Positions 1-32,000 of a stretch of 32,000 nucleotides of DNA are shown here, piece after piece. The stretch spans positions 30,001-62,000 of the forward strand of contig NZ_BCZP01000026.1 of the NCBI RefSeq assembly GCF_001598795.1. The letters are read 5' to 3'. Both the position numbers and the translations under genes were made by a program. Position 1 is the first letter of the stretch, and every line of letters starts with the position of its first letter. This DNA is from Delftia acidovorans NBRC 14950. GTDB lineage: Bacteria > Pseudomonadota > Gammaproteobacteria > Burkholderiales > Burkholderiaceae_C. The notes under the pieces were generated by a model. That model was given only the letters and a program-made list of their open reading frames with translations. It made no database searches and was not told the DNA's origin.

Positions 1-1
1 C

Positions 2-109
2 CCGGCGCCCCCGCTGGCGACCGACAGCAAGCAAGCCACCATCGCAGCCATCCTGGCCCGCGCACGCGCCCAGCGTGCGGGTGGTGCCTCAACGCCCAAC
101 GGGCATTGA
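2..109 (+). CDS. 3' end of an unidentified CDS entering from the left window edge (partial)
   Basis: Frame is open from base 2 with GC3-rich codons typical of this genome and ends at TGA 107-109. The tail ...SKQATIAAILARARAQRAGGASTPNGH is too short and low-complexity to name. Confidence 0.3.
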   Translation, partial: PAPPLATDSKQATIAAILARARAQRAGGASTPNGH

Positions 110-217
110 GTGGATGTGGGCGGGCAGCGAGACCCGCCTACGCCCGCCAGTACAAGCCTATGGATGCCCATAGATGGTCATAGACCGCCATAGGCACCCA
201 CGCAGGCCGTGGCAGGC

Positions 218-1756
218 CTACGCAGCCAGCGCCAGGCTCTTGTAGACCCCGCAACCCCAGTACAGCCCGCCATGCTTGCAGACGAAGGACATCTTGGTCT
301 GTACCTGTTGCGTGGCAGGGTTTCTGAAGTCGTACTCCACCCAGCCTGGGCCGCGCTCGGCCTGGGCAATGATGTCGGCCAACAGTTGCTCACCCCGCAC
401 GCCTGGCAGCTCCTGCACGCGCACGCCCACACGCGCAGGGTTGCCGCCGAAGGCGCGGTAGCTGCCGTCGGCGGCCAGGGCGAACACGTACATATCGCGG
501 TCATGGAAGGGCTGGCCGGGGTCGTTCACGGCGGCCAGCAATGCCTCGGTGGCCACGCCGCGCCGCGCCAGGCCCAGGGCCGACTCGACCAGGGCCACGG
601 CTTCCTCCGCCGTGCCCTGCTGCAGGCGAAAGCGCGACACCGCCCCTGACAGCATCTGCGCGCGCTGCTGCAGCGCGCGTGCCTGGTCCAGCGCGTGGCC
701 CACCATCTGCGCGTTGTGCTGGGTGATCTCGTCGATCTGGTGCACGGCGCGGCTGATCTCGGCCAGGCCCGTGCTCTGGCTGCCGGTCGATTGCGAGAGC
801 TCGCCCATGTGCTCGGCCACCTGGCGGATGCCTTCGGTCACGCGCTCCATGCCACGCCCGGCCGTGCGGATCAACTCGGTGCTGTGCTCCACCTGGGTCA
901 GCGCATCGCCAATCAGGTGGCGAATCTCGCGCGCCGCCTCCGCCGAGCGGCCGGCCAGAGAGCGCACCTCGCTGGCCACCACGGCAAAGCCCCGGCCCTG
1001 CTCGCCAGCCCGTGCGGCCTCCACGGCGGCATTGAGCGCGAGGATATTGGTCTGGAAAGCAATGCCGTCGATCACGCCGATGATCTCCCGCATGCGCCCG
1101 GCGCTGTTCTCAATGGTCTCCACCGATTCCACGGCGCGGCCCATGGCCACCACGCCTTCATCGGCGGCGCCGCGCACGGCGCTGGCCTGGTGGTGGACCA
1201 CGCCCACCACATCGGCGTTGTGCTGCACGGCGCTGCTCAACTGCTCCACGCTGACCACGGTCTGGGCCAGGTTGGTGGCCTGCAGCTCGGTGCGATCGGA
1301 CAGCGCCTGGTGCTCGTTCACCAATTGCTGCCCGGCCTGCGCCACCAGGGCCGCGTTGCTGCGCACATCGGCCACCATGCCCGACAGCGAGGTGACCATG
1401 CCTCCCAGCAGCGCCTTGGGCGTCTGGACAGCACCAACGCCCTCCTGCGAGGCGGCCGCCTCCACGGTCACGCGCTGGCTCAGGTCGCCCTGGGCGATGC
1501 CCTGCATGGCCTGCTGCAGCAATTCGCGCTCGCCGATCACCCGCGACCAGAGCCTGTGCATGCCGCCCAGCAGCAGTCCGGCCCACAGCAGCAAGGCTCC
1601 CCAAACCCAGGGCCCCATGCCCGCCGAGCCGGCCACCAGCGCCAGCGGCGGCCCCGCCAATGCCCACACGGCGCATACAAGGAAGCCGGCCCCGGGGCCG
1701 GATGTATGCTTACGATGCCTGTTTCCCACTTTTTCCATGCCAGCGCCTGCCTGCAT
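218..1756 (-). CDS. methyl-accepting chemotaxis protein with a membrane hairpin, no periplasmic domain, and an extra C-terminal Cache/PAS-like domain
   Basis: 512-aa ORF with GAGAGG 9 nt upstream of ATG 1756. Two adjacent hydrophobic helices (aa 24-66) are followed by the canonical MCP signalling motif [38 protein letters not shown]. About 125 further aa follow the signalling domain (nt 239-616). Confidence 0.9.
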
Positions 1757-1944
1757 AGCTGATTGCCTCTCTAGTCATTGATATCTGGAATTCACCGTTC
1801 ACGAGGCCCCGCCACACGAGATGGCATGGCCCCAGTCGAGACCATGCCAGAATAGGTAACAGAATGCAAAAAAGCCAGCGTGCAGACCCGCAGCCCCCTG
1901 TGACAACGGCATGCCGAAAGCGCATCAATCCATAATGCGAGCCC

Positions 1945-3150
1945 ATGAATCCCCTGCTCTCCCGACTCCAGCCCTACCCGTTTGAGCGTCTTCGCAAACT
2001 GTTCGCCGGGGTCCAGCCACCGGCGGGCGTGCGCCCCATCAGCCTTGGCATCGGAGAGCCCCGCCATGCCACGCCAGCGTTCATCGAACAGGCACTGAGC
2101 GCCGACCTCGGCGGCCTGGCCAAGTACCCGGCCACGGCCGGCGAGCCCGCGCTGCGCGAGGCCTGCGCCCAGTGGGCACGCCAGCGCTATGGCATTGCCC
2201 TGGACGCCGCCACCCAGGTGCTGCCCGTCAACGGCTCGCGCGAGGCACTGTTTGCCTTCACCCAGGTGGTGGTGGATGCCAGCCAGGACGGCGCGCGCGT
2301 GATCTGCCCCAACCCGTTCTATCAAATCTACGAAGGCGCCACCCTGCTGGCCGGTGCCCAGCCGTACTACGCGCCCAGCGACGCCGCGCGCAACTTCGCG
2401 GTGGACTGGGACAGCGTGCCCGCCGACGTGTGGGAAAAGACCCAGCTGATCTTCGTTTGCTCGCCCGGCAACCCCACGGGCGCGGTGATGCCGCTGGCCG
2501 AATGGGAAAAGCTGTTTGCCCTGTCCGACCGCTACGGCTTCGTGATCGCCAGCGACGAGTGCTACAGCGAGATCTATTTCGACGGCACCGCCCCCCTGGG
2601 CGGCCTGGAAGCCGCACAGCGCCTGGGCCGCACGGACTACAAAAACCTGCTGATGTTCACCAGCCTGTCCAAGCGCAGCAATGTGCCCGGCCTGCGCAGC
2701 GGTTTCGTGGCGGGCGATGCGGCCCTGATCAAGGCCTTTTTGCTGTACCGCACCTACCACGGCGGTGCCATGAGCCCCGTGGTGCAGACGGCCAGCATCG
2801 CGGCCTGGGCCGACGAGGCCCATGTCGAGGAAAACCGCCGCCTGTACCGCGAGAAGTTCAACCAGGTCACGCCCGTGCTGGCGCGCGTGATGGATGTGCG
2901 CCTGCCCGACGCAAGCTTCTACCTGTGGGCCGGCATTCCCGAATCGCTGGGCCTGGACGACGCCGACTTTGCACGCGAGCTGTATGCCGCCACCGGCGTG
3001 ACCGTGCTGCCCGGCAGCTACCTGGCGCGCGAGGCCAATGGCCGCAACCCCGGCGCCGGGCGCGTGCGCATGGCCCTGGTGGCCGAGACCGCAGAATGCC
3101 TGGAAGCCGCCCAGCGCATTGCACAGTTCATAGAATCGCGCCAGCGCTGA
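1945..3150 (+). CDS. dapC: succinyldiaminopimelate transaminase (betaproteobacterial DapC type, PLP aminotransferase)
   Basis: 401-aa ORF. N-terminus MNPLLSRLQPYPFERLRKLF and the overall aminotransferase layout match the DapC family. It lies directly upstream of dapD. Confidence 0.88.
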   Translation: MNPLLSRLQPYPFERLRKLFAGVQPPAGVRPISLGIGEPRHATPAFIEQALSADLGGLAKYPATAGEPALREACAQWARQRYGIALDAATQVLPVNGSREALFAFTQVVVDASQDGARVICPNPFYQIYEGATLLAGAQPYYAPSDAARNFAVDWDSVPADVWEKTQLIFVCSPGNPTGAVMPLAEWEKLFALSDRYGFVIASDECYSEIYFDGTAPLGGLEAAQRLGRTDYKNLLMFTSLSKRSNVPGLRSGFVAGDAALIKAFLLYRTYHGGAMSPVVQTASIAAWADEAHVEENRRLYREKFNQVTPVLARVMDVRLPDASFYLWAGIPESLGLDDADFARELYAATGVTVLPGSYLAREANGRNPGAGRVRMALVAETAECLEAAQRIAQFIESRQR

Positions 3151-3201
3151 GACAGCCCTGCGCTCCCCTTTCCTCACAAACCCTTTGATCACCAAAGCCA
3201 T

Positions 3202-4026
3202 ATGACGCAACAGCTGCAATCCATCATCGACACCGCCTGGGACAACCGTGCCAGCCTCTCCCCCGCTGCCGCCCCCAAGGAAGTGACCGAGGCCGTGGAC
3301 CACGTGATCGAAGCCCTGAACAACGGCCAGCTGCGCGTGGCCACGCGCGAAGGCGTGGGCCAGTGGACCGTGCACCAGTGGATCAAGAAGGCCGTGCTGC
3401 TGTCCTTCCGCCTCAAGGACAACGTGCTGATGCAGTCCGGCGACCTGAACTTCTTCGACAAGGTCCCCACCAAGTTCGCCGGCATGACCGAGGCCGAGAT
3501 CGCCGCCACCGGCGTGCGCGTGGTGCCTCCGGCCGTGGCCCGCCGCGGCAGCTTCGTTGCCAAGGGCGCGATCCTGATGCCTTCCTACGTGAACATCGGC
3601 GCCTATGTGGACGAAGGCACCATGGTCGACACCTGGGCCACCGTGGGCTCCTGCGCCCAGGTCGGCAAGAACGTGCACCTGTCCGGCGGCGTGGGCCTGG
3701 GCGGCGTGCTGGAGCCGCTGCAGGCCAACCCGACCATCATCGAGGACAACTGCTTCATCGGCGCGCGTTCCGAGATCGTCGAAGGCGTGATCGTGGAAGA
3801 GAACTCCGTGATCTCCATGGGCGTGTACATCGGCCAGTCCACCCCCATCTATGACCGTGCGACCGGCGAGACCAGCTATGGCCGCGTGCCTGCCGGCTCG
3901 GTGGTGGTGTCGGGCAACCTGCCCAAGGACAACGGCCGCTACAGCATGTACGCCGCCATCATCGTCAAGAAGGTCGATGCCAAGACACGCTCCACCACGA
4001 GCCTGAACGACCTGCTGCGCGATTGA
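3202..4026 (+). CDS. dapD: 2,3,4,5-tetrahydropyridine-2,6-dicarboxylate N-succinyltransferase
   Basis: 274-aa ORF with a DapD-type N-terminus ([16 protein letters not shown]...) and a hexapeptide-repeat region [40 protein letters not shown]. Confidence 0.95.
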
Positions 4027-4206
4027 TCCGCATCCGCACCGCGCCAAAGGCGTGGTTGCGGCGCCAAAACATCCCCTGTTCAGGGGATGGAGCAAGGCAT
4101 ACTCTCGAGGGCGTCCCCGGCCACCAGGCAGCGGACGCCCGTTTCACGTCACAAGAGCGTGCAGACGATCCAAGAACAGCGGCAGTACACGAATTTGGGG
4201 GAAAAC

Positions 4207-5376
4207 ATGGGCACGATGGAGAGGATTTTGCGCCTGATGGGCGAGAAGCAGGCGTCCGACGTCTACCTGGCGGTCAACGCGCCGGCGCTGATCAAGATCA
4301 ACGGCGAATGCGTGCCCATCAACAACCAGCTGCTGCCGCCCGACGCGCCGCGCAGCCTGCTGGCCGAGATCGTGCCGGCCGAACGCCTGCAGGAACTGGA
4401 CGAAACGGGCGAGCTCAACATGGGCGTGCCGCTGCGCGGCGTGGGGCGTTTTCGCGTCAGCGCCATGCACCAGCGCGGCAGCTGCGCCGTGGTGATCCGC
4501 TTCATCGCCCAGCACATTCCGGCCATGGACACGCTGAACCTGCCGCCCGTGCTGGGCGAGCTGATCATGCAAAAGCGCGGCCTGCTGCTGGTCGTGGGCT
4601 CCACGGGCTCGGGCAAGAGCACGACGCTGGCCTCGATGATCGATGCGCGCAACGAAAAGCTCACGGGCCACATCCTCACCATCGAGGACCCCATCGAATA
4701 CCAGTTCCGCAACAAGCGCTCCATCGTCAACCAGCGCGAAGTGGGCTCGGACACGGCATCGCTGCAGATCGCGCTCAAGAACGCGCTGCGCCAGGCCCCT
4801 GACGTGATCCTGATCGGCGAAATCCGCGACCGCGAGACCATGTCCTCGGCCATGGGCTTTGCGCAGTCGGGCCACCTGTGCCTGGCCACGCTGCACGCCA
4901 ACAACAGCTACCACGCGCTCAACCGCATCCTGTCCTTCTTCCCCGAGGAAATCCGCCCCACCATGCTGGGCGAGCTGTCGGCTGCACTCAAGGGCGTGAT
5001 CTCCCAGCGCCTGGTTCGCACCGTGGACGGCGGCCGCATGCCGGCCGTCGAGGTCATGCTCAACACCAAGCTGATCGCCGACCTGATCGAGCGCGGCAAC
5101 TTCTCGGGCGTCAAGGAGGCCATGGAAAAATCCATGGCCGAAGGCTCGCAGACCTTTGAAGAGGCGCTGGCGCAGCTGGTCCGCTCCGGCCGCATCGACC
5201 GCGCCGAAGCCCTGGCCTTCGCCGATTCGCCCACCAACCTGATGTGGCGCCTGGAAAACGACGTGGTCAAGGCCAGCCATGCAGCGCAGTCCAGCCAGTT
5301 CGCCGAACTGGCCACGCCCGGCGAGGACGACATGCCCTCGTTCACGGAAATCATGCTGGAAGTCAAGCCGAACTGA
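4207..5376 (+). CDS. pilU: PilT/PilU-family type IV pilus retraction ATPase (PilU-like)
   Basis: The frame is open from 4087, but a GGGGGA SD precedes ATG 4207 and family-like sequence starts there ([26 protein letters not shown]). Walker [10 protein letters not shown], Walker [11 protein letters not shown] and His box LATLHANN are present. There is no PilT-type AIRNLIRE motif ([11 protein letters not shown] instead). Confidence 0.85.
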
Positions 5377-5402
5377 TCGGCCAGCCCCGCAGCGTTCACA
5401 AT

Positions 5403-5449
5403 GTCGGAGCACGCTGGCGGCAGCCGGCCCTCCGACTTTTTTGTTTTTT
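5403..5449 (+). terminator. intrinsic terminator after pilU-like gene
   Basis: Stem GTCGGAG (5403-5409) pairs with CTCCGAC (5430-5436) around a GC-rich loop. It is followed by TTTTTTGTTTTTTG, 27 nt after the stop codon. Confidence 0.65.
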
Positions 5450-5462
5450 GATTCCACCCACC

Positions 5463-6623
5463 ATGTCCCGCACCCTGCAACTGACCGAGCAGCTGATCAG
5501 CCTGCCCTCCGTCACTCCCGAAGACGCCGGCTGCCTTGAACTACTGGCCGATGCCCTGCAGCCCATGGGCTTTGCCTGCGAGCGCATCGACAGCGGCCCC
5601 GACAGCTTTCGCGTGCGCAACCTCTGGGCCCGGCGCTCCGGGACAGGCGCCGACCGGCCCGTGCTGGTCTTTGCCGGCCATACCGACGTGGTGCCCACCG
5701 GCCCGCTGGAACAGTGGAGCAGCCCGCCCTTCGTGCCCACGCACCGCGACGGCAAGCTGTACGGCCGCGGCGCCAGCGACATGAAGACCTCCATCGCCGC
5801 CTTCGTCGTGGCGCTGGAAGAATTCCTGGCCGAGACACCGGCTCCCTCCTTCGACATTGCCCTGCTGCTGACCAGCGACGAGGAAGGCCCCTCGGTGGAC
5901 GGCACCAAGGTCGTGGTCGAGCTGCTGCGCGAGCGCGGCGAGCGCCTGGACTGGTGCATCGTGGGCGAGCCCACTTCGGTGGAGCGCACGGGCGACATGA
6001 TCAAGAACGGCCGCCGGGGCACCATGAGCGGGCGCCTCACGGTCAAGGGCATCCAGGGCCACATCGCCTACCCGCAGCTGGCGCGCAACCCCATCCACCA
6101 GGCCCTGCCGGCCCTGGCCGAACTAGCCGCCACGCGCTGGGACGAGGGCAATGCCTTCTTCCCGCCCACCAGCTGGCAGATCAGCAACATGCATGGCGGC
6201 ACGGGCGCATCCAACGTCATTCCCGGCCATGTGACCATCGACTTCAACTTCCGCTTCTGCACCGAGTCCACGGCCGAATCGCTGCAGCAGCGCGTGCACG
6301 CCGTGCTGGACCGCCACGGGCTGGAGTACGAGCTGGCCTGGACCATTGGCGGCCAGCCCTTCCTGACCACGCCGGGCACGCTGGTGAACGCCGTGCAGGC
6401 GGCCATCCGCGCCGAGACCGGCCTGGAGACCGAGCTGTCCACCACGGGCGGCACCAGCGACGGCCGCTTCATCGCCCAGATCTGCAGCCAGGTCGTGGAG
6501 GTGGGCCCGCCCAACGCCAGCATCCACAAGATCGACGAGCACATCGTGGTGGCCGACATCGAGCCCATCAAGAACATTTACCGCCGCACGCTCCAGGAGC
6601 TGCAGCGACAGCAGGCCGTCTGA
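5463..6623 (+). CDS. dapE: succinyl-diaminopimelate desuccinylase (M20 metallopeptidase)
   Basis: Start taken at ATG 5463 ([24 protein letters not shown]...); the ORF-track start at 5244 is an upstream extension. Motifs [17 protein letters not shown] and TSDEEG are present. 386 aa. Confidence 0.92.
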
Positions 6624-6643
6624 ACGCGACCAAGGAGCCGACG

Positions 6644-7621
6644 ATGACATCCGCCCCCACCCCTGCCAATATTCCCGCCATCTCGGGCAGCACCATCGCC
6701 GACCTCGTGGCCTCGGGCGCCGCAGCGCTCACGGCGGCCGGCGTGGCCTTTGGCCACGGCACGGCCACGGCCGAAGACGAAGCGGCCTGGCTCACGCTGT
6801 GGAAGCTGGGCCTGCCGCTGGACAGCGAACTGGCGCCTGGCGCGCCCGAATCCCTGGCCGACCAGGCCGTCAGCGCCCAGCAGCAGGCCGAAGTGGCCGA
6901 GCTGTTCGCAGAGCGCATCCGAACGCGCAAGCCCGCCGCCTACCTCACGCGCGAGGCCTGGCTGCAGGGCGTGCCCTTCTACGTGGACGAGCGCGCCATC
7001 GTGCCGCGCAGCTTCATTGCCGAGCTGCTGGCCGACGGCAGCATCGACGGCTGGCTGTCCGACCGCACGCGCCGCGTGCTGGACCTGTGCACCGGCAACG
7101 GCAGCCTGGCCTGCCTGGCGGCCATGGCCTGGCCCGAGGTCGAGGTCACGGGCGCCGACATCTCGGCCGACGCGCTGGCCGTGGCGCGCATCAACGTGGA
7201 CCGCCATGAACTCGCCGAGCGCGTGCAGCTGCTGGAAAGCGATGGCCTGGCCGCCCTGCCCGGCCCCTGGGACCTGGTGCTGTGCAACCCGCCCTATGTG
7301 AACGCCGACAGCATGTCGCGCCTGCCCGCCGAATACCAGGCCGAGCCCGAACTGGCGCTGGCCGGCGGCGCCGACGGCATGGACTTCATCCGCCGCCTGC
7401 TGCTGGACCTGCCATCGCGACTGGCCAAGGAAGGCGTGGTCGTGCTGGAAATCGGCAATGAAAAGGACTTCTTCGAAGCCGCCTTCCCCGACCTGCCCGT
7501 GTTCTGGCTGGACACCAGCTCGGGCGACGAGCAGGTGCTGCTGATCACCCAGGAGGCACTTCGCGCCTGGACCGAAGGCGACATCGAGGCCCTGCGCCCC
7601 ACCTACCGCCCCCTGGGCTGA
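6644..7621 (+). CDS. prmB: 50S ribosomal protein L3 N5-glutamine methyltransferase
   Basis: AAGGAG SD at 6632-6637, 6 nt before ATG 6644. SAM-binding LDLCTGNGSLA and catalytic LCNPPYV (NPPY) motifs are present. 325 aa. The dapE-prmB linkage is common. Confidence 0.88.
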   Translation: MTSAPTPANIPAISGSTIADLVASGAAALTAAGVAFGHGTATAEDEAAWLTLWKLGLPLDSELAPGAPESLADQAVSAQQQAEVAELFAERIRTRKPAAYLTREAWLQGVPFYVDERAIVPRSFIAELLADGSIDGWLSDRTRRVLDLCTGNGSLACLAAMAWPEVEVTGADISADALAVARINVDRHELAERVQLLESDGLAALPGPWDLVLCNPPYVNADSMSRLPAEYQAEPELALAGGADGMDFIRRLLLDLPSRLAKEGVVVLEIGNEKDFFEAAFPDLPVFWLDTSSGDEQVLLITQEALRAWTEGDIEALRPTYRPLG

Positions 7622-7622
7622 G

Positions 7623-8621
7623 ATGGACCTGCGGGCGCTGCGCTACTTCATCGCGGTGCTGGAGGCGGGCAGCCTCTCGCGCGCCGCGCACTCGCTGTAC
7701 GTGGCCCAGCCCGCGCTCACGGCGCAGATCAAGAAGCTGGAAGGCGAGCTGGGCGCCCAGTTGCTGGAGCGCAGCCACGCCGGCGTGACCCCCACGCCGG
7801 CCGGCGCCCAGCTGTACGAGGACGCACGCCGGCTGCTGTCCGACGCCGATGCCATGCGCGAGCGCATACAGCGCCTGCCGCAGGGCCCCGAAGGCTCGGT
7901 CACCATCGCCCTGCCCTTTTTGCTGACCAGCCTGCTGGCCGGCCCCGTGATCGCCAGCCTGCGCAACAGCCACCCGCGCATACGCATCTTTGTGCTCGAC
8001 GACCTCAGCCTCATGGTGCAAAAGGCCATGCTGGACCGGCGCGCAGACCTGGCCATTCTTGTGGACACGGCCAGCCTGCACGACATGCAGGTGCAGCCCA
8101 TGGCCGAGGAATCCATCTACATCTGCGGCCAGGATGTCGATGGCAGCGTGGCCCCGCTGCTGCGCCCCGCGCCGGACGGCGGCCTGCCGCACATGGACTT
8201 TGCCCACGCCTGCCAGCTGCCGCTGGTGCTGCAATCACGCCGCTTTTCCATCCGCCAGACCGTGGAGGCCGCGGCCGACGCACGGGACCTGCGACTGAAC
8301 ATCGTCCACGAACACGATTCCGCCCGCGTCATCCGCTCGCTCTACCACTGCGGCGCAGGCTTCACCTTCACGCCCGCCTGCTCGCTGAGCGATGCACCCG
8401 CCTGGCTGCGCGAGGAAGCCAAGGCTGCGCCCACGGCCATCCAGCACGGCTGGATCGTGGCCCAGGTCACGGCGCCCGCGCTGCTGCGCCGCTACTTCCT
8501 GGCCGTGCAGGCCAACCGCGGCGGCGACCCGGCACTGCAGGTGGTCCAGCAGGCGCTGATGGCACAGGCCCGGCAACTGATCACGGCCGGCATCTGGCAG
8601 GCGCGCTGGCAGCAGGCATGA
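7623..8621 (+). CDS. LysR-family transcriptional regulator
   Basis: 332-aa ORF with an N-terminal wHTH MDLRALRYFIAVLEAGSLSRAAHSLYVAQPALTAQIKKLE. Its ATG lies 1 nt after the prmB stop. Confidence 0.9.
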   Translation: MDLRALRYFIAVLEAGSLSRAAHSLYVAQPALTAQIKKLEGELGAQLLERSHAGVTPTPAGAQLYEDARRLLSDADAMRERIQRLPQGPEGSVTIALPFLLTSLLAGPVIASLRNSHPRIRIFVLDDLSLMVQKAMLDRRADLAILVDTASLHDMQVQPMAEESIYICGQDVDGSVAPLLRPAPDGGLPHMDFAHACQLPLVLQSRRFSIRQTVEAAADARDLRLNIVHEHDSARVIRSLYHCGAGFTFTPACSLSDAPAWLREEAKAAPTAIQHGWIVAQVTAPALLRRYFLAVQANRGGDPALQVVQQALMAQARQLITAGIWQARWQQA

Positions 8622-8797
8622 CGGCAGGACCGCAGGGGTCTGGGCACGGGGTCATCAGCAAATACCGCAAGGGTTGATCTGGACATCAATTTTTCTGATG
8701 CGCCTGAATCACTAAACGGTATTTCCCCGCTCCAGGCCTCTTCTGGAACAGTGCATGGCACGCCGCGCAAAACGCGCGGCTTCAGCCAAGGAATGCC

Positions 8798-10402
8798 ATG
8801 CACGAGACATCCCGGCCCACCGCAGGCCACCCCAATTCCCACTCCCACTCCCTTCCCATCCCCAATGTCGGCGAACTGGTCGCGCGCAGTTGCAAGGCCC
8901 ACGGCGCGCAGCCGGCCGTGACCAGCGCCGCGCGCAGCATCAGCTATGCCGAGCTGGAACAGCGCTCCAACCGGCTGGCCAATGCGTTGGCGGCGCTGGG
9001 CCTGTCCCGTGGCGACCGCGTGGGCATCTACCTGCCCAACTGCGTGGAAATCGTGGAGATCGAAATCGCCTGCTACAAGGCCGGGCTCATCAAGGCGCCC
9101 TTCAACGCACGCCTTTCGCCGCGCGAAGTGGGCGATATCGCGGCCAACAGCGATGCCGCCGTCATCGTGACCACCGCAGCGCGCGCCGAGGCCTTCAAGC
9201 CGCACCTGCAGTCTGCCGACGTGCGCCTGCTGCTGCTGGACGGCCCCGCCGGCGAAAGCTACGAGGCCCTGCTCGCCCGCGCCAGCGACCGCTTCCAGCC
9301 CGTGGCCGTGCAGGAGCACGAGGTGGCCGTGCTGCACTACACCTCGGGCTCCTCGGGCGTGCTCAAGGCCGCCATGCAGACCTTCGGCAACCGCCTGGCC
9401 CAGCTGCGCAAATTCCTGATGCGCGGCGAGGGCATGCAGGCCGGCCATGTACTGGGCCTGGTGGGTCCGGTCACGCACGCCTCGGGCATGCAGATGGTGC
9501 CGGCGCTGTGCACGGGCGCGACCATCCACCTGTTCTCGGGCTTCGAGCCGGGCGCCTTCATGGCCGAGATGCAGGCGCGGCGCGTGACCCACACCTTCAT
9601 GGTGCCCACCATGATCAACATGCTGCTGGCCGAGATCGGCGGCCGCTACCGCCCCCTGCCCGACCTGCTGCGCCTGGGTTACGGCGCAGCGCCCATGGCG
9701 CCGGCGCGCATCCTGCAGGCCATGGACGTTTTCGGCCCCATCCTGTCCCAGGGCTACGGCGCGGGCGAGACCACCTCCGGTGTCTGCGGCCTGACGGTGC
9801 AGGACCACCTGCAGGCGCGCGCGTCGCGGCCCGAGCGGCTGGCTTCCTGCGGCCGGCCCTTCCTGGAATCCCTGGTCGAGGTGCTGGACGACGAGGGCCG
9901 CCCGGCGCCCGAGGGCGAGATCGGCGAAATCGTGGTCAGCGGCGCCGACATCTTCGCGGGCTACTGGCGCGCACCGGAGCTGACGGCCGAGGTGCTCAAG
10001 AACGGCCGCTACCACACGGGCGATCTGGCCCGCATGGACGAGCAGGGCTTTGTCTACATCGTGGACCGCAAGAAAGACATGGTCATCAGCGGCGGCTTCA
10101 ACGTCTATCCGTCCGAGGTGGAGTCCGTGCTCTACGAACATGCATCGGTGGCCGATGCCTGCGTGTTCGCCATCCCCGACGACAAATGGGGCGAGGCCGT
10201 GGCCGCCCACATCGTGCTCAAGCCCGGCCTGGCCGGCGACAGCGCCGCGCTGGACAGCTTCTGCGCCGAGCGCCTGGGCGGCTTCAAGCGCCCGCGCCAC
10301 ATCGAATTCGTGCAGCAGCTGCCCAAGAACCCCAACGGCAAGGTCATGCGCCGCGCCGTGCAGGCGCCCTACTGGGCCAACCACGCCCGCAAGGTGAACT
10401 GA
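8798..10402 (+). CDS. AMP-dependent acyl-CoA synthetase/ligase
   Basis: AAGGAA SD before ATG 8798. Adenylation motifs HYTSGSSGVLKAA, GYGAGETT, YHTGDLARMDEQGFVYIVDRKKDMVISGGFNVYPSEVE and C-terminal NPNGKVMRR are present. Confidence 0.9.
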   Translation: MHETSRPTAGHPNSHSHSLPIPNVGELVARSCKAHGAQPAVTSAARSISYAELEQRSNRLANALAALGLSRGDRVGIYLPNCVEIVEIEIACYKAGLIKAPFNARLSPREVGDIAANSDAAVIVTTAARAEAFKPHLQSADVRLLLLDGPAGESYEALLARASDRFQPVAVQEHEVAVLHYTSGSSGVLKAAMQTFGNRLAQLRKFLMRGEGMQAGHVLGLVGPVTHASGMQMVPALCTGATIHLFSGFEPGAFMAEMQARRVTHTFMVPTMINMLLAEIGGRYRPLPDLLRLGYGAAPMAPARILQAMDVFGPILSQGYGAGETTSGVCGLTVQDHLQARASRPERLASCGRPFLESLVEVLDDEGRPAPEGEIGEIVVSGADIFAGYWRAPELTAEVLKNGRYHTGDLARMDEQGFVYIVDRKKDMVISGGFNVYPSEVESVLYEHASVADACVFAIPDDKWGEAVAAHIVLKPGLAGDSAALDSFCAERLGGFKRPRHIEFVQQLPKNPNGKVMRRAVQAPYWANHARKVN

Positions 10403-10403
10403 A

Positions 10404-11627
10404 ATGAACGCCAAAGACACACTCCCCGCCGCCAACGCTGCCCTGCTGGAAATGCCCTTTGAAGGCTCGGAGCGCGCAGCCGGCCTGATCGACGCGCTCA
10501 ACGCCTTCATCCACGGCGAATTGGCCGACCTCGCCCGCGCGCATGGCGTGGACCATGAAAACAGCGCCTCCACCGAACTGCTGCGCCAGGTCTGGAAGCT
10601 GTCGCATGCGCGCGGCTTCTACGGCATGACCCTGCCCGAGGCCATGGGCGGCGCCGGCCTGCCCGTGCTCGACCAGGTGCTGGTCAAGGAGGCCATCTAC
10701 GCCACGGGCTCGCCCTTCGCGCCCCATGTACTGGGCGAACTCAGCGGCCCGCCGCGCATAGGTGCGCTGATCCGCAAGGCCACGCCGCTGCAGATGGAGC
10801 AGTTCATCCTGCCCGTGGCGCGCGCCGAGAAATCCATCTGCTTTGCGCTGACCGAGGCGGCGGCCGGCTCGGACGCGGGCGCGCTGGAGACGCGCGCCGT
10901 GCTCGAAGGCGACCACTACCTGCTCCACGGCCGCAAGCGCTTCATCTCGGGCTCGCCGTTCGCCGACTTCGCCGTGCTCATGGCCTCGACCGCGCCCGAG
11001 GGCAGCCCGCAGCGCGAGATCAGCGCCTTCTTCGTGGACCTGCATGCCCCGGGCGTGCAGGTGGTCAGCGGCTACAAGACCATGGCCGGGCAGTCCAGCA
11101 CGGGGGACATCGTGCTCGACGGCTGCCGCGTGCCCGCTGCCCAATTGATCGGCGAGCCGGGCCGGGGCCTGGCCCTGGCGCTGGGCCGCATCACCGTCAA
11201 CCGCCTGCTGCACTGCCCGGCCATGCTGGGGCTGGCCCAGGTGGCGCTGCGCGATGCGCGCGACTATGCGCTGGGGCGCCAGCAATTCGGCCGCAGCATT
11301 GCCCAGTTCCAATCCATACAGCACATGCTGGCCGACATGGCCACCGAATGGATGGCGGCGCGCGCACTGATGGTGCAGACGGCCCGCGCCATCGACGCCG
11401 GCATCGATGCGCGCGCCCAGGCCTCGATGAGCAAGCTGTTCTGCTCGGAGACGGCGTTCCGCATTGCCGACCGCGCCGTGCAGATCCATGGCGGCGAAGG
11501 CATCGTCCAGGGCCGGCGCGTGGAATTCCTGTTCCGCATGCTGCGCATGTACCGCGTGCTCACGGGCACCAGCGAGATACAGCGCAACACCATCGCCAAG
11601 GAACTGCTGGAGCGGGCCGGCGCCTGA
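10404..11627 (+). CDS. acyl-CoA dehydrogenase family protein
   Basis: 407-aa ORF starting 1 nt after the ligase stop. ACAD-like segments FALTEAAAGSDAGAL, QIHGGEGI and the C-terminal LTGTSEIQRNTIAKELL are present. Confidence 0.88.
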   Translation: MNAKDTLPAANAALLEMPFEGSERAAGLIDALNAFIHGELADLARAHGVDHENSASTELLRQVWKLSHARGFYGMTLPEAMGGAGLPVLDQVLVKEAIYATGSPFAPHVLGELSGPPRIGALIRKATPLQMEQFILPVARAEKSICFALTEAAAGSDAGALETRAVLEGDHYLLHGRKRFISGSPFADFAVLMASTAPEGSPQREISAFFVDLHAPGVQVVSGYKTMAGQSSTGDIVLDGCRVPAAQLIGEPGRGLALALGRITVNRLLHCPAMLGLAQVALRDARDYALGRQQFGRSIAQFQSIQHMLADMATEWMAARALMVQTARAIDAGIDARAQASMSKLFCSETAFRIADRAVQIHGGEGIVQGRRVEFLFRMLRMYRVLTGTSEIQRNTIAKELLERAGA

Positions 11628-11668
11628 GGCTGGCCGGCATGAAAGCGAAAAGACAAGGAGACAACGCC

Positions 11669-12688
11669 ATGCAAGACAATCCATCCCAAAGGCCGGACCG
11701 ACGCCGATTCCTGCGCGCTGCGGGCGCGGCATCGCTTGCCGCAGGCCTGCCCTGGGCCACCACAGCCGCCACAGCCACCACACACGACAGCGCCTGGCCC
11801 ACGCGCCCCATCAAATGGGTGGTGCCCTACCTGGCCGGCACCAGCCCCGACACGGCCGCGCGCATCGTGGCCGAGGCGCTGTCGGCCCAGCTGGGCCAGC
11901 CCGTGGTGATAGACAACCGCGCCGGCGCGGGCGGCAACATCGGCGCACGCCAGGTAGCCAAGGCGCCGGCGGACGGCTACACCCTGCTGTACTCGGGCTC
12001 GCCCATGGCCGCCGCCATGCGCATGTACAAAAGTCCGGGTTACGACGTGTTCAAGGACTTCCGCCATGTGCTGGGCATGTCGCGCTCGGACATCCTGGTC
12101 GTCGTGCATGCCGACTCGGGCATGCGCACGCTGGACGACCTGGCAGCGCGGGCGAGGGCCAGGCCAGGGGCGCTGGACTATGCCTCGGGCGGCGTGGGCA
12201 CGCCATCGCACCTGGGCGTGGAGATGCTGGCCTCCAGCATGGGCCTGCAGGTCAACCATGTGCCCTACAAGGGCGCGTCGGAGCTGGTCAATGCCGTGCT
12301 GGGCCAGCAGGTGGCCTTCGGCGCGCCGCTGTTTTCCGTCGCCTATCCCCAGGTGCTGGCGGGCAAGCTGGTGCCGCTGGCCATTGCCGGTCCCCAGCGC
12401 AACGCCAAGCTGCCCCAGGTGCAGACCCTGGCCGAGCTGGGCGTGCCCGATGTCAACCTCACATCCTGGGGCGGCGTGTCCGTGCCGGCCGCCACGCCCG
12501 AGCCCATCGTCCAGCGGCTGCGCACGGCGCTGGAGGAGGTGCTCAGGCAGCCCAGGGTCATCGCCTTGCTGGAGCAGGAAGGCGGCAAGGTCGCCATCAC
12601 CAGCGCCGACGCCTATGCCAAGGGCTTCGAGCGCGAGATCCAGTTCACCCAGTCCATGATGCAGCGCGTGGGCATACAGCCGATCTAG
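11669..12688 (+). CDS. Bug-family (TctC-like) tripartite tricarboxylate transporter substrate-binding protein
   Basis: AAGGAG SD 8 nt before ATG 11669. Twin-arginine signal RRRFLRAAGAASLAAG. Bug hallmarks PIKWVVPYLAGTSPDTAARIVAEAL, YASGGVGTPSHL and VPYKGA are present. Confidence 0.87.
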   Translation: MQDNPSQRPDRRRFLRAAGAASLAAGLPWATTAATATTHDSAWPTRPIKWVVPYLAGTSPDTAARIVAEALSAQLGQPVVIDNRAGAGGNIGARQVAKAPADGYTLLYSGSPMAAAMRMYKSPGYDVFKDFRHVLGMSRSDILVVVHADSGMRTLDDLAARARARPGALDYASGGVGTPSHLGVEMLASSMGLQVNHVPYKGASELVNAVLGQQVAFGAPLFSVAYPQVLAGKLVPLAIAGPQRNAKLPQVQTLAELGVPDVNLTSWGGVSVPAATPEPIVQRLRTALEEVLRQPRVIALLEQEGGKVAITSADAYAKGFEREIQFTQSMMQRVGIQPI

Positions 12689-12782
12689 GGCCTGGTACCA
12701 GGGCTTTGCACCGTGGCCGGGCACGGGCATGGCGGGCGGCAATCCTGCCCTGGCGCAATCGCTGGGATAATCCTGCCCATTC

Positions 12783-14846
12783 ATGATCAGCCTTCGCAAC
12801 ATTACCCTGCGCCGCGGCACCCGCGTGCTGCTGGACAGCACCTCCGTCTCCATCAACCCCGGTGAAAAAGTCGGCCTTGTCGGACGCAATGGCGCCGGCA
12901 AGTCCAGCCTGTTCGCCCTGCTCAACGGCAGCCTGGCCGAGGACGGTGGAGAGTTCTCCATCCCTTCGCAATGGCGCCTGGGCCAGGTCGCGCAGAACAT
13001 GCCCGAGACCTCGGAGACGGCCACCCAGTTCGTGCTGGACGGCGACACCCGCCTGAGCGAGCTCAACGCCCAGCTCGCGGCCGCCGAGGCCAGCGAGGAC
13101 GGCATGGCCATCGCCCACGCCCACGTGGACCTGGCCGACGCCGGCGCGCACGACGCCGTGCCGCGCGCCCAGGCCCTGATCCTGGGCCTGGGCTTCAAGG
13201 TCTCCGAGCTGGAGCACCCCGTCAACAGCTTCTCCGGCGGCTGGCGCATGCGCCTGCAGCTGGCGCGCGCACTGATGTGCCCCTCCGACCTGCTCCTGCT
13301 GGACGAGCCCACCAACCACTTGGACCTGGACGCCCTGGTCTGGCTGGAAGCCTGGCTCAAGCGCTACCCCGGCACCCTGGTCGTGATCAGCCATGACCGC
13401 GAATTCCTGGACGCCATCACCAACACCACGCTGCACATCGAAAACGCGCAGGTCACGCGCTATGGCGGCAACTACAGCAAGTTCGAGGAACTGCGCGCCC
13501 AGCAGATCCTGCTGCAGCAGGCCTCGTTCGAGCGCCAGCAGGACAAGATCGCCCACCTGCAGAAGTTCATCGACCGCTTCAAGGCCAAGGCCTCCAAGGC
13601 CAAGCAGGCGCAAAGCCGCGTCAAGCAGATCGAGCGCATGGAAAAGGTCGCACCCATGCTGGCCAGCGCCGATTTCACCTTCGAGTTCAAGCCGCCGGCC
13701 AACCTGCCCAACCCCATGCTGGCGATCACGGACGCCGCATTCGGCTACCTGGACGACGAAGGCCAGGCGACCACCATCCTGCGCGGCGTCAACCGCTCGG
13801 TGCTGGCGGGCCAGCGCATCGGCATCCTGGGCGCCAACGGCCAGGGCAAGTCCACCCTGGTCAAGACCATTGCGCGCGAGATGAAGGCCCTGGCCGGCAC
13901 CGTGACCGAAGGCAAGGGCCTGAACATCGGCTACTTCGCCCAGCAGGAACTGGACGTGCTGCGCCCCGGCGAGAACCCCATGGAGCACATGATCCGCCTG
14001 GCACGGGACACCGGCGCCACCGGCCCGCAGGCCCGCGAGCAGGACCTGCGCAGCTACCTGGGCACGTTCAACTTCAGCGGCGACATGGTCAAGCAGGCCG
14101 TGGGCAGCATGAGCGGCGGCGAAAAGGCCCGCCTGGTGCTGGCCATGATCGTCTGGCAGCGCCCCAACCTGCTGCTGCTGGACGAGCCCACCAACCACCT
14201 GGACCTGGCCACGCGCGAGGCCCTGGCCATGGCCATCAACGACTTCGACGGCACCGTCATGCTGGTCAGCCACGACCGCGCGCTGCTGCGCTCGGTCTGC
14301 GAGGACTTCTGGCTGGTCGGCCGTGGCGTGGTCGGCCCCTTCGACGGCGACCTGGACGACTACCAGCGCTACCTGCTGGAAGAATCCCGCCGCCTGCGCG
14401 AGGAGGCCCGCAAGGCCGAACAGGCGGCTGCGGCCACCAGCAAGGCGGCAGCGCAGGTGGAGCCTGCAGCACATGCAGCACCTGCAGTGCAGGCCCCCGC
14501 GACTGCTGCGCTGGCCCCGGCCCCCGCTGCCCCGTCCACGCCGCCGGCCGCCAGTGCCGGAGACCAGCGCGAGCAACGGCGCCTGGCGGCCCTGGCCCGC
14601 CAGCAGATGGCCGAGAAGACCCGGCCGTTCAAGAAGGAACTGGAACAGCTGGACAAGCGCCTGCCCCAGCTGCAGGCCGAGCGCACGCGGCTCGAAGGCC
14701 TGCTGAGCCAGCCCATCTCGCCCGCCGACATGGCCGAGACGGGCCGCAGCCTCAAGGCCTGCAACGACGAGATCGACAGCCTGGAAGAGCGCTGGCTGGA
14801 ACTGAGCGAGCAGATCGAGCAGCTGTCGGCCGCGATCTCCGACTGA
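12783..14846 (+). CDS. ABC-F family ATPase (YheS-like, no membrane domain)
   Basis: Two ABC cassettes: Walker A GRNGAGKSS and GANGQGKST, signatures FSGGWRMRLQLA and MSGGEKARLVLA, and LLLLDEPTNHLD twice. No TM segments. An Ala/Pro-rich linker is followed by a coiled-coil tail. Confidence 0.92.
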   Translation: MISLRNITLRRGTRVLLDSTSVSINPGEKVGLVGRNGAGKSSLFALLNGSLAEDGGEFSIPSQWRLGQVAQNMPETSETATQFVLDGDTRLSELNAQLAAAEASEDGMAIAHAHVDLADAGAHDAVPRAQALILGLGFKVSELEHPVNSFSGGWRMRLQLARALMCPSDLLLLDEPTNHLDLDALVWLEAWLKRYPGTLVVISHDREFLDAITNTTLHIENAQVTRYGGNYSKFEELRAQQILLQQASFERQQDKIAHLQKFIDRFKAKASKAKQAQSRVKQIERMEKVAPMLASADFTFEFKPPANLPNPMLAITDAAFGYLDDEGQATTILRGVNRSVLAGQRIGILGANGQGKSTLVKTIAREMKALAGTVTEGKGLNIGYFAQQELDVLRPGENPMEHMIRLARDTGATGPQAREQDLRSYLGTFNFSGDMVKQAVGSMSGGEKARLVLAMIVWQRPNLLLLDEPTNHLDLATREALAMAINDFDGTVMLVSHDRALLRSVCEDFWLVGRGVVGPFDGDLDDYQRYLLEESRRLREEARKAEQAAAATSKAAAQVEPAAHAAPAVQAPATAALAPAPAAPSTPPAASAGDQREQRRLAALARQQMAEKTRPFKKELEQLDKRLPQLQAERTRLEGLLSQPISPADMAETGRSLKACNDEIDSLEERWLELSEQIEQLSAAISD

Positions 14847-14866
14847 TTCCAGTCGTTCTCGAAAAT

Positions 14867-14890
14867 CAGGCGGTCCCATGGGACCGCCTG
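14867..14890 (+). terminator. perfect 24-nt palindromic hairpin after the ABC-F gene (terminator-like, no 3' T-tract)
   Basis: CAGGCGGTCCCATGGGACCGCCTG begins 21 nt after the stop codon. The A/T run (GAAAAT) is on the 5' side only, so the terminator role is uncertain. Confidence 0.4.
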
Positions 14891-15032
14891 CCACAAGCGT
14901 CGTCCCGCGTGAAGACGGCGCTCCACTTCGGCTCAGCCGAAGTGCGCCCCTGAGGCCCCCCCCACTCCCCTCACGCCCCCAACTCCCCCACAGCCAGCGG
15001 AACGCATAGATCGTTTGATTCAGGGTTTCTCC

Positions 15033-15094
15033 TGAATGAAAGATTTCATTCTTAAAAAATAATGAATGAAAGAGACCATTCACTTTCATTCATT
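15033..15094. promoter_or_regulatory. pair of operator-like inverted repeats sharing the half-site GAATGAAAG, in an AT-rich island at the rpiR 5' end
   Basis: IR1 is GAATGAAA-GA-TTTCATTC (15034-15051). IR2 is AATGAATGAAAG-N10-CTTTCATTCATT (15061-15094). The direct 11-mer TGAATGAAAGA occurs at 15033 and 15063, 30 bp apart. Confidence 0.45.
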
Positions 15095-16052
15095 CATGGA
15101 ACTCCACCCCCACCCCGCCGTACAGGAACTGCTGCGCGCCAGCGTCGATGGCTCGCCCGCTGTCGCCCGGGTCGGCCGCTGGATGGCCGCGCATCCGGTG
15201 CTGGCCGTCACGCTGAGCGCCGAGGAAGTGGCCAATGCCTGCGGCGGCTCCCTGGCTGCCGTCAACCGCTTCGCCAAGCATGCCGGCTACGAAGGCTTTG
15301 CCGATTTGCGCCTGCACCTGGGCCGCCAGCTGCAGCAGGCCCTGGAACCCGTGAACAAGCTGCGCGCGGCGCATGGGCCCGAAGCCGCCACGGCAGGCGC
15401 TGCGGGCGCCGTGGGCACCATGGGCGCGCAGGCCTTCGGGCATACGCAGCGCAACCTGCAGGCTGCTGCGCAGGCCTGCGACCCCGGCCTGCTCGACCAA
15501 CTGGCCCAGCGCATCTGCCGCGCACGCCGTGTGCTCTTCATGGGGTTTGGCAGCTCCCACCATGTGGCGGCCTTTGGCGCCGACGTGCTGCAACCCTATC
15601 TGCAGCAGGTGGTGGAAGTGACCTCCGCAGGCGGATCGGAACAGGCGGTACGCCGCATGACAGGGCTGACGGAGCAGGACGTGCTGATCGCCATTTCACT
15701 GCCGCGCTACTCGCGCGAAGCCGTCGCGCTGACGGCGCACGCACGCCAGCGGGGCGCCCTGACCATCGCCATCACCGACGAGTCCACGAGTCCGCTGGCC
15801 CGCGAGGCCGACTACACGCTGCTGGCGCCCGCCTCGCATCCCCTGCTGCCTTCATCGCCAATGGCGGCCATGGCCATGGTCGAGGCACTGGCCACCCAGG
15901 TCATCCGCGCCACACCCCAGGCCGTGCGCAGCCTGGTCGAATTGTCCGAGTCGGTACTTCCCTACCTGACTCCGGACGCCGATACCGCTTCGCCGGCGGC
16001 AGGCAAGCCGCAACCCCAGGCCCCTCATCCCGCTGGAAAGGATTCACCATGA
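15066..16052 (+). CDS. RpiR/MurR-family transcriptional regulator (HTH_6 + SIS domain)
   Basis: HTH region LSAEEVANACGGSLAAVNRFAKHAGYEGFADLRLHL. SIS region RRVLFMGFGSSHHVAAFGADVL ... DVLIAISLPRYSREAV ... TIAITDESTSPLA. The start is ambiguous: ATG 15066 lies inside the palindrome, and ATG 15096 (MELHPHP...) is equally possible. Confidence 0.85.
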   Translation: MKETIHFHSFMELHPHPAVQELLRASVDGSPAVARVGRWMAAHPVLAVTLSAEEVANACGGSLAAVNRFAKHAGYEGFADLRLHLGRQLQQALEPVNKLRAAHGPEAATAGAAGAVGTMGAQAFGHTQRNLQAAAQACDPGLLDQLAQRICRARRVLFMGFGSSHHVAAFGADVLQPYLQQVVEVTSAGGSEQAVRRMTGLTEQDVLIAISLPRYSREAVALTAHARQRGALTIAITDESTSPLAREADYTLLAPASHPLLPSSPMAAMAMVEALATQVIRATPQAVRSLVELSESVLPYLTPDADTASPAAGKPQPQAPHPAGKDSP

Positions 16053-17086
16053 ACGCCCCTGCCCGTCTGCGCCTTGCGCTTGCATCGATGGCCGCCCTCT
16101 TCACACTCGCTGCCGCGCCCGCCCACGCTGGCAAGACGCTGGACGGCATCAAGCAGCGCGGCGCCGTGGCCTGCGGCGTGCACACGGGACGCGCAGGCTT
16201 TGCGCTCGCCGACGGCAGCGGCAACTGGTCCGGGCTGGACGTGGATCTGTGCCGTGCCGTGGCTGCAGCCACCCTGGGTGACGCCAGCAAGGTCAAGTTC
16301 ATTCCCACCAGTGGCCAGACACGCATCACGGCGCTGCAGTCCGGCGAGATCGATCTGCTGGCACGCAACACCACCTGGACCTTCACGCGCGACAACGGCC
16401 TGGGCCTGATGTGGGCGGGCATCAATTTCCACGACGGCCAGGGCTTCATGGCCAGGAAGAAGCCCGGCCTGAACAGCGTCAAGCAGCTCTCTGGCGCCAC
16501 CATCTGCGTGATCAGCGGATCCACCACGGAAAAGACCCTGTCGGAGTACTTTCGCGCCCACAAGCTCAACTACAAGGCGGTGGTGTTCGACAACCCCGAA
16601 GCCGCCCTGCAGGCCTTCAGCAGCGGACGCTGCCAGGCCTATACAGGCGACCTTGGCGCCCTGGCCGTGCTGCGCGGCAAGGAACTGGCCAACCCCGACG
16701 ACTACGTGATCCTGCCCGAAGTCATCTCCAAGGAGCCAGCCGGCCCGGCCGTGCGACGCGGTGACGACGAATGGTTCGCCGTCGTGCGCTGGACACTCAA
16801 CGCCATGATCGAGGCCGAGGAACTGGGCATCACCCAGGCCAATGCCGACGAGCTCAAGACCCGCTCCGACAGCATCCAGGTCAAGCGTTTCCTGGGCCAG
16901 AGCGACGACCTGGGCAAGCAGCTGGGGCTGGACAAGGAATGGGCCCTGCGCATCGTCAAGGCCGTGGGCAACTATGGCGAGAGCTATGAGCGCAACCTGG
17001 GCGCCAGGTCGGGCCTGAACGTGCCGCGCGGCAAGAACGCGCTGTTCACCAAGGGCGGCCTGATGATGTCGCCGCCGATGAACTGA
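16049..17086 (+). CDS. amino-acid ABC transporter periplasmic substrate-binding protein (AapJ/BztA-like, general L-amino acid type)
   Basis: GGAAAGGA SD; the ATG overlaps the rpiR stop (ATGA). Signal peptide MNAPARLRLALASMAALFTLAAAPAHA. 345 aa with AapJ-like length and sequence (GVHTGRAGFA..., DLLARNTTWT...). Confidence 0.88.
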   Translation: MNAPARLRLALASMAALFTLAAAPAHAGKTLDGIKQRGAVACGVHTGRAGFALADGSGNWSGLDVDLCRAVAAATLGDASKVKFIPTSGQTRITALQSGEIDLLARNTTWTFTRDNGLGLMWAGINFHDGQGFMARKKPGLNSVKQLSGATICVISGSTTEKTLSEYFRAHKLNYKAVVFDNPEAALQAFSSGRCQAYTGDLGALAVLRGKELANPDDYVILPEVISKEPAGPAVRRGDDEWFAVVRWTLNAMIEAEELGITQANADELKTRSDSIQVKRFLGQSDDLGKQLGLDKEWALRIVKAVGNYGESYERNLGARSGLNVPRGKNALFTKGGLMMSPPMN

Positions 17087-17106
17087 CGCGCCGAAGGCAC
17101 CCTGCC

Positions 17107-18156
17107 ATGAACGCCGCGAACGCCGTGAATGCTGCGAAAGCCGTGAATGCCATCGACGCCGGGGCACGGCAGCCGCCGGCCCCCACCCGGCCACGCTGGG
17201 GCAGGCTGGCCTTGCAGCTCGCCATCGGCTGGCTGCTGATATTGCTGCTGGGCTGGCTGGCGCACAACGCCAGCCGCAACATGGCCGCGCGCGGCATTGC
17301 CGGGGGCTTCGGCTTTCTGGAGCAGACGGCCGGCTTTTCCATCTCCGAAGGGCTGCTGCCCTACGAGCCCGGCGACAGCTACCTGCGTGCAGTCGCGGCC
17401 GGCGTGACCAACACGGTTCGCGCCGCCGTGCCCGCGCTCGCGCTGGCCACCGTGCTGGGCCTGCTGCTGGGCGTGGCCGCCGTGGCAAGGCATCCGCTGC
17501 TGCGCGGCGCCGTGCGCCTCTATGTCGATGTGGCGCGCAACATCCCGCTGCTGGTGCAGGTGCTGCTGTGGTATTTCGCGCTGACTTCGCTGCTGCCCGA
17601 CGTGGACCGCCCTCTGGCCATCGGGCGCCTGGGCTTTCTGAGCAAGGCGGGGCTGGCCCTGCCCGGCCCGGTGTACGACAGCGCGGCTGGCTGGCACTGG
17701 AGCTCTCCGCAACCGGGCATGTTCGGCATCGACGGAGGACTGGCGCTGACGCCTGAATTCCTGGCCCTGGTGGGAGCCCTAGGCCTGTATGCCGCCGCCT
17801 ATTGCGCGGAAATCGTGCGCGCCGGTCTGCAGGCCGTGCCGCGCGGGCAATGGAATGCCGCCTCGGCCCTGGGCATGCGCCGTGGCCAGCAGCTGCGCCT
17901 GGTCGTGCTGCCGCAGGCCCTGCGGGTGATCATTCCGCCCTATACCAACCTGGCGCTCAGCACCATCAAGAACTCCTCGCTGGCCGTGGCCATCGGCTAC
18001 CCCGACGTGGTGATGGTCGCCAACACCGCCATGAGCCAGACCGGCCAGGCCATCGAGTGCGTGACCATCATCGCGGTGGTCTACCTGGCCATCAACCTGC
18101 TGACCTCGCTGGCATTGAATGCCTTCAACCAGCGCAGTGCCTTCATCACAGGCTAG
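17107..18156 (+). CDS. amino-acid ABC transporter permease (AapQ/BztB-like)
   Basis: 349-aa polytopic membrane ORF. His/Glu/Gln/Arg-type permease EAA-like loop AAYCAEIVRAGLQAVPRGQWNAASALGMRRGQQLRLVVLPQALRVIIPPYTN. Confidence 0.88.
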   Translation: MNAANAVNAAKAVNAIDAGARQPPAPTRPRWGRLALQLAIGWLLILLLGWLAHNASRNMAARGIAGGFGFLEQTAGFSISEGLLPYEPGDSYLRAVAAGVTNTVRAAVPALALATVLGLLLGVAAVARHPLLRGAVRLYVDVARNIPLLVQVLLWYFALTSLLPDVDRPLAIGRLGFLSKAGLALPGPVYDSAAGWHWSSPQPGMFGIDGGLALTPEFLALVGALGLYAAAYCAEIVRAGLQAVPRGQWNAASALGMRRGQQLRLVVLPQALRVIIPPYTNLALSTIKNSSLAVAIGYPDVVMVANTAMSQTGQAIECVTIIAVVYLAINLLTSLALNAFNQRSAFITG

Positions 18157-18173
18157 CCGGGAAAGACCTGCCC

Positions 18174-19256
18174 ATGAGTGCCGTACTCCGCGCACCGGCC
18201 CTGCCGGTGGCCCCGCCCCGGGTTCCGCTGGCACAGCGCCTGCGCGCCAGCCTGTTTCCGGATGCGCTCTCCGGGCTCATCACCGCCACGCTGCTGCTGG
18301 CCGCGCTGTGGGCGGGCTGGAAGCTGCTGGCCTGGGGCCTGCTCGACGCCGAAACCGCAGCCAACCCCGACACATGCCGCGCTGCGGCCGGCGCCTGCTG
18401 GGGCGTGGTGCGCGACAAGTACCGTCTGGTGTTCCTGGGGCGCTACCCCATGGCCGAACAGTGGCGCCCCGTCGCCGCCAGCCTGCTGCTGCTGGGCAGC
18501 GTGGGGGTGGCGGCACTGCCGCGCTTCTTCGGCCGCGCCGGCATGGCAATGCTGCTGGCCGGGTTGACCGGCTTTGGCGTGCTGATGGCGGGCGGTGTGG
18601 CCGGCCTGGCACCCGTGCCCAGCGATCTGTGGGGCGGCCTGCCGCTGACCCTGTTCCTTGCCGTGATCGCCTGCCTGGCCGGCGTTCCGCTGGGCATTCT
18701 GCTGGCGCTGGGCCGGCGCTCCAGCCTGCCTTTGCTGCGCGTGCTCTGCACGTTGTTCATCGAAGCGGTGCGCGGCGTGCCCCTGATCACGCTGCTGTTC
18801 TTCGGGGCCTTCGTGCTGCCCATGCTGGTGCCCGCGCAATGGCGGGTGGACCCCATGGTCCGCATCGCCGTCTGCCTGGCGGCCTTCAGCGCCGCCTATC
18901 TTGCCGAGGTGTTTCGCGGCGGGCTGCAGGCCGTGCCCCAGGGCCAGGTCATGGCGGCCCAGGCCATGGGCTTCACCAGGGTGCAGGTGTTGCGCCACGT
19001 GGTCCTGCCGCAGGCACTGCGCGTGACCATCGCGCCCACGGTGAGCAACTTCATCGGCGCGGTGAAGGACACCTCCCTGGTGGCGATCGTGAACATCTAC
19101 GACATCACCGGCTCCCTGAAGATGGCCATGAGCGACCCCCACTGGATTGCGTACTTCGTGGAGATGTACATGGTGGTCTGTGCCGTCTACCTGCTCATCG
19201 GCCTGGGCATCGCCCGCTATGGCCGCTTCCTGGAATCGCGCTACGCACTCCAATGA
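18174..19256 (+). CDS. amino-acid ABC transporter permease (AapM/BztC-like)
   Basis: Start at ATG 18174 (MSAVLRAPAL...). 360-aa membrane protein with loop AAYLAEVFRGGLQAVPQGQVMAAQAMGFTRVQVLRHVVLPQALRVTIAP. Confidence 0.88.
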   Translation: MSAVLRAPALPVAPPRVPLAQRLRASLFPDALSGLITATLLLAALWAGWKLLAWGLLDAETAANPDTCRAAAGACWGVVRDKYRLVFLGRYPMAEQWRPVAASLLLLGSVGVAALPRFFGRAGMAMLLAGLTGFGVLMAGGVAGLAPVPSDLWGGLPLTLFLAVIACLAGVPLGILLALGRRSSLPLLRVLCTLFIEAVRGVPLITLLFFGAFVLPMLVPAQWRVDPMVRIAVCLAAFSAAYLAEVFRGGLQAVPQGQVMAAQAMGFTRVQVLRHVVLPQALRVTIAPTVSNFIGAVKDTSLVAIVNIYDITGSLKMAMSDPHWIAYFVEMYMVVCAVYLLIGLGIARYGRFLESRYALQ

Positions 19257-20227
19257 ACATGTCCCAGAACTTCCGCAAATTTTCCATTGCCGTGCACGGC
19301 GGCGCAGGCACCGTCATCCAGGGCCAGGCCGACGAGGCCCCCTACCACGCCGCGCTGGCCCAGGCGCTGGATGCGGGCGCCGCCCTGCTGCGGCGCGGCG
19401 CCAGCGCGCTGGACGCAGTCCAGGCTGCGTGCCAGTCCCTGGAAGACTGCCCGCTGTTCAATGCCGGGCGCGGCTCCGTCTACACGCGCGACGCGCGCCA
19501 CGAGATGGACGCCGGCCTGATGGACGGCAGCAACCTGCGGGCCGGCGCAGTCGCTTCCGTCAGCCAGGTGCGCAACCCGATTGCGCTGGCACGGCATGTT
19601 CTTGACGACGGCCAGTGCGTCCTCCTGGTCGGCGAAGGGGCGCAGAGGTTTGCCGATGAGCGCGGGCTGGCGCGGATGGATGCAGGCTACTTCGACTCTG
19701 CCGAGCGCCTGGCACAGCTGCGCCGGGTGCAGGCGCAATCCGGCCAGACCGCGCTGCTGGACCACGACGCAAGCGGACTGGCGGCGCACCCTGCTCCGCT
19801 GAACGAGAACGGCAAGATGGGCACGGTCGGCGCCGTGGCGCGCGATGTGCATGGCAACCTGGCCGCCGCGGCATCCACCGGCGGGCTGACCAACAAGCGC
19901 CCCGGGCGCGTGGGCGACACGCCCGTGGTGGGCGCAGGTTTCTACGCCGACAGCACCACCTGCGCCGTGTCGGCCACCGGAACCGGCGAGCATTTCCTGC
20001 GCGCAGCCATCGCGCACGACATCCATGCGCGCATGCGCTACCTGGGGCAAAACCTGGAACTCGCAGCCGACGCCGCAGTGCGGGGCACGCTGACACACAT
20101 CGGTGGCCAGGGCGGCGTGGTGGCCGTGGACAGCCACGGACGCGTGCACTGCCCCTTCAACAGCGCCGGCATGTACCGCGGCTACATCGTGGACGACGCG
20201 CCTGCCGTGACCCTGATTTTTGCCTGA
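19253..20227 (+). CDS. iaaA: isoaspartyl peptidase / L-asparaginase (plant-type, Ntn hydrolase)
   Basis: The ATG overlaps the permease stop (ATGA). Motifs IAVHGGAGT, the autoprocessing/nucleophile site GKMGTVGAVA, and PVVGAGFYAD are present. 324 aa. Confidence 0.88.
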   Translation: MNMSQNFRKFSIAVHGGAGTVIQGQADEAPYHAALAQALDAGAALLRRGASALDAVQAACQSLEDCPLFNAGRGSVYTRDARHEMDAGLMDGSNLRAGAVASVSQVRNPIALARHVLDDGQCVLLVGEGAQRFADERGLARMDAGYFDSAERLAQLRRVQAQSGQTALLDHDASGLAAHPAPLNENGKMGTVGAVARDVHGNLAAAASTGGLTNKRPGRVGDTPVVGAGFYADSTTCAVSATGTGEHFLRAAIAHDIHARMRYLGQNLELAADAAVRGTLTHIGGQGGVVAVDSHGRVHCPFNSAGMYRGYIVDDAPAVTLIFA

Positions 20228-20424
20228 TGGACGTTTTCGCCCCGGGTTGACCTGTGCCCACGCATTGCGGGCAACGAGGCGTAACAGCATCGGCATTGGC
20301 CCGCTACGCCCGTAAGCCTCTGTCAGGAAACGGATTTTTTCTCACCGCGCCAGAAATCTGTCTTCAAACTGACAGATCACCACCTCCGGGCTTGCAATTG
20401 CTTGCGTCCTGGGGCAATCCCTGA

Positions 20425-20451
20425 GTCAACCTGCAGCCACTTGCCCGCGTT
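20425..20451 (+). promoter_or_regulatory. ECF-sigma-like promoter box GTCAACC-N16-CGTT (copy A)
   Basis: GTCAACC at 20425-20431 and CGTT at 20448-20451. The same box with the same spacings recurs at 20648-20674. The AAC(-35)/CGT(-10) geometry is typical of ECF promoters. Confidence 0.4.
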
Positions 20452-20478
20452 GAACACGCAACAAAGGAGTGATTGCAC

Positions 20479-20595
20479 ATGACCGACATCTTTTCCCACA
20501 CCGCCCTGCAGACCCGCTTTGCAGCCGCTGCGCTGGCCCAAGCTGTCTGGCCATGGGATGACCGTGACCGCAAGCGCGCACCCCGCAACGCCTGA
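20479..20595 (+). CDS. small ORF A, 38 aa, unknown function (MTDIFSHTALQTRFAAAALAQAVWPWDDRDRKRAPRNA)
   Basis: AAAGGAG SD 9 nt upstream and GC3 about 70%. The C-terminal motif is shared with small ORF B and differs from it mainly by synonymous substitutions. Confidence 0.5.
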   Translation: MTDIFSHTALQTRFAAAALAQAVWPWDDRDRKRAPRNA

Positions 20596-20647
20596 AAACC
20601 GGGTCACAAAAAAGTTTCGACTTCCTTCGAAAATTTTTTAAAAACCT

Positions 20648-20674
20648 GTCAACCAGCTGAATCTGGCCCGCGTT
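20648..20674 (+). promoter_or_regulatory. ECF-sigma-like promoter box GTCAACC-N16-CGTT (copy B)
   Basis: GTCAACC at 20648-20654 and CGTT at 20671-20674. As in copy A, 27 nt separate CGTT from the ATG. Confidence 0.4.
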
Positions 20675-20701
20675 AAGAGAGCAATACAGGAGAAAGTTTC
20701 C

Positions 20702-20761
20702 ATGCAAACGACTGCCATCATGTCCATCTGGCCCGAAGACGAACGCGATCGCAAGCGCTGA
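20702..20761 (+). CDS. small ORF B, 19 aa, unknown function (MQTTAIMSIWPEDERDRKR)
   Basis: ACAGGAG SD 9 nt upstream. Paralogous to the tail of ORF A (WPxD[DE]RDRKR). A clean terminator follows. Confidence 0.45.
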   Translation: MQTTAIMSIWPEDERDRKR

Positions 20762-20843
20762 GGCGCTGGCTGGCGCACACGGTGCCCCAGTCTCTGACAC
20801 CACCGGTCTGACGGCCTTCCGTGCAGACCACCCTCTTCCACAG

Positions 20844-20870
20844 AACCCGCTTCAGCGGGTTTTGTCATTT
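20844..20870 (+). terminator. intrinsic terminator closing the small-ORF unit
   Basis: AACCCGC-TTCA-GCGGGTT followed by TTGTCATTT. Confidence 0.7.
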
Positions 20871-20896
20871 CTGGGACATTTGCCGCGGGGCTGCCC

Positions 20897-20924
20897 AACA
20901 AAAAAGGAGCCCGAAGGCTCCTTT
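20897..20924 (-). terminator. intrinsic terminator of phaB (pha operon)
   Basis: On the minus strand, AAAGGAGCC-TTCG-GGCTCCTTT is followed by TTTGTTG, giving an uninterrupted T6 run. It lies 22 nt after the phaB stop. Confidence 0.75.
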
Positions 20925-20945
20925 GCAGCGCGAACCCTTGCAGGC

Positions 20946-21683
20946 TCAATGCATGTGCAGGCCACCGTTGACCGAAAAATCGGCGCCGGTGGAATAGCCG
21001 CCTTCCTCCGAGGCCAGCCAGGCGATGATCGAAGCGATCTCGCTGGGCTCGCCCAGGCGCTTGACGGGGATGGTACCCACGATCTTCTCCAGCACGTCGG
21101 GACGGATGGCCTTGACCATGTCGGTGCCGATGTAGCCGGGGCTCACGGTGTTCACGGTCACGCCCTTGGTGGCCATCTCCTGCGCCAGCGCCATGGTGAA
21201 GCCGTGCATGCCCGCCTTGGCGGCCGAGTAATTGGTCTGCCCGGCCTGGCCCTTGGCGCCATTGACCGAGCTGATGTTGATGATGCGGCCCCAGCCCTTT
21301 TCCACCATGTCGCCCACGACCTGCTTGGTCACGTTGAACATGGAGTTGAGGTTGGTCTCGATGACGGCCTGCCAGTCTTCCGGCGTCATCTTGATGAACA
21401 TGCGGTCACGCGTGATGCCGGCATTGTTGACCAGCACATCGATGCTGCCGTGCTCGGCCTTGGTCTTGCTGAAGGCCTCGACGGTGGAAGCCCAGTCGCC
21501 CACATTGCCGACCGATGCATGGAAGTTGTATCCCAGCGCCTTTTGCTCGTCCAGCCACTTCTGGAAGTCGCGCGACGGACCGCAACCTGCGATGACCTTG
21601 AAGCCTTCCTTGTGCAGACGCTGGCAGATAGCCGTTCCGATGCCTCCCATTCCCCCTGTGACATACGCTACTTTTTGAGCCAT
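20946..21683 (-). CDS. phaB: acetoacetyl-CoA reductase (NADPH-dependent SDR)
   Basis: 245 aa. Motifs MAQKVAYVTGGMGGIGTAICQRL, NNAGITRD and the catalytic YSAAKAG are present. GGAGAG SD. Last gene of the phaCAB arrangement. Confidence 0.95.
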   Translation of the reverse strand: MAQKVAYVTGGMGGIGTAICQRLHKEGFKVIAGCGPSRDFQKWLDEQKALGYNFHASVGNVGDWASTVEAFSKTKAEHGSIDVLVNNAGITRDRMFIKMTPEDWQAVIETNLNSMFNVTKQVVGDMVEKGWGRIINISSVNGAKGQAGQTNYSAAKAGMHGFTMALAQEMATKGVTVNTVSPGYIGTDMVKAIRPDVLEKIVGTIPVKRLGEPSEIASIIAWLASEEGGYSTGADFSVNGGLHMH

Positions 21684-21895
21684 TCTTCTCTCCTGTCAAT
21701 CAATGGTTGCTTCAGATCAATCTATCCACGACAACCGGGGCATTGACTCCGGTTATCACCAAGGGTGCCTGAACCTCTGGGTCCGGCACCCCCGTATGGC
21801 TAGTATGCAGCGCGTGCGCTGCGCCTCTCTTCGGGCAGGCCCTAGGCAGGCCTAGGATCTACCCTGAAAGCTTGCTAACGTTTTCCCGGAGCCCT

Positions 21896-23077
21896 TCAGA
21901 CGCGCTCCACCGCCATGGCCACGCCCATGCCGCCGCCGATGCACAGGCCGGCCAGGCCCTTCTTGGCGCCGCTGCGCTGCATCTCGTGCAGCAGGGTGAC
22001 CAGGATGCGGGCGCCCGATGCGCCGATGGGGTGGCCGATGGCAATGGCGCCGCCGTTGACGTTGACCTTGGCGGGGTCGATGCCCAGCTCCTGGTTCACC
22101 GCACAGGCCTGGGCCGCGAAGGCTTCGTTCAGCTCGAACAGGTCCACGTCCTGCGCTGTCCAGCCCGCACGCTCCAGCGCCTTGCGCGAGGCGAACACCG
22201 GGCCCAGGCCCATGGTGGCAGGGTCCAGGCCGCTGGTGGCGTAGGAGACGATGCGTGCCAGCGGCTTCAGGCCCAGGGCCTTGGCCTTGGAGGCGCTCAT
22301 CACCACCACGGCGGCCGCGCCGTCGTTCAGGCCGGAGGCGTTGCCGGCCGTCACCGAGCCGGCCTTGTCGAAGGCCGGGCGCAGGCCTGCCAGGGCGTCG
22401 GCATTGGTCTTGCGGTTGATGTACTCATCGGCCGCGAACACCACGGGATCGCCCTTGCGCTGGGGAATGCTGACGGGAACGATTTCGTCCACGAACTTGC
22501 CTGCGTCCTGTGCGGCCGTGGCCTTTTGCTGGCTGGCCAGGGCCAGGGCATCCTGCTGCTCGCGGCTGACGCTCTTTTCCTTGGCCACGTTCTCGGCCGT
22601 GATGCCCATGTGGTACTGGTTGTAGACGTCCCACAGGCCGTCCACGATCATGGTGTCGGCCATCTTCCAGTCACCCATGCGCTGGCCGTCGCGCGAGCCC
22701 GGCAGCACGTGGGGCGACAGGCTCATGTTCTCCTGGCCGCCGGCCACGACGATCTCGCTGTCGCCCGTGGCCACGGCCTGGGCTGCCAGCATCACGGCCT
22801 TCAGGCCCGAGCCGCAGACGGCGTTGATGGTGAGGGCCGGGGTTTCCTTGGCAACGCCGGCCTTCATCATGGCCTGGCGTGCAGGGTTCTGGCCTGCGCC
22901 AGCGGCCAGCACCTGGCCCATGATGACTTCACCGACCTGGTCGGTGCCGACCTTGGCGCGGTTCAGTGCCTCGCGGATCACGATGGAGCCCAGTTCGGTG
23001 GCGGGGATCTTGGCAAGGGTGCCGCCAAACTTGCCAACGGCAGTACGGACAGCGGAAACGATGACGATGTCTTCCAT
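21896..23077 (-). CDS. phaA: acetyl-CoA acetyltransferase (beta-ketothiolase)
   Basis: Start at ATG 23077 ([19 protein letters not shown]). Thiolase motifs [31 protein letters not shown] and CIGGGMGVA are present. 393 aa. Confidence 0.95.
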
Positions 23078-23200
23078 GATGACGGACCTTTCTTTGGACT
23101 CTTGAAGGGATGCCTGGGCGCACATTGCCGCAGTCGCGGCAGCGGCACCCTGCATTCAAGCCGCAGCGTTATTGCGCTGCAGCATCGAAACGATTGTGCC

Positions 23201-25093
23201 TCAGGCCTTGACCAGTACGTAGCGGCCTGGGGCCGGCTCGATGGCCGTGTATTCCCTGCCTTTGCCATACTGCTTTGGCGCTGCGACCAGCTTGCCGCCG
23301 TGCTCGGCCAGCCAGGGGCTCCAGTCGGCCCACCAGCTGCCCGGGTACTCGTCGGCGCCGGCCTGCCACTCCTTGAGGGTGGGCGGCAGTTGGCCGTCCT
23401 CGCGCAGCCAGTAGCTGCGCTTTTTCTTGGCCGGCGGATTGATCACGCCCGCGATGTGGCCCGACGCGCCCATCACAAAACGCTTGTCGCCGCCCAGCAC
23501 CTGGGTGGACGCATAGGAGCCGCCCACGGGCACGATGTGGTCCTCGCGCGAGCCATAGATATAGGCCGGCAGGCGCAGCTGGTGCATGTCGATGCGCTCG
23601 CCGCAGACGGTCAGCGCGCCGGGCTGGGCCAGCTTGTTTTCCAGGTAGAGGTTGCGCAGATACCAGGCGTAGTAGGGGCCGGGCAGGTTGGTGGAGTCGC
23701 TGTTCCAGTACAGCAGGTCGAACGGCGGGGGCGTCTCGCCCTTGAGGTAGTTGCCCACCACGTAGTTCCAGACCAGGTCGTTGGGCCGCAGAAAGCTGAA
23801 GGTGGACGCCAGGTCCTGGCCCTTCATGAGACCGCCCTCGCCCATCTGCATCTCACGGAAGCGCACCACGGATTCGTCGATGAAGACATCGAGGATGCCG
23901 GTGTCGCTGAAGTCGATGAAGGTAGTCAGCAGCGTGACGCTGGCCACGGGAAATGGCACGCCAGCTGGCGCCGTGGCGCGGGCTGTGGATGTGCGGGCGG
24001 CGCTGCGGCTGCCAGCCGCGCGCTTGGCCGCAGGCGCCTTGGCCGCCGGAGCGGCAACTGCGCCATGCTCGCGGTCGTGGCGCGCCTGCAGCACGGCCAG
24101 CGCGGTGGACAGCATGGTGCCGCCCACGCAAAAGCCCAGCACATTGATCTGCTCGGCTCCCGCGATCTCGCGCGCCACGCGGATGCCGGTGAGCACGCCG
24201 TCCTCGATGTAGTTGTCCCAGGTCTTGCGCGCCAGACTTTCGTCGGGGTTGCGCCAGCTCATCACGAAGGTGCGATGGCCCTGGCTGACGGCGTAGCGGA
24301 TCAGCGAGTTGTCGGGCTGCAGATCCAGGATGTAGAACTTGTTGATGCAGGGCGGCACCATGAGGAAGGGCCGCTCGTGTACCTTGTCCGTCAGCGGCTT
24401 GTATTCGATGAGCTGGAACAGCTCGTTCTCGAACACCACGGCGCCTTCGGTGGTGGCGACGTTCTTGCCCACGGTGAACAGGCTCTCGTCGGTCATGGAC
24501 ACATGGCCCTGGCGCATGTCGGCCAGCAGGTTGGCCACGCCCTGGGCCAGGCTCTCGCCTTGGGTTTCGATGGCTTTCTTCTGAGCCTCGGCATTGAGTG
24601 CCAGGAAGTTGCTGGGCGCCATGGCCGCCAGCCATTGCTCGATGGCGAAGCGCACGCGGTTGCGCGTCTTGTCATCGGCCTGCACGGCATCGGCCAGGCC
24701 CATGAGCATGCGGCTGTTGAGCAGATAGGTCGCAGCCGTGGCCGCCGTCAGCGGATTGCCGGCCCACGACTCGGTATTGAAGCGCTTGTCCTTGGCCAGC
24801 AGCGCCTGGGCGCCGCCCTGTTCGGCCATGGCCTTGGCACCATCCAGGTACTGGCGCTGCAGCTCCAGCAGCTTTTCGGGGTCCAGCGACAGCGCGTTCT
24901 CGGGCAGGGCGCCGGGTTCGGGGACGGCCGCTTTCCAGGCCTGGGCCATGTCCGGCATGCCTGGCATGCCCTGGGTTCCCGGAAGGCCTGGTTGCCCCAG
25001 CTGCTGCAGTGTCTGCAGCGTGCGGCTCCATTGCTCGTTCCAGAATTGCTGGACGGATTGGCCTGACAGGCCAGCGAGTGGGTCAAAATTCAT
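23201..25093 (-). CDS. phaC: class I poly(3-hydroxyalkanoate) synthase, with an Ala/Pro/Arg-rich insertion after the lipase box
   Basis: Start at ATG 25093 (MNFDPLAGLSGQS...). Lipase box GFCVGG, plus WNSDSTNLPG, GSREDHIVP and ASGHIAGVINPP. 630 aa. Confidence 0.95.
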   Translation of the reverse strand: MNFDPLAGLSGQSVQQFWNEQWSRTLQTLQQLGQPGLPGTQGMPGMPDMAQAWKAAVPEPGALPENALSLDPEKLLELQRQYLDGAKAMAEQGGAQALLAKDKRFNTESWAGNPLTAATAATYLLNSRMLMGLADAVQADDKTRNRVRFAIEQWLAAMAPSNFLALNAEAQKKAIETQGESLAQGVANLLADMRQGHVSMTDESLFTVGKNVATTEGAVVFENELFQLIEYKPLTDKVHERPFLMVPPCINKFYILDLQPDNSLIRYAVSQGHRTFVMSWRNPDESLARKTWDNYIEDGVLTGIRVAREIAGAEQINVLGFCVGGTMLSTALAVLQARHDREHGAVAAPAAKAPAAKRAAGSRSAARTSTARATAPAGVPFPVASVTLLTTFIDFSDTGILDVFIDESVVRFREMQMGEGGLMKGQDLASTFSFLRPNDLVWNYVVGNYLKGETPPPFDLLYWNSDSTNLPGPYYAWYLRNLYLENKLAQPGALTVCGERIDMHQLRLPAYIYGSREDHIVPVGGSYASTQVLGGDKRFVMGASGHIAGVINPPAKKKRSYWLREDGQLPPTLKEWQAGADEYPGSWWADWSPWLAEHGGKLVAAPKQYGKGREYTAIEPAPGRYVLVKA

Positions 25094-25234
25094 GCTGCAT
25101 CCTTGTTCGTGGATGCCATGCAATAGCCTGGGGCTTGCGGGGCATCCGTTTTGATTGTGACCCAGGCGAGCCCCGCCTTGCCCGGCACAGACCTCCACGA
25201 AAACCCGTGCCCCGCTCGTTTTTTTGGTTCGACC

Positions 25235-25570
25235 ATGTATCTCGTTGTTATCGCCTGGCTGTATGTCACTCTGATGATGGCAGTGGCCGAGGCCGCCAGC
25301 CCCACGGGCAGCATACTCGGCGCCGTGATCACGTTCGCACTCTATGGACTGCTGCCGCTGTCCATCGTGATCTACATCATGGGCACGCCCGCGCGCAAGC
25401 GAAAACGCCATGCACGCGAATTGGCCGAGCGCGAGGCCTGGCTGGCGCAGCAGCAGGCCTCGCAGAGCGGCCCCGGCACGCAGGCGCGCTCAGTCCTTCC
25501 AGATGCAGGCGGCGAACCGCCCGCTGCTGCCCAGGCGGGCAGCGTCGCGCCGGTGCGAAAAGAACCGTGA
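25235..25570 (+). CDS. small two-helix membrane protein, unknown function
   Basis: 111 aa from ATG 25235: MYLVVIAWLYVTLMMAVAEA...ILGAVITFALYGLLPLSIVIYIMG, then a basic patch ARKRKRHAR and a low-complexity tail. There is no clear SD, and the 3' end overlaps the convergent pgeF by 81 nt. Confidence 0.45.
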   Translation: MYLVVIAWLYVTLMMAVAEAASPTGSILGAVITFALYGLLPLSIVIYIMGTPARKRKRHARELAEREAWLAQQQASQSGPGTQARSVLPDAGGEPPAAAQAGSVAPVRKEP

Positions 25571-26347
25571 GCCGTTGAGCACCGTGCACCATGCGTCGCC
25601 GCCGTCATTGCCGTAGATGGCGGTGATGCCCAGCGCCGCCAGGCGCTGGCGCGCAAGCCCGGCCAGGTTGGCCAGGTACTTGGGTGCGCCCCCGCCCTCT
25701 TGCGGCACGGCGGTGAAATGCGCCCCGGCCGCCGCGTCATGCGCGATGAAGGCCGCGCGCACCTCGGCGCCCACTTCGAAGGAGCGCGGACCGATGCAGG
25801 GTCCGAGCCAGGCCAGGGTCTGCTGCGCCGCTTGCCCGGGCGGTGTCTGGATCTGGCCAGCTAAGCGCTCGAACAGCGTCTCCAGCACCCCGCCCGCCAG
25901 CCCGCGCCAGCCCGCATGGGCCGCGCCCACCACGGCACCGCTGCGATGGGCCAGCAGCACGGGCAGGCAGTCAGCCACCATGATGGTGCAGACCACGCCC
26001 GAGGCGCGGGTCACGCAGGCATCGAAGGCCTGGCCCTGCGCGCTGCCTGCATCCAGGGCCACGACATCCACGCCATGCACCTGCTGCAGGAACACTGCGC
26101 AGGCGCCGGGCGTATGGGCACGCACGATCTCCTGCAGCCGCTGGCGGTTGGTGCGGACGGCCTGCGGGTCATCGCCCACATGGTCGCCCAGGTTCAGGCT
26201 GCCCCAGGGCGCCGTGCTGACGCCGCCTTCGCGCGAGGTGCACAGCGCGTGAACGCCGGGCGGCGCGGGCCACTCGGGCACCAGCCAGGATGCGGGGATG
26301 GTGCCGGGGAGGTTGCCGGGGATGGAGTCAGGCCGGGCCGCGCTCAT
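25490..26347 (-). CDS. pgeF: laccase-domain / purine nucleoside phosphorylase-like protein (YfiH/PgeF, DUF152)
   Basis: Start at ATG 26347, overlapping the maiA stop (ATGA). Motifs QVHGVDVV, MVADCLPVLL, AHAGWRGLAGGV and FFSHRRD are present. 285 aa. Confidence 0.87.
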   Translation of the reverse strand: MSAARPDSIPGNLPGTIPASWLVPEWPAPPGVHALCTSREGGVSTAPWGSLNLGDHVGDDPQAVRTNRQRLQEIVRAHTPGACAVFLQQVHGVDVVALDAGSAQGQAFDACVTRASGVVCTIMVADCLPVLLAHRSGAVVGAAHAGWRGLAGGVLETLFERLAGQIQTPPGQAAQQTLAWLGPCIGPRSFEVGAEVRAAFIAHDAAAGAHFTAVPQEGGGAPKYLANLAGLARQRLAALGITAIYGNDGGDAWCTVLNGSRFFSHRRDAARLGSSGRFAACIWKD

Positions 26348-27009
26348 TCCGCGTCGGGGCAGGCCGAGGGATGGGCCTTCTGGAAGGCCGGCAGCGCCTC
26401 GCAGCGATCGACGATGGCCGCCAGGCGTGGCAGGCCGTCCAGGCTCACGTTGAAGCGGCGGCCGTTGAAGATCTGCGGCACCAGGCAACAGTCGGCCAGC
26501 GTGGGCGTGTCGCCCCAGCAAAACAGCGAAGGCGCCAGGCCTGCGGCCTCGCGCTCGGCGGCCAGCAGGTCCAGCTGGCGCTCGAAGGCCTCCAGGCCCG
26601 ATCGCACCCAATGCACGTACCAGCCGCTCTTGGCCTCGTCGGAGACACCCAGGTTGCGCACCAGGTACTTGAGCACGCGCAGGTTGTTGAGCGGATGGAT
26701 CTCGCAGGCCACCATCTGGGCCAGTGCGCGCACATGGGCACGGCCCAGGGCGTCGCGCGGCAGCAGCGGTATTTCGGCATGGGTCTCATCGAGATATTCG
26801 ATGATGGCCATGGACTGGGTCAGCCAGTGGCCGTCCTCGGTTTCCAGCGCCGGCACCAGCGCATCGCCGACATGCTGGGCATAGGCCGGCGCCCTGTGGT
26901 CGCCGCGCAGCAGGTGCACGGGTATGGATTCATAGTCCAGGCCCTTGATCTGCAGCGCAATGCGCACGCGGTAGGAGGCCGACGAGCGGAAGTAGGTGTG
27001 GAGCTTCAT
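26344..27009 (-). CDS. maiA: maleylacetoacetate/maleylpyruvate isomerase (GST zeta class)
   Basis: Start at ATG 27009. N-terminus MKLHTYFRSSASYRVRIALQIKGLDYE carries the zeta-class SSxxxRVRIAL signature. 221 aa. Confidence 0.85.
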   Translation of the reverse strand: MKLHTYFRSSASYRVRIALQIKGLDYESIPVHLLRGDHRAPAYAQHVGDALVPALETEDGHWLTQSMAIIEYLDETHAEIPLLPRDALGRAHVRALAQMVACEIHPLNNLRVLKYLVRNLGVSDEAKSGWYVHWVRSGLEAFERQLDLLAAEREAAGLAPSLFCWGDTPTLADCCLVPQIFNGRRFNVSLDGLPRLAAIVDRCEALPAFQKAHPSACPDAE

Positions 27010-27142
27010 AGACCGCAAAGCATACCGTGCGACCCGGGGTCTGTTCCGGCTCATCCGGCCATCGCGTTGCCCCGCTGCGGGGCCACAGGCATGGCACACT
27101 TGCGACGGCGCCCACGAGACAAGGCGCCAGAGGAACACCGAC

Positions 27143-27838
27143 ATGAGCTACGTTTTCAACCCGCCCGCCGTGGCCAGCGTACCCGTCCTGGGCCGCCCCG
27201 AGCGTTTTCCCGTGCACCGCATCTACTGCGTGGGCCGCAACTACGAAGAGCACGCCAAGGAGATGGGCTTCACTGGCCGCGAGCCGCCCTTCTTCTTCCT
27301 CAAGCCTGCCGACGCCATCGTGCCCGTCGAGGCCGGCACCACGGGCACCATGCCCTACCCCACGCTGACCTCCAACCTGCACCACGAGATCGAGCTCGTC
27401 GTGGCCATCGGCAAGGCGGGCAAGAACATCCTGGCCGCCGACGCGCTGGACTACATCTGGGGCTACGCCGTGGGCCTGGACATGACGCGCCGCGACCTTC
27501 AGAACGACATGAAGAAACAGGGCCGCCCCTGGTGCATCGGCAAGGCCTTCGAGCATGCCGCGCCCATCGGTCCCATCACCCCGGCAGCCGAGGCCGGCGA
27601 CATCGCCAAGGCCACGATCTCGCTGCAGGTCAATGGCGCCGACCGCCAGCGCAGCGACATCGGCAAGCTGATCTGGAACATTGCCGAGACCATCGAGCAC
27701 CTGTCGGCCGCCTGGGAACTGCAGCCCGGCGACCTGATCATGACGGGCACGCCCGAAGGCGTGGCCGCCGTGGTGCGCGGTGACCTGCTGGAAGGCCGCA
27801 TCGATGGCCTGAGCCCCTTGAGCGTCAAGATCGCCTGA
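27143..27838 (+). CDS. fumarylacetoacetate hydrolase family protein (short, fumarylpyruvate-hydrolase-like)
   Basis: GAGGAA SD before ATG 27143. Motifs CVGRNYEEHAKEMG, HHEIELVVAIGK and GDLIMTGTPEGV are present. 231 aa. Divergent from maiA. Confidence 0.88.
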   Translation: MSYVFNPPAVASVPVLGRPERFPVHRIYCVGRNYEEHAKEMGFTGREPPFFFLKPADAIVPVEAGTTGTMPYPTLTSNLHHEIELVVAIGKAGKNILAADALDYIWGYAVGLDMTRRDLQNDMKKQGRPWCIGKAFEHAAPIGPITPAAEAGDIAKATISLQVNGADRQRSDIGKLIWNIAETIEHLSAAWELQPGDLIMTGTPEGVAAVVRGDLLEGRIDGLSPLSVKIA

Positions 27839-27858
27839 GATCCCTGTGCCTGGCGACA

Positions 27859-27911
27859 GGCCGGCAAGGCAGCGGGGAGCGCGCTCCCCGGCCTGCCGGC
27901 CTTCGTTTTTC
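27859..27911 (+). terminator. intrinsic terminator after the FAH-family gene
   Basis: Long GC stem centred on the perfect palindrome GGGGAGCGCGCTCCCC, flanked by GGCCGGCAAGGC / GCCTGCCGGCC and followed by TTCGTTTTTCT. Confidence 0.75.
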
Positions 27912-27985
27912 TGAACCCACAGTCCGCCGCACGGAATGCCTTCCTGCCTTCCGTCTGGCGGCGCTTTCACTTCCATGGTGTCGGC

Positions 27986-28549
27986 ATGATTTTTCGCAGC
28001 CCCATCAAGTTCTGCCGAGCCTGCGGCACGGCCGTGGTCTACCGCATTCCCGACGATGGCGACACGCGCGAACGCGCCGTGTGCCCGCACTGCCACACCA
28101 TCCATTACGAGAATCCGCTGAACGTGGTCGGCACCATCCCCGTCACCGACGACGGCCGCGTGCTGCTGTGCAAGCGCAACATCGAGCCGCGCCGGGGCCT
28201 GTGGACCCTGCCTGCCGGCTTCATGGAACTGGCCGAGACCACGGCGCGCGGCGCCCAGCGCGAGACCGATGAGGAAGCCGGTGCCGACATCGAGATGGGG
28301 CCGCTGTTTTCCATCGTTGACGTGCCCAAGGTCAGCCAAGTCCACCTGTTCTACCGCGCCCGCCTGCGCAGCGAGCAGTTCTATCCAGGCCCGGAGACCA
28401 TGGAGGCCCGCCTCTTTGCCGAGGCCGAGATTCCCTGGGAGGAACTGGCCTTTCGCACCGTGCGCGTGACGCTGGAGCGCTACTTCGAGGACCGTGCGGC
28501 CGGCCTGCTTGACGCGCACCGCGTGCACTCCATCGACCTGAGCCTGTAG
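27986..28549 (+). CDS. Nudix hydrolase with N-terminal zinc ribbon
   Basis: Nudix box GFMELAETTARGAQRETDEEAG. N-terminal CRAC...CPHC zinc-ribbon pair. 187 aa. Confidence 0.87.
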   Translation: MIFRSPIKFCRACGTAVVYRIPDDGDTRERAVCPHCHTIHYENPLNVVGTIPVTDDGRVLLCKRNIEPRRGLWTLPAGFMELAETTARGAQRETDEEAGADIEMGPLFSIVDVPKVSQVHLFYRARLRSEQFYPGPETMEARLFAEAEIPWEELAFRTVRVTLERYFEDRAAGLLDAHRVHSIDLSL

Positions 28550-28784
28550 GCGCACCACCGTGCTGCACGGCAGTGCCGGACGCGCCCCGGTGACGCCAGG
28601 CCATGCCCCGGCGTGGCGCCGATGGGGCTGCGGGTGGGGCTGTGGATGGGGGGCCGTCATCCCTGTGTCACCTTGCAGACACATTTAGTCACAAACTGGC
28701 CTTCTTCTTGCTCGTTGCATCAGGCTTTTCCCTGATCGGGGAAAGCGGGTTTCACCCAGCCTGAACCTGACTGCGGAGCGCTCC

Positions 28785-31703
28785 ATGGCCACATCCCTGC
28801 CAACCGACCTGATTCTTCCCCACCTGCGGGAACTCAACCGCAACGCCGCCGACCTGCGCGAAATACGGCTCATGTGGCGGCTCATCGAAGCCTCGGCCCG
28901 CATGCAGGCATCGCAGCAGGGGCAGGCCCTGGTGTCCATGCTCACCGACACGCGCCAGGGACTGGAGCAGCTGGAGCAAGGCCTGCTGCAGTCGCAGCTG
29001 GCGCAATCCGCGCAGGAGGCCATGGCCCAGCTGGGCATGCAGTCCGCCCATGCCATCGACCTGCTGGTGCGAAGCCTGTACGAGCGCACGGCCGATGTCG
29101 GCTTTCTCGCCGCCGATACCGTGCTGTGCGAGGCCATGGCCCGGCTTGACGATGGCGATGGCGATGGCGATGGCGATGGCGATGGCGATGGCGATGGCGA
29201 TGATTGTGGCCTGCCCGACATGGCGGCCGGCGGTCTGCGCGCATGGCAGGCACCGCTGCAGGCGCACTTGCAGGCCCACCTCCAGAGCTACCGAGCCAAG
29301 TACACGGTGTATGACGACATCCTGCTGCTGGACACGCAGGGCCAGGTCTGCGCACGTGCCCAGGCGCAGGCAGGCCGCAAGCCGCCACCGCCCTGTGCCG
29401 AGGCCTGGTTCCAGCAGTCCCTGCAGCAGGCCGGCCATGTCAGCCATTTCGGCGCCAGTTGCGTGCTGCCGGGCGCTGACCGCCTGATCTACGCGCAGCG
29501 CTTGCTGCACCCACGCACCATGGCGGTGCTCGGCGTGCTGTGCCTGAGCTTCGACTTCGCCGCCGAGATGCAGGCCATCTTTGCCTCGGGCGGGCCGCGC
29601 GCCCAGGTGGGACTGCTGCTGGACGACGGCGGACTGGTCATCGCCAGCAGCGACGCCCACTGGATAGCCCCCGGCAGCCGCGTGCCCATGCACCATGGTG
29701 ATGCCGTACAGCCGCTGATCCATGCAGGCCGCACCTACCTGGTGCGCACGGCGCGCGCCCTGCCCTACCAGGGCTATGCGGGGCCGCAGGGCTGGCAGAC
29801 CCAGGTGATGGCACCGCTGGACCTGGCCTTCGCCACGCAGCAAAGACCGCAGGTCCTGCAGGCGCTGGAGCCGGCCATTGCCGAGGGGCTGATGGCCCAG
29901 GCGCGCGGCTTTTGCCCGCCGCTGCACGCCATGGCCCGCGCGGCCGACGACATACGCCGCGTGGTCTGGAATGGCCAGGTGCTGGCTGCCAGCCAGGCGC
30001 CGGAGTCCCCGGTGCAGGGCACGGCCCACCCGGACCCGCTGCAGGCCGTGCTGGAGCAGATGGGCGAGACCGGCGACCTGACCCATGCCGTGTTCACACG
30101 CGCCATTCACGGCCTGCACGAGACCGCGCTGTCCACCCGGCTGCAGGAGCACAGCACGCTGAACCGGCTGCTGATGGACCTGCTGGAGCGCAATCTCTAT
30201 GAACGTGCCAACGACTGCCGCTGGTGGGCCCTGACACCCGGCCTGCAAAAGGTGCTGGAGGACAACAGCGGCTGCCTTGCCCTGTCGGTACAGGCCCACG
30301 ACAGCGCGCAGCGGCTGCTGGAGCAGCTCAATGCGCTGTACACCGTCTATGCACGCATTGCGCTGTACGACGCCCAGGGCCTGGTGCTGGCCTGCAGCCA
30401 TGAGGACGAGGCCGGCCTGCCCCTGGCTCCCGGCACGCGCGTGCAGGCATCGGCCCTGCAGGCCACTGTGCTGCTGCGCGATGCCCAGGCCTACCACGTG
30501 CAGGAGATGGACGATGGAGGCCTGCCCGTCCATGTCTACCATGCCGCGCTGCGCGCGCCATCGCCTGGGAGTGAACAGACGCACGGACATGCACACGGCG
30601 GCGATCAGGGCCCCGTCATCGGCGGCATCGCCCTGCTGTTCCACACGCGGCGGGAGCTGCAGGCCATGCTGCAGGCCGCAGCGCCAGAGCAGGCGACAAC
30701 GGCAGAGCACGCTGCAGCCACCGATCCCGAAGACAGCGGCCTGCCGCGCCTGCCGATGGAAGCGTTCTACGTGGCGCGTGACGGGCGCATCGTCGCTGCC
30801 AGCCATGGCGGGCGCCCGCTGGGCAGCTGCATCGCAGGCGTGGCCGGCCTGGCATCGCTGGCCGATGGCGAGGTGCGCAGCAGCATCGAGGAGATCGAAG
30901 GCCACTACTGCATCGTCGGCATGGCCGCCGGGCGCGGCTACCGCGAGTTCCGTCTGGACCAGGGCGCGGCACGCGATGCAAAAGAAAGCGCAACGGACGA
31001 CACACTGGCCGGCCTCGTCAGCCTGAGCCTGCAGCGGCTGGGCCCCGTGCATGCCGATGCGCGCAACCGCGCGCTGCGCCTGGCGTCGGCCACCCGGCTG
31101 GATGGCGCCCGGCCCGCTACGCACGGGCACGGGCACGGGCACGGGCACGGGCACGGGCACGGGCGCGCCGCGCATGGCAGCGGCGACGCGCCTGTGGAAC
31201 TGGCCAGCTTCTACGTGGGCGCCAGCCTGCTGGCCCTGCGCGCGGGCGATGTCTGCGAGGCCCTGCCCGCCAGCGCCATCTCGCCCGTGGCGGCAGGAAG
31301 GCTGCCGTTTTGCGTGGGCGCGCTGGCACGGCGCAGCCAGGGCAGCGTCAGCGGCTATGTCTGGGTGTTCGACCTGGCCGCGCTGCTGCAGGGCCAGCCC
31401 GGCGTGGTCACCGAGCAGTCACAGGTCATCGTGGTCCAGCATGGCGGCCTGCGCGTGGGCCTGCTGGTCAGCGCGCTGCAGGGCGTGCACCGGCTGCCAG
31501 CCAGCGCGCTGGTGGATTCGCCCATGCTGAACGCGGCCGACACCGCGACGGCCCTGGTGCGCAAGCTGGTGCATGCCGATTCGGGCCTGCCGCTGATCCA
31601 GTGCCTGGACCCCGCCGCGCTGATGCGAAGGCTGCAGCCTTCGCGCGTTGCCGCCGCCAATGCCGATCGCAATGCGGTCAGCGTGGAAAGAGAGGCGGCG
31701 TAG
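28785..31703 (+). CDS. soluble multidomain signalling protein: two tandem Cache/PAS-like sensor modules plus a C-terminal CheW-like domain
   Basis: 972-aa ORF with GGAG 6 nt before the ATG and no hydrophobic TM or signal segment. Internal duplication: SLYERTADVGFLA...YTVYDDILLLDTQGQV versus NLYERANDCRWWA...YTVYARIALYDAQGLV. The last ~150 aa follow the CheW pattern (FYVGASLLALRAGDVCEA / YVWVFDLAALL / VIVVQHGGLRVGLLVSALQGV / LIQCLDPAALM). Confidence 0.85.
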   Translation: MATSLPTDLILPHLRELNRNAADLREIRLMWRLIEASARMQASQQGQALVSMLTDTRQGLEQLEQGLLQSQLAQSAQEAMAQLGMQSAHAIDLLVRSLYERTADVGFLAADTVLCEAMARLDDGDGDGDGDGDGDGDGDDCGLPDMAAGGLRAWQAPLQAHLQAHLQSYRAKYTVYDDILLLDTQGQVCARAQAQAGRKPPPPCAEAWFQQSLQQAGHVSHFGASCVLPGADRLIYAQRLLHPRTMAVLGVLCLSFDFAAEMQAIFASGGPRAQVGLLLDDGGLVIASSDAHWIAPGSRVPMHHGDAVQPLIHAGRTYLVRTARALPYQGYAGPQGWQTQVMAPLDLAFATQQRPQVLQALEPAIAEGLMAQARGFCPPLHAMARAADDIRRVVWNGQVLAASQAPESPVQGTAHPDPLQAVLEQMGETGDLTHAVFTRAIHGLHETALSTRLQEHSTLNRLLMDLLERNLYERANDCRWWALTPGLQKVLEDNSGCLALSVQAHDSAQRLLEQLNALYTVYARIALYDAQGLVLACSHEDEAGLPLAPGTRVQASALQATVLLRDAQAYHVQEMDDGGLPVHVYHAALRAPSPGSEQTHGHAHGGDQGPVIGGIALLFHTRRELQAMLQAAAPEQATTAEHAAATDPEDSGLPRLPMEAFYVARDGRIVAASHGGRPLGSCIAGVAGLASLADGEVRSSIEEIEGHYCIVGMAAGRGYREFRLDQGAARDAKESATDDTLAGLVSLSLQRLGPVHADARNRALRLASATRLDGARPATHGHGHGHGHGHGHGRAAHGSGDAPVELASFYVGASLLALRAGDVCEALPASAISPVAAGRLPFCVGALARRSQGSVSGYVWVFDLAALLQGQPGVVTEQSQVIVVQHGGLRVGLLVSALQGVHRLPASALVDSPMLNAADTATALVRKLVHADSGLPLIQCLDPAALMRRLQPSRVAAANADRNAVSVEREAA
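29151..29201 (+). repeat. perfect hexanucleotide microsatellite (GATGGC)x8 plus a partial unit, in frame, encoding (DG)8
   Basis: Counted directly: eight uninterrupted GATGGC units at 29151-29198, then GAT. Lies within the first sensor module. Confidence 0.98.
31122..31163 (+). repeat. perfect hexanucleotide microsatellite (CACGGG)x7, in frame, encoding (HG)7
   Basis: Counted directly: seven uninterrupted CACGGG units. They lie in the linker just before the CheW-like domain. Confidence 0.98.
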
Positions 31704-31738
31704 CCCGGGCCTGTCGGGTGTGCCGCGCCTTTAGCGCC

Positions 31739-32000
31739 TCAAAGGCCCCAGTGGCGCAGGCCCGGCAACGCGGCCTGCGCTGCCTCGTAGCCTTCGTCGA
31801 TGGCCTCGCGGGCGCGGTGGAAGTCCAGCAGGCCCAGGTGGGACAGGCGCGGCGCGATCACCAGCTCGGGCGGGTCGCCCGCCATGCGGCTGCGCGTGAT
31901 GCGCATCTGCATGATGTTGACGCTGGTCATCACCACGTCCAGCAGCGAGGGCGGACGGGGCGGGGGCTCGGTCTCGCGGCCTGCCTCGTCGCGGTGGTGG
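31739..32000 (-). CDS. 3' part of a CDS running off the right edge; C-terminus resembles patatin-like phospholipases (RssA type)
   Basis: The frame stays open to base 32000; the 31936 start in the ORF track is an internal GTG. The tail ...ELVIAPRLSHLGLLDFHRAREAIDEGYEAAQAAL was matched by eye only. Confidence 0.4.
   Translation of the reverse strand, partial: HHRDEAGRETEPPPRPPSLLDVVMTSVNIMQMRITRSRMAGDPPELVIAPRLSHLGLLDFHRAREAIDEGYEAAQAALPGLRHWGL

Follow-up and report, generated by a model that had tools for sequence, protein, structure and literature searches.

Tandem micro-ORFs behind ECF37/SigAb-class promoters in Delftia acidovorans and a probable Comamonadaceae family of unannotated micropeptide genes

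The window analysed here, a stretch of 32,000 nucleotides from Delftia acidovorans NBRC 14950, carries two very small open reading frames in tandem on the forward strand, both within a 718-bp intergenic gap (20228 to 20945). The first is preceded by a promoter (promoter A) with a -35 element GTCAAC at 20425-20430, a 17-bp spacer and a -10 element CGTT at 20448-20451; the box at 20425-20431 reads GTCAACC, and the notation GTCAACC-N16-CGTT is equivalent to GTCAAC-N17-CGTT. Its predicted transcription start, inferred from the logo of the family described below, is a conserved CA at 20459-20460, 8-9 nt past CGTT. A Shine-Dalgarno sequence, AAAGGAG, follows at 20463-20469 with the ATG 9 nt further on, and ORF A (20479-20595), the long paralog, encodes the 38 amino acids MTDIFSHTALQTRFAAAALAQAVWPWDDRDRKRAPRNA, with the codons of the shared motif at 20548-20577.

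The second copy repeats this arrangement on the same strand. Promoter B has GTCAAC at 20648-20653, again a 17-bp spacer, and CGTT at 20671-20674 (box GTCAACC at 20648-20654); the predicted start, likewise inferred from the family logo, is the CA at 20682-20683, and the Shine-Dalgarno sequence ACAGGAG lies at 20686-20692, with the ATG 9 nt further on. ORF B (20702-20761), the short paralog, encodes the 19 amino acids MQTTAIMSIWPEDERDRKR; its motif codons occupy 20729-20758, and the stop codon comes directly after RKR. Between the two copies, at 20615-20639 on the + strand, a hairpin of low stability (TTTCGA...TCGAAA, -4.1 kcal/mol) and a T6 run could conceivably act as a leaky terminator of unit A. 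The T run of this hairpin doubles as the upstream T-tract of promoter B (20634-20639), whereas promoter A is without the T-tract that most family members have.

An intrinsic terminator closes the unit (20840-20870, + strand), an inverted repeat with the stem ACAGAACCCGCT/AGCGGGTTTTGT at 20840-20865 followed by T's (-11.7 kcal/mol). Beyond it, outside the unit, lies the terminator of the convergent phaB gene (20903-20924, - strand). Upstream on the + strand is a gene for a YheS-like ABC-F ATPase (12783-14846; NF007921/PRK10636, 702 bits), and in Delftia a block at about 15066-20227, containing an RpiR-type regulator, an amino-acid ABC transporter and a beta-aspartyl peptidase, is inserted between this gene and the small ORFs.

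A repeat search within the window recovered the promoter blocks as a 45-nt pair with 71% identity and the motif blocks as a 32-nt pair with 75% identity. The box, allowing at most one mismatch, matched three times in the window (two of them exactly) against 0.28 matches expected by chance, and the back-translated motif, allowing at most two mismatches, matched twice against 0.00 expected. The repeated arrangement of box, Shine-Dalgarno sequence and motif is thus not a product of chance. A sigma-70 promoter scan of both strands from 20000 to 21200 found no site. The preliminary description of the locus, made from sequence alone, had reported two GTCAACC-N16-CGTT-N27-ATG blocks with identical internal spacings, a strong Shine-Dalgarno sequence 9 nt before each ATG, the 718-bp gap and a closing terminator. 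All of these held, with the coordinates, strings and spacings of the blocks exact; the terminator stem we place at 20840-20865, followed by the T run. The remaining box match in the window, with one mismatch, is located at 12452.

When one genome per species was scanned with degenerate codons for the peptide motif, W-P-x-D-[DE]-R-D-R-K-R, a search that the preliminary description had proposed, at least 120 loci were returned. With the exception of two chance hits that have neither ATG nor box, all of them are in Comamonadaceae, where they span at least 15 genera. We collected 145 related ORFs of 15-42 residues, the commonest length being 24 amino acids (MNTTAILSA-WPEDERDRKR-APARF). Since retrieval required the amino-acid motif, which left genomes with diverged motifs out of the sample, the invariance measured for the core WP-x-D-[D/E]-RDRKR is partly an effect of collection. 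The peptides share a plan in which a short variable segment of small or hydrophobic residues at the N-terminus leads into the net-neutral charged block W-P-[E/D/W]-D-[E/D]-R-D-R-K-R, after which comes a stop or else [A/S]-P-x-R-[F/C/L]. Between 5 and about 27 residues separate the N-terminus from the motif, and in one ORF (genome L019) an in-frame duplication of 16 codons has produced the motif twice. As in the window, the commonest spacing over the 145 ORFs is 9 nt from Shine-Dalgarno sequence to ATG and 27 nt from CGTT to ATG. An intrinsic terminator follows most family ORFs, and in 84 of 148 family instances one with a stability of -8 kcal/mol or better lies within 160 nt of the stop. Comamonas and Delftia show tandem amplification to 2-3 copies, and ORFs nearly identical to ORF B occur in Delftia tsuruhatensis and in the Comamonas testosteroni group, in each case with the long paralog upstream.

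Almost none of this is visible in protein databases, in which the sole relatives found were four Delftia-like 'hypothetical proteins'. The ORF A orthologs P0001-P0004 are 89-97% identical by BLASTP (with the 40-aa version from a TTG start as query) and vary in the tail past RDRKR; gene calls in 102 blocks of the assembly collection include the exact ORF A protein. Searches of Pfam-A, NCBIfam 20, PADLOC and PDB sequences gave no match at E values up to 10, and neither a literature search for the peptide string nor the Acidovorax sRNA literature that we searched yielded anything relevant. It is likely that the family has not been described before and that it is restricted to a Comamonadaceae clade. 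An AF2 model of ORF A, which is weak evidence, consists of one helix (residues 5-33, pLDDT 71) that stops at the final motif residue. A type I toxin was considered and rejected: only about 9 residues precede the Trp, and the remainder is a net-neutral charged block, not a hydrophobic membrane-spanning sequence.

The pattern of conservation shows that selection acts on the coding sequence and its peptide. Across the 145 ORFs the frame, start, stop and amino acids are kept while wobble positions vary: the motif Pro is encoded by CCC, CCT, CCA or CCG, and Asp6 by GAC in 73 cases and GAT in 69. Codons outside the search pattern likewise have a third-position entropy far above that of positions 1 and 2, as in the Pro codon of the tail (0.66, 0.23 and 1.77 at positions 1, 2 and 3). 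The family thus meets the criterion for a translated small protein, namely that start, Shine-Dalgarno spacing, frame and stop are kept and substitutions are mostly synonymous. On the RNA side, RNAalifold over the family gave a consensus of only -3.3 kcal/mol with a covariation term of -0.08, which reveals no conserved structure. The 3'UTRs vary in sequence and length, including the distance from stop to terminator, and have nothing in common across the family but the terminator. Rfam 15 at gathering threshold gave no hit over the whole window, and a permissive scan of 20150-21000 returned rsmX as the best match, at 18.2 bits against a cutoff of 56. Variable wobble positions with fixed amino acids, unconserved 3'UTRs and the lack of an RNA structure or Rfam fit together indicate that the peptide is the selected product. 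Synonymous sites are, however, not neutral. GAA makes up 98% and 88% of codons at the two Glu positions, compared to 49% in neighbouring genes, and CCG is used at the motif Pro in 1 of 142 cases, compared to 36%. This implies some constraint at the level of nucleotides or translation kinetics, beyond a pure free-peptide model.

The promoters can be assigned by sequence match to the ECF37/SigAb class, that of a metal-stress sigma factor. The published ECF37 consensus is GTCAAC at -35 and CGTTAT at -10 (PMC13492112, Table 4), and the SigAb promoter of A. baumannii, which mutagenesis and ChIP-seq have confirmed, comprises GTCAAC, a 17-bp spacer, CGTT and a contributing T-tract/UP element; cutting its spacer to 16 had little effect (PMC12153292). 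All the features of this type that we tested (GTCAAC at -35, CGTT at a 17-bp spacer, an upstream T-tract) were met in the family. GTCAAC-N17-CGTT precedes 125 of the 145 ORFs, and three more have an N16 spacer (128 in total). The invariance of GTCAAC and CGTT in the family logo arises by construction of the alignment, but the G preceding TCAAC was found in 131 of 131 aligned instances that had been selected only for TCAAC-N17-CGT. In the same logo T reaches 60-84% at positions -18 to -12, within a T-tract spanning -19 to -12, and the CA of the predicted start appears at +33/+34 with 85% C and 92% A. A genome-wide scan for the box had been suggested in the preliminary description; a promoter weight matrix applied to about 1 Mb of flanking DNA found no strong extra site except before further copies of the ORF.

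Dependence on such a sigma factor is inferred, as no expression data are available, and the cognate factor in Delftia and other Comamonadaceae is assumed, none having been retrieved in our partial searches. ECF37-type sigma genes with DUF3619/DUF3106 partners were found in Ralstonia, a Usitatibacter-like MAG, Rhodocyclaceae and Acinetobacter, and the sigma operon, made up of sigma, DUF3619, DUF3106 and RDD genes and adjacent to ilvIHC, occurs widely in beta-proteobacteria; a sigma profile search gave hits in Ralstonia, Cupriavidus, Zoogloea and Dechloromonas. Searching a representative library for the sigma factor gave 501 clusters at E values up to 1e-10, and the clusters that we looked up belonged to Steroidobacteraceae, Rhodocyclaceae, Usitatibacter and Dechloromonas, with no Comamonadaceae among them. 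Using phmmer, SigAb matched only in Acinetobacter; tblastn detected no sigma gene in the 32-kb window or in loci L001-L120, and against plasmids it matched only a Ralstonia megaplasmid. In five beta-proteobacterial ECF37 loci there was no promoter of this kind upstream of the sigma gene, and an RpoD-type promoter has been reported for C. metallidurans rpoR (PMC13492112). A GTCAAC-N17-CGTT sequence does occur within the sigma ORF, where it may serve as a promoter for the anti-sigma genes. We found nothing on DUF3619/DUF3106 in the literature searched.

Family members usually sit between the YheS-like ABC-F gene and phaB. In 78 of about 110 loci the ABC-F gene directly precedes the ORF on the same strand, and it is missing from the neighbourhood in about a quarter of them, while the downstream gene is a convergent phaB in 86 loci. 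On the strength of the terminators and of this convergent neighbour, the ORFs are likely to be monocistronic. The reading of the locus in the preliminary description as two paralogous mini-genes with selection on the peptide is borne out by the 145 ORFs from at least 15 genera with varying wobble positions, and its claim of a free-standing unit with its own terminator and without a partner enzyme holds in most genomes. The ECF-type promoter geometry it had noted is sharpened, by the published consensus, to the ECF37/SigAb class, although stress- or sigma-driven expression remains an inference. The peptide family that it could not recognise has no Pfam, NCBIfam, PDB or literature match in our searches; frames are kept throughout the collected ORFs (a motif-selected set) and no RNA structure is conserved.

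The closest known arrangement is SabS of A. baumannii, an sRNA with the strongest ChIP signal among the three direct SigAb targets (PMC12153292). Like the family units it is stand-alone and intergenic, with T-tracts, (C)TGTCAAC(C), a 17-bp spacer, CGTT and an intrinsic terminator; PsabS and PsigAb carry T- or A-tracts, and PsabS loci that we fetched from metagenomes show T-tracts followed by TGTCAACC-N16-CGTT. In contrast to the family, the SabS loci (for example L121, L123 and L129) have no ORF with the Shine-Dalgarno sequence, ATG and WPxDxRDRKR motif and no sequence similarity, and their genomic context is different (hemB ... sbcDC). For these reasons we reject homology and keep only the analogy: SabS is described as an sRNA, whereas in Comamonadaceae the peptide is the conserved part. 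The ECF37 regulons RpoR-RsrA-RsrB of Cupriavidus metallidurans and SigAb-AabA-AabB have a consensus identical to the family promoter, and no micropeptide gene has been described among their targets in the literature searched. MntS, MgtS and SgrT are products of fewer than 50 aa that annotation misses; their transcripts are monocistronic or of sRNA size and answer to a dedicated stress regulator. The three are unrelated to the family in sequence; the family peptide is not hydrophobic or membrane-spanning, its core is far more conserved, and its proposed regulator is an ECF sigma factor rather than a repressor or two-component system.

Building on the sequence anatomy, conservation, coding-sequence selection and promoter-class match shown above, we regard the two copies in the window as most probably tandem, independently promoted, monocistronic micropeptide genes dependent on an ECF37-type sigma factor, with both sigma dependence and translation inferred. 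In this model, an inducing stress would lead an ECF sigma factor of the ECF37/SigAb/RpoR type to bring RNA polymerase to GTCAAC-N17-CGTT, and transcription would begin about 8 nt past CGTT. The resulting RNA of about 150-250 nt would open with a leader of some 19 nt, carry a strong Shine-Dalgarno sequence and an ORF of 15-42 codons, and end at an intrinsic terminator, and the peptide would be its functional product. The charged block may fold into a short helix held together by salt bridges and bind a conserved partner in the cytoplasm, both the helix and the partner being inferred. The peptide would then be an output of the sigma stress response, in the regulon position held in Acinetobacter by the sRNA SabS.

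We considered it unlikely that the nascent chain acts in cis, as a hard-to-translate or arresting ORF whose translation would monitor, or be rescued by, the YheS-like ABC-F of the adjacent upstream gene, with no role for the free peptide. The candidate arrest sequence would be made up of Trp-Pro, an acidic run, a basic run and R-A-P, and W-x8-R-A-P loosely resembles the SecM sequence W-x7-R-A-G-P, a resemblance only. Arrest peptides of the RAPP/SecM class (PMC10951233, PMC12992588, PMC11162784) share with the family a short ORF and an invariant C-proximal stretch of Trp, Arg and Ala-Pro, and their rescuer, a YheS-type ABC-F, is the usual gene neighbour of the family ORFs, upstream and co-directional at the 78 loci noted above. 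E. coli YheS frees ribosomes that SecM has arrested; poly-acidic ribosome destabilisation and poly-basic stalling are relieved by other ABC-F paralogs (PMC11162784). The invariance over 10 residues and the preference for GAA and against CCG would also be expected if decoding kinetics or exit-tunnel contacts mattered. However, R-A/G-P-P occurs in none of the 146 tails, 22 ORFs end at RKR, and the motif varies in position and, in one ORF, in copy number. Downstream, no gene on the same strand is available for regulation, since phaB is convergent and a terminator intervenes; the distance from stop to terminator varies without conserved alternative hairpins; about a quarter of loci have no ABC-F neighbour; and the ORF is served by a separate promoter that lies beyond the ABC-F gene. 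Two specific classes were rejected, a RAPP-like or SecM-type arrest peptide (APP or GPP opens none of the 146 tails, and no co-transcribed gene for it to regulate follows the ORF) and a leader peptide or attenuator (no conserved alternative hairpins, a variable 3'UTR and mostly no co-directional downstream operon).

It is similarly improbable that the transcript is chiefly a regulatory sRNA of the SabS or sigma-E-dependent type, or a dual-function RNA, in which the ORF is secondary and the nucleotides pair with target mRNAs. The promoter class and the stand-alone, terminator-ended layout are those of SabS, sRNAs often belong to the core of ECF regulons (PMC12153292, discussion), synonymous sites depart from neutrality, and there is the rsmX-like match, though at 18 bits against 56 it is far below threshold. 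Against this, conservation has codon periodicity with variable wobble positions; it extends to the ATG, the spacing of the Shine-Dalgarno sequence and the place of the stop; the RNA shows neither a shared structure nor covariation; the sequence 3' of the stop is unconserved apart from the terminator; and SabS has neither such an ORF nor any sequence in common with the family RNAs. A known Rfam family was rejected, none reaching the gathering threshold. Least plausible of all is that the boxes form the two halves of an operator bound by a dimeric transcription factor (CAAC-N18-GTTG), with transcription by the housekeeping sigma factor, or that they contain the TTGACA -35 element of a divergent transcript. 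CAAC and GTTG are indeed reverse complements forming a 4-bp inverted repeat, and TGTCAA reads TTGACA on the minus strand. The symmetry nevertheless ends at 4 bp, with the invariant G at -1 and T at 0 lacking symmetric partners, and the sigma-70 scan was blank on both strands. The boxes keep a fixed, promoter-like distance from the CA, the Shine-Dalgarno sequence and the ATG, and the identical hexamer, tetramer, 17-bp spacer and T-tract form a proven ECF promoter in Acinetobacter (PMC12153292).

To return to the micropeptide reading, peptide genes of fewer than 30 residues are missed by annotation, and here a whole family has been hidden between the genes of common bacteria, among them environmental, plant-pathogenic and opportunistic ones (Acidovorax, Comamonas, Delftia). 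Over at least 15 genera its 10-residue core is practically invariant, and its promoter is precisely defined. The poorly understood ECF37/SigAb sigma class gains a clean candidate target outside Acinetobacter, and one promoter type with an sRNA as output in one case (SabS) and a peptide in the other lends itself to comparison; the promoter with its micro-ORF offers a compact, portable reporter for an ECF37-type stress response. The steady placement by the gene of a YheS-type translation factor suggests a possible link to ribosome rescue. A bolder reading, which we put forward only as a possibility, is that the main direct output of the ECF37-type sigma factor in this clade is a peptide of about 24 residues and not an sRNA, a peptide counterpart of SabS, whose invariant WPEDERDRKR helix may have as its target a universally conserved machine, for instance the ribosome together with a YheS-type ABC-F partner, RNA polymerase or the sigma/anti-sigma pair, and would thereby reprogram translation or transcription in metal or envelope stress.

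Two tandem units occupy the 718-bp gap between a beta-aspartyl-peptidase gene ending at 20227 and phaB (20946-21683, reverse strand). In each, a promoter of the ECF37/SigAb class is followed by a short leader, a strong Shine-Dalgarno (SD) sequence, a micro-ORF and a terminator. On the forward strand, the longer copy A has its promoter box (GTCAACC-N16-CGTT, equivalently GTCAAC-N17-CGTT) with GTCAACC at 20425 and CGTT at 20448-20451, the SD AAAGGAG at 20463-20469 and ORF A at 20479-20595 (ATG at 20479, 38 aa). Copy B follows on the same strand with GTCAACC at 20648, CGTT at 20671-20674, the SD ACAGGAG at 20686-20692 and ORF B at 20702-20761 (ATG at 20702, 19 aa), and a forward-strand hairpin followed by T's closes the arrangement (20840-20865). 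The preliminary description had proposed two ECF-driven small-protein genes here, and all of its sequence strings and coordinates held when 20100-21100 was re-read. An independent repeat search paired the 45-nt promoter blocks of A and B at 71% identity and their 32-nt motif blocks at 75%. With up to one mismatch, the box matches at 3 places in the window, twice exactly, where 0.28 matches are expected by chance; the back-translated peptide motif (WP-x-D-[D/E]-RDRKR) has 2 matches with up to two mismatches, against 0.00 expected.

A one-mismatch box (GTCAACC-N16-CGTG) lies at 12452-12478, about 300 nt 5' of the start codon of an ABC-F gene. A weak hairpin with a T6 run 3' of ORF A (20615-20639) overlaps the T-tract of promoter B, and it is possible that this one T run acts both as a leaky terminator tail for A and as an UP-like element for B. 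The T-tail of the ABC-F terminator in one comparison stretch (L025) has the same double role.

In a database of 5.8 billion proteins, the only relatives were four Delftia-like 'hypothetical' proteins of 41-64 aa, whose sequence diverges after RDRKR. Because gene callers would miss most relatives on account of their small size, we scanned genomes, one per species, using a degenerate codon pattern (TGGCCNNNNGAYGANCGNGAYCGNAARCG). This yielded at least 120 stretches, in a retrieval that is biased by requiring the motif. Two matches, one from a Planctomycetaceae MAG and one from an unclassified bin, fall within longer frames that lack both ATG and box; these two non-Comamonadaceae matches are about as many as we estimate from the pattern's information content and are probably due to chance. 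All remaining matches come from Comamonadaceae, or from MAGs with the same locus, and cover Acidovorax, Paracidovorax, Paenacidovorax, Comamonas, Delftia, Simplicispira, Giesbergeria, Diaphorobacter, Alicycliphilus, Melaminivora, Xylophilus, Curvibacter, Corticibacter, Allofranklinella and Verminephrobacter. Genera such as Variovorax, Polaromonas and Hydrogenophaga did not turn up in this non-exhaustive scan; a distribution limited to a sub-clade of the Comamonadaceae is suggested as a possibility and not proven.

Acidovorax carries a single copy, Delftia and the C. testosteroni group carry the tandem long-plus-short pair seen in the window, and C. aquatica, C. jiangduensis and C. avium carry three tandem copies; some genomes have copies at two loci. 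In an Acidovorax MAG (L019:4056-4178), an in-frame tandem duplication of 16 codons has placed two motifs in one ORF (MNTTTKLSAWPDDERDRKRAPMLAAWPDDERDRKRAPARF). A contig labelled 'Pantoea sp. 18069' (L117, NZ_CACSJA010000005.1) has a Comamonadaceae-type locus, made up of ABC-F, small ORF and phaBAC, in which the peptide is MNMTAHTSAWPEDERDRKRAPARC; its assembly is probably mislabelled or contaminated.

The typical translated form is MNTTAILSA-WPEDERDRKR-APARF, 24 aa long, a length found exactly in 73 of 145 ORFs; the extremes are 15 aa (MNTCIWPEDERDRKR) and about 42 aa. The distance from the N-terminus to the motif varies from 5 to about 27 residues. In about 70% of ORFs the stop codon is located at +45 nt, and about 15% end immediately behind RKR. 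Across the 145 ORFs the commonest SD-to-ATG spacing is 9 nt and the commonest CGTT-to-ATG distance 27 nt, the latter being the geometry of the window; GTCAAC-N17-CGTT is present in 125, and the N16 variant in 3 more. The aligned upstream logo begins with a T-tract (-19 to -12), continues with (C)TGTCAAC(G/C) and (G)CGTTG(T), and ends with a conserved CA 8-9 nt after CGTT, AGGAG, a T-rich spacer and ATG; from this alignment we infer that the CA is the transcription start. A strong intrinsic terminator, typically AAAAAACCCCGC-loop-GCGGGGTTTTTT and bidirectional in form, lies within 160 nt downstream in 84 of 148 instances.

The box corresponds to a described promoter class. A transcription-start map of Cupriavidus metallidurans (2026) gives the ECF-Hub consensus of ECF37 as -35 GTCAAC and -10 CGTTAT, with no other family in that listing having a GTCAAC -35 element; the ECF37 sigma of this species is RpoR, encoded in the operon rpoR-rsrA-rsrB (PMC13492112). 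In Acinetobacter baumannii, saturation mutagenesis of the promoter of the ECF37-type sigma SigAb defined GTCAAC at -35 and CGTT at -10, separated by 17 bp (16 tolerated), and a T-tract/UP element that adds to activity; ChIP-seq identified three direct targets, namely its own gene sigAb, relA and the sRNA SabS, and knock-downs of SigAb and of SabS are copper- and nickel-sensitive (PMC12153292). In our own search with a weight matrix derived from the Comamonadaceae promoters, about 1 Mb of flanking DNA contained no other strong promoter sites except before further ORF copies. For comparison, sabS and sigAb loci were taken from metagenomes. The PsabS sequence (attttttttcatttttcTGTCAACCaatcctgatctcttgaCGTTatatagggt, from the paper's supplement) shares the layout of the Comamonadaceae promoters; however, SabS is a non-coding transcript of about 170 nt with its own conserved motifs, has no similarity to the Comamonadaceae RNAs and sits in an unrelated neighbourhood. 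On these grounds SabS was rejected as a homolog in the fetched loci, and the relation is by analogy only: a common promoter type and a stand-alone small-transcript design, with a different kind of product.

Homologs of SigAb at about 40% identity form 501 clusters at E up to 1e-10. The sigma operon was examined in five beta-proteobacterial loci (Ralstonia, a Usitatibacter-like MAG, two Rhodocyclaceae-like contigs and one unassigned contig; no Comamonadaceae member), where it consists of sigma, DUF3619, DUF3106 (or an unassigned small ORF) and RDD genes between ilvIHC and lptFG. AabB of Acinetobacter is the DUF3106-like partner. No box was found upstream of these sigma genes. An exact GTCAAC-N17-CGTT occurs inside the sigma ORF in all five (L170:3440-3466, L177:6533-6559, L178:10506-10532, L179:10422-10448, L180:10668-10694), about 100-190 nt before the sigma stop and just 5' of the DUF3619 anti-sigma gene. 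It arises from region-4 codons for P-x-RQREAF(L/M)(L/M)RYW, spelled CGT CAA CG. ... CGT TAC; CGT is a minority Arg codon (10% in comparable high-GC genes), and the five loci have 57-68% GC. At the corresponding position, Acinetobacter sigAb reads GTCAAC-N17-CGTG (L124:8559-8585). The internal box could be a sigma-dependent promoter feeding back on the anti-sigma genes, or a coincidence.

Is the conserved product a peptide or an RNA? Since the search pattern fixed most of the amino acids, selection was tested on what it left free. Within the motif, Pro is encoded by CCC 103, CCT 32, CCA 6 and CCG 1 times, Asp6 by GAC 73 and GAT 69 times, and Arg5 by CGC 109 and CGT 32 times. In tail codons outside the pattern coding periodicity is plain, with entropies at positions 1, 2 and 3 of 0.66, 0.23 and 1.77 bits for the tail Pro and 1.08, 1.01 and 1.83 bits for the Ala preceding it. 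Purifying selection acts on the amino-acid sequence of the micro-ORFs. For 35 diverse transcripts, RNAalifold returned next to no consensus structure (-3.3 kcal/mol, covariation term -0.08), the 3'UTRs share no sequence beyond the terminator and the phaB end, and Rfam gave no match. A nucleotide block conserved with broken reading frames, which the preliminary description had named as a refutation, was not seen in any fetched locus. What selection preserves is thus the peptide itself or its translation. Synonymous choice nevertheless departs from neutrality: GAA encodes Glu in 98% and 88% at two motif positions versus 49% in neighbouring genes, the motif Pro is CCG in 1 of 142 versus 36%, and GCA or GCT encodes the Ala that follows the motif in 67% versus 18%. 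This skew covers both window motifs (20548-20577 and 20729-20758) and the whole family. It might fit very efficient translation or an unstructured mRNA, without being fully explained, and may point to an extra constraint from translation kinetics, mRNA structure or an RNA-level function.

Clustering of the flanking ORFs of all loci showed a co-directional YheS-like ABC-F ATPase gene upstream in 78 loci (in the window at 12783-14846; NF007921/PRK10636, 702 bits) and convergent phaB, then phaA and phaC, downstream in 86. In Delftia, as compared with other genera, an inserted block of about 5 kb (about 15066-20227), holding an RpiR/MurR-type regulator, an amino-acid ABC transporter with permeases and the beta-aspartyl peptidase, separates the ABC-F gene from the small ORFs; D. 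tsuruhatensis (L045) has the same arrangement. About a quarter of loci have different neighbours; by eye, without profile check, we take these to include thiD/thiO/thiG, a ChaC-like gene, mntP and a DUF808 gene. These other neighbours, and the copies at two loci, show that the unit is autonomous. Second-locus copies in Comamonas spp. (L034, L068, L089, L094, L106) lie beside thiamine-like genes, taken by eye, again without profile check, to be thiD, thiO, thiS and thiG. In Acinetobacter, about 0.6-1.5 kb and 1-2 genes separate the sabS locus from a ThiO-like FAD oxidase gene upstream of it (L129, L132); this common proximity is probably coincidental.

The ABC-F neighbour raises the alternative that the ORF is a cis-acting arrest or leader peptide tied to that gene. 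E. coli YheS frees SecM-arrested ribosomes and other ABC-F paralogs handle poly-acidic and poly-basic nascent chains (PMC11162784), and because of these activities a link to translation is conceivable. However, the ORF sits 3' of the ABC-F gene behind a promoter of its own, it is not followed by a co-directional gene, RAPP-like tails occur in 0 of 146, and the motif is at no fixed distance from the N-terminus. We therefore consider this alternative unlikely.

The reading we favour, as likely though without expression data, is that these are translated micropeptide genes dependent on an ECF-type sigma. An ECF37-type sigma would induce both units under its activating stress, which in Acinetobacter is metal stress; the cognate sigma in Delftia is not established. 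The peptide would then be made at a high level, an inference for which expression data are likewise lacking. Its W-P-(acidic)-(basic)-A-P block would form a short helix with prolines at both borders, in which acidic residues lie towards the N-terminus and basic ones towards the C-terminus. AF2 predicts a helix over ORF A residues 5-33, ending at the last motif residue, with a pLDDT of only 71. Such a helix may bind a conserved cytoplasmic partner, and any specific target is held with much lower confidence than the sigma-dependent micropeptide reading itself.

Pfam, NCBIfam, PADLOC and PDB sequences gave no match to the peptide, and no paper containing the peptide string was found in the literature searched. 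Micropeptide genes under stress control, and small transcripts driven by ECF sigmas, are kinds already known. The 10-residue core is unvaried in every instance retrieved across a bacterial family, in a retrieval that required the motif; what is new is a micropeptide family as a conserved target of the ECF37/SigAb promoter class.

What the first reader, a model, noticed from the sequence alone, without database searches (positions are those of the whole stretch)
28785..31703. Cytoplasmic double-sensor protein ending in a CheW-like domain, with no MCP signalling domain and no che neighbours
The 972-aa product has no signal peptide or TM helix. Residues about 90-350 (nt 29037-29835) and about 465-750 (nt 30177-31035) are an internal duplication. 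Each starts with a helix carrying LYER(T/A)xD (SLYERTADVGFLA / NLYERANDCRWWA). Each is followed by a YTVYxxIxLxDxQGxV strand (YTVYDDILLLDTQGQV / YTVYARIALYDAQGLV) and further strand-like segments (GLLLDDGGLVIASSD / AFYVARDGRIVAASH). That layout resembles Cache/PAS-type ligand-binding modules, which are usually extracytoplasmic parts of chemoreceptors and kinases. The last ~150 aa (nt 31191-31634) follow the CheW scaffold pattern. The protein therefore joins ligand sensing directly to the coupling-protein fold, without a methyl-accepting hairpin. It could insert into chemoreceptor arrays, or bind CheA or MCP tips, and modulate signalling in response to an intracellular ligand. Its neighbours (Nudix hydrolase, patatin-like gene) are unrelated, so it is an orphan.
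Basis: partly seen in the sequence, partly recalled or inferred. Interest (0 to 1): 0.72.

Follow-up and report, generated by a model that had tools for sequence, protein, structure and literature searches.

The report
Cytoplasmic tandem double-Cache sensor fused to CheW
This Delftia gene encodes a soluble 972-residue protein with two complete ligand-sensor modules of a type normally found outside the cell, joined to the small domain that plugs proteins into the bacterial chemotaxis receptor lattice. It belongs to a widespread family that nobody has studied, and it probably feeds an intracellular signal into that lattice.

Summary
ORF 28785-31703 (+) encodes a 972-aa protein with no TM helix and one Pfam hit, CheW (aa 807-949, E 2.5e-11). 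The internal duplication is real (HHalign aa 77-341 vs 450-732, probability 99%, E 2.4e-18).

Each repeat is a whole double-Cache (dCache) domain, not a single PAS. The AlphaFold2 models (pLDDT 81) match DctB, Tlp3, PctA, KinD and TlpC sensor domains. Distant relatives pass Pfam's dCache_1 threshold. The C-terminus matches CheW structures (TM 0.83).

The window comes from the Delftia acidovorans group. The gene has no che neighbours: Nudix lies upstream and a patatin-like gene is convergent downstream.

The family is large. At least 578 species genomes carry it, mostly Burkholderiales, and it is annotated only as "chemotaxis protein CheW". A roughly 670-aa version without CheW is common in Gammaproteobacteria and Desulfovibrio.

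No paper on the family was found. The closest precedent is Treponema CheWS (CheW plus a SAM sensor, 2023).

The likely function is inferred, not shown: the CheW domain docks the protein on receptor/CheA arrays, and the cytoplasmic dCache modules supply input. A link to GGDEF-EAL neighbours appeared in one sample (17/129 vs 4/404) but did not replicate in a second.

Verdict: new variant of a known kind, with moderate to high interest.

The parts
28785..31703 (+). Complete ORF, 972 aa plus stop: a soluble protein with two tandem dCache modules and a CheW domain
   Evidence: Full-length homologues of 35-98% identity align from residue 1-10 to about 950.
28785..28913 (+). N-terminal helical segment (aa 1-43), conserved LRELxLMWRLIE motif
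   Evidence: AF2 helices 7-13 and 15-39. Invariant R15, L24, L29, W31, I34, A38.
28914..29816 (+). dCache-like module 1 (aa 44-344): stalk helix 44-109 ending in the NLYERTADVGFLA motif, two short helices, a distal 5-stranded PAS-like subdomain (176-256), and a proximal 5-stranded subdomain (275-344)
   Evidence: AF2 secondary structure. Sub-threshold Pfam dCache_1 hits fall on the equivalent region of homologues P0027, P0033 and P0118. HHalign to module 2 gives E 2.4e-18. Foldseek matches DctB, Mlp37 and Tlp3.
29150..29202 (+). Perfect hexanucleotide repeat CGATGG x8.8 encoding (DG)n, aa 123-140, in a low-confidence loop of module 1
   Evidence: TRF. pLDDT is below 50 at aa 141-147. Copy number differs between Delftia strains.
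29817..30035 (+). Helical linker between the modules (aa 345-417), with conserved FCPPL and IRRVVWNGQ motifs
   Evidence: AF2 helices 345-403. Invariant I390, R392, V394, W395, N396, G397.
30036..31046 (+). dCache-like module 2 (aa 418-754): stalk helix 418-482 ending in NLYERANDCRWWA, a distal PAS-like subdomain (522-619) and a proximal subdomain (658-754)
   Evidence: A separate AF2 model of aa 408-800 has pLDDT 81.4. All top-50 Foldseek PDB hits are double-Cache/PDC sensor domains (3lif E 3.9e-9, DctB, Tlp3, PctA, KinD, TlpC). The relative in L136 scores 64.1 bits on dCache_1 (cut-off 45), with its best stretch on this module.
31047..31193 (+). Helix (aa 759-775) plus a disordered linker to the CheW domain. 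It contains the hexanucleotide repeat GCACGG x7.3 (31121-31164) encoding (HG)n, aa 780-793.
   Evidence: (pLDDT below 50 at aa 781-797)
31194..31634 (+). CheW-like domain (aa 804-950; Pfam match 807-949)
   Evidence: PF01584 E 2.5e-11, 43.8 bits against a cut-off of 23.5. Foldseek matches 2ch4_Y at TMt 0.83, 9a72_B at 0.77 and 8c5v_E at 0.78. The family profile hits PDB CheW chains. The domain is highly conserved within the family.
31644..31697 (+). C-terminal amphipathic helix (aa 954-971), poorly conserved
   Evidence: AF2, pLDDT about 57-61
27986..28549 (+). Upstream neighbour: Zn-ribbon Nudix hydrolase, separated from the ORF by a 235-nt gap. Syntenic in Delftia and Acidovorax but not in Comamonas.
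31739..32000 (-). Convergent downstream neighbour: the 3' part of a patatin-like phospholipase gene, which runs off the window

Best explanation
The gene encodes a soluble cytoplasmic signalling protein built from two tandem double-Cache (dCache) ligand-binding modules and a C-terminal CheW-like domain. It is a member of a large, uncharacterised family. The most likely mechanism has three steps. The CheW-like domain docks the protein onto the cytoplasmic tips of chemoreceptors, or into the CheA-P5/CheW rings of a chemosensory array. The roughly 800-residue sensor part then hangs below the baseplate. Binding of an intracellular small molecule to one or both dCache modules changes kinase control or array packing, so a metabolic or cytoplasmic cue enters the pathway without a methyl-accepting receptor. 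What is shown: the domain composition, the folds, the duplication, the absence of TM segments, the strong conservation, the distribution and the lack of a fixed gene partner. What is inferred: docking to arrays, ligand binding and the effect on CheA.
For: Architecture: a CheW Pfam hit above threshold and a CheW fold at TM 0.83. Two dCache folds are supported by the full model, by module 2 alone, by above-threshold dCache_1 or Cache_WalK hits in distant fused relatives, by sub-threshold hits in both halves of close relatives, and by HHalign between the halves at E 2.4e-18. No TM helix was found. Selection: full-length conservation holds in at least 578 species genomes. There are about 95 invariant columns in 48 sequences at around 40% identity, including both NLYERxxD stalk motifs and much of the CheW domain. 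This argues that the sensor and the docking surface both function. The basic residue that aligns with the Arg of the CheW NLRG motif is kept as R, H or K in 45 of 48 sequences. Precedent: T. denticola CheWS, a CheW domain fused to a SAM-binding sensor, sits in the array rings and modulates chemotaxis (PMC10653840). That paper and the Vass/Bourret preprints (10.1101/2022.05.07.491035) list unstudied fusions of CheW with input domains. The protein is not a spare scaffold: in Comamonas testosteroni CNB-1, deleting the canonical cheW alone abolishes chemotaxis (PMC6391922), and other strains of that species carry a 43%-identical orthologue. Presence of the orthologue in CNB-1 itself was not checked. 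Weak Rosetta-stone hint: two tandem-sensor genes that lack CheW lie next to MCP genes.
Against: No interaction, localisation or ligand could be tested. The CheW domain is divergent: 44-59 bits on Pfam, and E only 5e-5 for the family profile against PDB CheW chains. It also has a 5-residue insertion in the NLRG loop, so its partner could differ from classical MCP/CheA. The gene is never next to cheA, cheY, cheR or cheB in about 150 loci. No sigma-28-type -10 box lies upstream. MCP neighbours are not enriched. The 670-aa form that lacks CheW shows that the sensor works without any CheW domain.
Confidence: 0.55

Rival explanations
1. The protein belongs to c-di-GMP or biofilm signalling rather than flagellar chemotaxis. 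Its CheW-like domain would dock it to an alternative chemosensory pathway (Tfp/Flm- or Wsp-like). Alternatively, the protein would tether or regulate a GGDEF-EAL enzyme at the array, as the phosphodiesterase Pch is recruited by CheA in Pseudomonas aeruginosa.
For: In 72 genome loci, GGDEF-EAL proteins are the most frequent immediate neighbour: 15 of 128 by Pfam, and 17/129 immediate against 4/404 non-immediate (odds ratio 15, p 3e-8). They form two orthologous groups. One is GAF-GGDEF-EAL directly upstream on the same strand, with overlapping or abutting ends, in Paucimonas, Undibacterium, Rhodoferax, Pseudoduganella and two MAGs. The other is PAS-PAS-GGDEF-EAL, divergent, in Methylophilaceae. 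Two sensors that lack CheW lie beside GGDEF genes as well as MCP genes. The precedent is PMC3861689. Comamonas has a second, biofilm-controlling chemosensory pathway that cross-talks with Che (PMC6391922).
Against: The enrichment did not replicate in 79 metagenome loci (GGDEF 3/145 immediate against 5/414, not significant). Those loci were scored with home-made HMMs, which may be less sensitive. The counts are not corrected for shared ancestry. Delftia, Acidovorax and Comamonas loci have no such immediate neighbour.
Confidence: 0.2
2. The tandem dCache unit has its own function independent of chemotaxis, as in the 670-aa stand-alone proteins. In Burkholderiales the CheW domain would serve only as a polar address tag, comparable to the CheW-like array-integration domain of Vibrio ParP, and would not modulate kinase output.
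For: The form without CheW is widespread and equally conserved, with the same invariant motifs. The linker to the CheW domain is disordered and variable in length, with (HG)n expansions, which fits a tether better than a rigid signalling connection. The ParP comparison rests on the author's own knowledge.
Against: Nothing specific argues against it. It differs from the main explanation only in whether kinase output changes. CheWS shows that a tethered sensor can modulate behaviour (PMC10653840).
Confidence: 0.15
3. It is simply an atypical long CheW scaffold that substitutes for or duplicates CheW, and the N-terminal region is structural and does not sense anything.
For: Databases name it 'chemotaxis protein CheW'.
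Against: The 800 N-terminal residues fold as two canonical ligand-binding dCache domains and are as conserved as the CheW domain. Canonical cheW is separately present and essential in Comamonas (PMC6391922). The sensor also exists without CheW.
Confidence: 0.05

Closest known systems
CheWS of Treponema denticola (CheW domain fused to a CheR-like SAM sensor; PMC10653840)
   Same: Both are single soluble polypeptides that join a CheW-like domain to a cytoplasmic small-molecule sensor and lack an MCP signalling domain. CheWS has been shown to sit in the array rings and to modulate chemotaxis.
   Different: In CheWS the CheW domain is N-terminal and the sensor is a methyltransferase-like fold of about 240 aa. 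Here the sensor is N-terminal, about 800 aa long and made of two dCache domains. The CheWS gene belongs to the spirochaete F2 system, whereas this gene is an orphan. There is no sequence relationship outside the CheW domain.
dCache_1 ligand-binding domains of chemoreceptors and sensor kinases (DctB, Tlp3, PctA, Mlp37, KinD, TlpC)
   Same: The fold is the same: a long N-terminal stalk helix followed by membrane-distal and membrane-proximal PAS-like subdomains. Foldseek gives E 4e-9 to 1e-5 and TMt 0.55-0.68.
   Different: Those domains are periplasmic or extracellular, bracketed by two TM helices, present once per chain, and signal through a TM helix. Here two copies lie in tandem in a soluble protein with no TM helix. 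78% of Cache domains are predicted to be extracellular (PMC4822843).
Canonical CheW, CheV and multi-CheW proteins
   Same: They share a CheW-like double beta-barrel domain that passes the Pfam threshold.
   Different: CheW is about 150-170 aa and consists of this one domain, encoded in che operons. CheV adds a receiver domain. This protein adds two sensor domains, and its CheW domain is divergent, with an insertion in the NLRG loop.
Stand-alone 'cache domain-containing protein' family of about 670 aa (Thioalkalivibrio, Halorhodospira, Methylophaga, Alteromonas, Desulfovibrio legallii)
   Same: These are true homologues of residues about 10-760 (30-40% identity), with the same two modules and the same invariant NL(Y/F)ERTAD and NLYERANDxRWWA motifs.
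   Different: They end right after module 2 and have no CheW or any other output domain. They too are uncharacterised.
ParP of Vibrio (C-terminal CheW-like array-integration domain)
   Same: The CheW-like domain is C-terminal and is used to insert a non-scaffold protein into arrays. This rests on the author's own knowledge and was not tested here.
   Different: The N-terminus of ParP binds ParC and is not a ligand sensor. Homology to ParP was not examined.

Membership tests
CheW-like domain (Pfam PF01584) | Sequence match to the family HMM above the gathering score | tested here: met
   43.8 bits against a cut-off of 23.5, aa 807-949. Homologues score 46-59 bits.
CheW-like domain (Pfam PF01584) | Fold of two intertwined five-stranded beta-barrels | tested here: met
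   Foldseek matches T. maritima CheW 2ch4_Y at TMt 0.83 and rmsd 3.0, and E. coli CheW 8c5v_E at 0.78.
CheW-like domain (Pfam PF01584) | Binds CheA P5 and chemoreceptor tips | not testable with these tools
   No multimer prediction or experiment was available. The only indirect evidence is that a basic residue is kept at the position aligned to the NLRG Arg.
Canonical CheW coupling protein | Single-domain protein of about 150-170 aa encoded with cheA, cheY, cheR and cheB | tested here: not met
   The protein is 972 aa with 800 extra residues. No che genes lie within 10 kb on either side, and none are immediate neighbours in about 150 loci.
dCache_1 (Pfam PF02743) / Cache superfamily | Sequence match above the gathering score (45 bits) | tested here: inconclusive
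   The window protein has no hit at E<=1. Close homologues score 22-40 bits, below the cut-off, in both halves. The distant fused relative L136 scores 64.1 bits, and L105 and L137 pass the Cache_WalK cut-off.
dCache_1 (Pfam PF02743) / Cache superfamily | Long N-terminal helix plus two PAS-like alpha/beta subdomains (double PDC fold) | tested here: met
   AF2 secondary structure of both modules. All top-50 Foldseek hits for module 2 alone are dCache/PDC sensors. The full model matches DctB at TMt 0.63-0.68. Module 1 is homologous to module 2.
dCache_1 (Pfam PF02743) / Cache superfamily | Extracytoplasmic location between two TM helices (typical of the family, not universal) | tested here: not met
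   The hydropathy scan and the model show no TM helix.
dCache_1 (Pfam PF02743) / Cache superfamily | Binds a small-molecule ligand in the distal (or proximal) pocket | not testable with these tools
Methyl-accepting chemotaxis protein (soluble chemoreceptor) | MCPsignal coiled-coil hairpin (PF00015) | tested here: not met
   There is no PF00015 hit and no long antiparallel hairpin in the model.
CheW-fused sensor class (CheWS type) | A CheW domain and a dedicated sensor domain in one soluble chain | tested here: met
CheW-fused sensor class (CheWS type) | Located in the array rings, with ligand-dependent behavioural output | not testable with these tools
   This needs localisation, cryo-ET and behavioural assays.
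CheV | CheW domain followed by a receiver domain | tested here: not met
   There is no Response_reg hit.

The most novel reading that the evidence does not exclude
This family would be a widespread second route of chemosensory input in Betaproteobacteria. In it, receptor-independent cytoplasmic dCache sensors plug directly into the CheA/CheW lattice through their own CheW domain. In some lineages they would act together with an adjacent GGDEF-EAL enzyme, coupling metabolite sensing, array output and c-di-GMP turnover. The tandem arrangement may form an intramolecular pseudo-dimer that replaces the homodimer of membrane dCache receptors.
Probability: 0.3. Interest if true: 0.78.

Novelty: new variant of a known kind. 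Interest (0 to 1): 0.6.

Why it matters
Chemotaxis input is thought to pass almost entirely through methyl-accepting receptors. Only one sensor fused to CheW (CheWS) has been characterised. This work shows that hundreds of Burkholderiales species, including Delftia, Comamonas, Acidovorax, Methylotenera and Herminiimonas, carry a conserved protein of about 860-970 aa labelled "CheW". About 800 of its residues are in fact two unrecognised cytoplasmic dCache sensors.

If the protein docks on arrays, it would be a common receptor-independent way to bring intracellular chemistry into taxis or biofilm decisions. It would also show that the mainly extracellular dCache fold is used as a tandem cytoplasmic sensor. 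Finally, the work flags a sister family of about 670 aa with no output domain, whose way of signalling is unknown.

Tried and rejected
- **NCBIfam scan:** no family matched.
- **Sigma-28 regulon test:** I searched 600 nt around the starts of 78 family genes and upstream of the window gene for a GCCGA(T/A)A -10 box. Only 7 scattered matches turned up, none conserved and none in the window. Membership of the flagellar regulon is therefore not supported, though this regex test is weak.
- **Sigma-70 promoter and terminator scan of 28300-32000:** nothing useful.
- **Conserved gene partner:** all-against-all clustering of the flanking ORFs found no che gene. GGDEF-EAL enrichment was strong in genome loci but did not replicate in metagenome loci. 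I treat it as lineage-restricted. MCP neighbours were not enriched in either set.
- **Other output domains on the tandem sensor:** only two architectures were seen, with CheW and with nothing. Longer hits that my family-specific CheW HMM missed turned out to carry divergent CheW domains.
- **Context of the Gracilibacteria homologue:** uninformative.
- **Literature:** seven searches found no paper on this family or on a Cache-CheW fusion.
- **Canonical, redundant CheW:** rejected, for the reasons given under the rival explanations.
Full report
**Observation.** The window holds an ATG-initiated ORF at 28785-31703 (+) of 972 codons. GGAG lies 9-12 nt upstream, and GC3 is 0.85, like the other genes in the window. 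A 19-residue hydropathy scan peaks at 1.62, on a segment that holds Asp and Glu and is a beta strand in the model, so no TM helix is evident. The only significant Pfam hit is CheW at aa 807-949 (E 2.5e-11, 43.8 bits against a cut-off of 23.5). There is no MCPsignal hit and no NCBIfam model.

**Duplication.** BLASTP of the two halves gives one collinear alignment (E 6e-4). On a 48-sequence family alignment (A1), profile-profile HHalign aligns aa 77-341 with aa 450-732 at 99% probability and E 2.4e-18.

**Fold.**
- An AlphaFold2 model of the whole protein built from A1 has mean pLDDT 81.6 and pTM 0.79.
- Each repeat has a helix of about 65 residues, two shorter helices, a five-stranded alpha/beta subdomain, a connecting helix and a second five-stranded subdomain. 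This is the layout of a double-Cache (dCache/double-PDC) domain.
- Foldseek against the PDB returns two classes of hit. CheW structures match the C-terminus (2ch4_Y TMt 0.83). dCache sensor domains match the repeats (DctB 3by9/3e4o/2zbb TMt 0.63-0.68; Mlp37, Mlp24, Tlp3, PctA, PctC).
- A separate model of aa 408-800 (pLDDT 81.4) gives only dCache/PDC sensors in its top 50 hits: 3lif at E 3.9e-9, then DctB, Tlp3, PctA, KinD, LuxQ, TlpC and TlpQ.
- At the sequence level, close homologues give sub-threshold dCache_1 hits in either half. More distant fused relatives pass curated cut-offs: L136 scores 64.1 bits on dCache_1, and L105 and L137 pass Cache_WalK.
- The protein therefore carries two complete dCache domains, or four PAS-like subdomains, followed by a disordered linker and a CheW-like domain.

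**Family and distribution.**
- The window is 94.5-96.6% identical in DNA to Delftia acidovorans MMO-42.
- More than 100 full-length homologues were listed, all annotated at most as "chemotaxis protein CheW".
Nearly all are Burkholderiales: Comamonadaceae, Oxalobacteraceae, Methylophilaceae, Thiobacillus, Sulfuriferula, Methylibium and Tepidimonas.
- An exhaustive HMMER search with aa 1-800 found 529 clusters at 50% identity. These show two length classes, about 830-930 aa and about 660-690 aa.
- The short class ends just after module 2 and lacks CheW. It is a large family in Gammaproteobacteria and Desulfovibrio, named "cache domain-containing protein" or "hypothetical". It shares the invariant stalk motifs NL(Y/F)ERTAD and NLYERANDxRWWA.
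- No other output domain was seen. Long hits that my own CheW HMM missed carry divergent CheW domains.
- The CheW fusion is thus a derived form of an older stand-alone tandem-dCache protein.

**Context.**
- In Delftia and Acidovorax the gene lies in the order phaCAB, yfiH-like, GST, FAA hydrolase, Nudix, [gene], patatin or SRAP, ligA, zipA-like, smc.
- In Comamonas and a Burkholderiales MAG it lies elsewhere.
- No che gene is nearby. An MCP gene at 218-1756 is 27 kb away.
- No sigma-28 box, sigma-70 promoter or terminator was detected.

**Neighbours across the family.**
- Across 72 genome loci the commonest immediate neighbour is a GGDEF-EAL protein: 15 of 128 neighbours by Pfam, and 17/129 immediate against 4/404 more distant (odds ratio 15, p 3e-8, not corrected for phylogeny).
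- These neighbours form two orthologous groups in operon-like or divergent arrangements.
- Two of five short-form loci place the sensor between an MCP gene and a GGDEF gene. The other three do not.
- In an independent set of 79 metagenome loci the enrichment vanished: GGDEF 3/145 against 5/414 and MCP 1/145 against 4/414 (scored with home-made HMMs).
- I therefore treat the c-di-GMP link as lineage-restricted and unproven. The gene is essentially an orphan.

**Mechanism.**
- *Shown:* the architecture, the folds, the soluble nature, the strong purifying selection on both sensor modules and the CheW domain, and retention of a basic residue at the position aligned with the Arg of the CheW NLRG motif in 45 of 48 sequences.
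- *Inferred:* the CheW domain docks the protein on chemoreceptor tips or in CheA-P5/CheW rings, and ligand binding to the cytoplasmic dCache modules modulates kinase control.
- *Support:* the best support is precedent. T. denticola CheWS, a CheW domain fused to a SAM sensor, sits in the rings with its sensor beneath them and alters chemotaxis and biofilm (PMC10653840). That study counted 30 undescribed CheW architectures, 12 of them with input domains. Vass and co-workers also noted rare CheW-PAS fusions (10.1101/2022.05.07.491035).
- *Not a spare scaffold:* canonical cheW is essential for chemotaxis in C. testosteroni CNB-1 (PMC6391922), and other strains of that species carry an orthologue.
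- *Against:* the CheW domain is divergent, the gene has no che linkage, and the form without CheW shows that the sensor can act without any CheW domain.
- *Rivals:* a role in an alternative chemosensory or c-di-GMP pathway (compare Pch-CheA, PMC3861689); a localisation-only tether; or an atypical scaffold. The last is unlikely.

**Comparison with known systems and novelty.** The protein works like CheWS in principle, but it differs in domain order, sensor fold, size, duplication and genomic setting. Its sensor modules have the dCache fold but not the usual extracytoplasmic, TM-bracketed setting; 78% of Cache domains are predicted to be extracellular (PMC4822843). It is not an MCP, a CheV or a canonical CheW. 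No publication on this family was found in seven literature searches. I rate it a new variant of a known kind (sensors fused to CheW), resting on an unrecognised sensor family. Interest is 0.6: the anatomy is solid and the family is large, but the function is inferred and the general concept has a precedent.

Noticed in passing
window 218-1756 (-): This MCP gene has an unusual order of parts. Two N-terminal hydrophobic segments are followed by an MCPsignal domain (aa 189-344) and then a C-terminal sCache_2 domain (aa 379-499). The Cache domain comes after the signalling hairpin, so it is presumably cytoplasmic. That makes a second cytoplasmic Cache in the same window.
   Followed up: partly
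window 29150-29202 and 31121-31164: Two perfect in-frame hexanucleotide repeats lie inside the ORF: CGATGG x8.8 encoding (DG)n, and GCACGG x7.3 encoding (HG)n. They fall in low-confidence loop and linker regions. Copy number differs between close Delftia strains, and both tracts are absent from Delftia sp. DT-2. The (DG)n tract also gives a spurious weak Pfam TrAA12 hit.
   Followed up: yes
L019, L038, L047, L058, L061, L063 (directly upstream, same strand); L017-L042, L067, L071 (divergent or convergent): Two orthologous groups of GGDEF-EAL proteins abut the fusion gene in several Oxalobacteraceae, Rhodoferax and Methylophilaceae. One group is GAF-GGDEF-EAL and the other is PAS-PAS-GGDEF-EAL. 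The enrichment was strong in genome loci but did not replicate in metagenome loci.
   Followed up: yes
P0158, P0178, P0200, P0227, P0235, P0248, P0260 and about 120 more; loci L087-L094: A large family of tandem-dCache proteins of about 670 aa has no output domain at all. It occurs in Thioalkalivibrio, Halorhodospira, Methylophaga, Alteromonas and Desulfovibrio legallii. How these proteins signal is unknown. In L088 the gene order is PAS-GGDEF, sensor, HAMP-MCP. In L090 the sensor lies between a 4HB-MCP gene and a GAF-PAS-GGDEF gene.
   Followed up: partly
P0242 / L095: A CheW-fused homologue comes from a Candidatus Gracilibacteria MAG. Its deposited translation is full of W where relatives have G, which is consistent with the UGA=Gly genetic code of that lineage. 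Pfam finds nothing in the mistranslated sequence.
   Followed up: partly
window 20946-25411 (-) and 25490-27838: The window also holds the phaC-phaA-phaB polyhydroxyalkanoate cluster, followed by yfiH-like (Cu-oxidase_4), GST/maleylacetoacetate-isomerase-like and FAA-hydrolase genes. This block is syntenic in Delftia and Acidovorax. The PhaC ORF as listed (736 aa) is about 100 aa longer than the 629-aa gene called in Delftia sp. DT-2, so its true start is probably internal.
   Followed up: no
window 4087-5376 (+): A T2SSE-family ATPase (PilB/GspE/PilT-like, 429 aa) stands alone between dapD-like and unannotated genes.
   Followed up: no
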